A DNA stretch of 64,000 bases from Candidatus Nomurabacteria bacterium (lineage in GTDB: Bacteria > Patescibacteriota > Minisyncoccia > Phycocordibacterales > SBAW01): the NCBI GenBank assembly GCA_943349945.1, contig CALQZS010000001.1, positions 51,339 to 115,338 of the forward strand. Reading direction: 5' to 3'. This document shows positions 1 through 64,000 of the stretch, piece after piece; positions within the stretch are counted from its first letter, which is position 1, and each line of letters opens with the position of its first letter. The position numbers were made by a program, and so were the translations under genes. The notes beneath the pieces were generated by a model. It saw nothing but the letters and a program-made list of their open reading frames with translations. It did no database searches and was not told where the DNA came from.

Positions 1-953
1 CAGTCCTTACCTTTTACGCAACTCCCACCCCGTCGCACATACCCGCACAATTCTCGCCAAAAGACACTGGCGAGTTTGGGCTCCATGTCGCAGGATCGCC
101 CGAGAGTTTGGGCGAAGTGGTACTACTTAAAACACTTTTTGCAATACTCACCGAGTGGGGCGTGCCCGTGGCGCGCGTACGCGTCAACGCGCTAGGTGAC
201 AGAGACTCCAAAGCACGTTTCGAACGCGAGCTCCTTTCTTACTTACGCAGACACAGTGGCGACCTCGACCCTGCGTGCCAAGATACACTCACCACAAACC
301 CACTAGCCCCCTACACCTGCCAAAGCGAAGCGTGCCGACAGGTGCTTGCCGACGGCCCGCGTGCAGTCAACTTCCTTTCTGAAAAAAGCCGCTCGCACTT
401 TCGCGAAGTGCTCGAGCACGTAGAGAGACTAGGGCTCCCCTACGAGCTGGATGACCTGCTTGTTGGGGACGACCGCGAGCCGCGGATTGTGTTTGCAGTT
501 GATTTAGCAGAAGAGCACCCAACCGTGTTGGGCGGCACCGGCGGCCGATTTGACGAATATGTCCGCCGACTCACCAACAAAAAAGACGGCGCCGCGGTGT
601 CTGCGAGTATATTCTTTCGCAAAAAAGGAACCACAAGGTCGTGCTTTTCTGCACACACACCGCTGCGTAGTCCCAAAATATACTTTGTACAGTTGGGCCT
701 ACGCGCCAAACTCCAAGGCCTGGCTGTGGTAGATATGCTGCGCCAAGCGCAAGTACCCGTCTCGCAATCATTTGATGCAAAAAGCTTGGCGCCCCAACTT
801 GCCTCGGCAAGAACTCTGGGGGTGTCTCACCTGCTGATTATGGGCCAGCGCGAGGCGCTCGACGGCACGGTTATTGTGCGCTCGGCTACCAACAGCTCAC
901 AAACCATAATCCCGCTCACCACACTGCCTCGATTCTTGAAAAACCTGCGGTAG
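1..953 (+). CDS. hisS: histidyl-tRNA synthetase, C-terminal part (5' end lies outside the window)
   Basis: Frame is open from nt 3. The class II core region (GGTGGRFDEY) is followed by an HisRS-type anticodon-binding domain (HLLIMGQREALDGTVIVRS). Confidence 0.65.
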   Translation, partial: VLTFYATPTPSHIPAQFSPKDTGEFGLHVAGSPESLGEVVLLKTLFAILTEWGVPVARVRVNALGDRDSKARFERELLSYLRRHSGDLDPACQDTLTTNPLAPYTCQSEACRQVLADGPRAVNFLSEKSRSHFREVLEHVERLGLPYELDDLLVGDDREPRIVFAVDLAEEHPTVLGGTGGRFDEYVRRLTNKKDGAAVSASIFFRKKGTTRSCFSAHTPLRSPKIYFVQLGLRAKLQGLAVVDMLRQAQVPVSQSFDAKSLAPQLASARTLGVSHLLIMGQREALDGTVIVRSATNSSQTIIPLTTLPRFLKNLR

Positions 954-993
954 TTGCGGCCTATTTGAGCCTATGGTACTATGTGGCGTATCC

Positions 994-1248
994 ATGGCAA
1001 CAAACGCAGAAGTTACCAAAAACGACAATGAGACGGCGGTAAATCTTATCCGCCGCTTTTCTAAGCGCGTACAGGGCGCAGGCCTTATCCAACGCATGCG
1101 TAACCGCCGCTACTATGCCCGCATCAAATCACGCGAGGTGCGCCGCAAACAAACACTCAAGGTTATTAAGCGCCGAGAAAACGTGCAGGAGCTCATCAAG
1201 CTTGGCAAAATACTAGAGCGCACCACCCGCGGCCCACGTCGACGCTAA
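994..1248 (+). CDS. rpsU: 30S ribosomal protein S21
   Basis: Small basic protein with RRFSKRVQ...RRYYARIKSRE, resembling S21. Start is taken at the internal Met of ORF 973..1248. Confidence 0.65.
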   Translation: MATNAEVTKNDNETAVNLIRRFSKRVQGAGLIQRMRNRRYYARIKSREVRRKQTLKVIKRRENVQELIKLGKILERTTRGPRRR

Positions 1249-1262
1249 ATTGCGTACGTGCC

Positions 1263-1658
1263 ATGTCTCCTCAGTTCGAAAAAATAAAACAATTGGTACT
1301 TGGCAAAAAATACGACCTTTCGGTCGCTTTTTTGTCTCCCACAGAGATGCGTAAGGTAGACAAAAAGTACCCCCATCCTATCAACCCCGACGTTTCAGTC
1401 GGGGTCCCGACCAAAGCGTCGGGAAACAAGGCCAGCAACGTGCTGGCCTTCCCGCTTTCTGACACTTCAGGAGAAATTTTGCTCTGCAGAGATACTGCAG
1501 AAAAACAAGCGCCGCTGTATCACATGAGCAAGCGTACATTTGTCACGTATCTTTTTATCCACGGACTTTTGCACTTACGAGGGTTCGATCACAGTGTTAC
1601 AATGGAAGACGAAGAACGTCGAATTATGAAGAAATTCGGCCTTCGTACCCATGAGTAA
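1263..1658 (+). CDS. ybeY: rRNA maturation endoribonuclease YbeY
   Basis: Carries the zinc motif HGLLHLRGFDH in a 131-aa protein. Confidence 0.85.
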   Translation: MSPQFEKIKQLVLGKKYDLSVAFLSPTEMRKVDKKYPHPINPDVSVGVPTKASGNKASNVLAFPLSDTSGEILLCRDTAEKQAPLYHMSKRTFVTYLFIHGLLHLRGFDHSVTMEDEERRIMKKFGLRTHE

Positions 1659-2829
1659 AATTGTTACTGGCATAGATGTTGGCACACACCATGTAAAAGT
1701 GGTCATAGCGGAAGCAGCGGATGACCCGCGGCAGCCGCCGCGCATTTTGGGTACCGGCTACGCAGAAAGCCGTGGACTCAAACAAGGCTACATCGTGTCG
1801 GTACAGGAAGTATCACGCTCCATAGGGGCCGCAGTTGCACAAGCATCCAAAGCAGCACGCGTTAAGGTAAAGCGCGCCTACTTGGGGCTAGGCGGCGTCG
1901 GACTCGACGAGGCCTTTGCGCGTGGCGACGCAATGGTAGAACGCGGCAACTCCGAGGTAACCGACCGCGACATCCCCCACGCTATTGCGGCAAGCGAAAA
2001 AACACTCGCACCGTCTGCGCACCTTAACCGCAAAATCATCCACACCATACCGCTACAGTTTTCTGTCGACGGTGTACGCGTACTCGGCGGCAGCCCAATG
2101 GGCATGAAAGGCGTACGCATCTCGGTTGAAACACTTTTTATCACTTGCCTGGAGCGCCACGTCAGCGACCTTGTCGCCGCTACAGAAGACGCCGGGATAG
2201 AAGTAGAAGACGTGGTTGCATCACCCATTGCGGCAAGTTTTGTCGCACTGACCAAAATGCAAAAACGGGTCGGCTGCGTGTTGGCAAACATTGGTGCCGA
2301 AACATTGTCTATAGTGGTATTTGAAGACTCTCGCCCTATTTCTATAAAAATATTTCCTGTCGGCGCTTCTGCTATTACCCACGATTTGGCACTAGGGCTA
2401 CGCATCCCACCCGAGGATGCCGAGCAATTGAAACAAGGCGCAGTACTTGGTGCGCAATTTCCAAAAAAGAAAGTAGACGATTTGGTGTCCAGACGAGTTT
2501 CAGACATGTTTAAACTTGTCGAAGCACATTTGAAAAAAATCGGCAAAGATGAATTACTTCCTGCAGGTATTATTTTGACCGGCGGCGGCTCGTCGCTGCA
2601 GACCATGGCGGACTTAGCAAAAGCAGTGCTGCGGCTGCCGTCGCGCACCGCATCACTCACCGACAGTGCTGCAGCCAAAACCCAGCTCAAAGATGGCTCA
2701 TGGGCCGTGGCCTACGGACTTACGGTGTGGGGACTCACCCAAGGTGGCGATATGGAAGTCCACGAACCAAGCGGGTTTGGTGATTTTATAAAAAACCTCT
2801 GGCGCTGGTTTAAAAAGTTTTTACCGTAG
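1651..2829 (+). CDS. ftsA: cell division protein FtsA
   Basis: Actin-like ATPase with GIDVGT at the N-terminus and ILTGGGSSLQ, located upstream of ftsZ. Confidence 0.85.
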   Translation: MSKIVTGIDVGTHHVKVVIAEAADDPRQPPRILGTGYAESRGLKQGYIVSVQEVSRSIGAAVAQASKAARVKVKRAYLGLGGVGLDEAFARGDAMVERGNSEVTDRDIPHAIAASEKTLAPSAHLNRKIIHTIPLQFSVDGVRVLGGSPMGMKGVRISVETLFITCLERHVSDLVAATEDAGIEVEDVVASPIAASFVALTKMQKRVGCVLANIGAETLSIVVFEDSRPISIKIFPVGASAITHDLALGLRIPPEDAEQLKQGAVLGAQFPKKKVDDLVSRRVSDMFKLVEAHLKKIGKDELLPAGIILTGGGSSLQTMADLAKAVLRLPSRTASLTDSAAAKTQLKDGSWAVAYGLTVWGLTQGGDMEVHEPSGFGDFIKNLWRWFKKFLP

Positions 2830-2916
2830 GTCAAAAAACTTTGTTTGTCAAAGTTGCAAAGGGGCTCCTGAGTGGTAGAGTTGTCTCGACAGACTAACTT
2901 TAAAAAAACACTACGT

Positions 2917-4113
2917 ATGCCCCAGGTAAACCCAGAAATTGAAGCTTTCGCACGAATCCGCGTCGTCGGTGTTGGCGGCTCGGGCAAAAACGCCGTCAAC
3001 CACATGATGGAAAGCAAAGTGCGTGGCGTCGACTTTGTCGTGGTTAACACCGACGCACAAGACCTCCACCACAGCCTCGCAAAGAAAAAAATCCACATCG
3101 GCAAAAACCTGACCCGCGGTTTGGGTGCGGGCGCAAACCCAGACTTGGGCCGCCGCGCCGCCGAAGAAACTAAGGAAGAAATTCAGCAAGCCATGAAGGG
3201 CTCAGACATGGTGTTTATCGCTTGCGGTATGGGCGGCGGCACCGGCACAGGTGCCGCACCTGTGGTAGCCAAAACTGCAAAAGAGCTGGGCGCCCTGACC
3301 GTCGCAGTGGTAACCAAACCATTTTCATTCGAAGGGCAGCAGCGCCTACGCATGGCCGAGCAAGGTTTGGAGGATTTGCGCAAAGAGGTGGACGCGCTCA
3401 TCGTCATCCCCAACGACCGCATCTTGGCCACAGTAGCCAAAGACACCACGCTCAAGGCAGCGTTTGCCTTGTGTGACGATATTTTAAAACAAGCAGTCGA
3501 GGGAATTTCTGACCTTATCACCCACCCCGGCATCATCAACGTCGACTTTGCCGACATCCGCGCCGTTATGGAAAACGCCGGCTCGGCACTTATGGGTATT
3601 GGTGTTGCGTCGGGCGAAAACCGCGCAGCGGTTGCTGCCAAAGCAGCCGTATCCTCGCCACTGCTTGAGCTGTCTATAAACGGTGCAAAAGGTGTGCTGT
3701 TTGCGATCGCCGGTGGCGACGACCTGGGGATGGTAGAAGTGCACGAGGCAGCAAAAATCATCACCGAGTCAGTGGATGCAAATGCCAAAATCATCTTTGG
3801 TGCAATCAAAGACGAAAAACTCAAGAAAAACGACGTACGCGTAACGGTCATTGCAACTGGCTTCCCCGCTGTAGGCGTAACGCCTCGTGGCACACCATTG
3901 TTTAACTTTGCCCGCGACACAAAAGAAAAAGAGCCTGACGTCGCCCCTATCGGCAAAATATTTAACACACCAGCAGCACCCACAAAAGAAAAAGAGGAGG
4001 AGCCTAAAAAAGCCCCTGTCCAAGAGATTGAAGTGAAGCCAAAAAAAGACGAGGACGAAGACGATGAGTGGGGCGCGGTACCATCCTTCCTTCGCCGACC
4101 AAAAATTAAATAA
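2917..4113 (+). CDS. ftsZ: cell division GTPase FtsZ
   Basis: Contains IRVVGVGGSGKNAV and the GGGTGTGAAPVVA tubulin signature. The Met at 2917 gives an N-terminus of typical length (ORF 2872..4113). Confidence 0.95.
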   Translation: MPQVNPEIEAFARIRVVGVGGSGKNAVNHMMESKVRGVDFVVVNTDAQDLHHSLAKKKIHIGKNLTRGLGAGANPDLGRRAAEETKEEIQQAMKGSDMVFIACGMGGGTGTGAAPVVAKTAKELGALTVAVVTKPFSFEGQQRLRMAEQGLEDLRKEVDALIVIPNDRILATVAKDTTLKAAFALCDDILKQAVEGISDLITHPGIINVDFADIRAVMENAGSALMGIGVASGENRAAVAAKAAVSSPLLELSINGAKGVLFAIAGGDDLGMVEVHEAAKIITESVDANAKIIFGAIKDEKLKKNDVRVTVIATGFPAVGVTPRGTPLFNFARDTKEKEPDVAPIGKIFNTPAAPTKEKEEEPKKAPVQEIEVKPKKDEDEDDEWGAVPSFLRRPKIK

Positions 4114-4119
4114 AAATCC

Positions 4120-4192
4120 GCGAGTAAATAAGAAAAAGAGTGCGCTCCGGGCCGCTAGGCCAAGTCTAACCCTCTTTTTCTTATTTACTCGC
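4120..4192. repeat. perfect 21-bp inverted repeat (gcgagtaaataagaaaaagag / ctctttttcttatttactcgc) around a 31-nt GC-rich loop, downstream of ftsZ
   Basis: Arms at 4120-4140 and 4172-4192 are exact reverse complements. The stem is AT-rich and there is no U-tract after it. Confidence 0.8.
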
Positions 4193-4217
4193 TCCTCTCT
4201 ACTGGTATACTATCTCC

Positions 4218-5147
4218 ATGATTTATGACCTTGCAATAATTGGTGGCGGCCCTGCGGGTGTTGCTGCTGGAGTGTATGCTGCCCGCAAACGATTAAAAAC
4301 AGTTTTTCTTGCAGAGAGTATTGGTGGCCAAAGCACCGACTCCGTCGAGATACAAAACTGGATAGGCACCGAAAAAATATCCGGGCTTGATTTGGCAAAG
4401 TCGCTTGAGACACACTTGCACGCATACGCAAGCGATGTGGTGGATATACACATAGGTGCGCGTGCTACTGCGGTCACCAAAACCTCTACGGGTTTTTCTA
4501 TCCAAACAAATAAAGAGACGTTTGAGGCACGCGCCGTACTGGTAGCCACCGGTGGTTCGCGGCGCAAACTCGACATCCCCGGTGCGGCAGCGTTTGAGCA
4601 TAAAGGGGTTACCTATTGCGCATCTTGCGACGGCCCTATGTTTACAGGCCAAGACACTATTGTTGTTGGCGGCGGCAACGCCGGGTTTGAGACCGCCGCA
4701 CAACTGCTTGCGTATGCAAAATCAGTAACCCTGGTGCACCGTAGCCCCGACTTTGCCCGCGCCGACGCTGCAACCGTAAACGCCGTACTCGCCCACCCCA
4801 ACATGCGCGCCTTGGCCAACACAGAACCCGTGGAGGTAAAAGGTACTACGTTTGTAAACGCCCTTACAGTCAAAAATAAAGAAACTGGCGAAGTGTCGGA
4901 CATTCCTGTTGCTGGTATTTTTGTAGAAATTGGTATGACCGCCAACACCGACCTGGTCAAAGGCCTGGTAGACCTAGACGACTGGGGTCGCGTCAAAGTG
5001 GATGGCAAAAGCCAACGCGCATCACTACCGGGCATTTGGTCTGCGGGCGACTGCTCGGACGGTCTGTATCATCAAAACAACATCGCCGCAGGCGACGCGG
5101 TGAAAGCACTGGAAGATATCTACTTCTACCTTCGCGCAAACAAATAA
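4218..5147 (+). CDS. trxB: thioredoxin-disulfide reductase-like FAD/NAD(P) oxidoreductase
   Basis: Has the FAD-binding motif IIGGGPAGVAAGVYAARK, a redox-active CASC, and the second Rossmann motif VVGGGNAG. Confidence 0.8.
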   Translation: MIYDLAIIGGGPAGVAAGVYAARKRLKTVFLAESIGGQSTDSVEIQNWIGTEKISGLDLAKSLETHLHAYASDVVDIHIGARATAVTKTSTGFSIQTNKETFEARAVLVATGGSRRKLDIPGAAAFEHKGVTYCASCDGPMFTGQDTIVVGGGNAGFETAAQLLAYAKSVTLVHRSPDFARADAATVNAVLAHPNMRALANTEPVEVKGTTFVNALTVKNKETGEVSDIPVAGIFVEIGMTANTDLVKGLVDLDDWGRVKVDGKSQRASLPGIWSAGDCSDGLYHQNNIAAGDAVKALEDIYFYLRANK

Positions 5148-5188
5148 AAATCGGGCCGCCTTTGTAGGGCGACCCGAGCACGATTCGT

Positions 5189-5476
5189 CTATTTTCTTTT
5201 CTTGCGGACTTTTTTGGTCGGCACCCCTTCTTCGGGCCATCCGCCATAGTAATTCCACCCCAAAGCCACAGCAAGGCGAAACAGCGTGTATGCATGGGGC
5301 TTTCTGGTAATCCCCTGAGCAAAGTTGCTCACTGTCGCCGGACTCAAGCGCGCACTGTGCGCCACATGACCCCAGTTGACTCCGCGCTGACCATAAGCCC
5401 TGAACAGACGTCCACGCAGGTCGTCTACCCATTCTTCAAAATCAGATTCGTACGGCACGGGCATCTTCCGGGTCAT
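5189..5476 (-). CDS. helix-turn-helix DNA-binding protein, hypothetical
   Basis: Predicted start at MTRKMPV with a GGAG-like RBS. HTH-like segment LSPATVSNFAQG and a basic C-terminal tail (KKVRKKRK). Confidence 0.45.
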   Translation of the reverse strand: MTRKMPVPYESDFEEWVDDLRGRLFRAYGQRGVNWGHVAHSARLSPATVSNFAQGITRKPHAYTLFRLAVALGWNYYGGWPEEGVPTKKVRKKRK

Positions 5477-5751
5477 AGTAGCCCACTCCCCCCTGGAGCA
5501 AAGGCCCATACAACAGCCTCCGGTCCTTGCCGTCCTTTGCCCATACAGTAGACGATGACATCGTCCACAGTAGGGACAGTAGTCTCCCTTTCTTCCAGGA
5601 ATTCGGTCCCCTCGGGGTTCATCTTCCTACCATTTGCAGTATGGAAGAAGAGCCCACGGTGAAAGAGTCTGACCCCAAGGAAACCGAACCCTCCTCCGCT
5701 TCTGTTGGGGTAGAAGCGCACTACTCGCGCGCGTCCTATGGTTGTGTCCAT
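5473..5751 (-). CDS. hypothetical small protein (92 aa) upstream of the HTH gene
   Basis: Internal Met of ORF 5473..5928. The upstream part of that ORF lies in AT-rich promoter DNA. Its stop abuts the start of the HTH gene. Confidence 0.3.
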   Translation of the reverse strand: MDTTIGRARVVRFYPNRSGGGFGFLGVRLFHRGLFFHTANGRKMNPEGTEFLEERETTVPTVDDVIVYCMGKGRQGPEAVVWAFAPGGSGLL

Positions 5752-5920
5752 TAAAAAGAACTCACGTACACCACCTGATTTTCTTTGAACCCAAGCATTC
5801 TGCAAAGGTCTGGCGGCAAACAGACAATACAATTTATATTTAGATATGTCAAATTTCTCAACAACTGGACAGTTTGTCTTAAATATGCTATAATTAAACG
5901 CAGGGAGTAAGGAGGTAAGA

Positions 5921-6400
5921 TTGCACACACTAAAACACTACTGGCTGGGCGCTAACTATGCCCTATACCTGGCGCTCAACGGGAGCATCGACATGGGGTA
6001 CAAAGACCTGAACATGGCTATAGGTACGCTCCAGGCTGTACCAGGCATCCGACACATTCTGCGCAACAAGATCCGCGGGTGGGCTACGCTGGCAGCAGCA
6101 AAGACTACCAGCCACAAGGCCGCAAGCGCACATGAAAAAACGCTTGCGTACATCCAACTGACCTGGGCGCATATTCGCGCCCACTCAACGAGAGCCGATA
6201 CCGAGAAGTCTCTCATGTCGGCACGAAACTTGGTACCCTGGATAACCACAAACACAAAGGAAGAGCGTTTGTGGTATGCCGACAGCCTGAAAAAGATCGG
6301 CGACCTCCACATGGCGATGGGCGGAGTGTATGAGGCGCTTGCCCCAGCATTCTACCAAGAAGCCACTCGCGAAAGAGCAGCCGCCGGACAACAGGCCTAG
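5921..6400 (+). CDS. hypothetical protein
   Basis: Strong SD (AAGGAGG) 7 nt before a TTG start, with a TATAAT -10 element upstream. 159 aa with no recognised motif. Confidence 0.55.
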   Translation: MHTLKHYWLGANYALYLALNGSIDMGYKDLNMAIGTLQAVPGIRHILRNKIRGWATLAAAKTTSHKAASAHEKTLAYIQLTWAHIRAHSTRADTEKSLMSARNLVPWITTNTKEERLWYADSLKKIGDLHMAMGGVYEALAPAFYQEATRERAAAGQQA

Positions 6401-6405
6401 ACGCA

Positions 6406-6448
6406 AAAACACGCAACCCCACCCTAGGGATTGCGTGTTTCTTTTTTG
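6406..6448. terminator. bidirectional intrinsic terminator between convergent genes
   Basis: Stem aaacacgcaa / ttgcgtgttt is flanked by an A-run and a T-run. Confidence 0.6.
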
Positions 6449-6464
6449 TGTTTACCTGTGTCGC

Positions 6465-6857
6465 TTACTGTGCAAACCAGCTTGTATGCCACTGCTGCAT
6501 CATTTCAATTTCTTTTGTTTGTGCCGCAATTATATCGTTACCCAGTTTTTGTAGCTCGGAACGCTTGGTCCCTGCAATTAATACTTTCGACATCTCTATA
6601 GCGCCTTGGTGGTGCACTATCATCCCTTCCAAAAATGCCTCGTCGAGCTCGTCCCCTGTTTTGCCACTTAGCCCCATCATCATGCCACCCATCGCACCAT
6701 GCATGCCAGACTGCGCATCACGAGACTCCATACGCCAGCCCCATTTGTCATGCATACCATCCCATCTGTCTGATTTGTCTCCTACCACATACCCAAACAG
6801 CCCGCCCACCAGTAACGCGCCCGCTGCTACAAGCAGCATTTCTTTTTTTATCTGCAT
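6465..6857 (-). CDS. DUF305-family metal-binding protein, membrane-anchored
   Basis: N-terminal TM segment and the characteristic HHQGAIEM motif. Confidence 0.75.
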   Translation of the reverse strand: MQIKKEMLLVAAGALLVGGLFGYVVGDKSDRWDGMHDKWGWRMESRDAQSGMHGAMGGMMMGLSGKTGDELDEAFLEGMIVHHQGAIEMSKVLIAGTKRSELQKLGNDIIAAQTKEIEMMQQWHTSWFAQ

Positions 6858-6903
6858 ATGCCTCTAGTATACACCCGCCACACAAACCAAACCCGCCTCC
6901 CTC

Positions 6904-6942
6904 TACGAAGGTCAGTCCTTCGTCGAAGGACTGACCTTCGTA
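6904..6942. repeat. perfect palindrome (core 35 nt: cgaaggtcagtccttcg|tcgaaggactgaccttcg), copy 1
   Basis: Exact self-complement. An identical 35-mer occurs at 30898-30932. GGGATAAC-type DnaA-box-like motifs follow at 6951-6985. Confidence 0.9.
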
Positions 6943-6994
6943 AGCCAAGATGGGGATAACTTTTTTGTGGGATAATTAAAGGCTTTTGTTTATT

Positions 6995-7015
6995 TGTGAC
7001 CTCACCGGGAATCAG
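6995..7015. repeat. direct repeat of the tRNA-Glu 3' end, 175 nt downstream of that tRNA
   Basis: tgtgacctcaccgggaatc here versus tgtgaccccaccgggaatc at 7170-7188 (1 mismatch). Confidence 0.7.
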
Positions 7016-7171
7016 CTGCACGAAATTGTTTAATTTTCATGGTCACAAGTCAAATTTTGTCGTCACAAAATTCGCTCGCGACCCCGGCTCGCGATTTTGC
7101 AAGTGCAAAACATCGCTACGCCCGTCCCAAAAGCAGAAAACCTGCCGCAGGGCAGGTATTTCTGTCTTTTG

Positions 7172-7243
7172 TGACCCCACCGGGAATCGAACCCGGATTA
7201 ACGGCTTGAAAAGCCGGCGTCCTAACCGTTAGACGATGGGGCC
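7172..7243 (-). tRNA. tRNA-Glu (anticodon TTC)
   Basis: Cloverleaf GGCCCCA...CTTTTCAAG...GGTTCGATTCC...TGGGGTCA. CCA is not encoded. Confidence 0.85.
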
Positions 7244-7327
7244 GTTTACCCACCCACTTGGGCGGATACAATGCAAAATATAGCTTAAAACTCAAAAAAA
7301 TGCTATTTTGCGGAAGACTAGACTCAA

Positions 7328-7414
7328 GGAGAGGTGGCTGAGTGGTCTAAGGCACCGGTTTCGAAAACCGGCATGGGGGAAACCTCATCGAGGGTTCAAA
7401 TCCCTCCCTCTCCG
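7328..7414 (+). tRNA. tRNA-Ser (anticodon CGA)
   Basis: GGAGAGG acceptor stem, anticodon loop TTCGAAA, long variable arm, and T-loop GGTTCAAATCC. Confidence 0.9.
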
Positions 7415-7420
7415 CAAGTA

Positions 7421-7450
7421 AAAAATACGCGCCATTTGGCGCCATTTTTT
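7421..7450. terminator. intrinsic terminator after tRNA-Ser (A-run, GCGCC/GGCGC stem, T-run)
   Basis: Sequence aaaaaatacgcgccatttggcgccatttttt. Confidence 0.7.
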
Positions 7451-7583
7451 AGCGAAGAGGAACAAAGTGCGGGGCACTTTGTGTGAGGTATTTGAAAGCC
7501 GGAACGGGCCCCGGACCAGCAGGTACGGGGGTGAGGCAGGGTCGTGCGGCCAAAGTTGCGACGGGAACTTTGGGACGCCTGAC

Positions 7584-7604
7584 CAAATCCCTCCCTCTCC
7601 GCAA
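7584..7604. repeat. exact 21-nt direct repeat of the tRNA-Ser(CGA) 3' end (caaatccctccctctccgcaa)
   Basis: Identical to 7397-7417. It lies 187 nt downstream of the tRNA, at the left edge of a low-GC island. Confidence 0.85.
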
Positions 7605-7637
7605 AAGTTCGAAATTATAATATGGTATAACTCCTTT

Positions 7638-8237
7638 GTGGACATTGCTGCACAAATTTTAGCATTTTTTGGAAACAACACGCCCCTGGTATCTTTTTTT
7701 GGAGCAATTATAGGTGGCGAAGAAACTCTCGTATTGCTTGTTATTTTTGCAGCGCGAGACACGCTTAACCTTTGGCACATTGTAATCTTTTTTTATGCCG
7801 GAGTAATGGTGTCAGATGCTTTGTGGTACCTGGTCGGCAGATCCAGAGTATTTAATTGGCTCATCACGCACAGACTTACGTTTAATGCATATACCTATTG
7901 GGGAAAGATGCTATACAAAACCATGGGCAACAACACACTGGAAGTATTGTTCATGACTAAATTTTTATATGGTTTTAGAATCCCTACCATCATGTATTTT
8001 GCTCAAGAACGTTTGTCGTTTCGAGCTTTTATACAATACTCACTACTGACCAACTTGATTTGGATGACCATAATCACCGTCTTTGCATGGTTTGCAGGAA
8101 AAGGTATCAAATTTGCTATGCATTTTTCACACAACATTCTCCTGGACGTCTTCCTCATTGGTGTGGTTATGGTTCTTTTTGCTCTTGTTGCTAGAATTGC
8201 CTCAAAGTACACAAAATCATGGCTCCAAAAGAAATAA
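7638..8237 (+). CDS. DedA/VTT-family-like integral membrane protein (start uncertain)
   Basis: Multi-TM protein with a GGEETLVLL segment resembling the DedA PGE..L.LAG motif. It sits in a ~40% GC region. The GTG at 7638 is the first plausible start after the tRNA repeat; the upstream part of ORF 7467..8237 overlaps the repeat and is rejected. Confidence 0.5.
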   Translation: MDIAAQILAFFGNNTPLVSFFGAIIGGEETLVLLVIFAARDTLNLWHIVIFFYAGVMVSDALWYLVGRSRVFNWLITHRLTFNAYTYWGKMLYKTMGNNTLEVLFMTKFLYGFRIPTIMYFAQERLSFRAFIQYSLLTNLIWMTIITVFAWFAGKGIKFAMHFSHNILLDVFLIGVVMVLFALVARIASKYTKSWLQKK

Positions 8238-9661
8238 CTTCCCTCATACTCGAAGCCGAGTCAACAAGAGTTTTTTTCTTGATACACGGGTATACAGGCA
8301 GCTCGGACGACTTTCATAACTTGCCAGGTATTTTGCATAAAAAATTTAACGCAAACGTTAAAGTTATTTTGTTGCCTGGGCACGGCACCAAAGTTGAAGA
8401 CCTCGACCACATCACCTACGCAGATTTTATGTACGTGCTGCGCAACGAACTAGAAAAAGAACTGTCGAAGGGTATGGAGGTTATCTTAGGCGGGGTAAGT
8501 ATGGGTGGGCTGTTTGCGCTCTTACTTGCAGCCGAATACCCCGTACAAGGAGTTTTTAACGTTTCCTCTCCCTATGTTATGAAGTTTCCCTTTAACCTAC
8601 CTGGCTTAAAATACATTCTGAAGTACAAAAAATACTGGAAAAAGGCAACACAATCGTCGACACATTCAAAAACATCTGGGTCGTTTAGTTACACGCATAT
8701 GCACTCTAATGGATTTTATATAGCCGTGCAGGCAAAAAAAGAACTGCGGCGCGTTCTAAAAAATGTATCCAGCCCTCTACTCACCATATTTTCCACCAAA
8801 GATGACATTGGGCACATACGGTCGGTACGCAGCATACAAGAGGGCGCAAACTCCAGCATCAAAAGAGAGGGCATCTTCCACATAGAGCCGCATAATGTAT
8901 TTTATTCTAATGAAGACCACAAGGTAAATGATGAGATAGTACGATTTATTGAATATATAGATTTGCCAGAAAAGCACTTAGGCAGCCGCGAAAAAATTGC
9001 AGCCATTATCCCCGCCTATAACGAAGGGTCAAGAATAGAAGCAGTTTTGCGCGCAGTGACCGCTGTTTCTTTGATAGACGAGGTGATTGTTGTAGATGAC
9101 GGCTCTACAGACAATACACGCGAAGTAGTAACAAAATTTCCCAACGTCACCTACATACAAAACGAAGTAAATATTGGCAAAGCAGGCTCGCTAGACAAAG
9201 GAGTGACCCACACAGACGCATCTATATTGTTTTTCTGTGATGCCGATCTTAGAGGCATCACGCCTACAATGATTGAGCAGATACTCGAACCCGTCCTATT
9301 TCGCACATACGCGATGTTTATCGGCTTGCGCAATAATCCCATGCAAAAATCTGTGCACTTGTTTGCAATAAATTCTGGCGAACGCGCCCTAACACGAGAA
9401 GTATGGGAGAAACTACCCCACTATTTTAAACACCGATACCGAGTCGAAGCTGGCTTAAATTATATGGTACGAAAATATTTTGGAGGATTTGGCTACCGAA
9501 CCTTCGATTACTCGCAGCCCTTAAAAGAGAGCAAGTACGGACTAGTGAGAGGCACTTACTTGCGCTGGAGCATGAATATGGACGTCTTGCTAGCCTATAC
9601 TCGAGAAATTATCGAGCGGCTTTTTCGACCGCAAAGACTCTATACTTGCCATGACAAATAA
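8219..9661 (+). CDS. fusion protein: N-terminal alpha/beta-hydrolase (esterase) domain and C-terminal family-2 glycosyltransferase domain
   Basis: GVSMGG nucleophile elbow in the N-terminal half. The C-terminal half has IIPAYNEGSRIE...VVDDGSTDNT...CDADL. Low GC. Confidence 0.75.
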   Translation: MAPKEITSLILEAESTRVFFLIHGYTGSSDDFHNLPGILHKKFNANVKVILLPGHGTKVEDLDHITYADFMYVLRNELEKELSKGMEVILGGVSMGGLFALLLAAEYPVQGVFNVSSPYVMKFPFNLPGLKYILKYKKYWKKATQSSTHSKTSGSFSYTHMHSNGFYIAVQAKKELRRVLKNVSSPLLTIFSTKDDIGHIRSVRSIQEGANSSIKREGIFHIEPHNVFYSNEDHKVNDEIVRFIEYIDLPEKHLGSREKIAAIIPAYNEGSRIEAVLRAVTAVSLIDEVIVVDDGSTDNTREVVTKFPNVTYIQNEVNIGKAGSLDKGVTHTDASILFFCDADLRGITPTMIEQILEPVLFRTYAMFIGLRNNPMQKSVHLFAINSGERALTREVWEKLPHYFKHRYRVEAGLNYMVRKYFGGFGYRTFDYSQPLKESKYGLVRGTYLRWSMNMDVLLAYTREIIERLFRPQRLYTCHDK

Positions 9662-9688
9662 GCCTCTTTTTGCTACAGTAGGGCCAAC

Positions 9689-9764
9689 GCGCGGTTAGCT
9701 CAGTTGGTAGAGCATCCCCTTGACGTGGGGAGGGTCACAGGTTCGAGTCCTGTATCGCGCACCA
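9689..9764 (+). tRNA. tRNA-Val (anticodon GAC), CCA encoded
   Basis: GCGCGGTTAGCTCAGTTGGTAGAGC...TTGACGT...GGTTCGAGTCC...GCGCACCA. Confidence 0.9.
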
Positions 9765-10603
9765 TGGATTTCAAAGACAGAGTCATCCTCTACCACGGCA
9801 ACTGCCTCGACGGCTTTGGCGCGGCGTATGCTGCCTGGAAAAAATTTGGCGACTCCGCAAGTTATATTGCAGTCTTCCATGGCGACGCACCACCTACAGG
9901 ACTTGAGGGTAAGGAGGTATACATCGCCGACTTTAGCTATCCAAAAGAGCAGCTACTCGAGCTGGAGAGGCAGGCAAAGCGCCTGGTCGTGCTCGACCAT
10001 CACGAAGGGGCAAAGGGGTATGTCGAGCTTGTTCGCGAGCACATCTTCGACAACGACCGCTCGGGCAGCGGCATCGCGTGGGAGTATTTTAACCCCAACA
10101 TTCCCCTGCCTCGCCTACTTGCCTACATACAAGACGGCGACTTGTGGCGACACAGCCTGCCGCAGTGGCGCGAAGTTGGGGCATATCTAAGCACCGCGGC
10201 ATTTACCTTCGAAACCTTTGACACCCTCGCCATAACATTTGCAGACGATGTGGAGTTTGAAAAAATAATCCAAAAAGGCGCAGCCTTTGCCGAGTATCGC
10301 GACTACCTGTGCCAAAAGTTTATCGAGAACGCAGAAGAGGTGCAGCTGGACGAGTTTAGTGTGCTTGCCGTCAACACGCCGCGGCTTTTTAATTCTCAAG
10401 TGGGCAACCTGTTAGCACAGAAGCATCCACCCTTTGCAATTGTGTGGTATCCAAGTGATAAAGATTGGCATTTTTCGCTCCGCGGCACAGGCGAAGTAGA
10501 CTTGGCTGCTGTGGCACAGCGCCGCGGCGGCAACGGCCATCACAATGCGGCAAGCTTCCGTATCCCCTTTGGACAACCATTCCCGTTTACTCGCAAAGGT
10601 TAG
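9764..10603 (+). CDS. nrnA: DHH/DHHA1 phosphoesterase (NrnA-like nanoRNase/pAp phosphatase)
   Basis: Motifs VLDHH and GGNGHHNAASF. The ATG overlaps the tRNA-Val CCA by 1 nt. Confidence 0.8.
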   Translation: MDFKDRVILYHGNCLDGFGAAYAAWKKFGDSASYIAVFHGDAPPTGLEGKEVYIADFSYPKEQLLELERQAKRLVVLDHHEGAKGYVELVREHIFDNDRSGSGIAWEYFNPNIPLPRLLAYIQDGDLWRHSLPQWREVGAYLSTAAFTFETFDTLAITFADDVEFEKIIQKGAAFAEYRDYLCQKFIENAEEVQLDEFSVLAVNTPRLFNSQVGNLLAQKHPPFAIVWYPSDKDWHFSLRGTGEVDLAAVAQRRGGNGHHNAASFRIPFGQPFPFTRKG

Positions 10604-10605
10604 TT

Positions 10606-11850
10606 ATGCGTGTACTAGCAATAGAAACGTCGTGCGATGAGACAGGTATCGCGATAGTAGAAGGTATAAAAACTAGCGCACCAGGAGGTTTTACCTTTAC
10701 CCTTTTGGGTGCTGCGGCGCTCAACTCGCAAGCAGCACTGCACGCACACTACGGCGGCGTCTTTCCCAGCCTTGCCAAGCGCGAGCACGAAAAAAACTTG
10801 CCGGTTATTTTAGCGCAGGCACTAATGCATGCACAGCCGAAATTCGCACGAGAAAATAGTCTGGCCCGAAGCTCGTCCGAAGACGAGCAAGGGAGAACCG
10901 AGGACTTTTTCGAGGCGAATTTTGGCGAAGCAATAAACGCTTTACACATAGACGCCATAGCCGTGACCCAAGGCCCTGGGCTTGAACCCGCACTGTGGAC
11001 AGGTATCACCTTTGCACAAAACCTCGCAAAAGAAACAGGACTGCCGTTGTTGCTAGCCAACCATATGGAAGGGCATCTTATCTCATCTCTTGCACAACCC
11101 GAACATTCTAGCATTCTGCAGAATGCTAGAATGTTTACACTAGAAAATGTGCAGCTACCAGTGCTTGCACTGCTCATCTCGGGCGGACACAGCGAATTTG
11201 TGTTGATGAAAAACTGGTTCGAATACTCCGTAGTGGGAGAGACACAAGACGACGCCGTAGGCGAAGCCTTCGACAAAGTTGCACGCATGCTCGGACTCCC
11301 CTACCCAGGCGGCCCCGAGATATCCAAAATTGCTGATGTCGCTAGAAAAGCGAAGATGCAGAGTTTGGAGGGGCTCCACAGCGCGTCTGCATCTTCGCTT
11401 GTTCTCCCACGCCCTATGCTCCACAGCAAAAATTTAGACCTTTCTTTTTCTGGACTCAAGACCGCTGTACTGTACGCGCTGCGCGACTTGGGCGGCATAC
11501 AAAAACTATCGCACGAGCAGATAGCAGAATTTGCCCGAGAGTTTGAAGATGCCGTAGCCGACGTGCTGGTAGCCAAAACTCGGCGCGCATTGGAAGAAAC
11601 TGGCGCCCAAACATTTGTAATCGGCGGCGGTGTTGCAGCAAACACCTACCTACGCGAGAGGCTTAGCGCGTGCGTGCAAAACGAGTTCCCCCACGTGGCC
11701 CTGCGACTCCCCGACCTCTCTATAACAGGCGACAACGGCATCATGGTGGCACAGGCTGCGCTTGCCCGCGCACTTTCTGGCTTGGACGACACCCCAAAGG
11801 GCGAGGTACGCGCCTACAGCAATAGGTTCTCGATTTTAGCGCCAAAATAG
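10606..11850 (+). CDS. tsaD: tRNA N6-adenosine threonylcarbamoyltransferase TsaD
   Basis: Contains LAIETSCDETGIAIV and VIGGGVAANTYLRERL. Start is taken at MRVLAIE within ORF 10465..11850. Confidence 0.9.
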   Translation: MRVLAIETSCDETGIAIVEGIKTSAPGGFTFTLLGAAALNSQAALHAHYGGVFPSLAKREHEKNLPVILAQALMHAQPKFARENSLARSSSEDEQGRTEDFFEANFGEAINALHIDAIAVTQGPGLEPALWTGITFAQNLAKETGLPLLLANHMEGHLISSLAQPEHSSILQNARMFTLENVQLPVLALLISGGHSEFVLMKNWFEYSVVGETQDDAVGEAFDKVARMLGLPYPGGPEISKIADVARKAKMQSLEGLHSASASSLVLPRPMLHSKNLDLSFSGLKTAVLYALRDLGGIQKLSHEQIAEFAREFEDAVADVLVAKTRRALEETGAQTFVIGGGVAANTYLRERLSACVQNEFPHVALRLPDLSITGDNGIMVAQAALARALSGLDDTPKGEVRAYSNRFSILAPK

Positions 11851-11863
11851 CCTAGAATAGCGT

Positions 11864-13951
11864 ATGCCCGAGAAATTTCTCAAACCTTATAACGCATCTG
11901 CTGCCGAGGCAGATATATACAAAAAATGGGAGGAAAGTGGCTACTTTAACCCCGACAATTTGCCGGGCGAGCGCAGCGAGCCCTTTACCATTATCATGCC
12001 GCCGCCCAACGCCAACGGCAGCCTCCACGCGGGCCACGCATTGTTTGTAACCATCCAAGACATCATGATGCGCTTTGAGCGCATGCGTAGCAAAAAAGCG
12101 CTCTGGCTCCCCGGGGCAGACCACGCCGGGTTTGAAACCCAAGTAGTGTACGAACGCCAACTCGAAAAGAGCGGCCGTTCGCGTTTTGAGATGCAGCCGG
12201 AAGATCTTTACAAAGAGATCATGGACTTTACCCTTGCCAACAAATCCTTTATGGAAGGGCAGCTGCGCCAATTGGGCGCGAGCTGCGACTGGTCGCGCGA
12301 AATGTTTACGCTCGACGAGCGAGTCGTCAAAACGGTCTACAGTACCTTCCAAAAACTGCACGACGACGGACTGCTCTATCGCGGCTCGCGCATCGTCAAC
12401 TGGTGCCCCAAACATCAAACATCTCTCTCAAACCTCGAGACAGAGCGCGAGACTCGCACCGACAACTTTTACTATTTGAAATACGGCCCCTTTACCATAG
12501 CGACCGCCCGTCCCGAGACAAAGTTTGGCGACAAGTACGTGGTGATGCACCCTGAAGACCCTCGCTACGCACAGTACAAGGCCGGCGACACCTTTGAGCT
12601 GGAGTGGATAAACGGCCCCATCACCGCAACGGTTGTTAAAGACGAGGCAATAGACATGGAGTTGGGTACTGGCGTCATGACCATCACCCCATGGCACGAT
12701 CAGGCCGACTTTGACATTGCACAGCGCCACAACCTGCCTTTTGATCAAGTGATAGATTGGCGCGGCAAGCTGCTCCCTGTGGCGGGCGAATTTGCAGGGA
12801 TGAATATAAAAGATGCGCGCGCAAAGATTGTCGAAAAACTCCAAGAAAAAGGCCTGGTTGAGAAAATTGACGAAAAATATACTCACGAAGTACCGGTGTG
12901 CTACAAATGCAGCCGCGAGATAGAGCCTCAAGTGCGCCCACAGTGGTTTGTGAAGATGCAGCCGCTCGCAGCGCGCGCGATAACTGCCATAAAAAACGGA
13001 GAGGTTAAGGTTTTGACCGAACAGCACGAAAAAGTTCTGCTCCATTGGCTCGAAAATATTCAAGACTGGAATATCTCACGCCAAATTATCTGGGGCATCC
13101 CTATACCTGCATGGAGTAAAGGCGACGAGTGGAAAATTGGCGCAGACTCGCCCGGCGACGGATGGGTACGCGACCCCGACACTTTCGACACTTGGTTTTC
13201 ATCCGGTCAGTGGCCCTTCGCAACGCTTCAGTTCCCCGACGGTACTGATTTCAAAACCTACTACCCCACAACCGTCATGGAGACGGGGGCAGACATCCTA
13301 TTTTTTTGGGTGGCGCGCATGATTATGCTCGGACTCTACCGCACCGGCGAAGTACCGTTTAAGTACGTCTACCTCCACGGCATGGTACGCGACGCAAAAG
13401 GACAGAAGATGAGTAAATCTAAGGGTAATGTTATCTCCCCTATCGACGTTTCAAGCCAATACGGTACCGACGCACTGCGTATGGGGCTGGTAGTGGGCAA
13501 CACGCCTGGTACCGATATGAATCTTGACCCAAAGAAAATTGAGGCGTACAAAAAATTTGCAAACAAACTTTGGAATATCACTCGTTTTGTACTAGAAAAC
13601 GGCCTCGGCGACCACACACAAGCAGGTGGTGCCCTAGTAGAGGAATTTGATGCACTCGCCCAAGACGTAACTCACGAGATGGAGCTTTTTCACTTTCATC
13701 TTGCGGCAGAAAAGCTCTACCACTACGTCTGGGACCGCTTTGCGAGCGAGATATTGGAAGACAGCAAAACACTACTCAAAGGCGAAGACAGCGCACAAAA
13801 AGCCGCACGCCAAAGCGAACTTGCCTACATTTTGCGCGGCACACTCAAACTCCTGCACCCATTTATGCCGTTTATAACCGAAGAAATCTGGGGATCATTG
13901 CCCCACAATACACAGACCCTGCTGATGGTCGAGTCCTGGCCTACAAAATAG
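11864..13951 (+). CDS. valS: valyl-tRNA synthetase (short form without C-terminal coiled coil)
   Basis: HIGH-type motif PPPNANGSLHAGHA and KMSKS. The ValRS-like editing and core domains are present. Confidence 0.8.
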   Translation: MPEKFLKPYNASAAEADIYKKWEESGYFNPDNLPGERSEPFTIIMPPPNANGSLHAGHALFVTIQDIMMRFERMRSKKALWLPGADHAGFETQVVYERQLEKSGRSRFEMQPEDLYKEIMDFTLANKSFMEGQLRQLGASCDWSREMFTLDERVVKTVYSTFQKLHDDGLLYRGSRIVNWCPKHQTSLSNLETERETRTDNFYYLKYGPFTIATARPETKFGDKYVVMHPEDPRYAQYKAGDTFELEWINGPITATVVKDEAIDMELGTGVMTITPWHDQADFDIAQRHNLPFDQVIDWRGKLLPVAGEFAGMNIKDARAKIVEKLQEKGLVEKIDEKYTHEVPVCYKCSREIEPQVRPQWFVKMQPLAARAITAIKNGEVKVLTEQHEKVLLHWLENIQDWNISRQIIWGIPIPAWSKGDEWKIGADSPGDGWVRDPDTFDTWFSSGQWPFATLQFPDGTDFKTYYPTTVMETGADILFFWVARMIMLGLYRTGEVPFKYVYLHGMVRDAKGQKMSKSKGNVISPIDVSSQYGTDALRMGLVVGNTPGTDMNLDPKKIEAYKKFANKLWNITRFVLENGLGDHTQAGGALVEEFDALAQDVTHEMELFHFHLAAEKLYHYVWDRFASEILEDSKTLLKGEDSAQKAARQSELAYILRGTLKLLHPFMPFITEEIWGSLPHNTQTLLMVESWPTK

Positions 13952-13967
13952 ACGGTATACTGCAAGG

Positions 13968-14651
13968 GTGACACCGTTGGTGCTTTTTATTGCGTTTTTA
14001 GGAGGCATACTACCAGCCTGTATATGGCTGTTTTTTTGGCTACTCGAAGACCGCTGCGAGCCCGAGCCAAAGCGCTACATCTTTTTATCTTTTTTGGCCG
14101 GCATGGTGGGTGTGTTGGTAGTGTTGCCGCTCGAGCAACTAGCAGAAGGATATCTTGCTGGCACAGCGCTACTTTTTGCTTGGGCGGCACTAGAAGAGTT
14201 GGTGAAATTTGGCGCAGCGTATGTTGCCCTGCGAAGCGCCTTTTTTGACGAACCGCTTGATGCGGTCATATACCTTGTAACCGCAGCTCTGGGCTTTGCA
14301 GCACTAGAGAACGCGCTGTTTATGTTGGCACCGCTTATGGACGGCGACTTTTTGCGCAGCGTCATCACCGGAAACTTGCGGTTTATGGGCGCCATGCTTT
14401 TGCACACACTTGCTTCGGCAACTATAGGCATAGCCATAGCACTTTCGTTTTATAAACCAGCCGCCACGCGCAAAATGGTGGCCGCAGCCGGAGTTGTCCT
14501 TGCGATTGTCTTGCACACTCTTTTTAATTTTTTTATACTGAATGGAGGAAACGATGCAACGTTCTGGATTTTCCTTTGTATCTGGGTCGGTATTGTTGCA
14601 GCGCTACTGTTGGTTGAGCGGGTTAAACAGCCCGCACGTGATTATTGTTAA
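13968..14651 (+). CDS. PrsW-family intramembrane metalloprotease
   Basis: Multi-TM protein with EELVK, F..H and HTLFN motifs. Confidence 0.7.
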   Translation: MTPLVLFIAFLGGILPACIWLFFWLLEDRCEPEPKRYIFLSFLAGMVGVLVVLPLEQLAEGYLAGTALLFAWAALEELVKFGAAYVALRSAFFDEPLDAVIYLVTAALGFAALENALFMLAPLMDGDFLRSVITGNLRFMGAMLLHTLASATIGIAIALSFYKPAATRKMVAAAGVVLAIVLHTLFNFFILNGGNDATFWIFLCIWVGIVAALLLVERVKQPARDYC

Positions 14652-14672
14652 ACATTAGCACCGCACATATCT

Positions 14673-15167
14673 ATGGCTCGAGAAAAAAGATCACTATTTG
14701 ACTGGCTCACCGGCAGCGCTGGTGCAAGCGAGGACTATTCTTTTGAGGATCTCGAGAGCGGTGGTGCAGCCTATGCTCCACGCATACCCGCACATGCCGA
14801 GCGCTCTGTGCCGGTCATGAGCGTCGAGGAAGAGGCCGACGGCGAACTTGCGGTAGATGTCTACCAAACTCCTACCCACATCATCATCAAAGCCATGATA
14901 GCCGGTGTACGCCCCGAAGACCTAGACGTCTCTATTACCCGCGACATGGTGACACTGCGAGGCAAGCGAGAAAAACATGTCGAAGGCAACGCTGGGGACT
15001 TCTTCTTTTCGGAATTATACTGGGGCTCTTTTTCGCGCACTATTGTGCTGCCACAAGAGGTAGAAATAGAAGAAGCAGAAGCAAACGAGAAGCACGGCCT
15101 GCTTACTATACGCCTGCCCAAGCTCGACAAAGGCCGCCAAGCAAAGCTTAAAATAAAGTCTAACTGA
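14673..15167 (+). CDS. Hsp20/alpha-crystallin small heat-shock protein
   Basis: Alpha-crystallin domain with DVYQTP...GLLTIRLPK. Confidence 0.85.
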   Translation: MAREKRSLFDWLTGSAGASEDYSFEDLESGGAAYAPRIPAHAERSVPVMSVEEEADGELAVDVYQTPTHIIIKAMIAGVRPEDLDVSITRDMVTLRGKREKHVEGNAGDFFFSELYWGSFSRTIVLPQEVEIEEAEANEKHGLLTIRLPKLDKGRQAKLKIKSN

Positions 15168-15172
15168 GGAGT

Positions 15173-15499
15173 TTAGTGTTTTTCTTCTTTAATCCTTTTT
15201 GCGAGTTTGTCCATTTGTTTTGGAAATTCTGTTTCAAGGTCAATACCAAGCGCATCTGCTACTCGAATAGTTGACCACAAACAGTCACAAACTTCATGCC
15301 GGAGCTTTTCGTCAAGATCTTCAGCGGGAGCGCGCACACCCGACTTCATCAGAACTAACCGCGCAAGCGTGCCTAAATCTTCCATAAACCCTTGCATGTA
15401 ATGCTGCAGCTCCCATTTAGAGTGACCTTGTTCTTTATTAAGCTGATCGTATAAGAAACTAATTTCCCGAGCTTTTTTTGCAAGTTCTTGAAATTCCAT
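15173..15499 (-). CDS. MazG-like nucleotide pyrophosphohydrolase domain protein
   Basis: MazG-type helical fold motifs (EDLGTLARLVL, CDCLWSTIRVADALGIDLE). The start is 5 nt downstream of the tRNA-Phe CCA. Confidence 0.7.
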   Translation of the reverse strand: MEFQELAKKAREISFLYDQLNKEQGHSKWELQHYMQGFMEDLGTLARLVLMKSGVRAPAEDLDEKLRHEVCDCLWSTIRVADALGIDLETEFPKQMDKLAKRIKEEKH

Positions 15500-15504
15500 A
15501 CTTT

Positions 15505-15580
15505 TGGTGCTCGGGGCCGGGCTCGAACCGGCGACCCCTTCCTCTTCAGGGAAATGCTCTACCAACTGAGCTACCCGAGC
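15505..15580 (-). tRNA. tRNA-Phe (anticodon GAA), CCA encoded
   Basis: GCTCGGGTAGCTCAGTTGGTAGAGC...CTGAAGA...GGTTCGAGCCC...CCCGAGCACCA. Confidence 0.9.
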
Positions 15581-15652
15581 GTTTTTGAACCTATATTACT
15601 AAAGTCCCGACGTTTTGTCGGGAGGCCGACCAATGCGTCGGCCCTACCCGAG
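15581..15652. repeat. ~60-nt twin-hairpin element (tcccgac-N5-gtcggga, ggccgac-N6-gtcggcc) followed by a 10-nt duplicate of the tRNA-Phe 5' end (ctacccgagc)
   Basis: The duplicate at 15643-15652 is identical to 15571-15580. A homologous module sits upstream of tRNA-Gly. Confidence 0.6.
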
Positions 15653-15698
15653 CATCTAACTGCTCCATCCTACCAAAAATAGGCAGAATAACAATATT

Positions 15699-15992
15699 TT
15701 ATTGTACAGGAGTTTCAGGTGATTTTGCTCCAAAACTCTGCAAGAAATCTTGCACCTGTTGCCCGCTGGCTTTAAATTGCTCGTACATTGCTTCTATTTG
15801 CCCCACGTAAGGCTGCAGGTAGATATAATACGCAGCGCCCGAAATGGCGATAATCGCTACCCACCACACAATCTGGAAAAATCGCCCCCACAGCGCACTG
15901 CGACGCAACTTGTGGACCATGCGGTTTGTGTCTTCTGCTAATTTAGTGTTTTTTTCTATGAGAGCTCGGAGCTCTTCTATATCATCGGTCAT
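15699..15992 (-). CDS. hypothetical small membrane protein
   Basis: 97 aa with a central TM helix. Confidence 0.45.
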   Translation of the reverse strand: MTDDIEELRALIEKNTKLAEDTNRMVHKLRRSALWGRFFQIVWWVAIIAISGAAYYIYLQPYVGQIEAMYEQFKASGQQVQDFLQSFGAKSPETPVQ

Positions 15993-16032
15993 GCTTCTTA
16001 TTATACCTCAAGCGTGTTAGATTTTTTATGCA

Positions 16033-16104
16033 GCCCCTGTAGTTCAATGGATAGAACAGCCCCGTCCTAAGGGGTTAATGTGGGTCCGATTCCTGCCGGG
16101 GGCA
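16033..16104 (+). tRNA. tRNA-Arg (anticodon CCT)
   Basis: GCCCCTGTAGTTCAATGGATAGAAC...GTCCTAA...TCCGATTCC...CGGGGGCA. It is followed by a nested hairpin at 16102-16151. Confidence 0.8.
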
Positions 16105-16179
16105 TGAAAGGTATAAACATTCCGCCTGCGCGGAATTTTATGCTTTCATGCCGGCCGCTTTGTGACAACGCTCAAACCC

Positions 16180-16422
16180 CTACGCCTCTACGCCCAACTT
16201 TGCTGCCAATTTTTCGCGATCAAAGCCGATCATAATATCGCCGTCGATAACAATCACCGGCACACCAAGCTGTCCTGTCATTTGAATCATCTCTTCACGC
16301 TTCGCTGCATCTACCGAGACGTCAAAGTTGGTAAACGGTATATTTTTTTCGGCAAAAAAATCTTTTGCCATTTTGCAAAAGTGGCAAGTCGGCGTGCTGT
16401 AAATAGTGACGGTTTTTTCCAT
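16180..16422 (-). CDS. glutaredoxin/NrdH-like redoxin
   Basis: CHFC active site (TCHFCKMAK) and GVPVIVIDG. Confidence 0.8.
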   Translation of the reverse strand: MEKTVTIYSTPTCHFCKMAKDFFAEKNIPFTNFDVSVDAAKREEMIQMTGQLGVPVIVIDGDIMIGFDREKLAAKLGVEA

Positions 16423-16463
16423 AAAGATGCGGTTATTGGTTAGGCATCAATTTTATCATATTT

Positions 16464-16537
16464 TGGTGCGAGTGGGGAGAATCGAACTCCCGCCCAGTGC
16501 TTGGGAAGCACTTATTCTACCACTAAACTACACTCGC
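16464..16537 (-). tRNA. tRNA-Gly (anticodon CCC), CCA encoded
   Basis: GCGAGTGTAGTTTAGTGGTAGAA...TTCCCAA...AGTTCGATTCTCC...CACTCGCACCA. Confidence 0.9.
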
Positions 16538-16605
16538 AATGTTCTACCACTAAATCCCGACGCGAGGAGGTCGGGACCCCGACTAATCGTCGGGGCTACA
16601 CTCGC
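16538..16605. repeat. ~58-nt twin-hairpin element (tcccgac-N8-gtcggga, ccccgac-N5-gtcgggg) followed by a 10-nt duplicate of the tRNA-Gly 5' end (ctacactcgc)
   Basis: The duplicate at 16596-16605 is identical to 16528-16537. Same module as at tRNA-Phe. Confidence 0.6.
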
Positions 16606-16617
16606 TTGAGAGCTAAT

Positions 16618-17010
16618 TTACCACACAAACAACGCACGGAATATCCCCCGCCACCAGCCCTCTTTTTCTGGAGCAGGAGGCGTTAGGGCGGCGCTGTCGC
16701 GCACTATTTCTATCTCGCCTTCGCCAGGCTTTACTACGCCATAACGTTGGCGTATCTGTGCCTCGGTCCCCCGCTCTGACGAAAGCTCTGCTACCGAAGC
16801 TGCCACTTTTACTCTTTGTGCCTCCAAGGTTGCCAACTCCCGCTCTGCCTCGCTTTGCCCAGCTGTCGCCGTAGCAAGTTTGCCATACATACCAGCCGCC
16901 GCGCGCACCGACGCCACCGTTACCACAAAAAGCACCAGAACCCCCACCACCTGGAGCAAGAAAACAGCTAGAGATTTTTGGCTACTTCGGTGCTTTTTAA
17001 ACTCGCGCAT
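16618..17010 (-). CDS. septum formation initiator (FtsB/DivIC-like)
   Basis: N-terminal TM segment, a coiled coil, and a YGVVKPGE motif. Confidence 0.55.
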   Translation of the reverse strand: MREFKKHRSSQKSLAVFLLQVVGVLVLFVVTVASVRAAAGMYGKLATATAGQSEAERELATLEAQRVKVAASVAELSSERGTEAQIRQRYGVVKPGEGEIEIVRDSAALTPPAPEKEGWWRGIFRALFVW

Positions 17011-17228
17011 ACCCCAAGTCAGAGGCCTCGTGCCGCACTCTGGTAATACTCTTTTCCTGGTTCCATAGGTCTATTTTGCCTCTAACGGGGCAAGTATGCT
17101 AGTCTAGTAAGTATGTTTGGAAAAAATAGACAGCGCTACATGCGGATGCTTGCCGGTGCTATTGGCATTGTCGTCATCGCAAGTATGATTTTGTCGTACT
17201 TCTCTCTTTTGATATAACCGGCTTATCC

Positions 17229-19013
17229 CTAGTCTGACTGTATCATCTTCAAAAAAACTTCCTCGGGGATGTTTACTCGGCCGCGCTCTTTCATGCGCTC
17301 CTTACCCTTCTTTTGCTTTTCGCGCAGCTTCATCTTGCGGGTAATATCGCCGCCATACATGTGTTGTGTTACATCTTTGCTCAAGGCAGAAAGCGTCCGC
17401 GACGACACAATGCGCCCAGACGCAAGCGCCTGTATTTTTGTAGCAAACTGCTGGCGTGGCAGTATTTTATATAACTTCTCTACCGCCCCCACAGACTCCT
17501 CGTCGGTGCGGTGCCGCGCAATAATACGCGAAAACGCTGGCACAGGCTCTTCTGCGACCGCTATGTCCATACGCACCACGTCCGCCACGCGCAATTCGCG
17601 AAACTCGTACGACACGGATGCATAGCCAGACGAAACGCTCTTAAGTTTGTCGAAAAAGTTACGCATCAACTCACGCAACGGCAACACCACCCGCACAATA
17701 ACCCGCCCTTCTGAAAAGGTTTCGGTCGACTCGGTAGCTGCCTCGTGCTCAAACAACAGTGGCATAAGCATGCCCAAATATTCCCCGGGCAAAATAATCT
17801 CTGCTTCTACAAACGGCTCCCATATCTGGGCGATGTCGCCGTGGTCTGGAAACTGCGTGGGAGAGTATACCGTGTGCCGCTTGCCGTCTTTTGTCTCTAC
17901 CTCGTAGGTTATAGTAGGCGAGGTGATAACCAACGACAGCCCTGCTTCGCGCCGCAGGCGTTCCGTCACAATCTCCAAGTGAAGCATCCCGAGCAGCCCG
18001 CAACGAAAGCCCCGCCCAAGCATACCCGACGACTCTTCTTCAAAAGAAAGTGACGAGTCCGACAAGCGCAACCGAGACAATGCCTGGCGCAAAGCAACAA
18101 AATCACCCTGGTTTTCTGGATACAGCGACGCCCACACCACCGGACGAGGCTCGGCATACCCCGCAAGCGGCTCCGACCGTGTCCCATGCGCCCGCACCGT
18201 GTCGCCGACTCTCGCCAAGCCCGGCTCTTTGATGCCTGTTACCACATACCCAATAGTCCCCACGCTCAAGCCCTCGGACAAAGCCACAGGGAGCGGCGTA
18301 AAGGTGCCCACCTCGAGTGCATTAAACTTGCGTCCGGTTGCGGCAAACTCCAGAGTGTCGCCTTTTTTTATCTGACCATCAAACATTCGCAGATACACAA
18401 TAACGCCTTGGTGGTCGGAATATTGAAAGTCGAACACGAGCGCACGCGGAGGCAAACTTTGCAAAGCAACTAAAGATTTTGGCGGCGGCACCTGTTCTAT
18501 CACCGCCTTAAGCAACTCTTCTACCCCTTCGCCTGTTTTGCCCGAGCAAGTCAAAATAGACTCCGGCTCTATGCTCAAAAGCTGCGCCACCTGCACCCGC
18601 ACATCGTCGGTGCGTGCAAGCGGCGAATCAATTTTAGAAATGGCTGGCACAATAACTAGCCCAAGCTCGCGGGCAGTGCGCAGCGTGGTTAGTGTTTGCG
18701 CCTGTACGCCCTGGGTCGCATCCACCAACAAAATAGCACCCTCCACCGCAGTAAGCGCGCGCGACACTTCATAAGAAAAGTCTATGTGCCCTGGAGTGTC
18801 TATGAGGTGCAGCGTATAACCCCCGTAGCGCATCCGCACCGGCTGCATTTTTATGGTGATGCCGCGTTCGCGTTCCAGCTCCATAGAGTCCAGCACTTGG
18901 TCGCGCATGCGCCGTGGCTCTATGGTGCCTGTACACTCCAAAAAGCGGTCAGCCAAGGTCGACTTACCGTGGTCTATGTGGGCAATAATGCTGAAATTCC
19001 GTACCTGTTGCAT
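17229..19013 (-). CDS. lepA: elongation factor 4 (LepA)
   Basis: [18 protein letters not shown] with GTPase G-motifs and the LepA C-terminal domain. Confidence 0.95.
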
Positions 19014-19043
19014 TGTGCAGGCAGTCTACCATTTTTTGGCCCA

Positions 19044-20711
19044 CTATGACGAGATGTCTGTGGTTTCTAGCTGTGGCGGTGTCCCGCCAAATCGGCGCTT
19101 AAAGGCGCCCAGTGTCTCGGCCAATTCTTGGTTACCAAGGAGCCACAGCACGAGCGCTGTGGTCAAAAGCCCCGCTACCCCACCCATTGCTCCCTGTACG
19201 ATAAGCCCGAGGGCCGTGTTAATAGTCCCCACCGCGCCCGTAGCAGCCAAAACACCGTAGGCAACAGCCCCGCCGATAACTGACGCTGCAAAACTTTGGA
19301 ACAATAGTGTGTAGATAGAGCGAGACAGGTTAAAGTCTCGCATACACAGTACAAAACCGTATACAAATTGGACACTCGCGCCCACTGCAGCCCCCAACGC
19401 CAACATGAGCACAACGGTCCCTGGAACCCCATTTACACGCAGCAGCGTTTCCACAAATGCACGGACCATATCGCTCGATAAAAACACTTGCACAAACAAA
19501 AGAGCCGACCCTACAGTGGTCAACACGCCCGCAGCGGCAAAGTAAAGCGGTTTGCGTGTATTCCCCGCAGCGTAGTATGCGCGGGCGATGAGCATCGTTG
19601 CCGACTGTGCGGCCAGAGATACGATAAACAGCGCGAGCGCTGCGGCAGTTAGCCGTGTTGCATCCCAACTAAATGCACCAGCACCCAAAATGACCCGCAC
19701 CAACTGCGCGCGCAATACCACAACCATAATCGTTGCGGGTATAGACCAAAAGAAAATATGTCGCAGTGCAACTTCAACATAGCGAGCGAATGCTGCTCTT
19801 TCTCCTGCGGCATGAAGGCTTGCTAGTGTAGGAAAGGCGGCGACAGAATAGGACACACCAATAATAGTCAGCGGTACTGCTTGCAGACTATATGCAAACA
19901 TAAACACTGCAATAGAGCCTGCGGTAAAGTACGACGCAACCCCCACCAACAACAACAGCGACAACTGCCCCGCACTAAGCGTCAAAGTCCGAGGCAAAGA
20001 CAGCGCCAAAACCCCCAACAACTCTTTACCTGCTGCACGCACAGGCAGCGTCTGCTGCGTTTTTTCTTTACAGAAAAATGGCAACTGCACCAACAAATGC
20101 AAGGCGGCACCGAGCACCACACCCCAGCCCAGTCCTGCGATGCCCATATATGGGTACAGTGCTACCACGCCCACAATTATTCCTATGTTATACAGCAGCG
20201 GAGACACTGCATATAGGAAAAACCGATGACGCATTTGTGTCAGCGCCGCAATCACATTTGAAGCACCGAGCAGTATAGGCTGCAGCAACAATATACGCAC
20301 CAAACTGACAAGATCTGGGTGGGTAATGCCCGGCACCACCCACGGCACCACCCACGGTGCCGTTATATACAGCACACCCGCAACTGCTCCCATGACGACA
20401 AAAAACACAAACAAGGCTTGGCGCAAAAAAGACACTACAAGTCCTTGGTGTTTTTGCTCAAGACGAGACAATACCGGCAGCAGTGCGTATAGAGAAAGCA
20501 AGGATGCCACCGTGGCAAACAAAAAGTCAGGTATCCGAAACGCAGCGTAGTACACATCGAGTGTCTGTGATGCACCAAACGTGGACGCAAGCAACCGGTC
20601 GCGCACCAACGCCAACAACTGCGACCCTAGGGCAAAAGCAGCCAGTACGTACGCAGCCTCATGCATACCGCGCACCTCACGATTGACTGCTGCTAAAAAT
20701 GCCCCAACCAT
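19044..20711 (-). CDS. murJ: lipid II flippase MurJ
   Basis: [12 protein letters not shown]...YYAAFRIPD and a 14-TM-like profile. Confidence 0.85.
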
Positions 20712-20714
20712 ACC

Positions 20715-23093
20715 TTACTGCGCAATAGGAGCTGTAGTGCGCTCTTGCGGTGCGTCGGTTACAGGAGGTTGCGCATTTTCAAACGGAGGCTTCCCTGCGC
20801 GCAGGTTGCTCAAGATGAGTTTAACCTCTTGGTTGTCTGGATTTGTTTTTTCTAGATCCACAAACTGCTGCAGTGCCTCTTGTGTGCGTCCCTGCGCTGC
20901 GTACGACAACCCCAAAAAGTATTTAGCGTTTGCAAACTCCGGCTGTATCTTAACCGCCTGCTCGAAGACAGGTAGTGCGTTAGCTGTATCGTTTGCACTA
21001 TAGTGCAACAGTCCTAGCTCAAACCAAATTGCCGGCACACCAGGCGCACTGCGCACGGCAGCCTGCGCCGCCCGAATAGCGTTAGGTATGTCTTTGTTAG
21101 CAACATTCAGTTGCACCAAAAAGAGTATGGCGTCTGTGTAGTCTGCCTTGAGTGTGAGCGAGCGCGACAAGTGCGTCTCTATTGCCGCCAAGCCACCACC
21201 TTGCGTTGCCGCAAGCCGCGCGAGTGCCAGCGGTATTTCAGGACTGGTTGGGTGTAGCAGCGCCGCCTGTTGATACATTTTTTCTGCACTCTCTGTAGCA
21301 CCCGAGACGCCCACAGACGCCAAGAGGCTGTATATTCTACCTAGCGCCACATAGCCACGGTAGTCATTTGGAGCAGCAGCAAGTACCTGTAGTCCCAGGG
21401 GAACAACCTTTTCTACCTCGCTTCTAAACTGTTCTTGCTCTGCAGCTGAGGGCGACTCTATTGCAGCAATTCTTTGCAAGTTTGCACCATGCGCCGCTGT
21501 TTGCAGACGTGCCAAATCTTGTATTGGTTTTATTTTTTGTGCTTTTGCTGCAAGCATAAGTGCTTTTTCTGTGTCCCCTTGCGACAAAGCTTCTGCTCCT
21601 TTGTTGACATACCCTTGCGCCACAGCTTGCCGAGCAACCACGGCAGCCAACCACAGAGCCGCTACTATAATTGCGAGTGAGACGACAGCGAGCAGTAATT
21701 GTCCAAACCGGGACAACCGAGTCTTCTCTGCAACAGCATGGCCTTTCATACAAAAACCAAATGTTGCACCAAAAAGTGTAAAGGCAAGCAGGATACTATT
21801 TTGACTTGGCACGTACAACAACATGCCGACCCAAAGCAATATACTCGAAACTCCTAAAGCCAACACCAACACCTTCTCGCTCACCGCAGGCGACCGTAGT
21901 GCCCGCAGCAGTCCAAATACCACCAAAAGGAGCGGCACGAACCAGGCCAGCACACCTAAAATGCCGACGCTCGCAAGCGCTGTAGCCAAGGTGCTAAACC
22001 CGACAGCAAAATCAAGGCTCCAAAACGGCGACTGATTTACTTCGAGCGGCTTGTGCAGCAGCCAACTCTGTCCAAATGTCTGTGGTCCAGTACCCACCAA
22101 AAAACGCTCGACAGAAGTGCCGTGGGATAGGCGGGTGATGTCGAGAGTCGAACTGAATGCAGGCCGCACTTCCAAAGAGGATACTGGCAAAACACTGGTC
22201 AAGCTGGTGTTCACACTTGCTCCATACAACAAAAGTAGGGTGCTTATACCCGCACCCAAAAGCGGCACCCATGGCACATCAGCAAGCGTCCACTCGGCAG
22301 CATCGGTTGCCTGTTTGGAGAAAAAAGACCATAGCGCCAGCACCACACACACCCCAAGCACCATACCCCACACCAGCGGGAACTGTATGACCGCAAGTAG
22401 CAGCACGAGCACCAGTGCCAAGGCCCCGAGCAACAAGCGACGCACGGTGCTGAGACTTACAAACTCAAGCACGAACAAAACCAAAACCAGCAGTATGCCT
22501 GCCAATAATCCTAGGTCATTCCACTTGCCGATGAGGTTAATTGACCGGTCCGCAAAAACAGCGAAAGGCACCACACTTGTGCCGAAGAACATAACTACAT
22601 ATTGGAATAGCACTGGTGCAAGTATGCTGCCTGCAACGGTATACATAAGCGTCCGTGCCGCGCGTGCCGTAGCAAACAACCCGAACGCAAGCAAAAATGC
22701 CAGCGTCGACAAAGTAGTGAACAGCACTGTGTCTGTGTCGAACATGTACCCGACCAAACCAATGCTCCTGTCGACAGAGAAGTACCAAGAAACTAGATAC
22801 ACGAGCGGGAGCGCCACAACCAACAGAGCCGCACGAGACCCACGACTGTGCAAAAATTCACGCACCCCGCCGGCAAGCAAAAAGAACGTCAAAGAAACAG
22901 CCAAAAAAACTGCAAAAATAGCAACTTTGCCCAATTGCAGTGGAAACCAAACACTAGGAATAATAAAAAGTATCGAAAACACGGTACCGGACAGATACGT
23001 ATAGCGCGCCCAAGACATAAGACTTTGTGGTTTCATATATGGATTAGTATACTGCATCTCCCCTGTTGTGCGGAGTGACAAAATCCACAGCAA
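20715..23093 (-). CDS. O-antigen ligase/polymerase-like membrane protein with C-terminal TPR repeats
   Basis: Multi-TM N-terminal domain and a C-terminal block of TPR-like repeats (ALGRIYSLL, YFLGLSYAAQG). Confidence 0.55.
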   Translation of the reverse strand: MLWILSLRTTGEMQYTNPYMKPQSLMSWARYTYLSGTVFSILFIIPSVWFPLQLGKVAIFAVFLAVSLTFFLLAGGVREFLHSRGSRAALLVVALPLVYLVSWYFSVDRSIGLVGYMFDTDTVLFTTLSTLAFLLAFGLFATARAARTLMYTVAGSILAPVLFQYVVMFFGTSVVPFAVFADRSINLIGKWNDLGLLAGILLVLVLFVLEFVSLSTVRRLLLGALALVLVLLLAVIQFPLVWGMVLGVCVVLALWSFFSKQATDAAEWTLADVPWVPLLGAGISTLLLLYGASVNTSLTSVLPVSSLEVRPAFSSTLDITRLSHGTSVERFLVGTGPQTFGQSWLLHKPLEVNQSPFWSLDFAVGFSTLATALASVGILGVLAWFVPLLLVVFGLLRALRSPAVSEKVLVLALGVSSILLWVGMLLYVPSQNSILLAFTLFGATFGFCMKGHAVAEKTRLSRFGQLLLAVVSLAIIVAALWLAAVVARQAVAQGYVNKGAEALSQGDTEKALMLAAKAQKIKPIQDLARLQTAAHGANLQRIAAIESPSAAEQEQFRSEVEKVVPLGLQVLAAAPNDYRGYVALGRIYSLLASVGVSGATESAEKMYQQAALLHPTSPEIPLALARLAATQGGGLAAIETHLSRSLTLKADYTDAILFLVQLNVANKDIPNAIRAAQAAVRSAPGVPAIWFELGLLHYSANDTANALPVFEQAVKIQPEFANAKYFLGLSYAAQGRTQEALQQFVDLEKTNPDNQEVKLILSNLRAGKPPFENAQPPVTDAPQERTTAPIAQ

Positions 23094-23096
23094 ACG

Positions 23097-23490
23097 CCCC
23101 GCTTTTGGCGGGGCGTCTACAATATCTAGCGCGCGCGTCTGTAAGCCGAGTTCTGTCTCCGCCGGTTGGCGGAAGCAACAATTTATCTAGCTCGGGCGTT
23201 ACCGCCCGAGTCAAGCGGCACTCCCACACAAGGTGGGCACGGCCTTGCACTTGGACAAGGATTTAGCTCCGACACCCCGAAGGGGTCGGAGTCCCGGTTT
23301 ATTACGTCGGGACCGTTTCACTCCCACTGAAGGGACTCGTCTCTGTTCGCACCTCTGGTGCCCGCTAGCAGCACCCGATGGGGATTACCCACTGCCTGTC
23401 TGCACTCCACATTTCTGTAGAGGCAAGTGCTCGGACTTTCCTCTCTGACTATTCGTCAGAGCTGTTACTCGACGCGCTCTCTATATTGTA
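23097..23490 (-). ncRNA. rnpB: RNase P RNA (bacterial type)
   Basis: On the minus strand: P4 region GAGGAAAGTCCGAGCAC, GGGAGTGAAACGG, ACAGAACTCGGCTTACAG, and P1 pairing between the 23471-23490 and 23120-23140 regions. A hairpin follows at 23095-23116. Ends are approximate. Confidence 0.75.
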
Positions 23491-23929
23491 CCACAATTTT
23501 TTGCCCAACGCCAATGCCCGCCGCGGCAATATAGCCCGCAGGAACCTCCAGCACATAGCGCGCAGGCGCGTGTGGATAAAAAATCTTGGGGTAGGTATTG
23601 GGAGTAACATTTGGCCATACGGTCACAATCATCCCGTCGTCATCTGCCCAAATAATATCAATCGCAAATCGCATATCCTTCATCCAAAAACCCCACTTTC
23701 CAACTTGTGGAAACACAAACAGCATGCCGCTCCCTTGGGCGAGCGACTCCCGCCCAGAGAGTCCTTGTTGGCGCTTTGCCGGAGTATCTGCAACATCCAC
23801 CACCAATGTGTTACTACCGACAGTGATGCGTTCTGCTGTAGGCGCGGGCGTATGCTGCACTTGAAATACGCCCCACACAAGCAAGGCGACAGCACAAAAA
23901 ACAATTAATCCGAGTATATATTTGATCAT
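23465..23929 (-). CDS. DUF192-domain protein, membrane-anchored
   Basis: MIKYILGLIVF anchor and MLFVF...WMKDMRFAIDIIW motifs. The last ~9 codons overlap the inferred rnpB 5' end. Confidence 0.65.
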   Translation of the reverse strand: MIKYILGLIVFCAVALLVWGVFQVQHTPAPTAERITVGSNTLVVDVADTPAKRQQGLSGRESLAQGSGMLFVFPQVGKWGFWMKDMRFAIDIIWADDDGMIVTVWPNVTPNTYPKIFYPHAPARYVLEVPAGYIAAAGIGVGQKIVVQYRERVE

Positions 23930-25287
23930 AGTTGCCCACCGCAAGCGCGCAAAAATTGTTCGTGCATTTTTTGCAAATCGCCCTCGGGCATGGCGCCAAA
24001 CGTGTGTGCCGCATCTTCTGACTGGTCGCGAAATTGCTCGTCGCGCTCCAACACCCCAGGATGCACCTCGAACGTGCGCTTGTTCCATCCTAAAATGTAG
24101 AGTCCCGAAAGCCGACGCACACGCGAGAGCGCCACATACCCCTGCCCAAACTCGAAGGTATCGTGCAAGTCCATCACTGCTTCATCTAAACTCATACCCT
24201 GGCTTTTATGCACAGTAATGGCCCACGCTAGCCGCAGCGGCACTTGCGTGACTCGCGCATGCACCTTGCCCCCCTCTTCCACAGTCCACTCCATGGGTTC
24301 CACCTCGATAGAGCGCCCACTGCGGGTTACCACTGTCGGATATCCGTTGTAGCCACTAAACCCCTCAACCATACCGAGCGTGCCGTTGACGTAGCCCTCT
24401 TTGGGATTGTTTTTTGTAAACATAACTGACGCCCCTTTTTTGAGCTGTAAAACTTCCGGCGATATACAGCTTTTAACCAGCGCCGCCACTATTCCTGCAG
24501 TCCCCTGCGACGACATCGCAAATGACTTTTGGGTGCCGGGCAGCGCGCGCAGTGTCATATCGTTAATCCTGTCTACATCAGCATTGTGCGAAAAAAGTTT
24601 TGGTGCATTTTTGGGCACTTTGTGTGGCGCGACTTTGCGTGCGGCAATATGTTCTAGGTGTGTATCTCTAAATGTGTTTTTGCGTATCGCGTCGAGCACG
24701 CTCAAGTATGCATGGTCGTCTTGTCGGTGCTGTTCGGTTAGATAACACACAATAGGGTTTGCCCGTGCCCACACCGCGGCATCGTAGGCAAAGTGCGTGC
24801 GTGACTCGTCGACAAATAGGTCGTTATCTTCTTCTTGGGGCACGGCGCGCACAATAGGCGGTAGCTGAAAAAAGTCTCCAACCAACACCACTTGGAGCCC
24901 CCCAAAAGGTCGCGCACTACCTAACACTTCACGACACACCGCATCAACCATCGCAAGCGTGTTGTCGGCAAGCATCGACACCTCGTCGATAATTAAAATT
25001 TTGGTGCGGCGGATTTGCTTGACCACCCGCTCGAGCGAGGCGATGCGGTCAAGCTCGTAGGCATCGAGCTTTTGTTTGATGCCTATACCGCTCCAAGAAT
25101 GTACGGTCATGCCGCCTATATGCGTGGCGGCAATACCTGTAGAGGCGGTAATTGCCGGCTCTATACCCCGTGCACGCAACCATGCAATGTACTGGTTTAT
25201 AGTGTGCGTCTTGCCGGCCCCCGGCTCGCCGGTTAAAAACACATTTGCGCCAGTTTTGAGTATGTCGAGCGCTGTTTCTTGAGTCAT
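23926..25287 (-). CDS. PIF1/RecD-like ATP-dependent DNA helicase
   Basis: Walker A (GEPGAGKTH), ILIIDEVSM, VGDFFQLPP and HKSQGMSLD. Confidence 0.8.
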   Translation of the reverse strand: MTQETALDILKTGANVFLTGEPGAGKTHTINQYIAWLRARGIEPAITASTGIAATHIGGMTVHSWSGIGIKQKLDAYELDRIASLERVVKQIRRTKILIIDEVSMLADNTLAMVDAVCREVLGSARPFGGLQVVLVGDFFQLPPIVRAVPQEEDNDLFVDESRTHFAYDAAVWARANPIVCYLTEQHRQDDHAYLSVLDAIRKNTFRDTHLEHIAARKVAPHKVPKNAPKLFSHNADVDRINDMTLRALPGTQKSFAMSSQGTAGIVAALVKSCISPEVLQLKKGASVMFTKNNPKEGYVNGTLGMVEGFSGYNGYPTVVTRSGRSIEVEPMEWTVEEGGKVHARVTQVPLRLAWAITVHKSQGMSLDEAVMDLHDTFEFGQGYVALSRVRRLSGLYILGWNKRTFEVHPGVLERDEQFRDQSEDAAHTFGAMPEGDLQKMHEQFLRACGGQL

Positions 25288-25374
25288 AGGTATCTCAAAC
25301 TATACCAGAGAAGGCACGCCTGTGGTGGCTCGACCCAGATGCTGTAAAAGGCCCGAGGTTGTATACTGGTGTGT

Positions 25375-26067
25375 ATGGAATTAACACGCGGAAGTGCAGA
25401 GCTTGAAGCATTAAACGTACAGCTAAACAACGAAGAAGATTTGCTTGCCTATAAAAAGCCGCTCGACAACTACCACCCCGCGCTCGTACCGCGCTTACTG
25501 GGCCACACACTCGTGTGGTGCGGCAACACCGTGTACGGCAAGCGGCCATCGTATTTAAAATTCCGCGCAGTCGAGATTATTGCGCGCGTCCCCTACCACT
25601 CGTGGGCATCAGCTGCGTATACTATGTTGACGCTCTTTTACAATAACGAACAAAAAGCGATGCGCTTGTCCGAAACAGCAAAGTACGCACAACTTGCGCA
25701 AGACAATGAGACCATGCACGTCGTTGTTATATCGCAGCTAGCTAAACGCGAGCGTAAGGCTGGGTTTTTGCGCCACACGCTTGTACCGATGTTGTTTGCG
25801 TTTGTCTATTTTTGGGCATCATACTTGTTGTACTTGGTTAAACCGCGTTACTCGTACGAGCTTAACTACATGTTCGAAAACCATGCATTCGAACAATATA
25901 CTGAATTTATTCATCGCCATGAAGAGGGGCTTAAAAAGAAGCCTGTCGACAGCGCATTTCTTGCTTGGTATGGCCGCAACCCAGAAAATCAGTACGAGTT
26001 CTTTCGTTCTATACGCAACGACGAAATAATCCACCGCAACACCTCGATTGAAGAAATCGGAAGGTAA
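25375..26067 (+). CDS. alternative oxidase/plastid terminal oxidase-family di-iron carboxylate protein
   Basis: Four-helix ExxH signature: VEIIARVP, NETMH, ENHAFEQYTEF, RNDEIIHRN. Confidence 0.65.
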   Translation: MELTRGSAELEALNVQLNNEEDLLAYKKPLDNYHPALVPRLLGHTLVWCGNTVYGKRPSYLKFRAVEIIARVPYHSWASAAYTMLTLFYNNEQKAMRLSETAKYAQLAQDNETMHVVVISQLAKRERKAGFLRHTLVPMLFAFVYFWASYLLYLVKPRYSYELNYMFENHAFEQYTEFIHRHEEGLKKKPVDSAFLAWYGRNPENQYEFFRSIRNDEIIHRNTSIEEIGR

Positions 26068-26079
26068 AGTAAGGAGGGG

Positions 26080-26403
26080 TTAGCGGAGCTTTACCGCAGT
26101 CCCGTACGCTAAAATCTCGGCACCGCCACCAGCCACTTGCGACGTAGAGTAGCGCATACAGACAATAGCATCAGCACCCAACCCTTCCGCTTCCAAAAGC
26201 ATACGCTTGGTCGCCTCGTCGCGTGCAGACACAAACGCTTTTACATACCCCTTGATCTCGCCGCCAATAACGGAACGCAAGGATGCTACAATGTCGCTCC
26301 CTATGTGGCGTGTATAAATAGTATTGCCTTTAACCAATCCGAGAGTCTCTACAACCTCGCGCCCTGCAACCAATTCAGTAGTAGTGATGATGATATCTTT
26401 CAT
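26080..26403 (-). CDS. YbjQ/UPF0145-family protein
   Basis: 107-aa protein typical of the family (DIVASLRSVIGGE...YGTAV). Confidence 0.85.
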   Translation of the reverse strand: MKDIIITTTELVAGREVVETLGLVKGNTIYTRHIGSDIVASLRSVIGGEIKGYVKAFVSARDEATKRMLLEAEGLGADAIVCMRYSTSQVAGGGAEILAYGTAVKLR

Positions 26404-26433
26404 ATAACATTAGTATAGCAAATATAAAAAATA

Positions 26434-26455
26434 CCCCCGGGTTGTACCCCGGGGG
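26434..26455. terminator. intrinsic terminator (cccccggg ttgtac cccggggg) followed by a T-run on the minus strand
   Basis: GC hairpin followed by TATTTTTTATATTT in minus sense, downstream of the 26481..26741 gene. Confidence 0.6.
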
Positions 26456-26480
26456 CGTTGTATGCAGCAAACTGCTGCAA

Positions 26481-26741
26481 TTATACGTGCTGCATGTGTT
26501 CTGAAGTATATTTCTCCGCAATGGTCATACCCGGCCGGTAGACGAGCTCATGCCTGCCTGGCTTCTTTAGTTTGAAGCGCTCCTGTTGTACGTACACAAG
26601 GCCTTCTTCCGTTCGACGAATACGCTCGCAGAGAAAGACCCGACTGGTCAACACCAGCGCCTGCCCGATACCCGGAATATCGATTTCCGGAAGGCAAAAA
26701 CTGAACGAAGGCGGATATACTTTCTTAGGTTGCGACCACAT
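26481..26741 (-). CDS. hypothetical protein (86 aa)
   Basis: AAAGGAA RBS before the ATG, and a terminator directly downstream. No recognised motif. Confidence 0.35.
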   Translation of the reverse strand: MWSQPKKVYPPSFSFCLPEIDIPGIGQALVLTSRVFLCERIRRTEEGLVYVQQERFKLKKPGRHELVYRPGMTIAEKYTSEHMQHV

Positions 26742-26811
26742 TACGCGTTCCTTTGATAAATCTTGCAGGTACCATACCCTTAAATATAATACATCGAAAT
26801 ATAGAGAAGTA

Positions 26812-26893
26812 AAGCTGCGGAGGCGGAGAAACGATTCGGCTTCGATTCGCTGTCGCGCCGTCGCGCAACAGCGGTCTAGCCACCGCCTCGCAA
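26812..26893 (-). pseudogene. degenerate tRNA-Ser-like relic
   Basis: tgcggaggcggaga...gattcg matches the 3' end of tRNA-Ser(GGA) 190 nt away. Its 5' part (GCGAGGCGGTGGCTAGACC) is tRNA-like but cannot fold. Confidence 0.35.
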
Positions 26894-27007
26894 AAACTTT
26901 CTGCTGAAAGTTTTATGCTCCGGCGTTCGAATCTCTCACGCAAAGTACGCAGGTACTTTGCTCGCCTCTCGCAAAATCAAAACGCCCGTTTTGGGCGTTG
27001 GATTTTG

Positions 27008-27092
27008 CGGAGGCGGAGAGATTCGAACTCTCGGTGGGTTGCCCCACACAGACGTTCCAGGTCTGCGCACTAGACCACTATGCGACGCCTCC
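27008..27092 (-). tRNA. tRNA-Ser (anticodon GGA)
   Basis: GGAGGCGTCGCATAGTGGTCTAGTGCG, anticodon loop CTGGAAC, long variable arm, GAGTTCGAATCTC. CCA is not encoded. Confidence 0.85.
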
Positions 27093-27609
27093 GTGTGTGT
27101 AGTTATCGCATGCCGAGAGGTAAGTTTCAAGAAAAAAGAAAGCGACTCAAAAGAGTCGCTTAGTGTGAGTTGCTGCTACCTATTGCAGCGACCCTTGTAT
27201 TTTACCCGAAGCCAGCCCCTGCCCTTGTTTGGAGGAGCGTGGGCAGAGCCACGGCGCCGCGTGCGGTTGCCGCGAAGCGCACCACTGCGGGACTTCAAGA
27301 CCCCTTACCTTTCTTGTGGTTTCGATTTTGACCCCACAAAATGCTGTCGTAGTCGGCCACGGCACTCGTCGAGCGCTTGCCCGACTTCATAATGGCGGCG
27401 AGAGCCTGGTCATCCATACTTTGTGTTCTTTGACCGCTGCCGCGTCGCGGTGATGTAGAGGCCCTGGGCCTCCCTGAAAAAAGTTGGTAATCGTCGTTAT
27501 GTTTCAAGCCACGTCCCCTACTTTTTTGTACTCGGCACACAAACGCATTCTCCATTTTGGAGACCATCGTGCCAAAAATATCCTACAACACTAACGTACA
27601 GAAAGCAAA

Positions 27610-28494
27610 TTACCCAATTAAAGCCTTGATACGATCCTCCGTGGGCGGGTGGGTCATAAACAATTTAGAAATACCACTCATAGCAGCTTTTGCGCCAAAG
27701 GGGTTCGAAATATAGAGGTGCGCAGTGGCATTGTTGGCGCGGCGCATGGGCGCCTGGTAGGAGCCAATTTTACGCAAAGCACTCGCCAACCCCTCTGGGT
27801 AGCGGGTTAGCAGCGCGCCCGATGCGTCGGCCAAAAACTCGCGCTTGCGCGAAATAGCCAGTTGCAGCAGCGTAGCTACAATGGGCGCCAGCACAATAAG
27901 CGCAATAGAAATTATAGCCATGATGGGGTGCGACTTTTCTTCCCTATCGCGACCGCCAAACAGCATCGAATGCAAAAAGAAGTCTGAGATAAGTGTAATG
28001 AATCCAAGCAACACCACCGCCACGGTCGAGACAAGCATGTCGCGGTTGCCTACATGGCTAAGTTCGTGCGCAAGCACGCCTTCAAGCTCGTGCCGCTCCA
28101 TCATCCCCAAAAGTCCGGTAGTTACAGCCACCACAGCGTGCTTTGGGTCGCGGCCGGTAGCAAAAGCGTTGGGCGCTGGGTCTTCAATAATGTAGACCTT
28201 TGGTTTTGGCAGCCCCGCTGTGATGGCCAAGTTTTCGACAAGGCGATTAAGCTCGAGATACTCAGGCCCATCGGCTGGCTTTGCACCCGCCATTTTGACC
28301 ACTATTTTATCCGAAAACCAGTAGCTGGTGATGTTCATCACCACCGCAAACACCACCGCAAAAAGTAAGATGCCCGGGTTGTTGTAGTAAAAGGAAATAG
28401 CCCACCCCACGCCGATAACCACAGCAAAAAACAAGGTCATCAAGACCCACGTTTTTGCAACATTTTGACTCTGGTGTGTATAAAGTGTGGCCAT
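27610..28494 (-). CDS. htpX: M48 zinc metalloprotease HtpX
   Basis: HELSHV (HExxH) motif and a 4-TM topology. Confidence 0.9.
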   Translation of the reverse strand: MATLYTHQSQNVAKTWVLMTLFFAVVIGVGWAISFYYNNPGILLFAVVFAVVMNITSYWFSDKIVVKMAGAKPADGPEYLELNRLVENLAITAGLPKPKVYIIEDPAPNAFATGRDPKHAVVAVTTGLLGMMERHELEGVLAHELSHVGNRDMLVSTVAVVLLGFITLISDFFLHSMLFGGRDREEKSHPIMAIISIALIVLAPIVATLLQLAISRKREFLADASGALLTRYPEGLASALRKIGSYQAPMRRANNATAHLYISNPFGAKAAMSGISKLFMTHPPTEDRIKALIG

Positions 28495-28601
28495 GATTTG
28501 AGTCTTCGAAAATCACCCTGTTAAATTCGCGAAGCGAGGGCCGGAGGCCTATTTAACAGGGTAGTGAAAATTATATTCACTACCTATTCATTAATTTTCA
28601 A

Positions 28602-29165
28602 CTAGAACTTTACCGCAACTGGTTGGCGAGCCGCTTCTTCGTCTTGCGCAAGCTCAAAGAACTCGCGTGATTCGAAGTGGAAGAGGTTTGCAATAATATT
28701 GCCTGGGAAGCTCTGCATAGCGGTGTTTAGGTCGCGTACCACCCCGTTGTAAAAGCGGCGCGACGCTTGGATCTTGTTTTCTGTATCCGACAACTCGCGC
28801 TGCAACTCAAGGAAGTTTGTATTTGCTTTGAGGTCTGGATAATTCTCGGCAACTGCAAAAAGCGACTTGAGGGTGCTGGAGAGCATGTTTTCTGCCTCAC
28901 CACGCTGGTTTAGGTCACTGGTTGCACCCATCGCACGTGCACGAGCATTTGTGACATCGTCTAATACGGTTTTTTCGTGTGTAGCATAGCCTTTAACCGT
29001 TTCGATAAGGTTTGGGATAAGATCGTAGCGACGCTTAAGCTGCACATCAATGTCTGCCCATGCCTCACGGCCGCGCTGCACCATACTTACAAAACGGTTG
29101 TACGCAAAAACCGTCCAAAGCACCAACACAACAATAATCGCAAGCCCAATATATAGTGGTGTCAT
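28602..29165 (-). CDS. LemA-family protein
   Basis: N-terminal TM segment and the LemA signature (AYNRFVS...NYPDLKAN). Adjacent to htpX. Confidence 0.85.
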   Translation of the reverse strand: MTPLYIGLAIIVVLVLWTVFAYNRFVSMVQRGREAWADIDVQLKRRYDLIPNLIETVKGYATHEKTVLDDVTNARARAMGATSDLNQRGEAENMLSSTLKSLFAVAENYPDLKANTNFLELQRELSDTENKIQASRRFYNGVVRDLNTAMQSFPGNIIANLFHFESREFFELAQDEEAARQPVAVKF

Positions 29166-29197
29166 ATGCCTATAAGTATACAGCAAATTAGAGGAAC

Positions 29198-30847
<1,650 letters not shown>

Positions 30848-30897
30848 CTAGTGAGTGAGTGAATAAAAGGCTAAAAAGTTATCCCCAGTTCTCTCAA

Positions 30898-30932
30898 CGA
30901 AGGTCAGTCCTTCGTCGAAGGACTGACCTTCG
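30898..30932. repeat. perfect 35-nt palindrome, copy 2 (identical to 6906-6940), in the groES-groEL spacer
   Basis: Exact match to copy 1. Flanked by gttatcccca (30879-30888) and tgtggataac (30944-30953), which are DnaA-box-like. Confidence 0.9.
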
Positions 30933-30937
30933 GGTGG

Positions 30938-31321
30938 TTAGTTGTGGATAACTGCGAGAATGCTGCTTTCGGGCAAGATGTAGTACTCTACCCCGCCCAC
31001 CTTTATTTCGTCGAAGCCATACTTAGAGAACATCACTTTGTCGCCAACCTGGACCCCCATAGGCACTAGTTCGTTGTCGTCGCCGCGGCGACCGGGACCC
31101 ACCGCCACTACGGTGCCGTGTTCCGGTTTTTCTTTTGCACTGTCGGGGATAATAAGCCCAAACGAAGTCATCTCTTCGGGAGCTTGGGGCTTGATGAGTA
31201 CGCGGTCGCCCATAGGCAACACGCCCAACTCACCAAATCGACTTGTAGTAGAGGTAACTTTTTTAATGACCTGCTTTTTTGCACCACTGCGCGCGACAAC
31301 TTTTTTCTTAGTTTTTTTCAT
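30938..31321 (-). CDS. groES: co-chaperonin GroES with ~35-aa basic N-terminal extension
   Basis: GroES core (RVLIKP...GTVVAVGPG...GDKVMFSKYG) preceded by MKKTKKKVVARSGAKKQVIKK. Confidence 0.9.
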   Translation of the reverse strand: MKKTKKKVVARSGAKKQVIKKVTSTTSRFGELGVLPMGDRVLIKPQAPEEMTSFGLIIPDSAKEKPEHGTVVAVGPGRRGDDNELVPMGVQVGDKVMFSKYGFDEIKVGGVEYYILPESSILAVIHN

Positions 31322-31459
31322 AGCGAAAAAGCATTAGGAACTTGAATAAACGGGCTTTTTCTACACCCTAAAATCGCATTAAATATAGACAAAAATTGCC
31401 CACAGTCAAGGACATCGCTGGTTTGCGCACAGGCCATACCCGTGCTATATTGCTTGGCA

Positions 31460-31690
31460 ATGACCTTACACGGCATCTTGCCGTACATACAGATAGTGCT
31501 CTCGATTGTCCTGGTACTCTGCATACTCTTGCAGCAAACAGGAGCTTCGATGGGCGGCGCATTTGGCGGAGACAACTTCAGCGCGGCTTACCATACTCGT
31601 CGTGGCACTGAAAAATATCTGTTTTATACGACAATTATTGTAGGTAGCTTGTTTGCTCTATCTGCGTTTGTTGCGCTGGTCATACAGTAA
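31460..31690 (+). CDS. secG: preprotein translocase subunit SecG
   Basis: IVLVLCILLQQ...GASMGGAFGG...TRRGTEK pattern. Confidence 0.7.
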   Translation: MTLHGILPYIQIVLSIVLVLCILLQQTGASMGGAFGGDNFSAAYHTRRGTEKYLFYTTIIVGSLFALSAFVALVIQ

Positions 31691-31738
31691 TCGGTACCCC
31701 CTTTAACAACTTAGCTCTTCTCCTCCTCAACACCATTT

Positions 31739-33490
31739 ATGCGTAGTACTTCTTCGCGTTTCTCCTGGCGAGCTCGCCCGCTTGTGCGGCAAGCAAATAC
31801 AATAGTGCAGTCATTTTCGGCAAGCGGGCGAGCTTTGTTTATGTTGTTCGCGGGCATGCTTATATGTAGCAGCGTGGCGCTTGTCTATTTACTCAATGCC
31901 CAATTTTTAGTCGCTGCACCTGCTCGCGGCGGCGCACTGTCGGAAGGTATTATCGGCGCACCACGGTTTATAAACCCCGTGCTGGCCATATCCGACGCCG
32001 ACCGAGATTTGTCTGCCCTGGTGTACTCTGGCTTACTTAAAGCCGCACCCGAAGGCGGGTATGTGCCCGACTTGGCGCAAAGCTATGCAGTGTCCGACGA
32101 AGGGCGCACCTACACCTTTACCTTAAAACCAGAGGCAACCTTTCATGACGGCACACCCGTTACCGCAAGCGACGTGGTATTTACCATTACCAAAACGCAG
32201 GATCCAAAACTCAAAAGCCCAGAGCGCGCAAACTGGAATAGCGTCACCGTCGAAGAGCTAGATGCGCGCACGGTCAGGTTTACCCTCAAACAAGCGTATG
32301 CTCCATTTGTCGAAAATTTGACCTTGGGTATTTTGCCTAAACACCTCTGGCAGTCAACCACCGCCGAGGACATGACCTTTAGCAACTTAAACAGCAATCC
32401 TATAGGTTCGGGGCCATTTATGGTGAGCTCTGTGTCGCGCAACTCCTCGGGTATTCCTGCCGCCTATACACTCACCGCCTTTGCAGAGTACGCGCTGGGC
32501 GAGCCGTATCTCACACACGTCACATTCAACTTTTACAAAAACGAGGACGATTTGCTGGACGCGCTGCGCAAAGGCGAGATAGAAACCGCAAGCGGCATAT
32601 CGCCCGCGGCCTTGGCCGACCTAGACACCACAGTAGAGCGGTCCCCTCTTAACCGTATTTTTGCAGTGTTCTTTAACCAAAACCAGTCAGAGGTACTGCG
32701 CGACAAAGTGGTGCGACAAGCGCTCAACGCAGCCATTAACCGCCACGATTTAGTGGAAGAGGTGCTAGGCGGCTACGGCACACCCATAGACGGCCCTATA
32801 CCTCCCGCCATCCTCAGCACGCCCGCAGTCGAAGCGGCGGCGGATACCGCAAGCGCTGTTGCTGCCGCCCAACAAATACTCGTTGATGCCGGATGGGAAA
32901 CAGGACCGGACGGTATTTTCCAAAAAAAGACCGGTAGTGGCAGCGATGCAAAAACTGTAACCCTTTCATTTTCTCTTGCGACAGGCAATGTGCCCGAGCT
33001 GCGCGCCGCAGCAGAGTACATGCGCCACACCTGGGCAGAGATGGGCGCACAGGTAGAGGTACAGGTATACGACCAAGGCGACTTGTCGCAAAACATTATA
33101 CGACCGCGCAAATATGATGCACTTTTGTTTGGCGAAGTAGTGGGCAGAGAGATGGATCTCTTTGCGTTTTGGGACTCCAGCCAGCGCGTCGACCCAGGAC
33201 TCAATGTCGCCCTGTACGCAAACGCCACTGCAGACAAACTCCTAGCCCAGCTGCGCCAAACTGCAGACACAGCAACCCGTGGCAGTCTCTACGAGCAGTT
33301 TGCTGCCGAGCTGCGCAACGACATACCTGCACTATTTCTCTATGCGCCGGATTTCGTGTATATTGTACCCAAAGATCTCCAAGGGCTTGATCTAAAGTTT
33401 ATAGAAACGCCTAGTGACAGATTTTTGAGCGCACATCTGTGGCACCGTGAGACAGACTTTGTGTGGCCGTTTTTTGCCGCCAAAAAGTAA
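31739..33490 (+). CDS. ABC transporter substrate-binding protein (family 5, peptide/nickel-type)
   Basis: N-terminal anchor followed by an SBP_bac_5-like region (FINPVLA, YTFTLK...FHDG). No cognate permease genes are adjacent. Confidence 0.7.
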   Translation: MRSTSSRFSWRARPLVRQANTIVQSFSASGRALFMLFAGMLICSSVALVYLLNAQFLVAAPARGGALSEGIIGAPRFINPVLAISDADRDLSALVYSGLLKAAPEGGYVPDLAQSYAVSDEGRTYTFTLKPEATFHDGTPVTASDVVFTITKTQDPKLKSPERANWNSVTVEELDARTVRFTLKQAYAPFVENLTLGILPKHLWQSTTAEDMTFSNLNSNPIGSGPFMVSSVSRNSSGIPAAYTLTAFAEYALGEPYLTHVTFNFYKNEDDLLDALRKGEIETASGISPAALADLDTTVERSPLNRIFAVFFNQNQSEVLRDKVVRQALNAAINRHDLVEEVLGGYGTPIDGPIPPAILSTPAVEAAADTASAVAAAQQILVDAGWETGPDGIFQKKTGSGSDAKTVTLSFSLATGNVPELRAAAEYMRHTWAEMGAQVEVQVYDQGDLSQNIIRPRKYDALLFGEVVGREMDLFAFWDSSQRVDPGLNVALYANATADKLLAQLRQTADTATRGSLYEQFAAELRNDIPALFLYAPDFVYIVPKDLQGLDLKFIETPSDRFLSAHLWHRETDFVWPFFAAKK

Positions 33491-33533
33491 GTATTAACAA
33501 CATCTATTCGATTAATCATGTACGTATATAGTT

Positions 33534-35441
33534 ATGGAACCAAATAAAAAGCCTGTACAAGGCCGTCCGTTTGCTGCAAAAAACCCTACCAACAAACCCG
33601 GTGGCACTTTTGGCGCACAAAGAGGTGGCCGCGGCAAACGCGGCGACAGTCGCTCGTTTCGACGCAGCGGTGGCCCCAAGCCTCACCAAGTGCACCCGCC
33701 TCGCGAAATCGCGGAGCAAGGCATGCCCAACACAAACGGTGCCGAAGAAAAACCAATACCACCACTTGAGGCCGGGAACATCCGCATCATCCCGCTAGGC
33801 GGCGTCGAAGAAATCGGCCGCAACATGACCGCAATTGAATATGGCGACGACATTATCGCCATAGACTGTGGTTTCCAATTCCGCGAAGACGACACCCCTG
33901 GCATCGACTACATCCTGCCTAACACCAAATATCTAGAAGACCGTCGCGACAAAATCCGTGGACTCTTTATAACCCACGGACACCTCGACCATATCGGCGG
34001 CATCCCCTACGTTATCGACCGTATCGGCTACCCGCCGATATTTACCCGCCGCCTCTCTGCGGTCATGATCAAAAAACGCCAAGAGGAATTCCCAAACCTA
34101 AAACCTCTGGATATCCACGAAGTAGAAAAGGAGGACACTATTCGCGCAGGCAATATGCGGGTTAAGTTTTTCGCCGTGTCGCACACCATCCCCGACGCTA
34201 TGGGTATCATTATAGAAACTCCGCACGGACTCGTGGTATTTACCGGTGACTTGCGCCTCGACCACATCGACGGCATTCCTACCGAAAAAGAGGAGCAGGA
34301 ATTTGCCTACTTTAAAGACAAAAAGGTGCTCTTTTTGGCAGCAGACTCGACCAACGCCGACAAGCCAGGGTTTTCTCTGCCGGAGCGCATTGTGCAAAAA
34401 AATCTCGACGACATAATCACCAATACCAAGACGCGCTTAATAATCGGCACCTTCTCGAGCCAGCTGGAGCGTATTATGCGCATGCTCGAGTGTGCTGAAC
34501 GTACCGGACGCAAAGTCCTGGTTGAAGGCCGCTCTATGAAGGTAAACATAGAAATAGTGAAGCAGCTTGGGATGATCAAGGTAGACGAAAAAATGTTTAT
34601 CGGACCCGAGCAGCTCGAGCACTTGCCCGACCACAAGGTGATGGTCTTGGCCACCGGCGCACAAGGCGACGAATTTGCCGCACTGATGCGCGTTGCACAA
34701 AAAACCCACAAGTACGTCAAGATTAAACCCGGCGACACCGTGGTACTCTCCTCGTCTGTGGTGCCAGGCAACGAACGCGCCGTACAAAAACTCAAAGACA
34801 ACCTCTCTCGCCAAGGCGCGCGCATTATCGACAGACAAATCATGGACGTGCACGCCTCGGGCCACGCCAACCGCGACGAAACACTTTGGATACACTCCAA
34901 AATAAATCCTCGCTTCTTTATGCCGCTGCACGGCTATCACTACATGTTGCGTGTACACGCGGACATTGCCAAAGCATGCGGCCGTAGAGAAGACGAGATA
35001 ATCGTCCCCGACAACAGCTGCATTATCGAAATCCAAGACGAGGGACAAAAAATAGTACGCCGCAAAGAAATGGCTCCTGCAGGACTCCGCCTGGTAGACG
35101 GCTTTTCTATCGGCGACATCCAAGAGGTGGTTATACGCGACCGCACTGTGCTTGCCCAAGAAGGCATGTTTGTCATCATCGCAACGGTAAACCCAAAAAC
35201 CGGCCGCTTGCGCAAATCTCCAGACATCATCTCGCGCGGCTTTGTATACTTGCGCGAGTCGCAAGAACTGTTGCAACAAACACGCATCATCATCAAAAAA
35301 ACAATCGAAGACACTACCCAGGGTATGCAGCCGGTTAACTTTGACTATGTCAAAAACAACGTCACAGACGCGGTCGCACGTTTTCTATTCGAGAAGACAA
35401 ACAAGCGCCCTATCGTCATCCCTGTCGTACTTGGCGTCTAG
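33534..35441 (+). CDS. rnj: ribonuclease J (metallo-beta-lactamase/beta-CASP) with basic N-terminal extension
   Basis: ITHGHLDHIGG and beta-CASP motifs, preceded by ~70 aa that are rich in R, G and K. Confidence 0.9.
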   Translation: MEPNKKPVQGRPFAAKNPTNKPGGTFGAQRGGRGKRGDSRSFRRSGGPKPHQVHPPREIAEQGMPNTNGAEEKPIPPLEAGNIRIIPLGGVEEIGRNMTAIEYGDDIIAIDCGFQFREDDTPGIDYILPNTKYLEDRRDKIRGLFITHGHLDHIGGIPYVIDRIGYPPIFTRRLSAVMIKKRQEEFPNLKPLDIHEVEKEDTIRAGNMRVKFFAVSHTIPDAMGIIIETPHGLVVFTGDLRLDHIDGIPTEKEEQEFAYFKDKKVLFLAADSTNADKPGFSLPERIVQKNLDDIITNTKTRLIIGTFSSQLERIMRMLECAERTGRKVLVEGRSMKVNIEIVKQLGMIKVDEKMFIGPEQLEHLPDHKVMVLATGAQGDEFAALMRVAQKTHKYVKIKPGDTVVLSSSVVPGNERAVQKLKDNLSRQGARIIDRQIMDVHASGHANRDETLWIHSKINPRFFMPLHGYHYMLRVHADIAKACGRREDEIIVPDNSCIIEIQDEGQKIVRRKEMAPAGLRLVDGFSIGDIQEVVIRDRTVLAQEGMFVIIATVNPKTGRLRKSPDIISRGFVYLRESQELLQQTRIIIKKTIEDTTQGMQPVNFDYVKNNVTDAVARFLFEKTNKRPIVIPVVLGV

Positions 35442-35503
35442 CTTGCCGCCCGCTACAAACACAGTAGTATAAAGAACAGTTGCACTCATGGAGGTTAATT
35501 ACC

Positions 35504-35686
35504 ATGCCGCTTCATGCGATGTATTACACGTGCCCAGCCTGTGGGAAACAGGTCCAACTACAAGACGCCCTGGCACATACCGAAGCAGGATTTGCTCGGA
35601 GACTGCGAGAATGGTATCTGATTCCAACACACAAAAAACCCTCATCGCTTGTGTGCGAAAAATCCGGGCAAAACCCAGACTTATAG
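35504..35686 (+). CDS. small zinc-ribbon protein (CPAC...C)
   Basis: GGAGG RBS 6 nt before the ATG. CxxC motif in YTCPACGKQ. Confidence 0.4.
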   Translation: MPLHAMYYTCPACGKQVQLQDALAHTEAGFARRLREWYLIPTHKKPSSLVCEKSGQNPDL

Positions 35687-35689
35687 CAG

Positions 35690-36538
35690 CTAGCCTGCTA
35701 GCGCAAACTGCCGGCCTCGTCGTATGACGAGGCCTTCTTTTTGCAGCCGCAGAAGCTCATGCTCTATTTTGACTTCTGTGTACAGTATCGATTTTTGCGC
35801 ACGTGCGCAAAAGTCTTTAATTTGTTTTACTGTTGCGGGCCCGGCCAGAAGTGCACGTACTATAGCGCCACGCAACTGCCGTGTAGAGCCTGCAAACTTT
35901 TTTTGCTTTATATAGTGCTTGCTTTGCGCATTTAACTTAACTCCGCTTGCCTTCAAGTGCGTGCCGTAGTCCATAAGCGCCGCATAAAAATGACGCGACT
36001 CTATACCCTGCCGGTGCGCCACACGCAGCGCCTGCTCTATCAAAGGAAACAGCGTAGCGTCGGCTATTTCTCCAGCAGAAGCATCAGCAAAGCAGTGGTG
36101 CAAAAAGACCGTGCGGATATTTGTCTCGATACACACCTCCGGTTTGTTAAATGCAAAAATAGCCACTGCACGCGCAGTATAGTGTCCCACCCCGGGCAGC
36201 TCCTCAAGCCTTTTTACGTCTTGTGGGAAAGTGCGGTTATATTTCTCTGCCACCACTTTGGCCGCTTGTTGCAAGTATTTTGCCCGTCGGTTATACCCCA
36301 GTCCGCTCCACGCCAAAAGCACTTCCGACAAAGGCGCTTCAGCGAGCGCTTGCACCGTAGGAAATTTTTTTACAAAGAGTTTATATTTTGGCAGCACACG
36401 GTCCACTTGCGTTTGTTGCAGCATCACCTCCGACACCAAAATACGGTACGGGTTTTGGGTCTGTCTCCACGGCAAATGATGCCTGCCACTTTTGGCATAA
36501 TAGGAAGACACGGTGCGCACTAAGGCAGGCATGGTCAT
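35690..36538 (-). CDS. HhH-GPD DNA glycosylase (MutY/Nth-like) lacking the 4Fe-4S cysteine cluster, with a C-terminal winged-helix domain
   Basis: LPWRQTQNPYRILVSEVMLQQTQV and an HhH-GPD motif (LPGVGHYTARAV). No C-x6-C-x2-C-x5-C cluster. Confidence 0.7.
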   Translation of the reverse strand: MTMPALVRTVSSYYAKSGRHHLPWRQTQNPYRILVSEVMLQQTQVDRVLPKYKLFVKKFPTVQALAEAPLSEVLLAWSGLGYNRRAKYLQQAAKVVAEKYNRTFPQDVKRLEELPGVGHYTARAVAIFAFNKPEVCIETNIRTVFLHHCFADASAGEIADATLFPLIEQALRVAHRQGIESRHFYAALMDYGTHLKASGVKLNAQSKHYIKQKKFAGSTRQLRGAIVRALLAGPATVKQIKDFCARAQKSILYTEVKIEHELLRLQKEGLVIRRGRQFALAG

Positions 36539-36555
36539 ACAAAAATGAGCATAAC

Positions 36556-36584
36556 AAAAAACTCCGCCGAAGCGGAGTTTTTTG
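36556..36584. terminator. bidirectional intrinsic terminator (aaaaaactccgccgaagcggagtttttt)
   Basis: Perfect stem flanked by an A-run and a T-run, between convergent genes. Confidence 0.75.
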
Positions 36585-36601
36585 TACGAACCCAGTATGA
36601 A

Positions 36602-36856
36602 TTACTGAGCTTTTGGACGTGCGTCAGAAACTGTGAGCATGCGACCACCGAAGTCTTTGCCATTCCACATAGCAATAGCTTGGTCAGCACCTGCATCATC
36701 GGCCATCTCGACAAAGCCAAAGCCTCGTGAGCGACCAGTTTCGCGGTCGGTGACAATGGATGCAGAAGCAACCTCACCGGCCTGTGCGAACGCGTCTTTG
36801 AGCTCATCCCCCGTAGTACGGTATGGGAGGCCACCTACGAACAACTTGCGTGCCAT
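36602..36856 (-). CDS. RRM-type RNA-binding protein
   Basis: RNP-2 (KLFVGGL) and RNP-1 (RGFGFVEM). Confidence 0.9.
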   Translation of the reverse strand: MARKLFVGGLPYRTTGDELKDAFAQAGEVASASIVTDRETGRSRGFGFVEMADDAGADQAIAMWNGKDFGGRMLTVSDARPKAQ

Positions 36857-37005
36857 ATTGTGCGAATACAATAATTAACTAAGTTCTCTGTAAGACGACC
36901 CTCTCAAAACTCCCGAAACTTAATACAGCCCGGGTGACATGGAGAACTTACTCGAACGCCCCCAAGATAGCACGGCACCCCAAAAAGGGCAATACCGACT
37001 ATGCA

Positions 37006-37809
37006 CTACTGTACCTGTGCTGTGGTTGTGGCGGTTACCGAGGCTTCTGCCTTTTTAAGACCGTCTAGAATGGTCTGTATTGCTTTGCGCGCGTCCTGTA
37101 GGTCTTTGTGCGCTGCCTGCAAATTGGTGCGGGCTGCTTTGAGTGCTGCGGCATTTGCGGCCATTTTGGTCTTGTCGTTATTGTCGGGCGACAACACTGC
37201 ACTTGCAGACACTGCTGCCTGGGCTTGGGTGTTTGCGCTGTTTATCTTTGTATTGAGCTCGGTCAAGGCCAGGTTAAGTGCGGCTACTTCGGCACCCGCG
37301 GTCTGGGCTGCTACCACGCGCGCCTGCAGTTTTGCACCCAAGGTTGCCATCATGTTGGCAAGCACAACTTCGCGGTCGGCCATGGCCGCGATGCGTGCCT
37401 GAGGCATAAACAATGCGAAGATTTGATGTGACTGGGTTATGGACTGTACGTCAGCCTTTATCACTGCCTCGTCGGTCTCGGCGTCTATCTTAGTTTTGAG
37501 TGTCTGCAGCGCGGTTGTCTGTGTTTGCACCGCAGCGCTGAGGTTTTGTTTAAATGCATCAGTTACCTTCTGCATGGTCTGGATGCGCGCCTGCATGTCG
37601 GCCAACAAGGCGATGCGGCGATCTATCTCTTTGGTGGCTTTTGCTTTTGCGGCAGTAACCTTAGCAGAAACTGAGGCATTCACCCCGCCTACGGGTGTGG
37701 TAACTGCGGCGTTTACTCCGGCATTAACCCCAGCACCTTGCGCCAAAGCAGTGGTGGGTATCACGGCCAAACTAGCAATAAGAGCGGCTGCAAAAATTGT
37801 GTGTAACAT
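37006..37809 (-). CDS. secreted coiled-coil protein, hypothetical
   Basis: Signal peptide followed by A/Q/T-rich heptad-like sequence. Confidence 0.5.
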   Translation of the reverse strand: MLHTIFAAALIASLAVIPTTALAQGAGVNAGVNAAVTTPVGGVNASVSAKVTAAKAKATKEIDRRIALLADMQARIQTMQKVTDAFKQNLSAAVQTQTTALQTLKTKIDAETDEAVIKADVQSITQSHQIFALFMPQARIAAMADREVVLANMMATLGAKLQARVVAAQTAGAEVAALNLALTELNTKINSANTQAQAAVSASAVLSPDNNDKTKMAANAAALKAARTNLQAAHKDLQDARKAIQTILDGLKKAEASVTATTTAQVQ

Positions 37810-37828
37810 ATGAGGTATAGAAGTTAGA

Positions 37829-38125
37829 TTAGTAGTCTTGCGGTGTTTGCTTGTCGGACATGCTGCTGTCGACGTTTGCCGAGTCGGTAGTCAGCGCCTG
37901 CATCTGTACATCCACAGCAGCCGTATCTTGCGCCACAGCGGCATCAGAAGTGTCATTTGCGGCACTCATGCCGTTGGTAGGCTGCTCGGTAGTGGTAGTA
38001 GGCGCAGGCTCAACGGGTGTGGGCGTTGGCACTGGTGCTGCGCCCAACCAGCCGCTCCACCATACAAGAAATCCGGCAGCGCCAAGAATTATTACTATAA
38101 ATATCCATTTAATTGCTGTAGCCAT
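37829..38125 (-). CDS. hypothetical membrane-anchored protein
   Basis: N-terminal TM segment and a P/T-rich linker. Confidence 0.4.
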   Translation of the reverse strand: MATAIKWIFIVIILGAAGFLVWWSGWLGAAPVPTPTPVEPAPTTTTEQPTNGMSAANDTSDAAVAQDTAAVDVQMQALTTDSANVDSSMSDKQTPQDY

Positions 38126-38171
38126 AGTGTATTCATTCGGTTACGCACAGTTAGTATCTGCTTAGTATACC

Positions 38172-38846
38172 CTATTTTATAAAATAGGGCGCTTGCGGCA
38201 CATCCCCAACCCATGTTGCAGTACCCTCGCCAGACACAGGAAACGGCTCGCCGAGGTACTTTGGCACTCTATGAGTAGCCAAATCAAACAGGGCTTTGGC
38301 TGTTGCGGGCACTTCGCGGATAGAGTTCTTCACAAACGCTTCGCCATGCGACGCATCCACACCCCTTGCATCAAGCCCCAACTGCCTTGCCACAAACACC
38401 GCCCGGGGCAAGTGGAAGCCCTGCGACACAATAAGCACCGAAGTAACTCCAAACACCTCGCGGGCACGGTACATGCTGCTGTACGTGTCAAAACCTGCAT
38501 AGTCTAAAAAGATGTCCGCAGGGGGGATACCCGCTGCCAAAAGATACTTACCCACCGGGTACACTTCGTGGTAGGTAAGGCTGCCGTCGTCTCCCGTTAC
38601 CAAGATCTTGTCCACCTTGCCACTGATATACAAGCTAACCGCCGTGTCGGCGCGCTGCTGTAGCACTGGAGACAACACTCCTTTGGAGGTCACGGACGCA
38701 CCCAGCACCATTGCTACTTCGGCGGAGGGGGCATCAGATGCTGTGTAGCGGTGGTCTTTGGTTGCAAGTGCTACGTACCACACCGCACAAACACACGCCA
38801 CTACCACCCCCACGGTCAGCCATATACCAAGACGAACATATCTCAT
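38172..38846 (-). CDS. SanA/YdcF (DUF218) family protein
   Basis: N-terminal TM segment. DUF218 motifs VLGA, ILVTGDDG and VLIVSQGFHLPRA. Confidence 0.75.
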   Translation of the reverse strand: MRYVRLGIWLTVGVVVACVCAVWYVALATKDHRYTASDAPSAEVAMVLGASVTSKGVLSPVLQQRADTAVSLYISGKVDKILVTGDDGSLTYHEVYPVGKYLLAAGIPPADIFLDYAGFDTYSSMYRAREVFGVTSVLIVSQGFHLPRAVFVARQLGLDARGVDASHGEAFVKNSIREVPATAKALFDLATHRVPKYLGEPFPVSGEGTATWVGDVPQAPYFIK

Positions 38847-38873
38847 ACTTGCAGTATAGACTATTTATTTTGG

Positions 38874-39542
38874 TTAAAATTCGTCTTCCAGGGGCACCAC
38901 TTCGGTCATTTCTATTTGCGGCGCGGGGATGACACACAGCACTTTACCTGCAATTTTGAAGTCTTCTTTAAGAATAATGGGTTTGAATTTTGGGTCTTTA
39001 GACTCTGGCCACAAAATGGTCATGCCGTCGCGTTTTTCGAGCCGCTTTACCGTCACCATGTCGTTGACAATAGCCGCTACCCTGTCGCCAGTTTGTGCTT
39101 GGTCGGTAAAGCGAATGAGCACGTAGTCGCCTGTGTTGATGCCCGCATCGTTCATACTGTCGCCAATAGCGCGTACCGCCACAATGTCGCCGTCTTCTTC
39201 GTCGACAATGCGCTTGTCGACCTCTAGAAACTCGTCACACTGCTCTTGCGCAAACACACTCAAATCGTCGCAGCCGACGTTGGCTATAACCGGGATACTC
39301 ACTGTACCCCACGCACCGTCGACATTGCGCAGCTCTATGTTGCGGGTGCTATTTTTGCGCCGCACAATGTAGCCTTTGCGCTCGAGGATGTCGAGATATT
39401 GCACCACCGTGCGCAATGACTGGAAACCAAGCCGCTGCCGCAATTGTTCGAGCGTGGGCGACTCTTCTTGCAGGTCTAGATGTTCGCGAATGGCGCTTAA
39501 GACGCGCTGTTGCTTAAACGTTAAGAGGTTTTGTATTTGCAT
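38874..39542 (-). CDS. lexA: LexA repressor (S24 peptidase)
   Basis: N-terminal wHTH domain, Ser nucleophile in AIGDSMNDAGI, and a catalytic Lys in VKRLEK. Confidence 0.85.
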   Translation of the reverse strand: MQIQNLLTFKQQRVLSAIREHLDLQEESPTLEQLRQRLGFQSLRTVVQYLDILERKGYIVRRKNSTRNIELRNVDGAWGTVSIPVIANVGCDDLSVFAQEQCDEFLEVDKRIVDEEDGDIVAVRAIGDSMNDAGINTGDYVLIRFTDQAQTGDRVAAIVNDMVTVKRLEKRDGMTILWPESKDPKFKPIILKEDFKIAGKVLCVIPAPQIEMTEVVPLEDEF

Positions 39543-39650
39543 AGGCTTGTGTGTATTAGTTAGTAGTAATATACACTATTGTAGCATCTATTTTTACAAA
39601 CAATACACAAGATACACAAATCTGTGGACAACTGGCGGCATAAAAATAAA

Positions 39651-39678
39651 GGCCGAGAAGTTTTGCAACTTCTCGGCC
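39651..39678. terminator. intrinsic terminator (ggccgagaagtt ttgc aacttctcggcc) with a T-run in minus sense
   Basis: 12-bp stem, located downstream of the minus-strand small ORF. Confidence 0.65.
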
Positions 39679-39690
39679 TCATGTGTCGCC

Positions 39691-39891
39691 TTAAGGGTTT
39701 TTGTCCTTAAAGCGGATCACCTCCTTTGCTTTGGGTTGTCGCCGGTCGTACCCGATGTACGTCGGAGTGATGATGATGCCTCGCTCTACCTTTGCTGCAT
39801 CCCACCCATCTGCGAGCAACGCTCGCCTGAGCGCGGTTACTGTTTTTGCATCATCTTTTTCAGTATCAGAAAGCACTACTATATCCCCCAA
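39691..39891 (-). CDS. hypothetical small protein (start uncertain)
   Basis: Distal part of ORF 39691..40005. The N-terminal part of that ORF overlaps the neighbouring gene. Terminator directly downstream. Confidence 0.25.
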   Translation of the reverse strand: MGDIVVLSDTEKDDAKTVTALRRALLADGWDAAKVERGIIITPTYIGYDRRQPKAKEVIRFKDKNP

Positions 39892-39955
39892 CTCAACACT
39901 ACCAGTCTTAATTATAACACATATTACATGAATATGCAATGAATACTGTGTGGCG

Positions 39956-40852
39956 CTACTGAGCGCACAGCGCCTGAAGCAAGACCACGTCACTTGGCGC
40001 CGCAACGAGACTAGTGCCTTTATTAACCGGACTCATAATAGCCTCCACGTCGCTTACGTGGCCCAGCCCCAGCGCATGCCCTAGCTCGTGTGCCAAGACG
40101 CGCACAAAAGTTGTTTTGTCATCAAATTGATATATCTCTATCCGCTCGCCCTCTTTGTCGGAAATATACACTCCTTCTTCAAACTCAGCCCCAGCAAAGT
40201 CGTCGTTTATCGTGCGCACGTCTGCGTTTACCCGCTCCACCAACAAGTTATACTCGTCGATAAATGCATTTGCCTCGACTGCAAGCCGGTTAACCTTTTG
40301 TCTTGCCGCCTCTAGTGCCTCCCACTCTGCTTCGAGCCCCTCTTTTATTTTTTGGAGCGCCTCATACTCGGCTGGGCTACCTTGCTTGTTGTAGGCTGCA
40401 ACCCGCGCGTTGTAGGCGTCTTGCGCACTGGCAAAGTCGGCAGCGCGGCGCGTATAGGCGCGGCCAGCCGCAGCGTACGCTGCCTGCATCTTTTTGTACT
40501 CTTGCATCGCCGCCTCTGCAGACAACTTGCCGTCACTGATGTTGTGAGTCAGCTCTTGCACTTGTTCGGTTGTTTGCTGGCGCTCGTCATACACCAAACT
40601 CACCGTCAGCGCGGCGTCCGGGTCGTATACAAACAAGTCCGCGCCACCCAGCGCATCCTCCCATATGCGGCTAGAGGCCTCTAAGTCTGCAAGCAACTCT
40701 GCCTCGGTAAGTCCGAAGCGCGGGTCCAACGTACCTATTTTGTAGGCAATAGGCTCGGTACAAGGTGTGGGTGTTGTGTACAGGACATACCCATATACAG
40801 CGACTGCCGAGCCTAATACCAAAAGCAAGATATTTTTCTGTAGCCACTTCAT
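39956..40852 (-). CDS. matrixin-like (M10) zinc metalloprotease with coiled-coil insert
   Basis: HELGHALGLGH zincin motif, and a signal/anchor at the N-terminus. Confidence 0.7.
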   Translation of the reverse strand: MKWLQKNILLLVLGSAVAVYGYVLYTTPTPCTEPIAYKIGTLDPRFGLTEAELLADLEASSRIWEDALGGADLFVYDPDAALTVSLVYDERQQTTEQVQELTHNISDGKLSAEAAMQEYKKMQAAYAAAGRAYTRRAADFASAQDAYNARVAAYNKQGSPAEYEALQKIKEGLEAEWEALEAARQKVNRLAVEANAFIDEYNLLVERVNADVRTINDDFAGAEFEEGVYISDKEGERIEIYQFDDKTTFVRVLAHELGHALGLGHVSDVEAIMSPVNKGTSLVAAPSDVVLLQALCAQ

Positions 40853-41220
40853 ATACGGCGTGTGCGCCACGCCGCCGCGGCAAGTGCCGCAGATGCTGCA
40901 GCCAAAGCAAGGTCGCGGAACAATATCTCAAACTGAACAGGATTTAACACCACAATACCAAGCAGCATGGCGGTAGCCGCAAGCGAAGGCCAGAAGATAT
41001 GCTTGCCCGACAATAGCCACAAAGCGATGCACACCTCCACTGCACCAAAGGTGTGCAGCAGCACCAAGTCAGATATACCTACACTGTGCGCCAAGTCGCG
41101 TACAAACAGCGGAAAATACCCAACCCAGCTGTCTGGGTGAAAGAGCGCGTGCACTGCCGGATATGCAAAAGCAAAAGCGACACCGACACGCACAAGCAGG
41201 TGTGCAACCTTGTCTGTCAT
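40849..41220 (-). CDS. DoxX-like small integral membrane protein
   Basis: Four predicted TM helices over 123 aa. Confidence 0.4.
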   Translation of the reverse strand: MTDKVAHLLVRVGVAFAFAYPAVHALFHPDSWVGYFPLFVRDLAHSVGISDLVLLHTFGAVEVCIALWLLSGKHIFWPSLAATAMLLGIVVLNPVQFEILFRDLALAAASAALAAAAWRTRRI

Positions 41221-41226
41221 ACGCGA

Positions 41227-41685
41227 CTACTGCACCACCACCTTGCCTGTGGCTGCAGCGTTTATGTGGTCGTGATACTCAAACACGCCCGATTTAGTAA
41301 AAGTAAAGCTGTAGCTTGTGCCCCCTTGGCACTGGTCGAAGGCAGGCGCACCGGTGTAGCCCTCTGCACAATGCACCGCACGCGAGGTGTCGTCATATTT
41401 TGTGTGCGTAGGGTGATCATCCGCAGCAACCCACATGCGCGCACCCGAAGAGGTAAAGGTAACTACCCCACCCTTGGCTATAGTAACCGTGCCAGGCGCA
41501 TAGGTATTGCCGTCATACACAACGGCGGCGGTCATGGGCGCATCACTTTCTGTTGGTTGCTCTGGCTCTGGGATGGGTGCAAGCACTACAGGCGCAGGCG
41601 CCATGGCTGTTTTCGCAGAATATACGTACCAAACGCCACCCAAAAGAATAATAAGTATTGCGACAAAAAGTATGCTCTTTTTCAT
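41227..41685 (-). CDS. secreted cupredoxin-like protein (putative copper-binding)
   Basis: Signal anchor with His/Cys spacing of H..HC...YHDH. Confidence 0.4.
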   Translation of the reverse strand: MKKSILFVAILIILLGGVWYVYSAKTAMAPAPVVLAPIPEPEQPTESDAPMTAAVVYDGNTYAPGTVTIAKGGVVTFTSSGARMWVAADDHPTHTKYDDTSRAVHCAEGYTGAPAFDQCQGGTSYSFTFTKSGVFEYHDHINAAATGKVVVQ

Positions 41686-42013
41686 GGTAGTACAAGGTTA
41701 TTTGCCCAGTAATATACCCATTTAGTATAGCACAAACCCCGCTTTGGGCGGGGTTTGTGGCTTGAAAAAAAGAGGAGCTGTTAGCGTACAAACGCCGAGA
41801 GACAGCGTAGACACTTTTCTTGGCCTGCACGCGTTTTGAGGTAGCGGTTACTGCACGGACATATCAAAATAGCCGTCTTGTGCGGTTTTTCTATCCAGTG
41901 GCCATCCTGCTGGAAGGTCTTACTTGGCCCCCGCAGCTGCTGGTTTGGCTTGTGCACCACTGGTGTTTCTTTTTTTATTTCTTCTTTCTTTTTCATACGC
42001 AAAAATATGTGCC

Positions 42014-43273
42014 CTATGCCTCGACAAAGGTGAGCGCCTTACCCTTTTTGCCTGCACGGCCGGTGCGGCCAATGCGGTGGATGTAGTCTTCATGACTCGA
42101 CGGCAAGTCGTAGTTTATAACATGGCTAACGCCCGCGATGTCGAGCCCGCGCGCAGCCACATCGGTGGCTACCAACACCTGTACATGGTCGCGCTTAAAG
42201 AGGTCGAGCGCTTTTTGGCGTTTGTTTTGTGTTTTGTTGCCGTGTATAGACTCCGACTTAAAGCCGCGGTCGTTGAGTGTCTTGGAAAGCTTTTCTACAC
42301 CATGTTTGGTGCGTCCAAAGATAAGTACTTTGTTGAAGTCTGGCTGTACCAACAGGTCGTGCAACACGTCGAGCTTGTTTGCGCCGCGCGGTACGCGCAC
42401 TACGTCTTGCTCGATGTTGGCAGAAGTCTCGCGAGTCTTGACCGAAATGCGCACCGGCTCGCGCAAAAACTCACCGATCAAACGCTCAATCTCAGTCGAG
42501 AGTGTCGCCGAGAAAAAGAGTGTGTGTCGTGGCGCAGGCAAAAGAGAAAGGATGGTGCGCATGTCTGCAATAAAGCCCATGTCCAACATGCGGTCTGCCT
42601 CGTCGAGTACCGCTGCGGTAAAGGTAGACAGGTTAAGCGCCCGGCGTTCGAGCAAGTCTTTAAGACGTCCTGGGGTACCTATCACAAACTGCGGCTTGCG
42701 GCGGAGGTCGGACATCTGTGGACCAATCGACGCACCACCCACACAAGTGGCAGCATAAATTTGGAGCCCTGGGGTAAAGCCGCGCAGCTCGTCGTTTATC
42801 TGTGTTGCCAACTCGCGGGTCGGCACCATGATAAGCACGCGCTCGTTGCGGTTGAGCAATACTTTGTTTATGAGCGGGATAAGAAAAGCGGCTGTTTTGC
42901 CTGTGCCGGTGTTGGCGATACCCACCACATCGTCGCCACGCAAAACGTGCGGGATAGAGCGGTCTTGGATAGGCGTTGGGTCGGTGTAGCCTTTTTTGAT
43001 GATGTTTTGCTTCAAACGCTCGTCGAGCGCAAAGTCAGAAAACTTGTGTTCGGGGACAAAGCGCGGCGCCTCTTCAATTATCACCGCTTTGTTTATAAAG
43101 CGAGACAGGTCAAAGGTTGAGGCTGGTCCGCTAAAGCGCGAACGCCCGCCTGGGCGGCCACCCTGGCGTGGAGAAGAGCCCGCATATTTGCGCGGCCCAC
43201 TGCTAAAACGAGACCCTCCCGAGCGGGGAAAACGGCTTCCCCCGCCAAAGCTCTTTTTAAAATTTTCGGACAT
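42014..43273 (-). CDS. DEAD-box ATP-dependent RNA helicase
   Basis: Q-motif, ANTGTGKTAAF, DEAD, SAT and HRIGRTGRAG. The N-terminus is RGG/R-rich. Confidence 0.95.
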   Translation of the reverse strand: MSENFKKSFGGGSRFPRSGGSRFSSGPRKYAGSSPRQGGRPGGRSRFSGPASTFDLSRFINKAVIIEEAPRFVPEHKFSDFALDERLKQNIIKKGYTDPTPIQDRSIPHVLRGDDVVGIANTGTGKTAAFLIPLINKVLLNRNERVLIMVPTRELATQINDELRGFTPGLQIYAATCVGGASIGPQMSDLRRKPQFVIGTPGRLKDLLERRALNLSTFTAAVLDEADRMLDMGFIADMRTILSLLPAPRHTLFFSATLSTEIERLIGEFLREPVRISVKTRETSANIEQDVVRVPRGANKLDVLHDLLVQPDFNKVLIFGRTKHGVEKLSKTLNDRGFKSESIHGNKTQNKRQKALDLFKRDHVQVLVATDVAARGLDIAGVSHVINYDLPSSHEDYIHRIGRTGRAGKKGKALTFVEA

Positions 43274-43321
43274 GTGGCTACATTGTAATATACCACATAT
43301 TCTTTGTCAATACAGGCTTTT

Positions 43322-45439
43322 TTACTGCTCTATATAACTGGGGAGCAGGTTCACCACGACGCTTTGCGAGCGTGGGCCAAGCGCTGTGTCGCAGTTAAGT
43401 CTAAACGTGGTCTGCGCATCTAGCGGGCCCGAGTCAACTTTTGTGCCGGCATGCTCTTCACTGGAGAAGCCGTTTTGCCCTGTGAGGGTGCAGCTGGTGA
43501 TAGAGCCTGTTGCCGACCAGGTAAGTTTGGTCGAGGTGTCTTTGCGTACACGCGTTGGGTCGGCACTAAGTTTGAGTACCGGACACAGCGACTCTGCAGG
43601 GGTACTTACCGAGCATGCACTGCCGCTCGCATTGCAAGTACCAGAATTAGTCATGCCACATGAGTTTGGAGCTGATGTGCAGGTCGACGTTGGTAAACAA
43701 ACCCTAGGCACACAATTTGGCGGAGTACCAGTATATCCAGCAGGGCACGTTGGCGCAACAGTGCAGTTAGGTGGCGTGCCTGTGTAGCCTACCGGACACG
43801 AAGTCACGCACGAACCATTAAAGCAAGTCGTACCTGTAGGGCACGCAGGATTGCACTGCCCTACCACATTCACATCCGTCCATCCGCCACAGTTATTAAG
43901 CTCGTTTGACTCGTCAATAACACCCACAGCATCACCACTATTTGATTTGTCTGCACAGACACGCACACCGTAGGTGCCCGCTTGTGGGAAGGTATAGACC
44001 TGTGTCGCGACACTGCTTGCGCCCACCGCAAGCGCGCCCATGTTCGAAGCGGCAAGGTCGGTGATGACTTCTGCTGCGTGGGCGATGTTAAAGAGTTTGG
44101 TGAATATATTTTGTGGAGCAGTAGCCGCTGTGTTACTGCGCACTTGATAGAAGTTTTTAAAGCCCACGCCTGTTGAACCGCCGCCGGTGTTGGTGACTGT
44201 GGCAGAAAAAGTAGTGGGCGTGCCTGCTACAGCACTAGTTGGAGTAATTCCCGAGACGGTGAGGTCGGGTTGGGATCCGGTTGGGGTACACACACCATCT
44301 CCTGCGCGGACAAAGCGATATTGTATTGGGTTGGTGGTGGTTTTTTCCCACCACTGCCAGTAGTTGCCGTTGGGGTCGCTGCCGCCGGTGCAATAGGGGG
44401 TCCAGGTACCCGCCTGCCCCACTACCACCGCAACAGCACTGCTGTAGACATCTGTCGTACTAAACCCTGTATTGTGGTTGTATACGCCAAACACGTGCGA
44501 GCCCGCGAGCGAGCTTGGTATGGCAAGCGAGCCACTTGCCGGCTTGCTTGCATACAATAAGCCGCTGTTGGTACCGTCGGGACGCAGCATAATAATGTCT
44601 ACCAAGCCGCTGTTGGTGTTGCCCGACGTCCACGAGAGAGTCATATTGCACGTGCCGCCGCCCGCGGGCAAGGTACACCCGCTAGCAACCGCGTTTATTG
44701 TTGGGGCCACAGGTGCACTACAGTCCCCCGGACTGTCTGCACCGTCGACGTTTACTGTTTTTGTTTGTACCAAAAAGTATGTACCGTCGCGTATTACTCC
44801 CCCGTTTGTGCTCCAGTCTATAAGGGGAAAAAGTGTACGCGCCCACTGCCAACTGTTGTCGCCATAGATGTCGCCATTTACCCGCATCTCGAGCGAAATG
44901 GTTTGTGCACCGCTTAGGTTGGTAAAGACGCTGCCGCCGTTTATACACCCAGCCGTCTGGCTGGATCCGCCCACAGACACGCGCGAGCCACCACACAGCG
45001 ACACGCCGTCTGTGTAGAGCGTGTAGGTATTGTAAAGATTATACGATACTACGACTGATTTAGAATTATCGACACAGGTAGGAGATGCAACAATGAGGTT
45101 AAGCTGCGTTGTAGGTATAGGGTTGTAGCCGTCTGGAGTGCTTGGAGTACCGTCGTTTACGTCTGCCACACCGCCAGTATCTTGGTCTGCACCGGTGTCT
45201 GTGGAGCCGGAGGCACCACTTTCATTATCAGCACCACCTTCAGCTCCTGTTCCTTCGCCTGACCCTCCCGATCCACCTGTACCCTCTGCACCAGCACCAC
45301 CGCTACTATCATTTGCATCTTGCGCATACACCAACGGCGTTTGCAGCATACTGACGCTCCCCACTGCTACTATTAAAAAAACAATGCTTAAAAAAGCTGC
45401 AAAAAATGCACGCGTCATATTGCTAAGCATAGCAAACAT
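43322..45439 (-). CDS. large secreted/surface protein with Gly/Ser/Thr-rich linker, CARDB-like segment and Cys-rich CPxGYTGTPPNC repeats
   Basis: Signal anchor. TTFSATVTNTGGG segment, and a repeated C-P-x-G-Y-T-G-T-P-P-N-C unit. Confidence 0.65.
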   Translation of the reverse strand: MFAMLSNMTRAFFAAFLSIVFLIVAVGSVSMLQTPLVYAQDANDSSGGAGAEGTGGSGGSGEGTGAEGGADNESGASGSTDTGADQDTGGVADVNDGTPSTPDGYNPIPTTQLNLIVASPTCVDNSKSVVVSYNLYNTYTLYTDGVSLCGGSRVSVGGSSQTAGCINGGSVFTNLSGAQTISLEMRVNGDIYGDNSWQWARTLFPLIDWSTNGGVIRDGTYFLVQTKTVNVDGADSPGDCSAPVAPTINAVASGCTLPAGGGTCNMTLSWTSGNTNSGLVDIIMLRPDGTNSGLLYASKPASGSLAIPSSLAGSHVFGVYNHNTGFSTTDVYSSAVAVVVGQAGTWTPYCTGGSDPNGNYWQWWEKTTTNPIQYRFVRAGDGVCTPTGSQPDLTVSGITPTSAVAGTPTTFSATVTNTGGGSTGVGFKNFYQVRSNTAATAPQNIFTKLFNIAHAAEVITDLAASNMGALAVGASSVATQVYTFPQAGTYGVRVCADKSNSGDAVGVIDESNELNNCGGWTDVNVVGQCNPACPTGTTCFNGSCVTSCPVGYTGTPPNCTVAPTCPAGYTGTPPNCVPRVCLPTSTCTSAPNSCGMTNSGTCNASGSACSVSTPAESLCPVLKLSADPTRVRKDTSTKLTWSATGSITSCTLTGQNGFSSEEHAGTKVDSGPLDAQTTFRLNCDTALGPRSQSVVVNLLPSYIEQ

Positions 45440-45525
45440 TATGCATCACATACTTGTTTGGGTGTGGATAGTAAGAAAGTAGAAATGCCGCTGGGTAATC
45501 CAGCGGCATTAGTAGGCGAAAAATA

Positions 45526-46176
45526 TCAACTACCAGGAACAGGCAACACGGTGATGCTTGCGAGCATAGCCAGCAAGGCATTCTCGAGTTGCCACTTCTC
45601 AGTAAACAGTCCGACACCTCGCGCCGTAACGGTCAGGGAGTACTCCGGCCACACTGGGAATGTGGCCAGTAGGAAGTTGCTCTTGGATGACCACGAGTCG
45701 AATCGACCGTCTCGATAGATACAATCAATACGAGAGGTCACCAGCAAACCCCTTGGTCCTTGTACGGGAAAACTAAACGGGGCGGTACACGTAGTACCCT
45801 CCTCATTTAGAGACCGCGGTTTTGCCCAACGATACTCTGGACCTCCTGTGCGGTCATAATACACAAGTCTGTCCACCAATCCTTTGTGGTAAGGTTCCGC
45901 AGGATTTGCCCCACGCCAAACCAACCACAACGACGGCCCATTTCCTCCGGCTGGAACCCAGCATGCCGTATACGGAGACATGCCGCGGGATGGAATTACC
46001 TTCTTTGCTTCGCAAAGTATTTGCGATTGATATCCACCTGCAATAGAGACACCATGACTCGCTAAATACGCTATGGAGTCATTGCCAGTTAATGGCCATT
46101 CCTTTTGTTGCGCCAAAACCGGCGATGCAGTGATAGTCACGAAGAGCGCCATCAGCGCCCAAGTTAATGTACGCAT
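45526..46176 (-). CDS. secreted hypothetical protein
   Basis: Signal peptide (LAQQ). A hairpin terminator lies downstream at 45485-45512. Confidence 0.5.
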   Translation of the reverse strand: MRTLTWALMALFVTITASPVLAQQKEWPLTGNDSIAYLASHGVSIAGGYQSQILCEAKKVIPSRGMSPYTACWVPAGGNGPSLWLVWRGANPAEPYHKGLVDRLVYYDRTGGPEYRWAKPRSLNEEGTTCTAPFSFPVQGPRGLLVTSRIDCIYRDGRFDSWSSKSNFLLATFPVWPEYSLTVTARGVGLFTEKWQLENALLAMLASITVLPVPGS

Positions 46177-46272
46177 TGATAGGCCCTCTCTTTTTATGTA
46201 TCACCCCACCGCGGGGTGAACTCCTGCAAAAACACTACTTTACTAAAATGGATTTGTCAAGTTTTGTACCCA

Positions 46273-47346
46273 CTACCGCCACCCGCCAAGCCAGATAAAA
46301 CCGGGATTATAGCTACTTAGGTCGAGCACCTCATTCATACGCAGGTCAGACAGCTTGTACACAGCAATTTTTGCATTCGCAAGCTCCCCACCTACTAGCT
46401 GTGCTTGTTGTAAAGCCAAAAACTGATTGTCAGGAGAAAAGGCCCCGCCGTAGGCGATGGTGTGTATATCTGCATCCTTAACCAAAGTTAGCGGCGACCA
46501 GTTTTCGACAGTAAACACGCGTACAAAATGCTCTTTGGGCACCAACCACGCAAGTTTTGCATGGTCGGGCGACACCACTACCTTTGCCGAACGCGACGCA
46601 GGAAGATCTGGGTTGGTGATTGTGGGCACTACCAAGGTGCCATCCAACGCATCAGGCACGCCTGCGTCATTTGCCGTAAATTGCTCCACAGGGAATGCGT
46701 ATATACCATTTGCCCGTAGTACAAAAAGTGTTTTGTCGTCAGGAGAGAAAAAAGGATGCAAGCCCCCCACCACACCAAGTGTCTTGCCTACCCTGTCCAC
46801 CAAAAAAGTCTGCCATCTGTCCGGATTGCTCAAGTCTGCGCCCTGGAGCCCCGCAGGCTGCACCACGTATGCAATGTAGGCACCACTGCGACTCCACACC
46901 GGTTCGCGTTTGATGCGGTTTGCGTCGTTGGTTACTTGCGTGAGTGCTTTTGTAGCTGTGTTCATTACATACAGCTGGTACGCTTGGTCGTTTGTCTGTC
47001 TGCTCATGTATGCAACCTGCGTACCATCGGCGGAAAAAGCCCCGGTCAAATTATTTTGATTGTTTGCAAAAAGCGGCTCAAGCGCCCCTGTCGCAAAAGA
47101 GTATTCGCGCATAGTAAAATTTTTTGTATCCTTGTCTTGCAAGGTAAGCAAAAGTCCGCCCGTCTGCGGCATCCCCAAAAGTGAGTCTTTACCTCCTGCC
47201 CCATACCAAAATGCACCCAAAGCAAGTAGCACAAGCACGCCCACGAGAGCGAGTATTTTAAACCGCCAAGGTCGAGCTGGTTGTGTGGTTGTAGTTAGAG
47301 GAGGCATGGTGCGTATAGAAACGTATACATACATTAGAGCACACAA
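46273..47346 (-). CDS. TolB-like/PD40 beta-propeller protein
   Basis: Repeated FSPDG, FSPDD and VSPDH blades. Confidence 0.7.
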   Translation of the reverse strand: MCALMYVYVSIRTMPPLTTTTQPARPWRFKILALVGVLVLLALGAFWYGAGGKDSLLGMPQTGGLLLTLQDKDTKNFTMREYSFATGALEPLFANNQNNLTGAFSADGTQVAYMSRQTNDQAYQLYVMNTATKALTQVTNDANRIKREPVWSRSGAYIAYVVQPAGLQGADLSNPDRWQTFLVDRVGKTLGVVGGLHPFFSPDDKTLFVLRANGIYAFPVEQFTANDAGVPDALDGTLVVPTITNPDLPASRSAKVVVSPDHAKLAWLVPKEHFVRVFTVENWSPLTLVKDADIHTIAYGGAFSPDNQFLALQQAQLVGGELANAKIAVYKLSDLRMNEVLDLSSYNPGFIWLGGWR

Positions 47347-47478
47347 GGAGGCGTAGTCGAAACAAGTTTATCCACCGCACAATTGCGAATGCCGCGGCTG
47401 TCACTAACTTTTAAAGTTATGTGTACAAGCCGCGGCATTTTATTTGGATTATAGTATCCAACTCAAGCCCCCCTTTTT

Positions 47479-47718
47479 TTAGTCTTTTTTTTCTCCGCCC
47501 GCCACTTCAGCAGGCGAAGCTGGAGCGGCGGCATACACTGCCGCCCTGTCCCAGAGGCACGCCTCTGCCGTCCTCCACGGCGACGCCGGTGGCAGTGCCA
47601 GACGAAGCTCGAGCTGCCGCAAAGCAGTCGAACCCGGGCACGCATTGGGAGGCGGACCCTGCCCAGCGAATGCCGGGAAGGGAAACAGCAGCAAGGCTGC
47701 CAAAAAAAGAATGTTCAT
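47479..47718 (-). CDS. small secreted protein, hypothetical
   Basis: AGGAGG RBS 6 nt upstream, a signal peptide, and a nested-palindrome terminator downstream. Confidence 0.5.
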   Translation of the reverse strand: MNILFLAALLLFPFPAFAGQGPPPNACPGSTALRQLELRLALPPASPWRTAEACLWDRAAVYAAAPASPAEVAGGEKKD

Positions 47719-47821
47719 TTTGACCTCCTAAGGTCGACTACGGGGCACCATTGCCCCATTTCCTGAAACAACAGTAGCAGGTTATGATTTTTTGTCAAGC
47801 CCCGCTGGGGATAGGCTGAAG

Positions 47822-49138
47822 TTACCGCAGGGGCGGCTTGGCGGCCACGTCGCGTAGTGCTTGTATAAGCGACAAAGATTCAAAGTGCTTGGGCAGCTCT
47901 TGCTGCCAACTTGGCTTGGACGTATCGATGTCTGGCTCTATGCCACGACCCTCGACCGGCTGGTTGTCCTCGCGGAGCGTGATGTTGTTGACCAACAGCA
48001 GCGAGTACTTGGTGGGCGGGTCTATCATAGTTTGCAGTGGGTAGGTGTTTTCTACCGTCCCCCACCCGCGCGTTTTGGTGCCCACTACCACCCCAAGCTT
48101 AAATCGCTTAAACGCTGCGGTCGTAAGCTCGGCCGTGGACTGAGTATTGCCATCGGTCAAAAGCGCAATGTCGCCATAGCGCTCGAGTCTATCAAATTTC
48201 TGCAGCACCGTGCGCTGCACCGCGTACTCGCCCTGATGAAAAAGGTCGAACGCGTACTGGTCTTTGCCTATAAACAGCCCGAGGAAGTATTGCGTAAAGT
48301 CCAAAGAGCCGCCCACGTTGCCGCGCAGGTCGAGTATCATACTGTCGAGCCCGGGCGTCGTGGACGCCGCCTCCACAGCCATACCAAACTCCTGCAGCGT
48401 GGTAGGAGATATTTTAGTCAAATTGACGTACAGGGTTTTACCCAACACACGGGTAAAGGCGGTCGGCTCTACTTTATGTTCGTCGTAGAGCGCCTTGCTC
48501 CCCGGCGCGGTCAACACCTCTTTTGCATAGGCAATCTTTTTAAGTTCCTCGGCTGCTTCGGGTGCGGCACTGCTTTTGAGTATCGCTTCTTTGCTTGCTG
48601 CGGCGGCCGCCACTTGTTCTGCACTTGCGCCCGCACTAAGCCCCAAGTCGCTATAGAGGTCTTTGGTTGGGTTTACGTTTGCGACATTTTGACGAAGTTC
48701 TTTTTCTTGCGCATCCGACAACAAGCCGCTGCGCCCGTTGGGCGGCAAGTTGTAGAGCACCACAATCAACACGTTGCGCGCCAAGTCTTGTTTGGCCAGG
48801 GTGCTGGTTGCAGCCCCCGCGGCCTCTGCAAGCAACGCCGCCACACCACTGCGGTCTGGCGAGGCAAGTTGTGGCGAGGATGTTGCGTTGGTCGCCTTTT
48901 GTACTGCAAGTTGGAAGAGCTGTGCCAAGTCTTTGTCTTCTGCCTTCATCCAAAAGTTTTGCTGCAGCGTGTCGTACCCTTCCATCATAAAGCGCACATA
49001 CACATCAGCTTCATGCGGTGTTTTGTATGCAGCCTCTGGGGTAGCTGGCGCATATATATAGAAGTAGTATGCCGCCCCGCCTGCAAGCAGCGCCGCCACA
49101 CACGCCACCGCCGTAAGTTTTTTTCGCCACGCGCGCAT
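47822..49138 (-). CDS. S41-family C-terminal processing peptidase
   Basis: MILDLRGNVGGSLD and the catalytic-region motifs. N-terminal anchor. Confidence 0.8.
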   Translation of the reverse strand: MRAWRKKLTAVACVAALLAGGAAYYFYIYAPATPEAAYKTPHEADVYVRFMMEGYDTLQQNFWMKAEDKDLAQLFQLAVQKATNATSSPQLASPDRSGVAALLAEAAGAATSTLAKQDLARNVLIVVLYNLPPNGRSGLLSDAQEKELRQNVANVNPTKDLYSDLGLSAGASAEQVAAAAASKEAILKSSAAPEAAEELKKIAYAKEVLTAPGSKALYDEHKVEPTAFTRVLGKTLYVNLTKISPTTLQEFGMAVEAASTTPGLDSMILDLRGNVGGSLDFTQYFLGLFIGKDQYAFDLFHQGEYAVQRTVLQKFDRLERYGDIALLTDGNTQSTAELTTAAFKRFKLGVVVGTKTRGWGTVENTYPLQTMIDPPTKYSLLLVNNITLREDNQPVEGRGIEPDIDTSKPSWQQELPKHFESLSLIQALRDVAAKPPLR

Positions 49139-49177
49139 AATACAAAATAGTATACACCCTGCTATACTGGCACCGTA

Positions 49178-50284
49178 ATGCAGGCCCTGTTTGCAACACT
49201 GTTGTGTATATCGTTTTTACTGCCCAGCACGGCGCTGGCGCAAAACGAGGTGGTACTTGATGTGCACGCTATATATAAAGCGCGCGTCACCGCGGTAGCC
49301 GACCAACAAACCATCACCCTACCCGGCACACAAACCACAGCACAGGTGCAGACACTCACCGCACAGCTGCTCGAGGGTCCGCACAAAGGCACCGAAGTGG
49401 TGTTTGAGAACGACTACACACAGCTTGCGCTGGGCGACAAGTTTTATCTGCGCCACATCACCAACGACCTAGACCAAACATCCTTCTATAGCGTCGCCGA
49501 CCCAGACCGCCTGCCCGTGTTGGCAATACTGTTGGCGCTGTTTATATTTTTGATTTTTATCTTTGGCGGCATCCAAGGTGTGCGCGGGCTTGCAAGCCTG
49601 TGCGGCAGCATACTGCTTATTTTCTATCTGTTGCTGCCGGGCATCTATGACGGCTACTCACCCATACTCGTGAGCATAGGTGTTGCGTCGCTGATTATTG
49701 TGGTGGGCTCATACATCACCCACGGGTTTAACAAAACTACCTCTGCTGCGGTGTTGGGGATGCTCGGCACCGTATGCATCACCGGCGTGGCCGCATACGT
49801 GGCGATGGACGCGGCCAACTTGAGCGGTTTTACTTCGGACGAAAGCGTATACCTTAACTTCGACACAGGCGGCAACATAAGCATGGTGGGCCTGCTCTTT
49901 GGCGGCATCATGATAGGTCTGTTGGGCGTGTTGTATGACATGGCCATAGGTCAAGCTGTGGCCGTAGAAGAATTATTTGCCGCAGGTAGCCTCACCCCGG
50001 CAGAGGTGTACCGCCGGGCGATACGCATCGGGCGCGAGCATATTGGCGCGTTGGTAAACACACTAGCCATTGCCTACGTGGGTGCGGCGCTGCCCTTGCT
50101 GCTGTTGCTCCAAAGCTCCGACAACAGCATGCTGTTTATACTCAACAAAGAAGTCTTTGCCACCGAGATAGTGCGCATCTTAATAGGCAGCATCGGGCTC
50201 ATCTTGGCGGTCCCTATAACCACAGCTATAGCCGCGTTTGTGTTGGTGGGCAAACCGCGCGGCGCACACGCACACAAACACTAG
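49178..50284 (+). CDS. YibE/F-family membrane protein
   Basis: Signal peptide, an extracellular domain, then a polytopic YibE/F-like region. Confidence 0.65.
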   Translation: MQALFATLLCISFLLPSTALAQNEVVLDVHAIYKARVTAVADQQTITLPGTQTTAQVQTLTAQLLEGPHKGTEVVFENDYTQLALGDKFYLRHITNDLDQTSFYSVADPDRLPVLAILLALFIFLIFIFGGIQGVRGLASLCGSILLIFYLLLPGIYDGYSPILVSIGVASLIIVVGSYITHGFNKTTSAAVLGMLGTVCITGVAAYVAMDAANLSGFTSDESVYLNFDTGGNISMVGLLFGGIMIGLLGVLYDMAIGQAVAVEELFAAGSLTPAEVYRRAIRIGREHIGALVNTLAIAYVGAALPLLLLLQSSDNSMLFILNKEVFATEIVRILIGSIGLILAVPITTAIAAFVLVGKPRGAHAHKH

Positions 50285-50285
50285 C

Positions 50286-51005
50286 CTAGTGCCCGGCCAA
50301 ACGTATCACCACAAAGAGTACTGCTGCGCCAAAAATAGTCATCGCTGTTGTCCAAAACGCCGGATGCGCATGATGGCTTTCGGGCACCAACTCGGATGCG
50401 CCAATATAGAGGAAGAATCCCGAAAAGAGCGCGAGCAGTACAGCTAGCGTCCCCTCGCTAACCGAAAAGAAGAATGTAGATACGATACCGAGCATGGGCG
50501 CTGTGCCGTTTATAGCCAGCCACCGCAGCGCACGCAAGCGTTCGCCCCCGTGGCGAATGATGGCGTTGACTGTGTTGATACCGTCAGAAAATCCGTGTGC
50601 CAACACCGCGATACCAACCACTATGCCGGCCTCCAGCGACAACTGCGACGCTAGCCCCACACCCACACCATCCAAAAAGCTGTGTACCGAAAACGAGCCC
50701 GCCCGCATCTGCCCGCGCGACGGCGCATGATGCTCGGCGTCGGCATGGTTGTGCAACACCAGCACACGGTCGAGCAGCAAGTAGACCAAAAATCCAACTG
50801 CCACCAAAGACACGATGGTGTGCACCTCAAACCCGTGACCCATTTCAATCGCCTCGGGGATAAGATCAAAAAAAGCGACCGCAATAACCGCGCCAGCACC
50901 AAAGCCCAAAATCAAATGCAGCCTGTCGCGCAGCCGCAGCGCAAACAACCCCCCAAGCATCGTCGACGCAAACGCCGCAACTCCAACCAACAACATAGTA
51001 CTCAT
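50286..51005 (-). CDS. zupT: ZIP-family zinc transporter ZupT
   Basis: HNHADAEHH loop and LAHGFSDG. Start taken at MSTMLLVG. Confidence 0.85.
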   Translation of the reverse strand: MSTMLLVGVAAFASTMLGGLFALRLRDRLHLILGFGAGAVIAVAFFDLIPEAIEMGHGFEVHTIVSLVAVGFLVYLLLDRVLVLHNHADAEHHAPSRGQMRAGSFSVHSFLDGVGVGLASQLSLEAGIVVGIAVLAHGFSDGINTVNAIIRHGGERLRALRWLAINGTAPMLGIVSTFFFSVSEGTLAVLLALFSGFFLYIGASELVPESHHAHPAFWTTAMTIFGAAVLFVVIRLAGH

Positions 51006-51105
51006 GGTTAGAATATACACCCATGCACACATAATCGCATAATTGATTGACAAAAAGTATTTTTCGTACTATTATTAAAGAGATCGATCTTTGGAGAACT
51101 TGGAA

Positions 51106-51405
51106 ATGCACTATGTTGTAGTTTTACTGCTCGTGTTACTCACCGGCTGCTCCTTGGAGACCAGCGTGGTGGGTACCAGGCCCTCGCATAGCCCCTCGTA
51201 CGGCTACGTCTACCCTGGATGGGAACAGCCTGGCGTCTGGGTGGCACCAGGATACAGCTATCGTCCACCGAGGCATCACTATTACAAGCCGCCAAGATAC
51301 TATCATTCACCACAGCGGTACCGTCGGCCACACTACTACCACTCACCAGGGCACCGGCCGCAGCAATACCAGAGGCCACACTACCGGCCGTGGAGACACC
51401 ACTAG
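51106..51405 (+). CDS. lipoprotein with Tyr/His/Pro/Arg-rich low-complexity C-terminus
   Basis: Lipobox LLTGC, followed by PRHHYYKPPRYYHSP-like repeats. Divergent from zupT. Confidence 0.5.
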   Translation: MHYVVVLLLVLLTGCSLETSVVGTRPSHSPSYGYVYPGWEQPGVWVAPGYSYRPPRHHYYKPPRYYHSPQRYRRPHYYHSPGHRPQQYQRPHYRPWRHH

Positions 51406-51410
51406 ACCAC

Positions 51411-51441
51411 AGCGAGCACTTCGGTGCTCGCTCTTTTTTTA
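51411..51441 (+). terminator. rho-independent terminator (agcgagcac ttcg gtgctcgct + T9)
   Basis: Perfect 9-bp GC-rich stem followed by tttttttta. Confidence 0.85.
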
Positions 51442-52290
51442 TTTAGGAAAAATATCGGTCAACTCGGCCGAGTTATAAAAACTCTCCCCCAGCTGGCCGT
51501 AGGTGTAGCGCACACCGCCTATCACAATGCCGGCGCCGCCCACCGCAGGAGCCGCATGCGGATTAGAATTTTGGAATCCGATATTAAACAAGGTCACCAC
51601 CACACCCGGACTATTTGCAATAGAAAATCCCGCACGCTGCCACTGTGTCTGTATCTCTTTTATATATAGAGCAGTATAGAGGTATGAGTAGTAGTGGTCT
51701 TTTGGATTGGTCAGACGGTTATACAACTCGGCCTTTTGGTCGACACCCGGCGGGTAGGTAATAAGCTGCCGCATCCCTGCGCCCGGATAAAACGGCGACG
51801 TGGTACTTGCCGCATGTAGCTCTATCTCCTCTGCGGTCTCTTGCTTGATGCCCGATACCCCTAAAGAGAATTGCGAAAGCGAGCCCAAAATCTTGAGCGG
51901 CTCGAAGTAGCGTTTAAATACCTCGCGCTCTGCCGTAAAAAACCGCAGCTGCTCGGGCACTGCAGCGGCGGCTATCAGCCGCGCGGGCACACCTGTTTGC
52001 ATACTGACTTTCGCTATCACCTCTTGGTCTTTGATAAGCCCGCCCTTAATAGTCTCCCACTGTGGAGTCTCCTTCCAGTCGCAGGCAGGCTGTCCGTCGA
52101 TGCAGTCGGGCACGTCTTCTGCCAACACGGTACTTTGCCCCTGCATAAAAAAAGCGTTGCGCTCTAAACTGGAGCCCCGCACATTCAACAAGTCAAAACG
52201 CATCGCCACAAACACCGCCACAAAGAGCACGCCCACCAGCGCAAAAAGCCCCACCACACCCAAAAAGCTGTACCACAAAAAATTCCGCAT
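51439..52290 (-). CDS. hypothetical membrane-anchored protein
   Basis: N-terminal TM segment. 283 aa with no recognised motif. Confidence 0.5.
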   Translation of the reverse strand: MRNFLWYSFLGVVGLFALVGVLFVAVFVAMRFDLLNVRGSSLERNAFFMQGQSTVLAEDVPDCIDGQPACDWKETPQWETIKGGLIKDQEVIAKVSMQTGVPARLIAAAAVPEQLRFFTAEREVFKRYFEPLKILGSLSQFSLGVSGIKQETAEEIELHAASTTSPFYPGAGMRQLITYPPGVDQKAELYNRLTNPKDHYYSYLYTALYIKEIQTQWQRAGFSIANSPGVVVTLFNIGFQNSNPHAAPAVGGAGIVIGGVRYTYGQLGESFYNSAELTDIFPK

Positions 52291-52361
52291 CTGCGTATAG
52301 TATTCTATTTTTTACAAAATCAGAAACTTTTCCCTTTAAAATAACGGACCAGGTCAGGTTA

Positions 52362-52389
52362 TTGACAAAGCTGGTAGATTTGTTATAAT
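52362..52389 (+). promoter_or_regulatory. consensus sigma70-like promoter (TTGACA -16 nt- TATAAT) upstream of the MFP/RND operon
   Basis: ttgaca at 52362-52367 and tataat at 52384-52389, 8 nt before the ATG region. Confidence 0.55.
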
Positions 52390-52397
52390 TAAGTTAT

Positions 52398-53987
52398 ATG
52401 GATATACGTTCAGTACGGGCTCGGGCGGGTGCTTTTTTTGTGTCTATGCGCACTAAAGTAGTTGTACTTTGGGCAGGGTACCGCGCACGGCCACTGTGGC
52501 AGCAGGGACTTTTGGCACTTGTAGCACTTGCACTGCTCTGGGGCCTTTTTTCTTTTTTTACGACAAGCCCGACTGTAGAGTCTGCAAACAAACCTCGCGC
52601 CGTGGCGCTTGCTAGTGTGGGCGAGTTAAACGGCGGCTCAGTCGGCGGCAACTTCATAGGCACCGTGCGCTCAATAACCGAGGCAAATATTTTGGCACAA
52701 AGCGGCGGCACGGTGCGCGCAGTGCACGCTAGCTTGGGCAGATACATCCCTGCTGGATTTATCATTGCCGAACTCGACAATGCATCCGAGCGCGCAGCGG
52801 TGCTCCAAGCAGAAGGTTCGTACGAAGCAGCACTTGCCGCACGCACTGTGGCACAGCAGCAAGCACAAAACACCAACCAATCTTTGACCGAGGCTGCGGT
52901 GTCTGCACGCAACACCTACCGCAGCAGCTACACCACGCTCGACATCACGCTCAACACCTATGTCGATACTTTTTTTGGCTCCGCAACTTCGTTCGGGCCA
53001 AAGCTTCTTATTAACCCAGACTTGGGGCCTTACTACACCCTACCTAAAGCGCGCCGCGAAATAACCGACCAGATGCGCGATTGGAAAAATGCACTAGGCA
53101 CCGCACAAACACGCGACCCAGAAACACTGCTTGCAGAGGCCGAGGTGGTGGCACGCAGCATCTCTGACTTGCTGGTCAAGCTGGGTAGCGCAGCCAACCG
53201 CCGCGACTCTGGAGCTAACGCAACACAACTAAGCGCACTCGCCACAGCACAAACTACCGTCGATGCACAACTAACCGCGCTCTCCACCGCGCGCAGCTCA
53301 TACCGTGCCGCAGCAACTGCAGCCGCAGTGGGCAAAACACAAACCGAGTCTGGCACCGCCACAGCCAGCGCCGACGCCGCAGTCAAACAAGCACTGGGGG
53401 CGCTGCGCGGTGCACAAGCAAATTTTGAAAAAACAGTAGTCCGCGCACCCCTGGCCGGCACGATAAACTTCTTGCCGCTTCGCGTGGGCGACTATGTTAC
53501 CTCGTTTACCCATGTCGCAACGGTGGCACAAAACGGCGCGCTCGAGGTAGTTACCTATGTCTCGCAAGCCGACCGCGACTTACTCTCTGTGGGAGCCAAA
53601 GTAACTCTCGACGGGGCACCCGGCACTGTTACCTCCATTGCCCCAGCACTCGACCCCGTGCGCAAACAAATTGAGGTACGCATCGCCGCAGCAGCAGGCA
53701 GCACATTGGTCAACGGCCAGTCGGTGCAGGTACGCTTGGCGAGCGCTACCCCAAGCCCCACCACCAGCAAAGGTCCCACAACCCTTCCCCTCTCGGCAGT
53801 CAAACTCCTCACCGACAAGCGCATCGTGTTTGTGGTCGAGGATGGCCGCCTTGTAGCACAAGAAGTCGAGGTGGGCGAAGTACGCGGTGACCGCATCGAG
53901 ATAGTCAGTCCGCTTGCTGCCGACTTGCGCATTGTTGTAGACGCACGCGGCTTGGTCGACGGCGAAAAGGTAGTAACCCTCCCCTAA
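52398..53987 (+). CDS. efflux transporter periplasmic adaptor (membrane fusion protein)
   Basis: Anchor, coiled coil, and barrel-sandwich motif (VVRAPLAGTINFLPLRVGDYV). Confidence 0.75.
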   Translation: MDIRSVRARAGAFFVSMRTKVVVLWAGYRARPLWQQGLLALVALALLWGLFSFFTTSPTVESANKPRAVALASVGELNGGSVGGNFIGTVRSITEANILAQSGGTVRAVHASLGRYIPAGFIIAELDNASERAAVLQAEGSYEAALAARTVAQQQAQNTNQSLTEAAVSARNTYRSSYTTLDITLNTYVDTFFGSATSFGPKLLINPDLGPYYTLPKARREITDQMRDWKNALGTAQTRDPETLLAEAEVVARSISDLLVKLGSAANRRDSGANATQLSALATAQTTVDAQLTALSTARSSYRAAATAAAVGKTQTESGTATASADAAVKQALGALRGAQANFEKTVVRAPLAGTINFLPLRVGDYVTSFTHVATVAQNGALEVVTYVSQADRDLLSVGAKVTLDGAPGTVTSIAPALDPVRKQIEVRIAAAAGSTLVNGQSVQVRLASATPSPTTSKGPTTLPLSAVKLLTDKRIVFVVEDGRLVAQEVEVGEVRGDRIEIVSPLAADLRIVVDARGLVDGEKVVTLP

Positions 53988-53990
53988 CAT

Positions 53991-56900
53991 ATGACAAAAT
54001 TCTGGGTATTTTTTATTACCAAACACAACTTCACCATTTTGCTTGGTGTGGTGCTTATGGCGGCGGGCGTCTATACGGCCATTGCTATACCCAAAGAATC
54101 TTCTCCTGAGATCCAGATACCAATAGGGATCATCACCACCGTACTACCCGGCGCCTCGAGCGAAGACGTGGAGCGCCTTATCACCAACAAAGTCGAGGAC
54201 CGCGTACTTGGCGTCGAGAATGTATCCAAAGTTACCTCCACCTCGGGCGACGGTGTGTCGTCTATTACCGTCGAGTTTACCGCTTCGGCCAACATCGACA
54301 AATCTATCCAGCTCCTTAAAGACGAGGTAGACAAAGTTAAAGCAGAGTTGCCCGCCGAAGCCGAAGACCCAAGCGTCACCGACGTAAACTTTGCCGACCA
54401 GCCTATACTCATCGCCTCAATCTCGGGTGACTTGAGCCCCGCCGAGCTGACGACGTTGGGCGAAAGCGTTAAAGACGAACTAGAGCGTGTAGGCGGCGTG
54501 TCGTCTGTGTCGCTCTCGGGTGTGCGTGCCCGCCAAGTAACAGTGGTCGTCGAGCAAACAAAGTTGCGCCAGTACGGACTTACCTTGTCCGAGGTAACCG
54601 CCGCTATACGCGCCTCGGGCGTTGCATCGCCGCTTGGCTCTATCACGGTCAACAATATTTCTTATGCTGTCCGTCTTGAAGCGGGCGTGGGCGACACCTC
54701 GGACGTTGCCAACATTTCTTTTGTATCTAAAAGCGGCGCAGTGGTGCATGTGCGCGATGTCGCAAACGTCATAGACGGACTCGAAGACGCGCGCACCTAT
54801 TCGCGTGTGTCGGTCGAGGGCGCACCTTCATCCCCCGCACTTAGCTTGTCTGTGTTTAAAAGCCGCGGCGGAAACATAGTCGAGACAGGAGACGCAATCA
54901 AAGCCAAACTTGCCGAGCTCGAGAGCGGCCCCTTGGCAGGCACCAAAACAGTCATCTCCTACGACGCCGCTAAAGATGTGCAAAAAGACCTCACAGAGCT
55001 GACCCGTGTCGGGCTCGAGACTGTGGCGCTCGTGATGTTGATGCTGTTTTTGACCTTGGGCTGGCGCGAGTCTGTGGCTGCGGCACTGTCCATCCCCCTT
55101 TCTTTCCTTATTGCATTCATTGGTATATACGCCTCGGGCAACACCATAAACTTTATTTCTTTGTTCTCGCTTATTTTAGCCATCGGCATTTTGGTCGACT
55201 CCGGCATCGTAGTGGTCGAGGCGATACACACCCGTTTTGTCGAGCTACGCAACAAAAAAGAGGCTGCCGTGCTTGCGATACGTGAGTACGCTTGGCCGCT
55301 TATTGCCGGCACCTTTACCACCATAGCGGTGTTTGTACCGCTCTTCTTCCTCTCGGGCATTGTCGGCAAGTTTTTGGCCTCTATTCCGTTTACGGTTATC
55401 TTTGTGCTGCTTGCATCCATTTTGGTTGCGCTGGGTTTTGTGCCGCTTATTGCGCTTTACATTATCCGCCCGACCCTTTCACCTTTGGAGATTAAACAAG
55501 AGGAGTACAACGTACGCGCTAAACAATGGTACGAAGCATTTTTGCGCCGCATACTAGGGAACCGCAAAAACGAAAACCGCTTTTTGGCTGGTATAGTTCT
55601 GCTCTTTTTTATCGCCCTATCGCTCCCGGCCATTGGCGCGGTCAAGGTAGTCTTCTTCCCCGCAGAAAACGGCAACTTGGTTACTATCGAAGTTGAGAAG
55701 CCACAAGGCAGCACCCTTGCCGACACCGACTTGGCCGTGCGCGAAGTCGAAGAGGTGCTCTATGCCGACACCCGCATTGACTCGTTTGTAACCGAAGTAG
55801 GTAGCGGTAGCTCGTTTGCACAAAGTGGCCTCTCGGGTAGCCGCGCGGGCAACATCACCATAAACCTCGACCCAGATAAAAAAGAAACGAGCGCCGACAT
55901 CGTAGTCGACCTACGCCAAAAGCTTGACCCTATAACCTCGGCGCGCATCAGTGTGTCGGAACCTGCAGGCGGCCCACCAACCGCCGCAGCAGTAAGCATC
56001 ACACTGCAAGGCGACGACTTGGGTAGTTTGACCGCAGCCGTTACAAACGCGCAGCGCATTTTGGCAGACACTCCAGGCACCACAAACATCAACACTTCTA
56101 TGCGCGACAACAGCGCCGAGTTTGTGGTGTCGCTCGACACCGCACGCGCAGCCGAGCTGGGCGTGTCGCCCTTGGCCGTAGCCGACGTCTTGCGCACCGC
56201 GCTGTACGGCGCTAAAGCCACCGACATCCGCGGCGAAACAGATATAGAAGTCCGCACCAAACTCGACCTTAACCCTGCATACACCGACCCGTCTGAAACC
56301 ACGCACGTATCCATAGATGCAGTCCGCGAATTGAGCATCGCCGGAGCGCGCGGCCCCGTGCCACTTTCGAGCATCGCTACCATTTCCTACGAGCCTGCCA
56401 ACACCATCATCCGCCACGAAGACGGTACGCGCGTTGCAACACTCACCGCCGACGCAGCCGCAGGCGCCAACCCAATTGAAATAACCAACGCCTTCCGCAA
56501 AAACATGGAAGAGGTGCAGCTCCCCGAGGGAGTTGTGATGAAAATCGGCGGCGAGAGCGAAGACGTTAACCAGTCCTTTGCCGAAATGGGGCTCGCCCTC
56601 TTGGCAGGTGCGGCGTTGATGCTTGGAATATTGGTGTTGGAGTTTAACTCATTCCGCCACTCACTGTACCTGCTCTCTATAATCCCCTTCTCGCTTATTG
56701 GCGTATTGGTAGGGCTTATGCTCACTGGCTCGCCGCTTTCACTTCCGTCAATGCTCGGCGTTATTGCGCTTGCAGGCGTCATCATCAACCACGCCATTAT
56801 TTTGATGGACTCCATTGCCCGTATCAGCAAACAAAACCCAGGGCAAAGTTTGACCGACGTGGTGGTAACCGCATCCGCAAGCCGCTTCCGCCCCATATTG

Positions 56901-57092
56901 CTCACCACCGCCACCACTGTTGTGGGCATGATCCCGCTTTCGTTTGCATCGGCCATTTGGGGCCCGTTGGCATTCTCTATTATGTTTGGACTTGCCTTCT
57001 CTATGTTGCTCACACTGGTGCTTATACCTGTGCTCTATCACCGCTGGCCAGGCAAAGCTGTACGCGACCAGTTTGCTTCAACCACAAACTAA
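53991..57092 (+). CDS. RND-family efflux permease (AcrB-like)
   Basis: 1033 aa with 12 TM helices and two large loops. Conserved RND TM4/TM10 regions. Confidence 0.9.
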   Translation: MTKFWVFFITKHNFTILLGVVLMAAGVYTAIAIPKESSPEIQIPIGIITTVLPGASSEDVERLITNKVEDRVLGVENVSKVTSTSGDGVSSITVEFTASANIDKSIQLLKDEVDKVKAELPAEAEDPSVTDVNFADQPILIASISGDLSPAELTTLGESVKDELERVGGVSSVSLSGVRARQVTVVVEQTKLRQYGLTLSEVTAAIRASGVASPLGSITVNNISYAVRLEAGVGDTSDVANISFVSKSGAVVHVRDVANVIDGLEDARTYSRVSVEGAPSSPALSLSVFKSRGGNIVETGDAIKAKLAELESGPLAGTKTVISYDAAKDVQKDLTELTRVGLETVALVMLMLFLTLGWRESVAAALSIPLSFLIAFIGIYASGNTINFISLFSLILAIGILVDSGIVVVEAIHTRFVELRNKKEAAVLAIREYAWPLIAGTFTTIAVFVPLFFLSGIVGKFLASIPFTVIFVLLASILVALGFVPLIALYIIRPTLSPLEIKQEEYNVRAKQWYEAFLRRILGNRKNENRFLAGIVLLFFIALSLPAIGAVKVVFFPAENGNLVTIEVEKPQGSTLADTDLAVREVEEVLYADTRIDSFVTEVGSGSSFAQSGLSGSRAGNITINLDPDKKETSADIVVDLRQKLDPITSARISVSEPAGGPPTAAAVSITLQGDDLGSLTAAVTNAQRILADTPGTTNINTSMRDNSAEFVVSLDTARAAELGVSPLAVADVLRTALYGAKATDIRGETDIEVRTKLDLNPAYTDPSETTHVSIDAVRELSIAGARGPVPLSSIATISYEPANTIIRHEDGTRVATLTADAAAGANPIEITNAFRKNMEEVQLPEGVVMKIGGESEDVNQSFAEMGLALLAGAALMLGILVLEFNSFRHSLYLLSIIPFSLIGVLVGLMLTGSPLSLPSMLGVIALAGVIINHAIILMDSIARISKQNPGQSLTDVVVTASASRFRPILLTTATTVVGMIPLSFASAIWGPLAFSIMFGLAFSMLLTLVLIPVLYHRWPGKAVRDQFASTTN

Positions 57093-57802
57093 AGTCCTAC
57101 AACACCAAAAAGCTTTCCGACGCCGAATGTAATAATCATCGCCAAAGCGCCGCCCGCAATGTTGCGCAGTGTTGCTGTTTTTTTGTCCGCACCACCCACG
57201 TGTGCGCTCAAGCTCCCGGTGATAGCTAGCGCTACAAGTACTCCGGCAAAAATCGCCGGTACACGCATATACTCGGGTGTAAATACCATAGCCAGCGGTA
57301 TAATGCCGCCCACTAAAAATGATGCTGCGGAAGCATACGCCGCATGCCACGGGTTGGTTAGATCGTGTGGGTCGATACCCAACTCCGCGTCCACGTGCGC
57401 TGCGAATGCGTCTTTTGCCGTAAGCTCACGCGCGACCACGTGCGCTGTTTCGCTCGAGAGTCCCTTTTTTTGATAAATATCTGCAAGCTCCTCGAGCTCT
57501 TGTTCGGGATAATTTTCTAGTTCAAACCGCTCTTTTTGCAAGAGCGCTTTTTCGGTATCACGTTGTGTACTGACCGAGACATATTCCCCCACAGCCATAG
57601 ACAACGCGCCTCCCACAAGCGCCGCAACGCCTGCCGTCAAAATAAAATTCACATCCGCGGCAGCACCCGCCACACCCACCACCACTGCCGCCACCGACAC
57701 GATGCCGTCGTTAGCACCAAGTACGGCTGCGCGCAGCCAGTTAAGTTGTGAGCTATCAGTGCCGGTGTGCCATTCTGGATGAGCGTTTAGATGTGGTTGC
57801 AT
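57089..57802 (-). CDS. VIT1/CCC1-family iron/manganese transporter
   Basis: LRAAVLGANDGIVS signature. Confidence 0.8.
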   Translation of the reverse strand: MQPHLNAHPEWHTGTDSSQLNWLRAAVLGANDGIVSVAAVVVGVAGAAADVNFILTAGVAALVGGALSMAVGEYVSVSTQRDTEKALLQKERFELENYPEQELEELADIYQKKGLSSETAHVVARELTAKDAFAAHVDAELGIDPHDLTNPWHAAYASAASFLVGGIIPLAMVFTPEYMRVPAIFAGVLVALAITGSLSAHVGGADKKTATLRNIAGGALAMIITFGVGKLFGVVGL

Positions 57803-57826
57803 ATACCCAAGTAGTATAGCAAACGT

Positions 57827-59053
57827 TTAGGCAGCTTTGTGATACGCCGCATTCAACCGAGCCAGCGCCACCACAAACGCAGCACGACGCAGATCGGTCT
57901 CTAGCTCTACTGCGTGCTTCCATACATGAGCCGCCTCTTTTGTAAGCAGCTGCTGCAGCTTTTGAAGCACCACCTCCTCGCTCCAGTGTTCGTTTTTTAA
58001 ATTTTGCTCCCACTCAAAGGTCGACACCACCACTCCGCCCGCGTTTGCCAAGATGTCGGGTACCATAGGGATACCGCGCGCAAACAATATGTCGTCTGCC
58101 TCGGGCGTGGTGGGACCGTTTGCCAACTCGAGCACCAGTTTGGCTTGTATGCGAGGCGCGTTATCTTTGGTGATTTGATTTTCGAGCGCTGCGGGTATAA
58201 GCACGTCGCACGGCAACTCCAACAACTCTGTGTTAGACACCACACGTGCACCGGGAAAACCAGCCAAAGTACCATTCTCTTTTTTGTACGCCTCTACTGC
58301 CGCTATATCGAGCCCAGACTCGTTTACAATGCCACCCCTGGAGTCGGAAATTGCAACTATTTTGTGCCCATGTTTTTGAAATATCGCCGCCGCGTTGCCA
58401 CCCACGTTGCCCATCCCCTGCACCACAACGCGGCACTCACCCGGCAACTGCAAAAACTCTTTAAGCGCCTCGAACACATAAAAACCACCCATACCCGTGG
58501 CCTGCCCACGGCCCTCTGATCCACCCTTACCCACCGGCTTGCCAGTAAACGCGGCGCCTGTAGTATCGCCCGTAAGCAATGCGTACTCATCTGCCATCCA
58601 ACCTAAAATCTCGGGTGTTGTATTCACGTCCGGCGCAGGCACGTCTACATGCGGACCAAACACTGGGTACAGCATGCGCACAAAGCCGCGAGACAACCGC
58701 TCCAACTCTGTTTTGGAAAGTAGTTTTGGATTCACCGTTATGCCGCCCTTGCCGCCACCCATGGGGATGTTGGCCACCGCACACTTTAGTGTCATCCAAA
58801 ATGCCAAAGCGCGCACCTCGTTTTCGTCGGCTTGTTCGTGGTAGCGTATGCCACCTTTGTATGGCCCGCGCACGCTCGAGTGCTGCACACGATACCCTTC
58901 GAACAACCGCGTACTACCGTCGTCCATACGCACAGGTATAGACACACGCACCTCGCGCTCGGGCACAGACAACCGCTCAAGCAGCGTCCTATCAAATGCT
59001 TTAACCGCTACCGCCCGCCCCAACTGCTCGAGTGCACTCTGGAATTGATTCAT
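57827..59053 (-). CDS. gdhA: glutamate dehydrogenase (Glu/Leu/Phe/Val DH family)
   Basis: GGGKGG, GKPVGKGGS and GMGNVGGNAA. Confidence 0.9.
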   Translation of the reverse strand: MNQFQSALEQLGRAVAVKAFDRTLLERLSVPEREVRVSIPVRMDDGSTRLFEGYRVQHSSVRGPYKGGIRYHEQADENEVRALAFWMTLKCAVANIPMGGGKGGITVNPKLLSKTELERLSRGFVRMLYPVFGPHVDVPAPDVNTTPEILGWMADEYALLTGDTTGAAFTGKPVGKGGSEGRGQATGMGGFYVFEALKEFLQLPGECRVVVQGMGNVGGNAAAIFQKHGHKIVAISDSRGGIVNESGLDIAAVEAYKKENGTLAGFPGARVVSNTELLELPCDVLIPAALENQITKDNAPRIQAKLVLELANGPTTPEADDILFARGIPMVPDILANAGGVVVSTFEWEQNLKNEHWSEEVVLQKLQQLLTKEAAHVWKHAVELETDLRRAAFVVALARLNAAYHKAA

Positions 59054-59196
59054 GCTGGAATAATGCTTAATTCAGTACTGCTGAAATTAGTATGGGGCCA
59101 GTATACACTAGGCCCCTGCCCGACACAGCTTGCCAATAATGCCAAGCAGACGTACTCTAGTCTCTTGAGTACGGCAGTAGCCTACCCCAAACCCAT

Positions 59197-61290
59197 ATGT
59201 TTACCACAGCAAGCGCATTCGCTCTCTTTTTTATGCTCGCCCTGGCGGGCATTGCCTCGTATGTAGCTACCAAACTCAAACAGCCCTACACTGTGGTGCT
59301 AGTGCTGCTTGGTATCGTCTTGGCAGCCGCATCCTATGCAGAGCCGTTGCGCTTTTTGCGCGAATTCCACCTTACACCCGAGCTGCTTTTTTTCATCTTT
59401 TTGCCAACACTGCTGTTTGAGTCCGCATACAACATGAACATCCGCCGCATCGTAGACGATTGGCGGCCTATTATGCTGCTTGCAGTAGGCGGACTGCTAG
59501 TTTCGGCGTTTGTGATTGGTGGCGCGCTGTGGGGCGCACTCACCCTTTTGGGTTTGGGCGTGCCATTTACCATCACACTGCTGTTTGGTGCACTTATCTC
59601 TGCCACCGACCCCGTTGCAGTGCTAGCACTCTTTAAAGAGTATGGGGCACCGCGACGTTTGACGCTTTTGTTTGAGGGCGAATCTATCGCCAACGATGCC
59701 ACATCGCTTGCGCTCTTTTTAGTTGTACTGGGCCTGGTGGGCCAGCAGATAACCGTCCTGTCTTTAGCGACGGGCGGCATGGTCTTTACCACCATGTTGT
59801 TTGGTGGCGCAATTGTTGGCTTGCTTGTGGGCGCCGTGTTTATTGCGTTTATCGGCATGTTCCGCGAAGACGAAGTGGTGGCTATAACGCTCATGCTGGT
59901 GCTTGCACACCTGACCTTCCTTATTGCCGAAGGCGCCAACGAGATAGCGCAGCATGCCGGAGTGCCTGCGCTACAATTCTCGCCTATCATCGCCACAACC
60001 GTTGCGTCGCTTTTGATGGGCAACTATGGCCGATTTAAAATCACGCCGCGTGCCGAGGAGTTTGTCGACAAGTTTTGGACCCAATTTGCATTTATGGCAA
60101 ACTCGCTGGTATTTATTTTGGTGGGTTTTTTGGCAGCGTCACTACCCGCGCACAGCAGCAGCCTAGTTATACCGGCACTAGTGACGGTACTCATTGTTGC
60201 CCTAGCCCGCGCACTGTCCATATATGGCATCCTTGTGCCGTACAACTTTTTTGCCACACCAGAGTGTCGCGTACCAGCCGCTTGGCAACACTTGCTGTCT
60301 TGGGGGTCACTGCGCGGCGCCCTGGCGGTTATGTTGGTGTTACTGGTGCCCGCAGAGCTTGCGGTCGACGGGTGGGGGCTCGAGGTGTCGGTGCGTGACT
60401 TTTTGCTTGTGCTCACGCTTGCGTGCGTATTTGCGACACTGTTCATCAAAGCTACTACTATCGGGCCAATAATGCGTCGACTCAGAGTCGATGCCCTCAC
60501 TCCGCTTGAAGATGCTGCCGAGTCGGAGGCCGCGTCCATCATCCATGCAATTACCAGCATCAAACTCAAAGCCTTTGCCGAAAAAGGCTACGTCCCAAGC
60601 GAGGTCGCCACGCACATGATAGCCGAGCACGAGCGGGTATTTGGCGATGTATCCAAAAAAATCACCACCGACACGGCGTCTCCTTTTACCTTGCGAGCGC
60701 TTCGACTGTATTTGATCGGACTGGAAAAAGAGGTGCTTAAAGATCTGTTTGCGTTTGATGAGATACCTGAGCGCGTCTTCCGACGCATACACGGCAAACT
60801 CACCCTCCAGAGCGAGGCAATAGAGCGAGGCGACGCACCAGACAAACACAGAGTCCGCGACAAGCGCGACTTGTTTGAGAATGCTGCAGAATATGTGTAC
60901 AACCTTGTATCCAAAGAAAACCAGACACAAGCCACAGAAGACGAGATACTCTACTATCGTGCACAGGCAATACTTTCACGCAAAGTGCTTAAAGAATTGT
61001 CACTGTTTGAAAATGAGTTTAAGGTACCCGTCTTTTCTCCCCAGATATTGAGCACTGCACGCGCCGAGTACTATGCATGGCGCGCCGAAGCAAACGAAAA
61101 AGTCGTGGCACTGCGTGCCAACTCGCCGCACATCGCCCGCGCGCTCGACGAGCAGCTTGCACACAAAAGTGCGCTGCGGGTAGAAAAACACCATCTCGAA
61201 ACCCTCTCCACGCGAGGACTTCTTACTCCAAAGCTATTTATCAAACTCGAGCAAGCATACGAAGAACACTCCGAGCGCCCCGGCGCCTAG
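59197..61290 (+). CDS. Na+/H+ (cation:proton) antiporter, NhaP/CPA1-type, with cytoplasmic C-terminal domain
   Basis: Thirteen TM helices (ATDPVAV), followed by a ~250-aa soluble tail. Confidence 0.75.
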   Translation: MFTTASAFALFFMLALAGIASYVATKLKQPYTVVLVLLGIVLAAASYAEPLRFLREFHLTPELLFFIFLPTLLFESAYNMNIRRIVDDWRPIMLLAVGGLLVSAFVIGGALWGALTLLGLGVPFTITLLFGALISATDPVAVLALFKEYGAPRRLTLLFEGESIANDATSLALFLVVLGLVGQQITVLSLATGGMVFTTMLFGGAIVGLLVGAVFIAFIGMFREDEVVAITLMLVLAHLTFLIAEGANEIAQHAGVPALQFSPIIATTVASLLMGNYGRFKITPRAEEFVDKFWTQFAFMANSLVFILVGFLAASLPAHSSSLVIPALVTVLIVALARALSIYGILVPYNFFATPECRVPAAWQHLLSWGSLRGALAVMLVLLVPAELAVDGWGLEVSVRDFLLVLTLACVFATLFIKATTIGPIMRRLRVDALTPLEDAAESEAASIIHAITSIKLKAFAEKGYVPSEVATHMIAEHERVFGDVSKKITTDTASPFTLRALRLYLIGLEKEVLKDLFAFDEIPERVFRRIHGKLTLQSEAIERGDAPDKHRVRDKRDLFENAAEYVYNLVSKENQTQATEDEILYYRAQAILSRKVLKELSLFENEFKVPVFSPQILSTARAEYYAWRAEANEKVVALRANSPHIARALDEQLAHKSALRVEKHHLETLSTRGLLTPKLFIKLEQAYEEHSERPGA

Positions 61291-61856
61291 TACTCTATAG
61301 TGATAGGAAACGACACAGACGCCTCATGCTCGGGCAGCCCCGATGGGTTGTCTTTATGCAAGATGAGCGTGGCAGGTCCTATGTAACTTTGCGGCACCGC
61401 AAGCTCTGCCACAAAAGGCACGAACTCGGTCGTCATCCACTCGCCCTGTGCTTGCGCGGGGACAATGGCCAAGCGCTTGCTGTCTTTGTCTAGCACTTCG
61501 ACAGGAAATGATGCCTCAAAATACCAATTACCGCGCGCCGTACCACGAACACTAAACTTCTTTCCTACCACAGCGCCGGGGAATGGTAGCTCAACAACCA
61601 CCAAGTCGGCAGACGCATTGGTGTAGGTTATTTTTTCGGGCAGCTCTTCCGCATACGTGCGCCCGTCGGGGGTACGGCACTGGCGCGGATGACTCTCCAT
61701 TACTGGGTACCCAGCATTGGCGCAGTCCTCAAAAGACAACACCTGCGGGGTTGGCGTGGGAGACGGTGCGTGTGTGCTCTTGGGGTACAGCAGCCACGCT
61801 GCTGCCAGCAATGCAATAATACCCACAAACACTCCTATGCGACGTAGTGTATACAT
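61287..61856 (-). CDS. Gmad2 Ig-like-domain secreted protein
   Basis: Anchor plus a Gmad2-like C-terminal beta domain. Start taken at MYTLRRIG. Confidence 0.45.
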   Translation of the reverse strand: MYTLRRIGVFVGIIALLAAAWLLYPKSTHAPSPTPTPQVLSFEDCANAGYPVMESHPRQCRTPDGRTYAEELPEKITYTNASADLVVVELPFPGAVVGKKFSVRGTARGNWYFEASFPVEVLDKDSKRLAIVPAQAQGEWMTTEFVPFVAELAVPQSYIGPATLILHKDNPSGLPEHEASVSFPITIEY

Positions 61857-61918
61857 GTGGCTATTGTACCCCGCCCGTACACACAACACAAAAACACGAG
61901 ACAGGGTATAGTAAGGCC

Positions 61919-62557
61919 ATGTCTGCGCCACGCACAAAACCAGCACCCACCAGCCTTATTGTTGCAGTAGGGGTCGTGGCGCTGTTTGTCCTGGCGTCTA
62001 TACTAGCCAACCAATACCAAGACACACTTTTTGTGCTCGCAGAGCAAGGGCTGTTGGGGATGGGTGTCTACGTCGCCATAACCATTGTGGCCATAGTGCT
62101 TGCCCCTCTCTCTACCTTTCCGCTCATTCCCGTAGCTGTGCATATGTGGGGTTGGTTCATCACTGCCCTACTCTCAATTGCAGGCTGGACTATTGGATCG
62201 CAAATTGCTTTTTACATCGCACGCACCTATGGCCAAGGCGTGGTGCGAAGGTACATGTCGCTCGAGCGTCTGCGCACGTTTGAAAAACGCTTCTCGCGCC
62301 ATGACTTGTTTTGGACGGTGGTGTTTTTGCGCATGACCGTGCCAGTCGACATACTCTCCTATGCTCTGGGGCTGTTTTCTACCATATCTGCTCGGTCGTT
62401 TTTTGTGGCAACAATTATTGGAGTCACTCCTTTTGCGTTTATATTTGCGTACGTGGGCACCTTGCCGCCCTACACGCAAATACTCGCTCTGGGGCTAGCG
62501 GGACTCTTGGTCGCCACACTGCACTTTGCCAGGCAGCCAAAAATACATGAGGATTAA
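61919..62557 (+). CDS. TVP38/TMEM64 (DedA superfamily) membrane protein
   Basis: VTT-domain-like segment FPLIPVAV...GW.IG. Confidence 0.65.
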   Translation: MSAPRTKPAPTSLIVAVGVVALFVLASILANQYQDTLFVLAEQGLLGMGVYVAITIVAIVLAPLSTFPLIPVAVHMWGWFITALLSIAGWTIGSQIAFYIARTYGQGVVRRYMSLERLRTFEKRFSRHDLFWTVVFLRMTVPVDILSYALGLFSTISARSFFVATIIGVTPFAFIFAYVGTLPPYTQILALGLAGLLVATLHFARQPKIHED

Positions 62558-62584
62558 AAGAACACGCGCTACAGCGTACGCTCT

Positions 62585-63163
62585 TTAACGAGACTCGCCT
62601 TCAAAGTTAGGTTCGACTATACCCCACTGCATAGTCGATGGGTCAAGCTTTATATATGCGCTCTTGCCCATAGATGGTCGCGCGGTCATCGGCTCGCCAG
62701 GCGCACGGTCGGCATAATTTACCACCACCACATTTTTGTGCCGCGGATTCTGGCTCAGCTCTGTCGTTTGTGGCGCCACCCTGTCGCCAAGCAAGTATGC
62801 GTCCGAGCCCACATACCCACGTGGTGTATTGAGCGCCGCTACTGCATAGTAAAAAGTCCCGCTCCCTCCGGTATTTTGTGTCAAAAGAAATACCACGTCC
62901 TTGCGGCCATCGTTGTTTAAGTCTGCCTCGAGCTCGTTACCAAAATATTTAGTCACCACTTTTGTCGCCGAGCCTGGCGCAGCCTCCGTTTCTACTTCGC
63001 CTCCAGAGAGCTGCACGAGCGTGCCGTCAATGTAGTATGCAGCGTCTTTATAACTTGCCGCACCAGCCGCCTGCTTTTCGTTATAGATATACGTGTTAAA
63101 CGCAAAAAACCCACCCACTGCGACAATAATAAGACTTAGACTCCCCCATAGCCATGTATTCAT
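62585..63163 (-). CDS. hypothetical membrane-anchored protein
   Basis: N-terminal TM segment and a soluble domain with no recognised motif. Confidence 0.45.
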   Translation of the reverse strand: MNTWLWGSLSLIIVAVGGFFAFNTYIYNEKQAAGAASYKDAAYYIDGTLVQLSGGEVETEAAPGSATKVVTKYFGNELEADLNNDGRKDVVFLLTQNTGGSGTFYYAVAALNTPRGYVGSDAYLLGDRVAPQTTELSQNPRHKNVVVVNYADRAPGEPMTARPSMGKSAYIKLDPSTMQWGIVEPNFEGESR

Positions 63164-63221
63164 ATGGATACAGTATATCAAATACAACTACTCTGATTTC
63201 CGCAAACCATGCTCCAAACTT

Positions 63222-63242
63222 TTGCTGCCAGACTAGGATTCG
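63222..63242. repeat. exact 21-nt direct repeat of the tRNA-Gln 3' end (ttgctgccagactaggattcg)
   Basis: Identical to 63411-63431, with an offset of 189 nt. Confidence 0.8.
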
Positions 63243-63413
63243 GTCACGAATCACTAACTATTTTACTTCGGCACCTCGTAAAATACTAAGTGTTCTCGAC
63301 CCCGACTCAAAAATTCATTCCCCGAACGAATTTTTTCCGTCCTTCGAATCCTCAACTTCAAGCAGATTAGCGCACAGAAAAACCGCCCTCTCGGGCGGCC
63401 ATCTGTGCGCTTG

Positions 63414-63484
63414 CTGCCAGACTAGGATTCGAACCTAGATAAACAGATTCAGAGTCTGTTGTCCTACCATTAGACGATCTGGCA
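63414..63484 (-). tRNA. tRNA-Gln (anticodon CTG)
   Basis: U1:A72 acceptor (TGCCAGA / TCTGGCA), anticodon loop CTCTGAA, GGTTCGAATCC. CCA is not encoded. Confidence 0.85.
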
Positions 63485-63597
63485 ATGTAGGCGCATCATA
63501 ACGAGAAAATGGCTTTATTTCAAGCATACAAAGGCCACTGACACCACAAAACAGTGGTACTATAGAAGCATTAGTTATTAGCGATATATAGCACTAT

Positions 63598-63981
63598 ATG
63601 GAAACGACTATCTTCCTTGCGCAGATATGGGGCCCGGTCATCTTTGCAGTGGGTCTGGGTATTTTTGTTAGCCGCGATTACTACATCAAAATCTATCGCG
63701 ATCTCGAAAAAGAAAAGTTTGCCGCACTGGTGTTTGGCATGATGGCTATTGCCGCCGGCGCCGCACATATTGGGGTACACAACACCTGGGGCACTTTGCC
63801 CGAGATTGTTATCAGCTTTCTTGGTTGGGGGCTGTTTGCCAAAGGTGCAGTGCTTGCTATTGCACCAAAGTTTGCCGACAAAGCTGGCGACTGGACAGTG
63901 CGCTCTAAAATGGTCCCTGCAGCGGGCGGCTTTGCCTTACTGGTGGGTGTCTACCTCTCGTGGCTTGGATACTTGGTCTAA
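63598..63981 (+). CDS. hypothetical 4-TM membrane protein
   Basis: 127-aa hydrophobic protein. Confidence 0.5.
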   Translation: METTIFLAQIWGPVIFAVGLGIFVSRDYYIKIYRDLEKEKFAALVFGMMAIAAGAAHIGVHNTWGTLPEIVISFLGWGLFAKGAVLAIAPKFADKAGDWTVRSKMVPAAGGFALLVGVYLSWLGYLV

Positions 63982-64000
63982 ACATATTCAAAAAATCCCC

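What the first reader, a model, noticed from the sequence alone, without database searches (positions are those of the whole stretch)
25375..26067. Alternative-oxidase/PTOX-family di-iron quinol oxidase homologue in a genome with no visible respiratory chain
The protein has the four-helix di-iron signature of AOX and PTOX (E..ARVP; NETMH; FENHAFEQYT; RNDEIIHRN). CPR-type bacteria generally lack quinones and electron-transport chains, so either a quinol pool exists or the protein has a different di-iron function, such as oxygen scavenging. It sits between a PIF1-like helicase and ybjQ, with no partner genes.
Basis: partly seen in the sequence, partly recalled or inferred. Interest (0 to 1): 0.6.

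Follow-up and report, generated by a model that had tools for sequence, protein, structure and literature searches.

The report
Overlooked alternative-oxidase-like enzyme in ultra-small bacteria
This gene encodes a compact, strongly conserved relative of the oxygen-reducing di-iron quinol oxidases AOX and PTOX, found in many ultra-small Paceibacteria (CPR) that are thought not to respire, so it is a likely but untested way for them to remove oxygen.

Summary

It is neither a canonical AOX nor a canonical PTOX, because it fails the diagnostic motifs of both. It belongs to a separate compact clade (about 230 aa). That clade is sister to a large uncharacterised clade from Acidobacteria/Rokubacteria-type bacteria, and both are closer to PTOX than to mitochondrial AOX.

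The clade occurs in at least 218 GTDB species genomes. Nearly all of the 80 listed are labelled Patescibacteria/Paceibacteria. It is under strong purifying selection and has no conserved partner gene. No quinone-biosynthesis or respiratory genes were seen in the 64 kb window or in about 1.5 Mb of related flanks.

The most likely function is a membrane-bound, non-pumping quinol:O2 oxidoreductase that uses scavenged quinone to remove oxygen or balance redox. The substrate is inferred, not shown.

Databases already call these proteins "alternative oxidase". The CPR oxygen-reductase surveys I read examined or reported only heme-copper and bd oxidases.

The parts
25375..26067 (+). Coding sequence of the AOX/PTOX-like di-iron protein (230 aa from the ATG; 232 aa if the GTG at 25369 is used)
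   Evidence: ORF list and translation. Pfam AOX 50 bits, E=3.8e-13. 962 homologues found. dN/dS 0.02-0.07.
25288..25374 (.). Divergent intergenic region between the PIF1 helicase gene (-) and the oxidase gene (+). It holds GAGG at 25355-25358 and a TATACT box at 25362-25367.
   Evidence: Read directly from the sequence. The consensus promoter scan found no full sigma-70 site here, so the expression signals are inferred only.
25483..25536 (+). Helix of residues 37-54 (LVPRLLGHTLVWCGNTVY), which precedes the first ligand helix. It is the candidate counterpart of the membrane-facing helix alpha-1 of TAO.
   Evidence: Predicted helix in a segment where 10-residue block means of pLDDT are 91-94; mean hydrophobicity 0.34. 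Equivalence to TAO alpha-1 is inferred.
25570..25593 (+). Ligand motif 1, VEIIARVP. E67 is iron ligand 1 (= TAO E123). K62, just upstream, aligns with TAO R118.
   Evidence: Invariant E67, A70, P73, Y74. Profile alignment to TAO.
25705..25719 (+). Ligand motif 2, NETMH. E112 and H115 are iron ligands (= TAO E162, H165).
   Evidence: Invariant N111, E112, H115. Alignment to TAO.
25765..25839 (+). Very hydrophobic helix, residues 131-155 (FLRHTLVPMLFAFVYFWASYLLYLV). This is the probable membrane-anchoring helix (counterpart of TAO alpha-4).
   Evidence: Kyte-Doolittle 19-residue maximum of 1.82 at residues 137-155. Predicted helix 131-155. It aligns with the TAO segment IIITQAIMYLFLLVAYVISP.
25873..25902 (+). 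Ligand motif 3, FENHAFEQYT. E168 is an iron ligand (= TAO E213). H170 is the PTOX-type residue in place of the AOX Glu. Y175 is the catalytic tyrosine (= TAO Y220).
   Evidence: Invariant E168, H170, A171, Y175. Alignment to TAO.
26014..26040 (+). Ligand motif 4, RNDEIIHRN. E217 and H220 are iron ligands (= TAO E266, H269).
   Evidence: Invariant D216, E217, H220. Alignment to TAO.

Best explanation
The gene encodes a functional, membrane-associated di-iron carboxylate oxidase of the AOX/PTOX superfamily. Two Glu-x-x-His motifs and two further glutamates on a four-helix bundle bind a di-iron centre. That centre, with Tyr175, reduces O2 to water using electrons from a lipid-soluble quinol, and no protons are pumped. 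The host lineage (Paceibacteria, CPR) appears to make neither quinones nor a respiratory chain. The quinone is therefore most likely acquired from a host or the environment together with scavenged membrane lipid. The physiological role is most likely oxygen removal and/or re-oxidation of a small quinone pool, not energy conservation. Shown here: family membership, intact active-site residues, an AOX-like predicted fold, a hydrophobic membrane helix, strong purifying selection, wide distribution in Paceibacteria, and solo gene organisation. Inferred: the quinol substrate, the source of the quinone, the electron donors and the physiological role.
For: Family and active site:
- Pfam AOX scores above its cut-off.
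- Six ligands plus Tyr are invariant in 24 close and 33 divergent relatives and map onto the TAO ligands.
- K62 occupies the position of TAO R118. That R118 lines the quinol/inhibitor pocket is my own knowledge.

Fold:
- AF2 model pLDDT 84.6, pTM 0.86.
- Foldseek gives probability 1.00 only to TAO chains.

Membrane association:
- KD19 hydropathy of 1.82 at residues 137-155.
- Some orthologues add a C-terminal transmembrane tail.

Functional constraint:
- dN/dS of 0.02-0.07.
- The protein is as conserved as LepA or GroEL between related genomes.
- Its GC content matches the surroundings, and synteny with close relatives is conserved.

Relatives:
- The sister clade lies in Acidobacteria/Rokubacteria-type bacteria and is named ubiquinol oxidase or alternative oxidase by its sources.
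- The nearest annotated hits are cyanobacterial and cyanophage PTOX.

Precedent:
- Orphan cyo quinol-oxidase operons occur in CPR genomes without quinone biosynthesis and have been interpreted as O2 scavengers (PMC8407418; PMC5220378; PMC9166423).
Against: - No quinone-biosynthesis gene, NDH-2-like flavoprotein or other quinone reductase was seen in the 64 kb window or by coarse motif screens of 1,550 ORFs flanking 80 orthologues. Neither substrate nor electron donor is therefore identified.
- There is no conserved operon partner.
- The protein fails the diagnostic motifs of both AOX and PTOX.
- Two pocket positions differ from TAO: Q174 in place of T219 and H170 in place of E215. Substrate specificity cannot be transferred with confidence.
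- No member of this clade or its sister clade has been characterised, to my knowledge.
- The structural evidence rests on a predicted model.
Confidence: 0.6

Rival explanations
1. Same fold and di-iron centre, but quinone-independent. The enzyme would take electrons from another donor (a soluble redox protein, a flavin, or another lipid-soluble reductant). Alternatively it would act as an oxygenase or hydroxylase on a membrane lipid or scavenged metabolite. Either way it would be a single-gene O2-consuming or lipid-modifying enzyme fitted to a quinone-less cell.
For: - No quinone biosynthesis or quinone reductase was seen nearby or in sampled flanks.
- The clade has its own invariant residues and fails the AOX and PTOX diagnostic motifs.
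- The second-best structural neighbour is COQ7, a di-iron hydroxylase. A weak COQ7 Pfam signal was also seen (E=0.023).
- Thiol-redox genes (TrxR/AhpF-like, DsbD_TM) occasionally lie nearby.
Against: - The COQ7 score is below Pfam's cut-off (14.8 against 23.5).
- The catalytic Tyr, and the basic residue aligned with TAO R118 (its pocket role is my knowledge), are conserved.
- From my own knowledge, all characterised members of PF01786 are quinol oxidases.
- The occasional redox neighbours are not conserved and are mostly on the opposite strand.
Confidence: 0.25
2. It is an ordinary terminal oxidase of a complete, energy-conserving respiratory chain. That chain, with endogenous quinone synthesis, would be encoded elsewhere in this genome.
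For: - Only 64 kb of a genome of roughly 0.8 Mb was visible.
- Some Parcubacteria do carry unusual respiratory components (PMC5220378).
- Some carry cyo or bd oxidases (PMC9166423).
Against: - CPR surveys report near-universal absence of electron-transport chains and quinone biosynthesis (PMC7507113; PMC8672522; PMC8407418).
- Nothing respiratory was found in the window or in 1.5 Mb of orthologue flanks.
- From my own knowledge, AOX-type enzymes do not pump protons.
Confidence: 0.08
3. It is an artefact. The gene would be a mis-binned or contaminating fragment, a recent foreign insertion, or a decaying pseudogene.
For: - Two GTDB records carrying the gene are labelled Gammaproteobacteria and Bacillota.
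- Gene neighbourhoods vary widely between genomes.
Against: - The gene lies inside long CPR contigs of up to 424 kb among core CPR genes.
- The same protein was recovered on 21 contigs read; the four shown are from four different samples.
- GC content is the same as the flanks.
- Synteny with the nearest relatives is conserved.
- The reading frame is intact and dN/dS is 0.02-0.07.
- The two oddly labelled records share Patescibacteria-type neighbours.
Confidence: 0.02

Closest known systems
Trypanosoma brucei alternative oxidase (TAO; PDB 3VV9, 3VVA, 5ZDP and others), representing mitochondrial/proteobacterial AOX
   Same: - All six ligands and the catalytic Tyr align.
- A hydrophobic helix sits at the position of the membrane-binding helix.
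   Different: - Only about 17% identity in the core.
- TAO is not found by the protein itself or by a profile of its own clade.
- It has ETMHVVV in place of ERMHLMT and FENHA in place of LEEEA.
- It is about 230 aa, against 329 aa for the full-length TAO chain sequence, and has a different, clade-specific N-terminus.
- Its host lacks a visible respiratory chain.
Plastid/plastoquinol terminal oxidase (PTOX/IMMUTANS) of plants, algae, cyanobacteria and cyanophages
   Same: - PTOX is the nearest annotated sequence relative. Nostoc and Acaryochloris plasmid genes give 25-30% identity, E 1e-11 to 1e-13. Cyanophage PTOX gives 29%, E 3e-5.
- Both share the E-x-H-A form of ligand motif 3 and ARVPY in motif 1.
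   Different: - It lacks the PTOX diagnostic motifs GW.RR and HHLL.ME.
- It lacks the extra 10-35 residues that PTOX-like sequences carry between helix 3 and motif 4.
- It falls on the other side of a split with 200/200 bootstrap support.
- Its host is non-photosynthetic and has no plastoquinone pathway in view.
Uncharacterised compact 'ubiquinol oxidase/alternative oxidase' clade of Acidobacteria, Rokubacteria and other bacteria (here called G2; motifs NEQWHLL, FEDHAEHEY, DER.HK)
   Same: - It is the sister clade. CPR clade plus G2 separate from PTOX plus TAO in 200/200 NJ bootstraps.
- Size is similar, 218-250 aa.
- The ligands and Tyr are the same.
   Different: - About 28% identity, with distinct motif variants.
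- From my own knowledge, the phyla named in its records are generally respiring bacteria that make quinones.
- No experimental data are known to me for either clade.
Orphan cytochrome bo3 (cyo) or bd quinol-oxidase operons reported in Saccharibacteria and some Parcubacteria
   Same: - The biological puzzle is the same. A quinol-type O2 reductase sits in CPR genomes without quinone biosynthesis or a full chain, and is interpreted as O2 scavenging or detoxification (PMC8407418; PMC5220378; PMC9166423; PMC9938205).
   Different: - The protein family is unrelated (heme-copper or bd, against di-iron).
- Those are multi-subunit operons that need heme, against a single 230-aa gene.
- The bo3 type pumps protons, whereas AOX-type enzymes do not (my knowledge).
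- The CPR oxygen-reductase surveys I read examined or reported only HCO and bd families.

Membership tests
AOX/PTOX membrane-bound di-iron carboxylate superfamily (Pfam PF01786) | Significant match to the family profile above the curated cut-off | tested here: met
   50 bits, E=3.8e-13, cut-off 22.7, profile positions 55-211 of 216. 32 of 33 divergent relatives also match.
AOX/PTOX membrane-bound di-iron carboxylate superfamily (Pfam PF01786) | Six iron ligands: four Glu and two His, arranged as E, ExxH, E, ExxH on four helices | tested here: met
   E67, E112, H115, E168, E217 and H220 are invariant. They align with TAO E123, E162, H165, E213, E266 and H269.
AOX/PTOX membrane-bound di-iron carboxylate superfamily (Pfam PF01786) | Conserved catalytic tyrosine seven residues after the third ligand Glu (TAO Y220) | tested here: met
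   Y175 is invariant and aligns with TAO Y220.
AOX/PTOX membrane-bound di-iron carboxylate superfamily (Pfam PF01786) | AOX-type four-helix-bundle fold | tested here: met
   [not shown]
AOX/PTOX membrane-bound di-iron carboxylate superfamily (Pfam PF01786) | Interfacial (monotopic) membrane binding through hydrophobic or amphipathic helices | tested here: inconclusive
   Helix 131-155 has a KD19 hydropathy of 1.82. It aligns with the TAO segment IIITQAIMYLFLLVAYVISP, which from my knowledge belongs to a membrane-facing helix. Some orthologues carry an added C-terminal transmembrane tail. Topology was not determined.
AOX/PTOX membrane-bound di-iron carboxylate superfamily (Pfam PF01786) | Cyanide-insensitive quinol:O2 oxidoreductase activity producing water | not testable with these tools
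   This needs biochemistry. No quinone source or quinone reductase was identified in the window or the flanks.
Alternative oxidase sensu stricto (mitochondrial/proteobacterial AOX) | Diagnostic motifs ERMHLMT and LEEEA (Nobre et al. 2016, as used in the PASV preprint) | tested here: not met
   The query has ETMHVVV and FENHA. No sequence among the top 150 representative relatives carries NERMH or LEEEA.
Alternative oxidase sensu stricto (mitochondrial/proteobacterial AOX) | Direct sequence similarity to characterised AOX | tested here: not met
   TAO was not retrieved by phmmer or by the clade profile A1 at E<=10. It was retrieved only by the broad profile A2, at E=1.8e-11. Core identity is about 17%.
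Plastoquinol terminal oxidase sensu stricto (PTOX) | Diagnostic motifs GW.RR and HHLL.ME | tested here: not met
   The query has no GW.RR, and it has MHVVVIS where PTOX has HHLL.ME.
Plastoquinol terminal oxidase sensu stricto (PTOX) | E-x-H-A form of the third ligand motif | tested here: met
   FENHA in the query. H170 is invariant across the CPR, G2 and PTOX-like sequences.
Plastoquinol terminal oxidase sensu stricto (PTOX) | Extra segment between helix 3 and the fourth ligand motif (the 'exon 8' region, from my own knowledge of PTOX) | tested here: not met
   PTOX-like sequences carry 10-35 additional residues in alignment columns of about 390-435. The CPR and G2 clades lack them.
Plastoquinol terminal oxidase sensu stricto (PTOX) | Groups with PTOX in a phylogeny | tested here: not met
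   The CPR clade is recovered in 199/200 bootstraps. CPR plus G2 separate from PTOX plus TAO in 200/200. This is NJ on simple distances, with TAO as the only canonical AOX.
COQ7 / demethoxyubiquinone hydroxylase (PF03232) | Match to the family profile above the cut-off | tested here: not met
   [not shown]

The most novel reading that the evidence does not exclude
This single-gene di-iron oxidase, rather than the rare cyo or bd operons, would be the main oxygen-reducing enzyme of Paceibacteria. It would work without any endogenous quinone pathway. One route is oxidation of host-derived quinol acquired with scavenged membrane lipid, which would make the symbiont a drain on, or dependent of, its host's quinone pool. 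The other route is a non-quinone electron donor. Either way, an overlooked oxygen metabolism in supposedly strictly fermentative CPR bacteria would become directly testable.
Probability: 0.3. Interest if true: 0.75.

Novelty: new variant of a known kind. Interest (0 to 1): 0.5.

Why it matters
CPR/Patescibacteria are usually described as non-respiring fermenters. The oxygen-reductase surveys I read examined or reported only heme-copper and bd oxidases. One of them found such genes in only 0.6% of Patescibacteria single-cell genomes (PMC7507113). A 2025 study still asks how CPR cope with, and even benefit from, oxygen (PMC12577380).

Here, a one-gene AOX/PTOX-like oxidase is strongly conserved and present in at least 218 species-level genomes; nearly all of the 80 listed are labelled Patescibacteria/Paceibacteria. 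It is a concrete candidate for oxygen removal in these cells. It also sharpens the open question of whether CPR use quinones they cannot make.

The protein is small and should be easy to express, so the question can be tested at the bench. Together with its sister clade in Acidobacteria/Rokubacteria-type bacteria, it also defines a third, uncharacterised branch of the AOX/PTOX superfamily.

Tried and rejected
- NCBIfam gave no hit for the protein.
- PDB sequence searches with the single protein and with the clade profile A1 did not retrieve TAO. Only the broadened profile A2 did.
- The afdb50 fold library was unavailable.
- The listing of cluster members returned no names or taxonomy for the sister-clade representatives.
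- A first NJ analysis was invalid, because saturated distances gave NaN values. It was redone with capped distances and split-based support.
- Guilt-by-association over 80 loci found only lineage-specific, mostly opposite-strand neighbours: cobalamin adenosyltransferase, an EamA transporter, a small membrane protein, riboflavin kinase, GH18, DsbD_TM, an aldo-keto reductase and a TrxR/AhpF-like protein. None is a conserved partner.
- The DAO-family flavoprotein next to the gene in L008 looks like an amino-acid or glycine oxidase-type enzyme, not glycerol-3-phosphate dehydrogenase. It occurs beside the gene only once.
- Motif screens of 1,550 flanking ORFs for NDH-2-like flavoproteins, UbiA-type prenyltransferases, trans-prenyl synthases and DsbB/VKOR-like CxxC membrane proteins found nothing convincing. 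These screens are coarse, so this is weak negative evidence.
- The promoter scan found no consensus sigma-70 site in the upstream intergenic region.
- No phage or plasmid carries a close homologue. Only cyanophage and cyanobacterial PTOX appear, at 25-30% identity.
- Literature searches for 'alternative oxidase' with Parcubacteria, Patescibacteria or CPR returned nothing relevant, apart from one passing mention of a single CPR hit.
- The supplements of the freshwater CPR study contain no AOX term in the stored text.
Full report
**1. The observation**

Window 25375-26067 (+) is an intact ORF of 230 aa. It is 232 aa if the GTG at 25369 is used, as in the database entry P0001.
- VEIIARVP at 25570-25593
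- NETMH at 25705-25719
- FENHAFEQYT at 25873-25902
- RNDEIIHRN at 26014-26040

Pfam AOX (PF01786) matches at E=3.8e-13 and 50 bits, against a curated cut-off of 22.7, over profile positions 55-211 of 216. The only other family reported is COQ7, below its cut-off (14.8 against 23.5 bits). NCBIfam has no model for the protein.

**2. Genomic setting**

The neighbours are as described:
- a PIF1-like helicase (23926-25287, -), divergent from the oxidase gene
- YbjQ (26080-26403, -), convergent with it
- further out: DUF192, an RNase P RNA, a TPR membrane protein, MurJ and LepA on one side
- tRNA-Ser, HtpX, LemA and GroEL/GroES on the other

GC content is uniform across the region.

The identical protein was recovered on 21 contigs read; the four shown are from four different samples, with contigs of up to 424 kb and the same neighbours. 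This rules out an assembly artefact.

The rest of the window encodes typical CPR housekeeping genes. These include FtsA/FtsZ, TsaD, LeuRS, RNase J, LexA, a TrxR-like flavoprotein, glutamate dehydrogenase, transporters and proteases. There are no quinone-biosynthesis, NADH-dehydrogenase or cytochrome genes.

**3. Distribution**

The protein search returned 962 homologues. The best 120 are 66-100% identical. Where a source names them, they are 'alternative oxidase' from Candidatus Paceibacterota, Kaiserbacteria, Adlerbacteria, Minisyncoccia or Parcubacteria.

A pattern-based scan of one genome per GTDB species found 218 genomes encoding a relative. This is a lower bound, because only two exact peptide patterns were used. 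Nearly all of the best 80 are Patescibacteria/Paceibacteria MAGs from groundwater, lakes, soil and drinking water.

The closest species representative is 84% identical. It is MoH-23oct19-148, classified as Paceibacteria; UBA9983_A; UBA2163; GWA1-54-10, with an estimated genome size of 0.83 Mb.

**4. Active site and fold**

In 24 close homologues (A1) and in 33 sequences spanning all relatives found (A2), these residues are invariant: E67, A70, P73, Y74, N111, E112, H115, E168, H170, A171, Y175, D216, E217 and H220.

The single protein and the narrow clade profile do not retrieve any solved structure. The broad profile A2 retrieves Trypanosoma brucei alternative oxidase at E=1.8e-11. Its alignment gives this residue mapping:

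| Query | TAO |
|---|---|
| E67 | E123 |
| E112 / H115 | E162 / H165 |
| E168 | E213 |
| Y175 | Y220 |
| E217 / H220 | E266 / H269 |
| K62 | R118 |
| H170 | E215 |
| Q174 | T219 |

An AlphaFold2 model built from A1 has mean pLDDT 84.6 and pTM 0.86.
- Foldseek against the PDB gives probability 1.00 only to TAO chains, with TM 0.55-0.59. The next hit has probability below 0.1.

Helix 131-155 is the most hydrophobic segment (KD19 1.82). It aligns with the TAO segment IIITQAIMYLFLLVAYVISP, which from my knowledge belongs to a membrane-facing helix. Some orthologues add a C-terminal transmembrane tail.

Membership of the AOX/PTOX di-iron superfamily is therefore established as far as sequence and predicted structure allow.

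**5. Which branch of the superfamily**

Published diagnostic motifs are ERMHLMT plus LEEEA for AOX, and GW.RR plus HHLL.ME for PTOX (Nobre et al. 2016, as applied in the PASV preprint). The query has ETMHVVV and FENHA. It has no GW.RR, and it has MHVVVIS where PTOX has HHLL.ME. It therefore fails both sets.

An exhaustive HMM search of 1.84 billion cluster representatives found 495 clusters at E<=1e-3. The top 150 fall into three motif groups, and none carries the canonical AOX motifs:
- the query's clade: NETMH, FE.HA, RNDE..HR
- a second compact bacterial clade, G2: NEQWHLL, FEDHAEHEY, DER.HK
- PTOX-like sequences: NELHHLLIM, VE.HA..TY, RDDE..H

Mean core identities from the query's clade are 28% to G2, 25% to PTOX-like sequences and 17% to TAO.

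In neighbour-joining bootstraps:
- the query's clade is recovered in 199/200
- G2 is recovered in 185/200
- the split (CPR clade + G2) against (PTOX + TAO) is recovered in 200/200

The caveats are simple distances and a single canonical AOX sequence.

G2 contains more than 4,352 proteins. Where named, they are 'ubiquinol oxidase' or 'alternative oxidase' from Acidobacteria and Rokubacteria MAGs.

Direct tblastn against annotated records hits only two groups:
- cyanobacterial plasmid genes of Nostoc and Acaryochloris, 25-30% identity, E 1e-11 to 1e-13
- cyanophage 'plastoquinol terminal oxidase', 29% identity, E 3e-5

PTOX-like sequences also carry an extra 10-35 residues before the fourth motif, which the CPR clade lacks.

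The protein is thus a third, compact variant, nearer to PTOX than to mitochondrial AOX.

**6. Is it functional and native?**

- dN/dS against the two nearest orthologues is 0.02-0.07, and dS is saturated for the rest.
- Between related genomes the oxidase is 84% or 77% identical. That is as conserved as LepA (85% or 83%) and more conserved than MurJ (77% or 68%) or the TPR protein (65% or 53%). Against a more distant genome it is 72% identical, against 69% for GroEL.
- The LepA-MurJ-TPR-DUF192-oxidase order is kept in the nearest relatives.

Together these indicate vertical inheritance under strong constraint within this lineage.

**7. Partners**

ORFs from 80 related loci (about 1.5 Mb, 1,550 ORFs) were clustered. 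No gene family is consistently adjacent. The most frequent neighbours were identified by Pfam:
- PduO-type cobalamin adenosyltransferase, 12 times, convergent
- an EamA transporter, 8 times, convergent
- a small membrane protein, 9 times, divergent

All three are lineage-specific synteny on the opposite strand.

A DsbD_TM/CcdA gene lies 39-42 bp upstream on the same strand in three loci labelled Yonathbacteria, Paceibacterota and Nomurabacteria (L027, L041, L043). A TrxR/AhpF-like flavoprotein lies within 10 kb in about five loci. A DAO-family amino-acid-oxidase-like gene abuts the oxidase once. None of these is general.

Coarse screens for NDH-2-like flavoproteins, UbiA-type prenyltransferases, trans-prenyl synthases and DsbB/VKOR-like proteins in these flanks were negative.

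**8. Mechanism**

The best-supported reading is a membrane-bound di-iron quinol:O2 oxidoreductase that reduces O2 to water without pumping protons, like AOX and PTOX. This rests on the conserved ligands, the catalytic Tyr, the basic residue aligned with TAO R118, the TAO-like predicted fold and the hydrophobic helix.

The quinol substrate, its origin and the electron donors are inferred. CPR genomes are reported to lack quinone biosynthesis and most of the electron-transport chain (PMC7507113; PMC8672522; PMC8407418). The quinone would therefore have to be scavenged, plausibly together with host-derived lipid.

The role would be O2 removal or redox balancing. This is the interpretation already given to orphan cyo operons in CPR (PMC5220378; PMC9166423; PMC9938205).

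The main rival is a quinone-independent di-iron oxidase or oxygenase. It cannot be excluded, because the clade differs at pocket positions and no quinone-linked gene was found.

**9. Novelty**

The family is not unknown to databases, which label it 'alternative oxidase' or 'ubiquinol oxidase'. One eukaryote-centred AOX phylogeny noted a single CPR hit in passing and ascribed it to transfer from proteobacteria (PMC9540462).

I found no study of the clade itself. The CPR oxygen literature I read examined or reported only heme-copper and bd oxidases, and its stored supplements contain no AOX term.

I rate it a new variant of a known kind. It is of moderate interest because it offers a simple, testable handle on oxygen use and quinone dependence in CPR bacteria.

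**10. Limits**

- Only 64 kb of this genome was visible.
- Structural inferences rest on a predicted model.
- The tree is NJ with one canonical AOX.
- The GTDB count is a pattern-based lower bound.
- Several MAG titles (for example 'uncultured Candidatus Saccharibacteria', and one 'Gammaproteobacteria' and one 'Bacillota') are submitter labels that may be inaccurate.

Noticed in passing
window 23126-23480 (-): A bacterial class A RNase P RNA (RF00010, 106 bits, full length) lies between the TPR membrane-protein gene and the DUF192 gene. It overlaps the 3' end of the DUF192 gene (23465-23480), whichever start is used. Separately, the gene call in L001 is 154 aa, against 207 aa for the longest ORF (23465-24088), so the real DUF192 start is probably near 23929.
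   Followed up: partly
window 52398-57092 (+): This CPR genome carries an HlyD-type membrane-fusion protein followed by a full-length AcrB/RND pump (607 bits to ACR_tran). That is unexpected if these cells lack an outer membrane. No outer-membrane factor gene was seen next to the pair.
   Followed up: no
window 57089-57802 (-), 50286-51053 (-), 26080-26403 (-): Several metal-handling genes lie within the window: a VIT1-family iron transporter, a ZIP transporter, and YbjQ ('putative heavy-metal-binding'), which is directly convergent with the di-iron oxidase gene. No functional link was shown. YbjQ was found at the equivalent position only in the closest relatives (L010, and the same-species contigs L001-L004).
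   Followed up: partly
L035 and L068 (GTDB records CAYZYJ010000007.1, JBLNCF010000017.1): Records titled 'uncultured Gammaproteobacteria bacterium' and 'Bacillota bacterium' carry the CPR-type oxidase. Their neighbouring genes are shared with Patescibacteria loci (L016, L058). The bins are probably mislabelled or contaminated.
   Followed up: partly
P0074, P0115, P0119 (for example L020, Parcubacteria bacterium C7867-001): A subset of orthologues carries an extra C-terminal hydrophobic tail of about 30-40 residues that looks like a transmembrane anchor. The window protein lacks it.
   Followed up: no
L027 994-1701, and the equivalent genes in L041 and L043: In three loci (labelled Yonathbacteria, Paceibacterota and Nomurabacteria) a DsbD_TM/CcdA-type thiol-disulfide membrane transporter gene lies 39-42 bp upstream of the oxidase on the same strand. 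This is the only operon-like arrangement seen, and it hints at a link to thiol redox in that sub-lineage.
   Followed up: partly
window 25355-25377: A TATACT (-10-like) box at 25362-25367 lies only 7 nt before the conserved ATG at 25375. GAGG at 25355-25358 lies 10 nt before the alternative GTG at 25369. The transcript may therefore be leaderless from the ATG, or translated from the GTG. The true start was not resolved.
   Followed up: no
window 26404-27006 and 27093-27609: Two stretches of about 0.5-0.6 kb flank tRNA-Ser(GGA) and have no recognised gene. One holds an 86-aa ORF (26481-26741, -) that is also called in related contigs but has no Pfam match. No Rfam family reached threshold there.
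   Followed up: partly
P0136-type proteins: A very large family (more than 4,352 proteins) of compact AOX-like proteins of about 218-250 aa exists in Acidobacteria, Rokubacteria and other bacteria. It has its own motif set (NEQWHLL, FEDHAEHEY, DER.HK). It appears to be uncharacterised and is the sister group of the CPR clade.
   Followed up: partly

Follow-up and report, generated by a model that had tools for sequence, protein, structure and literature searches.

The 190-nt stretch that follows tRNA-Ser(GGA) in the 64-kb window (the whole stretch of DNA analysed here) is probably a miniature integrative cassette, devoid of genes and of a recombinase of its own, that sits at the attachment block of a tRNA gene, a block spanning the T-loop through the 3' end. 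The observations behind this reading are the repeat structure, the fold, the link with a missing CCA, an insertion next to native flanking sequence in one relative (L016), tandem and cargo-carrying forms of the module, and polymorphism among strains.

Layout of the module behind tRNA-Ser(GGA)

The tRNA-Ser(GGA) gene, identified by both ARAGORN and Rfam, ends in ...CGCCTCC-G-CA, that is, in the discriminator followed by CA, and does not encode CCA. The gene and the elements downstream of it are listed here in the order in which the tRNA strand is read.

27007-27092, minus strand: tRNA-Ser(GGA); its last ~22 nt, from the T-loop to CA, constitute repeat copy A1
26973-27006, minus strand: terminator-like palindrome AAAATCC-AACGCCC-aaaac-GGGCGTT-TTGATTTT (spacer), with the core stem-loop at 26981-26999 followed by a T-run
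26961-26972, minus strand: inverted copy A', part 1 (GCGAGAGGCGAG), complementary to the acceptor 3' strand, discriminator and CA of the tRNA-Ser(GGA) gene
26941-26960, minus strand: branch hairpin CAAAGTAC-ctgc-GTACTTTG, which splits A' at the acceptor/T-stem junction
26925-26937, minus strand: inverted copy A', part 2 (GAGAGATTCGAAC), the exact 13-nt reverse complement of 27016-27028, which is the T-stem 3' strand plus T-loop of the tRNA
26893-26914, minus strand: interior hairpin 1, AAAACTTTC-agca-GAAAGTTTT (AAAACTTT..AAAGTTTT)
26849-26891, minus strand: interior segment GCGAGGCGGTGGCTAGACC (26873-26891) and hairpin 2, GCTGTTGCGC-gacg-GCGCGACAGC (26849-26872), both in a multibranch fold
26816-26837, minus strand: distal copy A2, a direct repeat of the tRNA 3' end (GAATC-gtt-TCTCCGCCTCCGCA) that pairs with A' and closes the module
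26786-26813, minus strand: promoter-like TTTACT-16-TATTAT directly past the distal copy, facing an 86-aa ORF (26481-26741) and marking the module end

The sequence TGCGGAGGCGGAGA (27006-27019) is repeated exactly at 26816-26829, at an offset of 190 nt; beyond these 14 identical nucleotides, the distal copy carries a 3-nt insertion (AAC) and then resumes with GATTCG. An exact 13-mer of the tRNA end occurs at only two sites in the 64 kb, both of them the expected ones, and no third copy that would mark a larger island was found within the window. The GC-rich hairpin and T-run 3' of the gene (26981-26999) have the make-up of an intrinsic terminator. No promoter-like site was seen between the tRNA and the module, and the 190-nt module contains no real ORF. 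Much of this layout had been anticipated in a preliminary description drawn from the letters of the sequence, which correctly reported the 3'-end copy with its 3-nt indel, the succession of tRNA, terminator, spacer and 3'-end copy with its positional regularity, and three hairpins between copy and tRNA, placed here at 26981-26999, 26941-26960 and 26893-26914. The T-loop-like fragment mentioned there is likewise present, but its identity as an exact inverted copy of the T-arm was only partly recognized, and the description missed the inverted copy as such, the link with the missing CCA, the evidence of insertion and polymorphism, and the serine-recombinase elements at the same sites.

The same description took the sequence around the distal copy for a degenerate tRNA-like relic, which would make the locus an ordinary tandem tRNA duplication with a decayed second copy. 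A 79-nt stretch does start with GCGAGGCGG and end in a tRNA 3' end, and the two can pair. Nevertheless, no tRNA was detected in 26812-27006 by ARAGORN, at Rfam gathering thresholds or by Rfam at E<=10, and the part resembling a tRNA 5' end is missing from the other modules described below. Tandem decay would also fail to account for the inverted copy, for motifs common to the modules but foreign to tRNAs, for equal spacing at four tRNAs and for the signs of insertion, so that this reading is effectively refuted; the locus is neither a functional second tRNA nor tandem gene decay lacking regularity.

The variable region 3' of tRNA-Ser(GGA) holds a PIF1-like helicase gene (23926-25287), a YbjQ gene, an AOX-like gene and the 86-aa ORF, a set that is missing at that position in most relatives and that may itself be island cargo. 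Elsewhere, the window encodes GroEL, LemA, an M48 peptidase, FtsZ, aminoacyl-tRNA synthetases and a class A RNase P RNA (23126-23480), the last a divergent molecule, of the sort that CPR bacteria usually have, scoring 106 bits against a gathering cutoff of 100. The GroEL has its best matches in Adlerbacteria MAGs, in line with a chromosome segment of a Candidatus Adlerbacteria bacterium (Patescibacteria/CPR). Modules are also where five independent assemblies of this species (L173, L175, L176, L181 and L193) end (~26919-26942 and ~63330), a hint of repeats or of population heterogeneity.

A family of folded modules at tRNA genes that lack an encoded CCA

Four of the eight window tRNAs are accompanied by a copy of their own 3' end: Glu-UUC, Ser-CGA, Ser-GGA and Gln-CUG, with repeat periods of 175, 187, 190 and 189 nt, respectively, which bears out the earlier remark that three further tRNAs follow the same plan. 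The copies at Glu-UUC, Ser-CGA and Gln-CUG are 11-21 nt long; the chance expectation for 19-mer copies is 0.00-0.02 per window. Terminator-type hairpins equivalent to the one at 26981-26999 stand 3' of these three tRNAs as well.

7416-7604, plus strand: Ser(CGA) module, with the tRNA at 7328-7415, terminator at 7420-7450 and distal copy at 7584-7604
7451-7462 and 7485-7496, plus strand: A' of the Ser(CGA) module, split by a hairpin at 7463-7481
63222-63412, minus strand: Gln(CUG) module, with the tRNA at 63413-63484, terminator at 63370-63410, A' at 63343-63365 and distal copy at 63222-63242
6993-7170, minus strand: Glu(UUC) module, with the tRNA at 7171-7243, terminator at 7129-7170, a weak A' and the distal copy, with one mismatch, at 6993-7013

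All four module-bearing tRNA genes of the window lack an encoded CCA, and no copy of their own 3' end was found at the window tRNAs that do encode it (Val, Phe and Gly). A survey of 76 tRNAs from the window and 160 fetched loci, in which copies that are simply the next tRNA gene were left out, extended this link: a downstream direct copy accompanies 10 of the 34 CCA-less genes and none of the 42 CCA-encoding ones (Fisher p=1.4e-4), all ten being from Patescibacteria. The automatic classing put at least one CCA-bearing gene (L018) among the CCA-less ones, so that the test is conservative. Metagenome loci recovered through an aminoacyl-tRNA synthetase anchor were mostly from distant genomes and served as controls. 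Among the Patescibacteria tRNA genes without an encoded CC(A), 15 of 17 end in discriminator plus CA (27005-27006, 7416-7417, 63411-63412 and 7169-7170 in the window, plus 11 tRNAs in loci L007-L084). This tail looks like CCA minus one C and appears to mark a 3' end supplied by the element.

The module is a structured segment of 160-190 nt, with arms that repeat the tRNA block from T-loop to 3' end, one in inverted and one in direct orientation. The direct repeats always begin in the T-loop (C56/G57) and end at discriminator plus CA, and both arms fit the adjacent tRNA in every module. The modules fold far more stably than shuffled sequence on both strands (z about -5 to -12), the closing helix being formed by A' and the distal copy. 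As single-stranded DNA, the tRNA from T-loop to 3' end, the terminator and A' make up one continuous palindrome (z -6.8 to -13), from which a conserved hairpin branches off at the acceptor/T-stem junction. This branch hairpin, CAAAGTNC-N4-GNACTTTG, is common to modules at different tRNAs, with compensatory changes, and also occurs in the Ser-CGA module, in the tRNA-Phe modules of L083 and in L007. A second common element is the GAGnCnGGGTCG...GTGACC helix; its 3' strand lies directly against the distal copy. Non-tRNA interior motifs are shared by the Ser-GGA, Ser-CGA, Gln and Glu modules of the window and by the Phe and Ser modules of relatives; the modules at these different tRNAs therefore belong to one family. 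Near-identical dispersed copies were not found: when the modules were compared by BLAST with the window and with 32 Patescibacteria loci, they matched only themselves and tRNAs, bar one 20-mer common to L029 and L007.

The continuity of the palindrome, which is centred on the terminator loop, would also be expected of a purely local origin, in which repair of a break close to the end of the tRNA, primed by fold-back at the terminator hairpin and accompanied by template switching, produced first an inverted and then a direct duplication. In keeping with such a course, the inverted and direct copies have a common boundary in the T-loop, and L009 (12498-12585) has a palindrome by itself: a CCA-bearing tRNA-Ser(GGA), a terminator and TGGCGGAGACG..., an inverted 3'-end copy that includes CCA, with the distal direct copy absent and the palindrome alone folding at z = -11. 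Independent repair events would not, however, give non-tRNA motifs and a branch hairpin common to different tRNAs and genomes, nor the regular sizes (187-190 nt in three window modules and in L083), nor a CA tail common to nearly all. We consider local repair very unlikely.

Repeats of another kind stand on the 5' side of two CCA-encoding genes. Upstream of tRNA-Phe (15605-15653) and tRNA-Gly (16542-16605), a copy of the first 10 nt of the tRNA itself (GCTCGGGTAG and GCGAGTGTAG, respectively) lies 40-75 nt before the gene. These 5'-end copies are succeeded by a common double hairpin (sCCGAC-N-GTCGGs, with TCCCGAC-N-GTCGGGA after it) and, at tRNA-Gly, by a copy of positions 11-23 in addition. 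The double hairpin also occurs at 1387-1422, away from any tRNA (7 matches against 0.65 expected), and has the appearance of a REP-like element with a GTAG tag (cf. PMC3733652) lodged within a displaced 5' tRNA fragment.

Signs of insertion, polymorphism and recombinases at the same tRNA ends

Evidence of insertion comes from L016, in which the proximal tRNA end is CA followed by a module of 93-nt period, and the distal copy ends in CCGCCA followed by the flank TTTGTATCGGA..GACC. The same flank stands directly 3' of the CC(A)-bearing tRNA in the module-free loci L006, L010, L027 and L030. Because CCA and native flank both match these module-free relatives, the distal copy of L016 probably represents the ancestral tRNA end. 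The extended motif TTTGTATCGGA-nn-GACC-n-GAG, found directly 3' of tRNA-Ser(GGA) in distantly related Patescibacteria (L006:13264-13300; L010:12462-12500; L027:15112-15150; L030:13995-14030; L016:15063-15100), may serve as an attachment site, act as a promoter or belong to a small RNA. Also in L016, 26 nt right 3' of the tRNA (GCAGATTTGGAAYGCAGTGGAAAAGC) return 2.5 kb downstream in the same orientation (14966-14991 and 17473-17503) and may be the ends of another inserted segment.

Modules, which are seen at Phe, Ser and Glu tRNAs of relatives, vary in number, state and content. The CA-tailed tRNA-Phe of L083 is followed by two identical 189-nt modules in tandem, that of L082 by a decayed module without a distal copy, and that of the window, which encodes CCA, by none. 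L007 has a 1.85-kb version that agrees with the modules in its 5' arm, its hairpin and its GT(G/A)ACC|A junction (GTAACC|A in this locus) and that carries a PMT_2 glycosyltransferase gene. Synteny upstream of tRNA-Ser(GGA) is constant in about 25 relatives, nearly all of which have a different stretch between the tRNA and the conserved block that comes next. Within the species, contigs with a 100% identical M48 gene mostly have the window allele; in L174, an identical tRNA-Ser(GGA) ends in a complete CCA, and other DNA lies behind it. Among all conspecific contigs sampled, both the Gln and the Ser(CGA) module are fixed. A clean pair of empty and filled sites was not found within one species, the alternative alleles holding other elements.

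These patterns bear on the possibility that the module is a functional structured RNA, either a tRNA 3' trailer or a separate small RNA, in which the helix between A' and the distal copy, similar to an acceptor/T-arm, could serve 3' processing of CCA-less precursors, act as a decoy or insulator for read-through, or yield a processed stable RNA. The very stable multibranched fold is what such a role would predict, as are interior helices conserved across tRNAs and genomes, a branch hairpin with compensatory changes, the strict link of modules to genes that need post-transcriptional CCA addition, and the fixation of the Gln and Ser(CGA) modules among strains. The sense strand is purine-rich, and the count of G.U pairs, 34 on the tRNA-sense strand against 20 on the antisense strand, leans weakly towards the former, although it is confounded by base composition, specifically by G-richness, and both strands fold nearly equally well. 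Further against an RNA role, a good intrinsic terminator intervenes between tRNA and module with no promoter-like site there, modules are decayed or missing at orthologous tRNAs of close relatives (L007, L082 and the window tRNA-Phe), a 1.5-kb gene interrupts one module, A' complements the gene tail GCA rather than the mature GCCA end, and an Rfam match is absent. On this balance, a functional RNA is a possible but rather unlikely alternative. None of the four modules matched a structured RNA family of Rfam 15; the only hits were tRNA-related and below threshold, permuted tmRNA, for instance, scoring 15 bits where the cutoff is 47. A primer-binding site formed by A' with the mature tRNA was rejected, the complement of A' being GCA and not GCCA.

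The tRNA ends in question also receive elements of a different type, with large serine recombinase genes (Resolvase, Recombinase and Zn ribbon domains) at the following positions.

L001:11965-13290: 441-aa large serine recombinase gene, ending 11 nt from the CCA of tRNA-Ser(GGA)
L012:6972-7765: homologue of the L001 recombinase
L013:13724-13996: homologue of the L001 recombinase
L186:2278-4005: 575-aa large serine recombinase ORF at tRNA-Glu, reading into the tRNA antisense

The last of these is found in the conspecific contigs L183 and L186, whose identity with the window breaks off 3-5 nt past the CA tail of tRNA-Glu, at the start of the Glu module. In L174, a 51-nt flank (L174:4975-5021) matches the flank of L012 and, judging from this flank only, may belong to a serine-recombinase element; blastx of the flank gave no recombinase match. 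These elements show that the tRNA ends are integration hotspots and active sites; their presence does not establish the serine recombinases as movers of the modules. In addition, ARAGORN reports in L001 (11864-11953) a second tRNA, 'Ser(ACT)', 27 nt past tRNA-Ser(GGA); with its odd anticodon, this may be an unusual tRNA or simply misread.

The attachment sites of large serine recombinases are quasi-palindromic, ~40-50 bp long, with a central dinucleotide and an adjacent recombinase gene. The modules could belong to such elements, as miniature derivatives that keep the two att ends or as an attB 'landing pad'. Recombinase genes abutting tRNA-Ser(GGA) in L001, L012 and L013, the flank that L174 has in common with L012 and the junction at the start of the Glu module in L183 and L186 all accord with this, and the arm length of ~20 nt is similar to a serine-recombinase half-site. 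Conversely, the recombinase-proximal junctions that were compared have no terminator, inverted copy or similarity to a module, and identity between the two recombinases is only 27%. Serine recombinases do not need a long identity block, and alone they give neither 20-nt direct repeats nor a change from CCA to CA. No serine recombinase gene adjoins a module; in sister strains, the genes abut the same tRNA ends instead. Membership of the modules in serine-recombinase elements thus seems improbable.

The search for a recombinase gene linked with the modules was negative: there is no recombinase, transposase or reverse transcriptase among the ~45 ORFs of the window, no recombinase downstream of the CA-tailed tRNAs in L022 and L011, and none in or adjoining any module. 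Three probes recovered no autonomous relative or attP from viral contigs; the branch hairpin and the interior helix plus GTGACCGAATCC gave only chance hits in unrelated phages, and the CA-tailed Ser(GGA) block gave zero hits.

Putative integration mechanism and comparison with known systems

Under the cassette reading, for which we infer site-specific recombination, the direction of events and mobilization in trans, a crossover at or near the T-loop would fuse the tRNA gene with DNA from outside. This DNA would bring a new 3' end, with discriminator plus CA replacing CCA, along with a terminator, an inverted copy of that end and a short structured interior, and the former tRNA 3' end would be displaced ~190 nt downstream, persisting as an attR-like direct repeat. 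The tRNA would keep its function because its 3' end is regenerated, and CCA would be added post-transcriptionally to tRNAs with replaced ends. A single element family would have acted in this way at the Glu, Ser(CGA) and Gln tRNAs here and at the Phe, Ser and Glu tRNAs of relatives, with a recombinase supplied in trans and with cassettes that could duplicate in tandem, carry a cargo gene and decay over time.

Two features fit this scheme less simply. Most distal copies end in CA and not in CCA; they are therefore not just ancestral ends left intact, and the scheme requires that integration or homogenization took place repeatedly. In addition, a site-specific recombinase alone does not account for both arms fitting each different tRNA. 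The regular size, the strong fold and the motifs kept between distant genomes could alternatively be the outcome of selection for an RNA or DNA structure that has a function.

Among tRNA-integrating elements, the regenerated gene and the displaced fragment mark the element ends, and tandem arrays are known (PMC4383910; PMC9897764); the T-loop and the T/acceptor junction are listed among their three crossover subsites (PMC4383910). The modules resemble the tyrosine-integrase islands and prophages catalogued by Islander in their intact tRNA with a displaced direct 3' fragment, their repeat block from a recognized crossover subsite to the 3' end, their tandem arrays and their location in a variable hotspot. 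By contrast, no integrase lies inside them (the cargo of L007 being a glycosyltransferase), they measure 93-190 bp rather than kilobases and are usually gene-less, an inverted att-block copy lies in their interior, their fold is conserved, and homologous modules occupy four different tRNAs in one small genome.

CIME-like elements keep their att sites, have lost their recombination genes and need a recombinase in trans. The modules are like them in having flanking att-like repeats and no recombinase of their own, but known CIMEs derive from larger elements by deletion, measure kilobases and occupy one site, whereas the modules form a regular, structured family of ~190 nt spread over several tRNAs. 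Casposons and similar elements create a target-site duplication at tRNA 3' ends of fixed length, 14-15 nt, and such a duplication automatically matches the tRNA that was hit. Here, too, copies of the tRNA 3' end flank the insert. Unlike casposons, however, the modules have repeats of ~20 nt, lack terminal inverted repeats at the insert ends and have no Cas1-like gene; in L031, the direct repeat runs 19 nt past the tRNA end (TGTGGTTGTATTTTTTCGC) to ~38 nt in total (17889-17926 and 18040-18077), longer than elsewhere, which argues against a fixed-length target duplication. Nor would simple target duplication make the proximal and distal copies of L016 differ (CA versus CCA). MITEs and REP-like repeats are similarly small, non-coding and strongly hairpin-forming. 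A MITE was rejected, as the module arms copy the adjacent tRNA and the interiors have no BLAST similarity beyond the one 20-mer; the arms are tRNA-specific rather than family-specific, near-identical dispersed interiors are lacking, and there is no short fixed target duplication.

Integron attC sites and the attP(+) site of CTXphi, a substrate of XerCD, are imperfect palindromes that fold such that the stem imitates the duplex target and carries an extrahelical feature. The module palindrome likewise folds stably as single-stranded DNA into a stem that equals the tRNA from T-loop to 3' end, and the order of module parts (target copy, short loop, inverted copy, remainder, target copy) is, by analogy only, that expected of folded-hairpin integration. 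In contrast to these systems, the target is a tRNA gene end and not attI or dif, the core motifs are not integron R/L boxes, and no IntI or XerCD-type recombinase is encoded in the window. The long palindrome mimicking the tRNA end nonetheless suggests, by this analogy, a folded-hairpin attachment site. A bolder version of this reading, which we regard as unlikely, is that the modules represent a new class of non-autonomous mobile element: the hairpin, composed of the tRNA-end copy, a terminator loop and the inverted copy with its branch hairpin, would be the att site of a single-stranded form that integrates in the manner of CTXphi or integron cassettes, could be retargeted by changing both arms, and would convert tRNA ends from CCA to CA across Patescibacteria genomes as a side effect.

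Mobile DNA that integrates into tRNA genes is textbook knowledge, and Patescibacteria are thought to be poor in mobile DNA. To our knowledge, known tRNA-integrating elements are kilobase-sized and carry their own integrase. The modules described here form a family of gene-less, folded cassettes of 93-190 bp at several tRNA genes of a tiny Patescibacteria genome, and they can mislead tRNA annotation, island finders and assemblers. They mark tRNA ends as recombination hotspots in common with serine-recombinase elements. If mobile, the cassettes would be among the smallest site-specific integrative units described, and their spread would explain the loss of the encoded CCA, with the resulting CA ends, and the new terminators in a subset of tRNA genes.

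Follow-up and report, generated by a model that had tools for sequence, protein, structure and literature searches.

A small palindromic module in the groES-groEL spacer of a Candidatus Nomurabacteria bacterium and the inverted doubling of its hairpin

Described intercistronic stem-loops and small palindromic repeats

The groESL mRNA of Agrobacterium tumefaciens is cleaved between groES and groEL at an intergenic stem-loop described in work cited in PMC3989490, and a weaker groESL intercistronic stem-loop of Mesorhizobium loti is noted there as well; such spacer hairpins are thought to set unequal groES and groEL transcript levels (PMC3989490). According to a further report, stem-loops govern how the mRNA of an operon with regulated subunit stoichiometry is processed (PMC10311766). 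Among repeated elements, Correia elements are described as able to bind RNase III and to be cleaved or protected, thereby affecting adjacent genes (PMC2649163).

The DNA analyzed here, hereafter the window, is a 64-kb stretch from a Candidatus Nomurabacteria bacterium, and all positions refer to it. Its groES-groEL spacer contains a long palindrome belonging to a repeated unit termed module M. Like the stem-loops of Agrobacterium and M. loti, module M places a hairpin in the spacer of a bicistronic operon. It differs from them in having an unrelated sequence, a repeat at a second locus and an overlap with the last groES codons; close relatives lack it or have something else in its place, and cleavage is in this case a prediction. 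The likeness to Correia (Neisseria), ERIC, REP/BIME and REPIN elements (REP elements carry a conserved 5' GTAG tetranucleotide) lies in the short imperfect palindrome with inverted ends, the intergenic or intra-operon position and the presence/absence polymorphism among strains; as with those repeats, transcription along with the adjacent genes would let module M form a long hairpin. Unlike them, module M is much smaller (~60 nt), was found at two loci as against tens to hundreds, carries neither a target-site duplication nor an IHF site, and occupies two sites that are both conserved across species. Module M works most like the small palindromic intergenic repeats and the intercistronic stem-loops, and it falls in no named family.

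The palindrome, module M and its second locus

Both chaperonin genes lie on the minus strand, groES at 30938..31321 (127 aa, C-terminus ...AVIHN, TAA stop at 30938-30940) and groEL at 29198..30844 (548 aa). They were assigned from the ORF list and from Pfam matches obtained on identical loci (PF00166 Cpn10 for groES, PF00118 Cpn60_TCP1 for groEL), and in the case of groES from homologs as well. The spacer between them is 93 nt long (30845-30937), and the palindrome reported in it by the original prediction was confirmed as 35 nt, perfect, at 30898..30932 (copy 2; no strand assigned), with the sequence CGAAGGTCAGTCCTTCG-T-CGAAGGACTGACCTTCG. It is nested: each 17-nt arm is a small hairpin itself (CGAAGG, 5 bases, CCTTCG), and the whole consists of the 17-nt hairpin CGAAGG-TCAGT-CCTTCG doubled in inverted orientation. 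The identical 35 nt recur at 6906-6940, and a shuffle control for this recurrence (33-mer search) returned 0 matches in 100 shuffles. The window's spacer was found identical in 8 independent assemblies, and 2 further Logan contigs agreed with it over their extent, both ending inside the palindrome; the palindrome is therefore no assembly artefact.

Two 10-mers bracket the palindrome, GTTATCCCCA at 30878-30887 and TGTGGATAAC at 30943-30952. They are complementary at 9 of 10 positions (10 of 11 when the next base is counted), and by our own estimate the chance of such complementarity at a fixed symmetric position is ~1e-5. The inverted 10-mers of the original prediction are thus real, with coordinates one base lower than it gave. 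Their placement in the spacer held for GTTATCCCCA only; on the coding strand, TGTGGATAAC is the groES end, GTT ATC CAC AAC TAA (V-I-H-N-stop), and so represents the last four groES codons. The DnaA-box match claimed for it was borne out, the reverse complement of this 10-mer containing the exact consensus TTATCCACA.

Comparison of its copies shows the palindrome to be the core of an imperfect-palindromic intergenic module of ~60 nt, module M. The parts of the module, defined from relatives, are in order a C-rich tract, the 17-nt hairpin, a linker of ~10 nt, a box and a run of T5-7; the hairpin consensus is YRAAGG-(TCAGT or ACTGA)-CCTTYR, the linker TAAGnnAAAC and the box TGKGGATAAY. The two copies in the window are homologous in inverted orientation, and the palindrome and, ~10 nt beyond it, the exact 15-mer TGGGGATAACTTTTT recur at both loci with the same spacing. 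The exact 10-mer box TGGGGATAAC occurs only twice in the window, each time beside the palindrome.

Read along the minus strand, the groESL region runs from the groES end GTTATCCACA (30943..30952), comprising the V-I-H-N codons with the exact DnaA-box consensus; in predicted RNA folds this segment is the 5' arm of an outer helix, with the module box as its partner. The same V-I-H-N codons were found in relative L032, where the box is lacking. The 5' side of an internal loop, ACTAACCACC (30933..30942, minus strand), follows, and takes in a short C-rich tract as well as the stop codon of groES. Beyond the palindrome lie the 10-nt linker TTGAGAGAAC between hairpin and box (30888..30897, minus strand; relatives read TAAGAAAAAC), the module box TGGGGATAAC, which is the 3' arm of the outer helix (30878..30887, minus strand; relatives read TGTGGATAAC), and a T5 run directly 3' of that helix, which closes the module (30873..30877, minus strand). 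Every relative, whether it has module M or not, largely keeps the groEL leader AGCCTTTTATTCACTCACTCACTAGATT (30845..30872, minus strand). The module lies 5 nt past the groES stop and 28 nt upstream of the groEL ATG, and homology ends sharply at the T-run.

The second copy (locus 2) adjoins a DUF305-family gene at 6465..6857 on the minus strand (PF03713), and its palindrome (copy 1, 6906..6940, no strand assigned) is identical to copy 2 and sits upstream of that gene. On the plus strand, it is preceded by the C-rich left flank of the module, AAACCCGCCTCCCTCTA (6889..6905), and followed by the linker TAAGCCAAGA, the box TGGGGATAAC and T6 (6941..6966), after which comes a second box, GTGGGATAAT (6967..6976, plus strand). 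This second box is a direct repeat confined to locus 2, and is present in the window, L038 and L041 and absent from L036/37. Relatives of locus 2 were located via the DUF305 protein. The palindrome is doubled in L041, with 1 mismatch; L038-40 carry a single hairpin, and L036/37 carry a single hairpin of the CTTACAAAGG variant.

The surroundings of locus 2 differ among these relatives. In L036/37, a Zip permease gene has its stop codon 15 nt before module M, and Zip and YibE/F separate the module from DUF305; the sequence behind the Zip stop codon in L036, AAACCCCACCCCCTTA, is homologous to the C-rich left flank in the window. The other side of the module continues the native 3' flank of tRNA-Glu (GGTCAC-AAAAG...). 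The ancestral setting of locus 2 was probably the region between convergent tRNA-Glu and Zip, from which subsequent insertions beside the tRNA, together with the loss of Zip/YibE_F, would have led to the arrangement in the window. Since module M follows the groES stop and lies in the 3' flanks of tRNA-Glu and Zip, it is associated with gene 3' ends at both loci. At locus 2, no gene lies downstream in the direction of the module, in the window or in L038.

Across the window plus ~230 kb of DNA from related loci (~290 kb altogether), a profile of module M matched two loci only. Module M was not found in viral contigs, where the 16-mer hairpin alone occurred at about chance frequency. Rfam 15 covariance models gave nothing at gathering thresholds at both loci, and at E up to 10 returned chance-level matches far below gathering. 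Public collections were scanned with the doubled-hairpin form only: a degenerate doubled-hairpin pattern recovered no further copy of the window's palindrome from one genome per species and JGI metagenomes, and returned only analogous doubled hairpins in other CPR-like contigs and coding repeats in high-GC organisms.

Spacer types in relatives and the origin of the doubling

By its GroES homologs alone, e.g., that of Candidatus Adlerbacteria (67% identity), the organism falls among CPR (Candidate Phyla Radiation)/Parcubacteria-like bacteria, and syntenic groESL loci were taken from relatives with 66-91% GroES identity. Their spacers differ in length and content. In L044/45 and L043 (75-76 nt) the spacer contains module M, and its 17-nt hairpin is single; the L044 box TGTGGATAAC is perfectly complementary to the groES end, and the arms AGTTATCCACA / TGTGGATAACT of that relative pair perfectly over 11 bp. 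The L042 spacer (70 nt) contains module M with the inner hairpin partly deleted, the L032/33 spacer (56 nt) only the hairpin CTTACAAAGG-ACTGA-CCTTTGTAAG without a box, the L030/31 and L034/35 spacers (87-89 nt) an unrelated insert bearing another hairpin, and the L047/48 spacer (42 nt) no hairpin. The window, at 93 nt, has module M with the doubled hairpin. Across all spacer types, the ~25-30 nt before the groEL ATG are largely conserved. The GroES end V-I-H-N accompanies the module-type and hairpin-only spacers, and V-I-N-K or V-I-Q-K the spacers with the unrelated insert or with none.

A groES/groEL distance tree placed L034, a carrier of the unrelated insert, nearest to the window, and grouped L030, L032 and L044, whose groEL genes are 91-92.5% identical and which yet have three different spacer types. 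Spacer types are thus incongruent with the groES/groEL tree and module M is absent from close relatives, which indicates that it is dispensable; from the same distribution, the spacer together with the last groES codons behaves as an exchangeable, dispensable cassette. This is a clean small example of the spacer in a highly conserved operon swapping inserts between close relatives, along with the last groES codons. Comparison of the relatives' groES-groEL spacers, which the original prediction had proposed, showed the palindrome to be absent from them, its place being taken by the single-hairpin module, the hairpin alone, an unrelated insert or nothing. This absence was one of two observations named beforehand as speaking against the reading; the other, a CIRCE element upstream of groES, was not found. 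As judged from these loci, the 35-nt palindrome is specific to the window's lineage, the doubled form being absent from the relatives' groESL spacers.

Sequence comparison shows the 35-nt palindrome to be a lineage-specific inverted doubling of the 17-nt hairpin of module M. In this genome the hairpin is doubled in inverted orientation at both loci. Inverted duplication of any hairpin S-L-S' yields S-L-S'-n-S-L'-S', which is the nested form observed. Template switching at quasipalindromes and hairpins is a known mutational mechanism (PMC7202029, PMC9435742), and the doubling may have arisen from replication template switching at the hairpin and then been homogenized between the two copies. The hairpin loop occurs in both orientations among the copies (TCAGT or ACTGA), and the doubled form is able to collapse to either. 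The window's two loci are alike in their doubling, which is identical, and in the TGGGG form of the box, while in the other groESL copies the hairpin is single and the box reads TGTGG; these shared features point to exchange between loci within one genome. The groESL linker TTGAGAGAAC matches poorly to both the locus 2 linker and the relatives' groESL linker, so a single conversion tract does not explain everything. The locus provides a clean small example of a long perfect palindrome arising by inverted doubling of a short hairpin, and of two repeat copies staying alike within one genome.

Predicted action on the groESL transcript and alternative readings

The spacer RNA folded at -38.8 kcal/mol (z = -5.1 vs. 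shuffles). The predicted inner hairpin has 16 bp in the window and 6-10 bp in relatives. In four of the four module-type spacers, the outer helix, formed by the box and the last four groES codons, had a predicted probability of 0.8-1.0 and abuts U5-6. At groESL this helix has an AU-rich base and a 10x10 internal loop that interrupts it; the inner hairpin stands ~20 nt from the T-run. At locus 2, the outer helix is shorter (4-5 bp, between the C-rich tract and GGGG of the box), with ATAAC between the helix and the T-run; pairing consequently does not account for the conservation of the whole box.

Substitution patterns were examined for support of pairing. For the inner stem, one compensatory pair (G:C to A:U) was observed in three copies, and was not above shuffle controls. 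Among the groESL box substitutions, 1 of 3 retains pairing and 2 of 3 break it. The box and its C-rich partner vary together between loci, as CCACA/TGTGG at groESL and CCCCA/TGGGG in L036, and this joint change hints at structural constraint. The inner hairpin is lost in L042, and the box in L032. Long intergenic hairpins without U-runs are numerous elsewhere in this genome; their location in 3' regions, like the module's own position past the groES and Zip stops and in the 3' flank of tRNA-Glu, suits a 3'-end element.

The most likely reading, with moderate confidence, is that module M would serve as a weak terminator inside the operon, or else as a hairpin that blocks ribonucleases or affects processing and stability; the groESL cleavage of Agrobacterium (PMC3989490) and the operon stem-loops of PMC10311766 are parallels. 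It would act at the RNA level, with the inner hairpin forming on the groESL transcript and the box pairing with the last four groES codons, closing a long interrupted hairpin with U5 directly after. Weak termination, or a ribonuclease barrier or processing, would then uncouple groES and groEL mRNA levels. Module M resembles intrinsic terminators and intra-operon attenuators in that an outer helix is followed by U5 at groESL and in its position just past stop codons; it differs in its AU-rich base, in the helix being interrupted by the 10x10 loop, and in the distance of 20 nt between the GC-rich inner hairpin and the U-run. The inner stem is without following U, and a terminator scan did not call the groESL module, which is no canonical terminator; canonical terminators after tRNAs in this window look unlike module M. 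A real terminator ahead of the essential, highly expressed groEL would be costly, which is an argument against the terminator reading. Should this predicted effect on the RNA hold, it would amount to a lineage-specific tuning of the GroES:GroEL ratio, of local rather than general interest. An RNA thermometer was rejected, as the outer helix kept a predicted probability of 0.77-1.0 across 10 to 55 C in the thermodynamic model.

The foremost alternative is that module M has no function and is a selfish or neutral small palindromic insertion (a MITE-like or REP-like remnant) copied or converted between its two sites, with recombination among strains shuffling the spacer alleles. This is possible, if doubtful. 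It is favored by the presence, absence and alternative inserts at the same site in close relatives against the gene tree, by the sharp end of homology at the T-run, by the decay of parts in L042 and L032, and by the terminal inverted repeats of the groESL copy of 10-11 bp (10/11 bp in the window, 11/11 bp in L044; at locus 2 the inner arm of the inverted repeat is cut down to CCCCA or CCCC). The two loci of one genome would also have the same variant in common, as with the doubling in the window; the CTTACAAAGG stem was found in the groESL spacer of L032 and in the locus 2 copy of L036/37. Against an insertion, the module was found at just two loci in about 290 kb and not in viral contigs, and no direct repeat that could be a target-site duplication flanks either copy; compared with the 42-nt spacer, module M substitutes for sequence rather than simply inserting. 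Weak evidence comes from a Pfam scan of a few neighboring ORFs, which gave no transposase, regulator or RAYT candidate. Several species have both loci occupied, and box and T-run were kept where the flanks had fully diverged, a pattern that resembles constraint. The claim that a composite repeat had hitch-hiked into the operon proved essentially right, in that a defined module is present at two loci in the lineage.

It is unlikely, though conceivable, that module M is a sequence-specific recognition module, with a hairpin at a fixed distance from TGKGGATAAY, retained in several species at its two loci. In one version, a CPR-specific recombinase or transposase would have module M as its smallest mobile unit and the groES 3' end as its recurrent target; in the other, module M would bind a single factor, perhaps DnaA, that links groEL expression to the metal-homeostasis locus DUF305/Zip in bacteria lacking CIRCE.

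Somewhat more improbable still is a protein-binding operator, at which a dimeric regulator on the 17-bp palindrome or the box would co-regulate groEL and DUF305/Zip in place of CIRCE/HrcA. The statement that no CIRCE element is visible upstream of groES was upheld: with up to 3 and also with up to 4 mismatches allowed, CIRCE (TTAGCACTC-N9-GAGTGCTAA) matched nowhere in the window or at the loci of five relatives. HAIR, CtsR and RheA motifs, with mismatches allowed, were likewise not found near groESL in the window and relatives, and no hrcA-like match was obtained in the 64-kb window. The lack of these motifs, the operator-like geometry of a 17-bp palindrome with a 5-bp center, and the conservation of the primary sequence of box and linker between both loci would suit an operator. 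Module M also shares with the CIRCE/HrcA operator an inverted repeat associated with groESL; it is unrelated to CIRCE in sequence, has a spacing of 5 nt (9 nt in CIRCE), and is not conserved in relatives. CIRCE lies between promoter and start codon, whereas module M lies downstream of groES, away from the sigma-70-like promoter TTGACT-16-TATATT upstream of that gene (31382..31409, minus strand); no operator-type inverted repeat was present between this promoter and the ATG. In L036/37 the module stands just past the Zip 3' end, where there is no promoter region, and no promoter-like site overlaps it. The orientation of the loop with respect to the box also varies, TCAGT or ACTGA, and the groESL operon lacks the module in close relatives. 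The proposal of a substitute heat-shock operator was not supported, module M being downstream of groES, absent, truncated or replaced in close relatives, and incongruent with the tree.

The 10-mers are very unlikely to be functional DnaA boxes serving DnaA titration, transcriptional control by DnaA or an origin-like site. The relaxed DnaA-box consensus is TTWTNCACA. The exact box TTATCCACA at 30943-30951 speaks for such a role, as do L044, with two perfect boxes in inverted arrangement, and locus 2, with two box-like 10-mers 16 nt apart beside an A/T run. That exact box, the sole one, lies inside the groES coding sequence, and L034, without module M, already has 8 of the 10 bases of the groES box (GTTATCCAGA). 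The spacer-side box and all boxes of locus 2 read TTATCCCCA (or TTATCCCAC), and TTATCCCCA departs from the consensus at position 7; the covariation of the box with its pairing partner favors structure over recognition by DnaA. In the whole window, 15 DnaA-box-like 9-mers (one mismatch) were found vs. 10.7 expected, which is no enrichment, and non-coding DNA of the window contained no cluster of at least 3 consensus boxes. GC skew was negative window-wide save one near-zero bin (+0.006), with no switch, and tblastn with an E. coli DnaA C-terminal sequence, a weak test, returned no dnaA homolog in the window. The resemblance to DnaA-box clusters (oriC, datA, DARS) is limited to one exact 9-mer and several one-mismatch 9-mers beside an A/T run; unlike those clusters, the locus has no set of at least 3 consensus boxes, no nearby dnaA/dnaN and no skew switch, its exact box is coding and its conserved variant is off-consensus. 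An oriC or DnaA cluster was rejected on the box counts, the GC skew and the tblastn search for dnaA, all of them negative. A DnaA-related site was not supported, and the match is, as far as sequence goes, apparently incidental to the V-I-H-N coding sequence and its complement. A tempting reading of the locus as a DnaA box or as a novel heat-shock operator in a CPR bacterium is thus removed as unsupported.

Just as improbable is a promoter inside module M that would drive groEL and, in the case of locus 2, a divergent transcript: the second box of locus 2, TGGGATAAT, resembles an extended -10 element and the module stands 28 nt upstream of the groEL ATG, but consensus scans were negative in both copies, the GATAAC of the shared box is without the final T of the -10 hexamer, locus 2 has no gene downstream that way in the window and L038, and relatives without module M retain the same groEL leader.

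Duplicated tRNA ends

Four of the eight tRNA genes in the window (Glu, Ser-cga, Ser-gga and Gln) lacked a CCA-like terminus, and in these same four genes the last 17-21 nt were duplicated 159-174 nt downstream with 0-3 mismatches. The end duplicate of tRNA-Glu (7171-7243, minus strand) was located at 6996-7013, that of tRNA-Ser-cga (7328-7415, plus strand) at 7584-7604, that of tRNA-Gln (63413-63484, minus strand) at 63222-63242, and that of tRNA-Ser-gga (27007-27092, minus strand) ~174 nt downstream. A canonical terminator lay between each tRNA gene and its end duplicate, and the intervening segments shared the motif GAGnCnGGGTCGnG. The T-arm was also present in antisense (e.g., GAGAGATTCGAAC) in the segments that follow the Ser and Gln genes and in the tRNA-Glu segment of L038 (like L036 and L037, a relative's DUF305 locus); there was none in the window's tRNA-Glu segment. 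The elements were polymorphic, as the tRNA-Ser element of the window was absent from L036 and L038, and they can occur in tandem (L038 tRNA-Glu, duplicates at +158 and +266). Neither Rfam nor ARAGORN made a call over them. They resemble very small integrative elements targeting tRNA genes, or att scars; alternatively, they are possibly a tRNA-linked structured RNA. Their novelty may exceed that of the groES-groEL palindrome.

Three ORFs (106, 151 and 159 aa; 5189-6400) separated a thioredoxin-reductase-like gene from the DUF305 gene. None had a Pfam match, and a single short ORF occupied their place in L036-L038. This stretch may be a small inserted island.

The groES-groEL spacer and doubled hairpins

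In some relatives, the groES-groEL spacer was filled by an alternative insert of ~63-65 nt that carries a hairpin of its own (GAGCAGCTTCGC...), at 10388-10450 in the groESL loci L030/L031 and at ~9009-9073 in L034/L035 (10391-10455 in L035). These two versions were 83% identical, and no further copy was found in the rest of the fetched DNA. Both Logan contigs matching the window's spacer (L007 and L009) ended exactly within the palindrome (...GGACTGAC), probably reflecting a de Bruijn graph break at its 35 nt.

A nested doubled hairpin of the same kind as the palindrome, with another loop (CCGAAGG-CTAAA-CCTTCG-N-CGAAGG-TTTAG-CCTTCGG), was present in other CPR-like contigs, at 6883-6915 in L012/L027/L029 (Candidatus Moranbacteria MAG), 2425-2457 in L017, 1003-1035 in L028 and 8655-8687 in L026. 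This 33-mer was identical save for the central base in three unrelated contexts (GC 0.38-0.51), and in L012 it directly followed a stop codon. Doubling of GAAGG/CCTTC hairpins may be recurrent in CPR-like bacteria.

DnaA-box-like 9-mers and the GroES N-terminus

In all relatives, the lexA-like gene was preceded by a conserved non-coding block (...ACAAACAATACACAAGATACACAAATCTGTGGACAAC...; window ~39578-39632; L030 ~1770-1830; equivalents in L032-L035, L043 and L044). The DnaA-box-like 9-mer TTGTCCACA lay within this block, and in the window a perfect hairpin (39650-39679; stem of 13 bp) came after it. The block may correspond to the promoter of lexA or to its SOS operator region. Apart from the exact DnaA-box 9-mer in the last codons of groES, the only one in the window (TGTGGATAA, 23571-23579) preceded the RNase P RNA gene (minus strand, 23126-23480) by ~90 nt.

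GroES of this clade carried a lysine-rich N-terminal extension of ~30 residues (MKKTKKKVVARSGAKKQ...; residues 1-30, window 31232-31321), common to all homologs whose sequence was read (34/34).

Follow-up and report, generated by a model that had tools for sequence, protein, structure and literature searches.

A tRNA-Gln(CTG) gene lies at 63413-63484 on the minus strand of the window, by which we mean the whole 64-kb stretch of DNA analysed here. It was placed by both ARAGORN and Rfam (Rfam tRNA, 66.9 bits). The CCA end is not encoded in the gene, and CAA directly follows the discriminator G. A sigma-70-like promoter match (TTGAAA-17-TATGAT, 63495..63523, minus strand, consensus match only) is found just upstream, and no second promoter-like site is seen in 63100-63650. 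The sequence TTGCTGCCAGACTAGGATTCG has two exact plus-strand occurrences in the window, at 63222-63242 and 63411-63431. Read in the tRNA-Gln sense it is CGAATCCTAGTCTGGCAGCAA, which runs from T-loop C56 to discriminator G73 and continues with CAA. Copy 1 (63411..63431, minus strand) is the functional tRNA-Gln 3' end with its CAA trailer. Copy 2 (63222..63242, minus strand) forms the distal end of a non-coding unit behind the tRNA gene, and the starts of the two copies are 189 nt apart. An exact 21-nt copy of the tRNA-Gln 3' end plus CAA trailer, 189 nt downstream, is what the preliminary description had reported; both coordinates are confirmed, and the ARAGORN and Rfam placement agrees with it. 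No match to the repeat, with 3 mismatches tolerated, was obtained in any of 100 dinucleotide-preserving shuffles. Among 19 same-species contigs with the neighbouring gene, three independently assembled ones carry the Gln locus base for base, so it is not an assembly artefact; no polymorphism is observed within the species in these three contigs.

The Gln unit extends from the base after tRNA C74 to C74 of the downstream copy, i.e. about 178 nt plus the 19-21-nt repeat. It is built, in this order, of a terminator-like hairpin (P0), a 5' arm, a two-hairpin core and the tRNA-tail copy, all on the minus strand. P0 (GCGCACAGA...TCTGTGCGC, 63370..63410) has an inner GC stem and, together with a T run, makes up a terminator-like structure at 63381-63400. 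This is the strong hairpin which had been noted immediately behind the tRNA. In tRNA-Gln, the T-loop, the T-stem and the 3' strand of the acceptor are complementary to the 5' arm (CTGCTTGAAGTTGAGGATTCGAA, 63343..63365). With either tail copy as partner, this arm can form a helix P1 of 15 pairs (-19.8 kcal/mol). Helix P2 (63304..63341) has a GAC/GUC base and a G-GA/GA internal loop with a variable hairpin on top. In helix P3 (GGUCGAG...CUCGUGACC, 63242..63301) a G.U pair is almost invariant, the distal stem is variable, and the final base of the helix is the first base of repeat copy 2. No promoter match of its own is found upstream of the unit.

A covariance model of the conserved core, which covers the T-side of P1 as well as P2 and P3, matches the Gln unit at 63231..63356 (minus strand) with 110.6 bits (E = 4e-31; this sequence belonged to the seed alignment). 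Four significant matches are found in the window, behind tRNA-Gln, tRNA-Ser(CGA), tRNA-Ser(GGA) and tRNA-Glu (E from 4e-31 to 1.6e-8), while the fifth-ranked match has E = 0.7. The Ser(CGA) unit (7416..7604, plus strand, 67 bits) follows tRNA-Ser(CGA) at 7328-7415 and consists of a hairpin (7420-7450), a 5' arm including an extra hairpin (7452-7496), a core (7483-7595) and an exact 21-nt tail copy 187 nt downstream (7584-7604, plus strand). The Ser(GGA) unit (26816..27006, minus strand, 63.5 bits) lies behind tRNA-Ser(GGA) at 27007-27092, with a hairpin at 26973-27006, a 5' arm at 26926-26972, a core at 26827-26939 and an imperfect tail copy about 190 nt downstream (26816-26838, minus strand). 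A degenerate Glu unit (6993..7170, minus strand) is observed behind tRNA-Glu at 7171-7243. It has a hairpin (7129-7170), a core (7041-7122) and an imperfect tail copy about 175 nt downstream and 27 nt past the core (6993-7013, minus strand); having been left outside the seed alignment, it still scores 35.1 bits (E = 1.6e-8). Thus the pattern of a tRNA gene plus a tail copy does recur four times, as had been claimed when the Gln locus was counted as the fourth instance in the window, with the qualification that of the other three only the Ser(CGA) copy is exact. The four units stand behind four different tRNAs, and every arm and tail copy fits its own tRNA. Half of the tRNA genes in the 64-kb window bear a unit.

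The three-part DNA pattern of the unit is matched by at least 120 metagenomic loci. The spacing is 166-209 nt, the structured core measures 110-130 nt, and at least 10 tRNA species and more than 100 loci are involved. The fold is well conserved: 94.5% of cells are paired versus 79% in shuffles, 266 compensatory double changes are observed versus 79 in shuffles, and slid-alignment controls reach at most 41% paired. Compensatory changes are present in helices 2 and 3, the G.U pair is almost invariant and the G-A internal loops are kept. The spacer between the two repeat copies, for which a check of conservation had been suggested, is thus a member of a conserved structured family. The tRNA-sense strand is the more stable one in 93 of 96 unit sequences. 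At the position of P0 a strong hairpin is found family-wide (the spacer of about 61 nt has a median fold energy of -25 kcal/mol, n = 70), accompanied by a T run in 48 of the 70 units. Such strong structural conservation, including the tandem G-A loops, would suit a cellular RNA equally.

The boundaries of the units are precise. In all 70 tRNA-adjacent examples the identity block begins at T-loop C56; its modal length is 19 nt and its end is typically the discriminator or C74. CAA is the usual trailer of the tRNA itself. For copy 2 the more frequent trailers are CCA, CCC or CCT, which would fit a displaced original tail. Gene-encoded CCA is found in 3 of 71 unit-bearing tRNAs versus 20 of 70 unit-free tRNAs in the same loci (p = 7e-5). 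The junction sequences are GGTT|CGAA and GTGAC|CGAA; the bases left of copy 2 form a conserved (G/C/T)TGAC which is paired inside P3, and every T-loop-derived base is paired in P1 or P3. The terminal helix P1 mirrors the acceptor and T stems of the neighbouring tRNA and ends at the discriminator. In 26 elements with identical copies, arm and tail form on average 3.6 of 4 T-stem pairs and 5.9 of 7 acceptor pairs, the random expectation for the latter, as the best of 46 offsets, being 4.9. An apparent retention of the arm while copy 2 decays (25 versus 3) stemmed from conditioning on diverged copies and was discarded; without this conditioning, arm and tail copy do not differ (3.49 versus 3.21 of 4, p = 0.2).

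No family in Rfam 15 matches the unit, and the window's matches at gathering score are tRNA and RNase P RNA only. In a relaxed search (E <= 10) of the Gln and the Glu/Ser(CGA) regions, the units are overlapped only by weak, sub-threshold matches, which are extensions from the adjacent tRNA or short low scorers. The tRNA-like matches (RF00005, a sub-threshold mascRNA-menRNA and a weak permuted tmRNA) lie on, or start within, tRNA genes. A hammerhead and a canonical K-turn were compared by eye and rejected, since strand order and the 1-nt bulge disagree. Nor does the extra arm hairpin imitate the long variable arm by which class II tRNAs are known; units of Ala, Asn and Trp tRNAs have it too, and many Ser units lack it. 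Full-text literature searching gave no description of the unit. The non-coding unit of about 190 bases behind Patescibacteria tRNA genes is previously uncatalogued.

The distribution of the units is patchy. The flanks of contigs L302 and L221 are 99.6-100% identical, and the two are distinguished by a single, precisely bounded unit of 197 nt immediately behind tRNA-Ser, where 19 nt (C56 to C74) are duplicated. With no more than 83% identity to an older unit further downstream, the additional unit is no local tandem duplication. This polymorphism probably reflects active insertion or excision. The same difference would alternatively arise by deletion between the 19-nt repeats instead of insertion. 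A metagenome contig, L244, is 89% identical to the window from the first base of tRNA-Gln to near the end of copy 2, of which it lacks the last two bases (the AA of the trailer); its flanks are unrelated and show no further match to the window. In a search for tail copies, 4 of 96 stretches from species-representative genomes with the identical 19-nt tRNA-Gln tail carry a unit (L058, L062, L065 and L068); the covariance model scored L058, L062 and L068, and also L066, which lies behind tRNA-Ile. The hosts of these five units are Paceibacterota, Saccharibacteria and unclassified Patescibacteria. The preliminary description had made its case depend on conservation of the arrangement at orthologous tRNA-Gln loci. 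Such conservation is absent: all five species whose tRNA-Gln gene equals that of the window have empty sites. The absences are scattered as they would be for a mobile insert, not as for a chance repeat, and the suggested test does not suit this locus. Comparison through the downstream gene is uninformative because synteny is broken, the relatives at 86-89% protein identity having no tRNA-Gln there.

Tandem arrays of units, with degenerate distal tail copies, are observed at L302, L264, L245, L238 and L307. Units also bracket horizontally acquired genes of mobile type (EcoRV/Dam restriction-modification, ParB-methylases, HTH/IrrE, GIY-YIG and HNH nucleases); such unit-cargo-unit arrangements exist, and cargo is absent from most units. 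The three-part pattern has no match in 2.9 million viral contigs, blastn of the unit against phage and plasmid records returned nothing, and a free form was seen neither there nor in the viral contigs. An origin as a phage attP was considered and rejected. Two two-part patterns in viral contigs matched random coding DNA at chance rate, and relatives (L333, L334) of the phage-like DNA neighbouring one unit have no unit themselves and rely on a large serine recombinase.

A search for integrases out to 4.5 kb from 126 elements, through the fully covered cargo islands and across the window finds none; tyrosine recombinases, including IntI, are likewise missing from the loci. Y1 transposase, reverse transcriptase, TnpB and IscB are found neither beside the units, nor in fully covered islands, nor among the window ORFs. 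No Y1 HUH transposase (TnpA/RAYT) was seen in the 64-kb window, and no IS110 recombinase, TnpB, IscB or Cas12k in the loci or the window. The Pfam negatives for the window rest partly on the best-scoring 25 of 82 matched families, so that a weaker recombinase match is possible. Clustering of the ORFs around the 126 elements yields housekeeping synteny groups only, and DUF3800, considered as an associated family, occurs once (L223) and is not general. Since an enzyme is absent from all the searched neighbourhoods, the mobility enzyme invoked below is purely inferred.

We lean towards the reading that the 21-nt repeat is a target (attachment-site) duplication, made when a small, non-coding and non-autonomous mobile unit inserted at the tRNA 3' end; on balance this is probable. 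The unit would move, or be recognised, as a tRNA-sense single strand of RNA or ssDNA. Its arm, probably the targeting determinant, would pair with the tRNA-tail sequence, and the resulting helix would imitate the target or recognise it. The joining enzyme would be encoded at another place in the genome; it would attach the unit at the T55/C56 step of the tRNA gene, which is equivalent to joining after C74 and would leave the tail duplicated. After insertion, the terminator-like hairpin of the unit would end the tRNA transcript. This hairpin ahead of the unit, together with the lack of an own promoter, is awkward for an RNA intermediate. The unit may also be an enzyme-less parasite of tRNA maturation, which is processed from read-through RNA and returned by its arm to the cognate tRNA gene, an idea that we regard as speculative and unlikely. 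Here the segment of about 190 nt between the two discriminators would be freed by the cell's own tRNA-end processing, because P1 makes the 3' end of the unit tRNA-like. The freed RNA, perhaps circular, would fold into a rod in which arm and tail are paired, and the 19-nt arm would steer the unit back via reverse transcription or an RNA-/ssDNA-guided recombinase.

Many of the same features could be expected of a cellular non-coding RNA gene that is tied to its cognate tRNA and read through from the tRNA promoter, its gains and losses being ordinary turnover. RNase Z cuts CCA-less tRNA precursors endonucleolytically. RNase Z-type cuts after both discriminators and RNase P cleavage at the 5' end of the arm would give a product of about 150-190 nt with its ends paired in an acceptor/T-stem-like helix; the role of this product might be that of a tRNA-tail mimic, a decoy or a regulator. 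Strong covariation with the almost invariant G.U pair and conserved G-A loops, good folding confined to the tRNA-sense strand, a helix P1 that repeats the acceptor and T-stem pairing of the tRNA beside it and the lack of a nearby mobility gene all suit such an RNA. So do the association with CCA-less tRNA genes and the fact that the unit ends are the 3'-processing positions of such tRNAs. However, a terminator-like hairpin stands ahead of the unit and no own promoter is found, distal copies in arrays decay, and P1 has no compensatory upkeep once the tail copy drifts. Most related species do without the unit at the same tRNA, while it occurs in unrelated flanks (L244) and as a strain-level indel (L302/L221). 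The T-loop bases are moreover all paired, and the RNA would therefore be without a tRNA elbow. We thus take a cellular RNA to be possible, though somewhat unlikely.

A direct repeat from the T-loop to the 3' end, as present here, is the textbook mark of tRNA-targeted integration, and the four loci could in principle be scars of integrase-mediated prophages or islands, mostly deleted, with attL and attR about 190 nt apart as in a CIME-like remnant. Some units do border real cargo islands, and at L267, where a phage amidase gene lies a few hundred bases upstream of the unit, phage-homologous DNA ends exactly at the first hairpin of the unit. But independent deletions would not leave the same core and spacing behind so many tRNA species and loci, an integrase remnant was found nowhere searched, the three-part pattern is missing from the viral contigs, and the bases left of the crossover (GTGAC) form no inverted core repeat as expected for a tyrosine-recombinase site. 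Scars of this kind are accordingly improbable. That the repeat arose by chance, by local tandem duplication of the tail or through faulty assembly has nothing in its favour beyond the shortness of the repeat; the empty shuffles, the identical sequence in independent assemblies and the compensatory base-pair changes in the family make its probability practically negligible.

The genomes of Patescibacteria (CPR) are tiny, and few mobile elements have been recognised in them. If mobile, the unit would be among the smallest known site-specific elements, with a target-complementary arm of its own and no enzyme next to it. It would then point to a trans-acting recombinase still to be discovered, or to insertion guided by nucleic acid and perhaps reprogrammable via the arm. 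Mobility would also account for these tRNA genes being CCA-less, for tRNA transcripts ending at an imported terminator, and for defence genes such as restriction-modification piling up behind Patescibacteria tRNAs. Were the unit a parasite of tRNA maturation, it would represent a new class of guide-bearing mobile elements with a guide complementary to the tRNA tail; were it a cellular RNA, it would be a widespread, well-structured and tRNA-specific RNA class. Because gene callers place spurious ORFs across the unit, it should enter the catalogues of RNAs and of mobile elements.

A comparison with known systems shows partial likeness to several of them. As in tRNA-targeting integrative elements and CIMEs, a direct repeat from the T-loop to the tRNA end bounds the insert, the proximal copy restores the tRNA gene, insertions stack at one tRNA, cargo islands can lie between copies and the occurrence among relatives is patchy. 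Precise presence and absence among close relatives, by which integrative elements are recognised, is also observed here (L302/L221 and the empty identical tRNA-Gln sites). In contrast to them, the whole unit is about 190 nt long, non-coding and without an integrase at the tRNA-proximal end, its interior is a covarying single-strand fold and not a set of protein arm sites, and it carries an inverted, tRNA-specific arm. There are also no inverted core-type recombinase sites, the (G/C/T)TGAC not being a copy of the T-stem 5' strand. The tRNA-like RNAs (tmRNA domain, viral structures, mascRNA, YrlA) share with the unit 5' and 3' ends that pair as acceptor plus T stem, but the unit is without T-loop or elbow and without D or anticodon mimics, and its extra arm hairpin is not confined to class II tRNAs.

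Integron attC arrays are similar in that structured single-strand sites vary in sequence and keep their pairing, tandem arrays occur with or without intervening ORFs, the newest unit adjoins a fixed site, the integrase need not adjoin and the crossover lies beside a GTT triplet. However, the fixed site is here a tRNA gene and not attI, no IntI is found, the R-box GTTRRRY is replaced by GTTCGAA, and the unit folds as a three-way junction whose core bases are conserved, instead of as a simple bulged hairpin. Like the IS200/IS605 PATEs and REP/RAYT elements, the unit is short and non-coding, has hairpins near both ends (P0 and P3) and a strand-specific single-stranded fold, and is presumed to be mobilised in trans. 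In IS608, a stretch inside the element and beside a hairpin pairs with the sequence at the target or cleavage site, and the arm of the unit, next to a hairpin, likewise pairs with target sequence. Members of the IS200/IS605 family, in contrast, use 4-5-nt targets without duplication, whereas the unit has a 19-21-nt tail on both sides and no sequence or Rfam similarity to known RNAs of that family. The guide RNAs of mobile elements (IS110 bridge RNA, TnpB/IscB omega RNAs and homing crRNAs) differ from the unit, which has no nearby effector gene and no Rfam match and whose arm and tail copy can pair with each other, as guide RNAs do not. Some homing crRNAs of CRISPR-associated transposons target tRNA genes. 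With these guide RNAs the unit shares a conserved scaffold joined to a segment of about 19 nt which matches or complements the target, and it is encoded right beside its insertion target.

The tRNA-Gln(CTG) gene is located on the minus strand at 63413-63484 (ARAGORN and Rfam) and does not encode CCA. Its 3' end is repeated exactly downstream, as the preliminary description had reported. The 21-mer TTGCTGCCAGACTAGGATTCG is found at 63411-63431 (copy 1) and at 63222-63242 (copy 2), with no third site in the window at up to 3 mismatches, and 0 of 100 shuffled sequences match the repeat. On the tRNA strand it reads CGAATCCTAGTCTGGCAGCAA and extends from C56 of the T-loop to the discriminator G73, followed by CAA. 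The strong hairpin described straight behind the tRNA is also found, as a 41-nt element at 63370-63410 with an inner GC stem and then a T run, and it scores as an intrinsic terminator. The same layout is observed behind three more tRNAs, which agrees with the earlier count of four instances in the window: tRNA-Ser(CGA) with an exact 21-nt copy at a spacing of 187 nt, tRNA-Ser(GGA) with an imperfect copy at about 190 nt, and tRNA-Glu with an imperfect copy at about 175 nt. A covariance model built on a 65-core alignment, with the Glu unit outside the seed, gives four significant matches over the window: Gln (110.6 bits), Ser(CGA) (67), Ser(GGA) (63.5) and Glu (35.1 bits, E = 1.6e-8). The next best match has E = 0.7. 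The tRNA-Val, tRNA-Phe and tRNA-Gly genes of the window encode CCA and have no tail copy; tRNA-Arg(CCT) has neither.

Alignment of the four window spacers and three from other genomes reveals a common plan. A hairpin (P0) lies immediately behind the tRNA. It is followed by a 5' arm that complements the acceptor 3' strand, T-stem 3' strand and T-loop of its own tRNA and ends in GATTCGAA. P2 consists of a GNC/GNC base, a G-GA/GA internal loop and a variable hairpin, and P3 is formed by GGUCGAG ... CUCGUGACC around a variable stem, with the tail copy directly 3' of it. The arm can form a helix, P1, with either tail copy. In the Gln unit P1 has 15 pairs (-19.8 kcal/mol); in the Ser(GGA) unit it is near-continuous, with an extra hairpin between the acceptor-like and T-like portions.

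The RNAalifold consensus of 65 non-redundant cores contains 24 pairs, and compensatory changes occur at 16 of these. Standard pairs occupy 94.5% of the cells compared with 79.0% in shuffles, a value reached by 0 of 500 shuffles and somewhat favoured by taking the structure from the same alignment. Cells changed on both sides number 266 versus 79 in shuffles, and at most 41% of cells are paired when the partner is slid by 1-3 columns. In 93 of 96 sequences the more stable fold is that of the sense strand (mean difference 8.5 kcal/mol), which also contains 233 G.U pairs versus 98 in the complement. The folded species thus has tRNA-sense polarity, and the structure is under selection on that strand; the data fit RNA and single-stranded DNA alike. 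A tandem G-A motif, GNC-G-GA ... GA-GNC, is found family-wide at the base of P2 (alignment A4, columns 16-24/62-69), and a second conserved one, UGAGC-GAAG-CGAA, in the P3 loop. The G.U pair of P3, kept in 64 of 65 sequences, adjoins the three-way junction. These motifs and the G.U pair look like protein-binding or tertiary-contact motifs. P1 behaves differently from P2 and P3 across the family. The arm strand and the copy-2 strand each track the tRNA sequence and rarely change together away from it; P1 is thus without in-place compensatory evolution. An apparent tendency of the arm to stay tRNA-complementary while copy 2 decays (25 versus 3 among diverged copies) was rejected as an artefact of selecting diverged copies: without selection, at four T-stem positions, arm complementarity is 3.49 and copy-2 identity 3.21 of 4 (p = 0.2).

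The spacer has no match in Rfam 15, at gathering scores or at relaxed E-values up to 10, and our full-text literature searches found no description of the unit. The family is large and uncatalogued. The 19-nt tRNA-Gln tail was found in 96 stretches of species-representative genomes, mainly Patescibacteria, and is copied behind tRNA-Gln in four of them (L058, L062, L065 and L068). The covariance model scored L058, L062 and L068, together with a unit behind tRNA-Ile in L066; the carriers are named Paceibacterota, Saccharibacteria and 'Patescibacteria group'. The question whether the spacer is conserved, raised in the preliminary description, has a divided answer: a structured family extends across genomes, but the site is empty in all five species whose tRNA-Gln is identical to that of the window. 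A three-part pattern, GATTCGAA-N25-55-GGGTCGAG-N30-60-TGACCGAA, with 24 specified bases and, by our own estimate, a handful of chance matches, was found in metagenome contigs at no fewer than 120 loci with at least 126 elements. Three metagenome matches that resembled random coding sequence were left out. The pattern has 0 matches in 2.9 million viral contigs. A same-strand tRNA lies directly upstream in 71 of the 126 elements listed (Ser 39, Tyr 10, Ala 9, Asn 3, Trp 3, Lys 2, Val 2, Gln 2, Thr 1), within the TTCGAA T-loops to which the pattern confines matches. The remaining elements are mostly at contig ends, in tandem arrays or past cargo genes.

A comparison of two contigs, L302 and L221, shows gain or loss of a unit directly. 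Their tRNA-Ser flanks are 100% and 99.6% identical, L302 contains an extra 197-nt unit directly behind the tRNA, and the alignments of the two flanks have 19 nt in common, the tRNA tail C56-C74. The extra unit is only 83% identical to an older unit further downstream and thus does not come from local duplication. Between another contig, L244, and the window, 89% identity extends from the first tRNA-Gln base to two bases short of the end of copy 2, the final two repeat bases (the AA trailer) being absent from L244, and the flanks are unrelated in DNA and protein. C56 is always the first base of the identity block, and the last is most often the discriminator or C74; the modal length of the exact run is 19 nt. 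The trailer behind the tRNA is CAA in 31 of 70 cases. Behind copy 2 the bases vary more, and CCA, CCC or CCT are commoner (20 of 126), the pattern that a displaced original tail would give at copy 2. CCA is encoded by 3 of 71 unit-followed tRNAs versus 20 of 70 other tRNAs at the same loci (Fisher p = 7e-5).

In tandem arrays, which comprise two or three units, the tRNA-adjacent copy is intact and the distal copies are degenerate. Some units are separated from the tRNA by genes, at a distance of 0.7-4 kb. In L240 and L283 an EcoRV-type endonuclease, a Dam methylase and a DUF5655 protein are found between two units behind tRNA-Ala; this small unit-bracketed defence island (L240:1-5824, and L283), with a D12 Dam methylase and a complete EcoRV-type enzyme, has no recombinase. 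Other cargo between tRNA and unit includes ParB-methylases, an HTH/IrrE pair, and GIY-YIG and HNH nucleases. Upstream of the unit in L257 and L267, where no tRNA was detected, there is phage-homologous DNA that includes a phage-type amidase. The homology of L267 to viral contig L333 ends exactly at the first hairpin of the unit, which is absent from viral relatives of this phage-like DNA; the case shows tRNA tails to be insertion hot spots and is no demonstration of a phage-borne unit. In L333 (14000-18200, IMGVR_UViG_3300025154_002045) the homology stops at ...CACCGCC, past which ORF translations, from which functions were read instead of a family search, suggest a LexA-like repressor, a nucleotidyltransferase-like gene, a large serine recombinase and a type I restriction subunit. 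The ends of L223:1-3200 (metagenome contig JACCDH011157894.1) overlap exactly over 127 nt inside a unit, which implies a 3,073-bp circle or else cargo between two identical units; a DUF3800 protein gene lies straight downstream of the unit, with three small ORFs lacking a Pfam match. The unit behind tRNA-Gln in a Paceibacterota MAG (L068:2317-2640) has an arm complementary to the tRNA tail at all 19 nt. Further downstream a second, partial tRNA copy begins within the anticodon stem, which marks a different type of integration, of the anticodon-loop class; a similar copy without a unit is present in L037 and L051. In a Rubrobacteraceae MAG (L030:2420-2640, contig CADCVD010000041.1) a tRNA-Gln-like gene that ARAGORN does not call seems to have a T-arm interruption of ~150 nt (GTCTACAG ... 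CTGTAGATTCGAATCCTAGTCTGGCAGC) and possibly represents a tRNA whose intervening sequence occupies a non-canonical position.

Several other features were observed in the window. Three neighbouring ORFs (106, 151 and 159 aa) without a Pfam match at 5189-6400, adjoining the tRNA-Glu/tRNA-Ser(CGA) pair, could be part of a small acquired segment. A 64-nt direct repeat (6898-6961 and 30890-30953, 84% identity), with the near-perfect palindrome CGAAGGTCAGTCCTTCG.CGAAGGACTGACCTTCG at its centre, lies ~50 nt past the tRNA-Glu unit and in the groES-groEL intergenic spacer, and could be REP-like or terminator-like. Mechanical ORFs of 94-131 aa run antisense across units at 63154-63438 (+), 7385-7780 (-) and 26572-26907 (+). 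The conservation of these translations between genomes reflects only that of the unit core (LDPDS, for example, is read from CTCGACCCC), and gene callers are likely to place spurious hypothetical proteins there. The bacterial class A RNase P RNA at 23126-23480 (-) scores 106.3 bits, barely at the Rfam gathering score of 100, which suggests a divergent or reduced form.

We favour, with moderate confidence, the reading that the unit is mobile and the 21-nt repeat a target duplication. A non-autonomous element of ~178 nt would insert into a particular tRNA gene at its 3' end, duplicating C56-C74. It would give the tRNA a new trailer and a terminator-like hairpin, explaining the CAA trailers and the missing encoded CCA. 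The arm is the only part besides the tail copy that varies with the tRNA, and it complements the target; we infer that base pairing in a single-stranded intermediate could specify the target, with arm and tail paired as P1 and flanked by P0 and by P2/P3. These single-strand, arm-guided details are tentative. The unit boundaries match the cut points of CCA-less pre-tRNAs, after the discriminator, so an RNA stage is possible, but the upstream terminator-like hairpin speaks against efficient transcription. A guide-bearing element exploiting tRNA-end processing or a nucleic-acid-guided recombinase is a further, unlikely reading.

The main rival reading, that the unit is a cellular RNA gene linked to tRNAs, is rather doubtful. 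The selected fold is open to an RNA as well; no promoter-like site is found before the unit, the sole site in the region serving the tRNA, and closely related loci differ by the presence of a unit. Scars of ordinary integrases, which might leave such a boundary repeat, are quite improbable. No integrase, transposase, reverse transcriptase or RNA-guided nuclease is found near units, in fully covered islands or among the window ORFs, where the result covers the best 25 of 82 matched Pfam families and a weaker recombinase hit is possible. The window ORFs belong to housekeeping genes such as FtsZ, GroEL/ES, an aminoacyl-tRNA synthetase, RNase J and an AcrB-type transporter. A chance repeat or artefact has practically no weight beside the shuffles and the tRNA-Gln locus itself, which is identical at every base in three contigs of the same species that were assembled independently (19 contigs carry the neighbouring gene).

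IS200/IS605 elements rely on pairing between a guide and the cleavage site, and integrons on folded attC sites. By analogy, the former would resemble the arm/target pairing of the mobile unit and the latter its folded logic, but the unit fails the defining tests of both. IS200/IS605 insertion makes no duplication, whereas that of the unit is long; the integron R-box consensus is absent from the unit, and the window and the fetched loci yielded neither Y1 transposase nor IntI. Among known kinds, the unit comes closest to the tRNA-targeted integrative element with its non-autonomous remnants. Such elements have an integrase and inverted core sites, both of which the unit lacks, but they share with it the boundary repeat and the insertion polymorphism. 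The unit has, in addition, a conserved single-strand fold and an arm complementary to the target.
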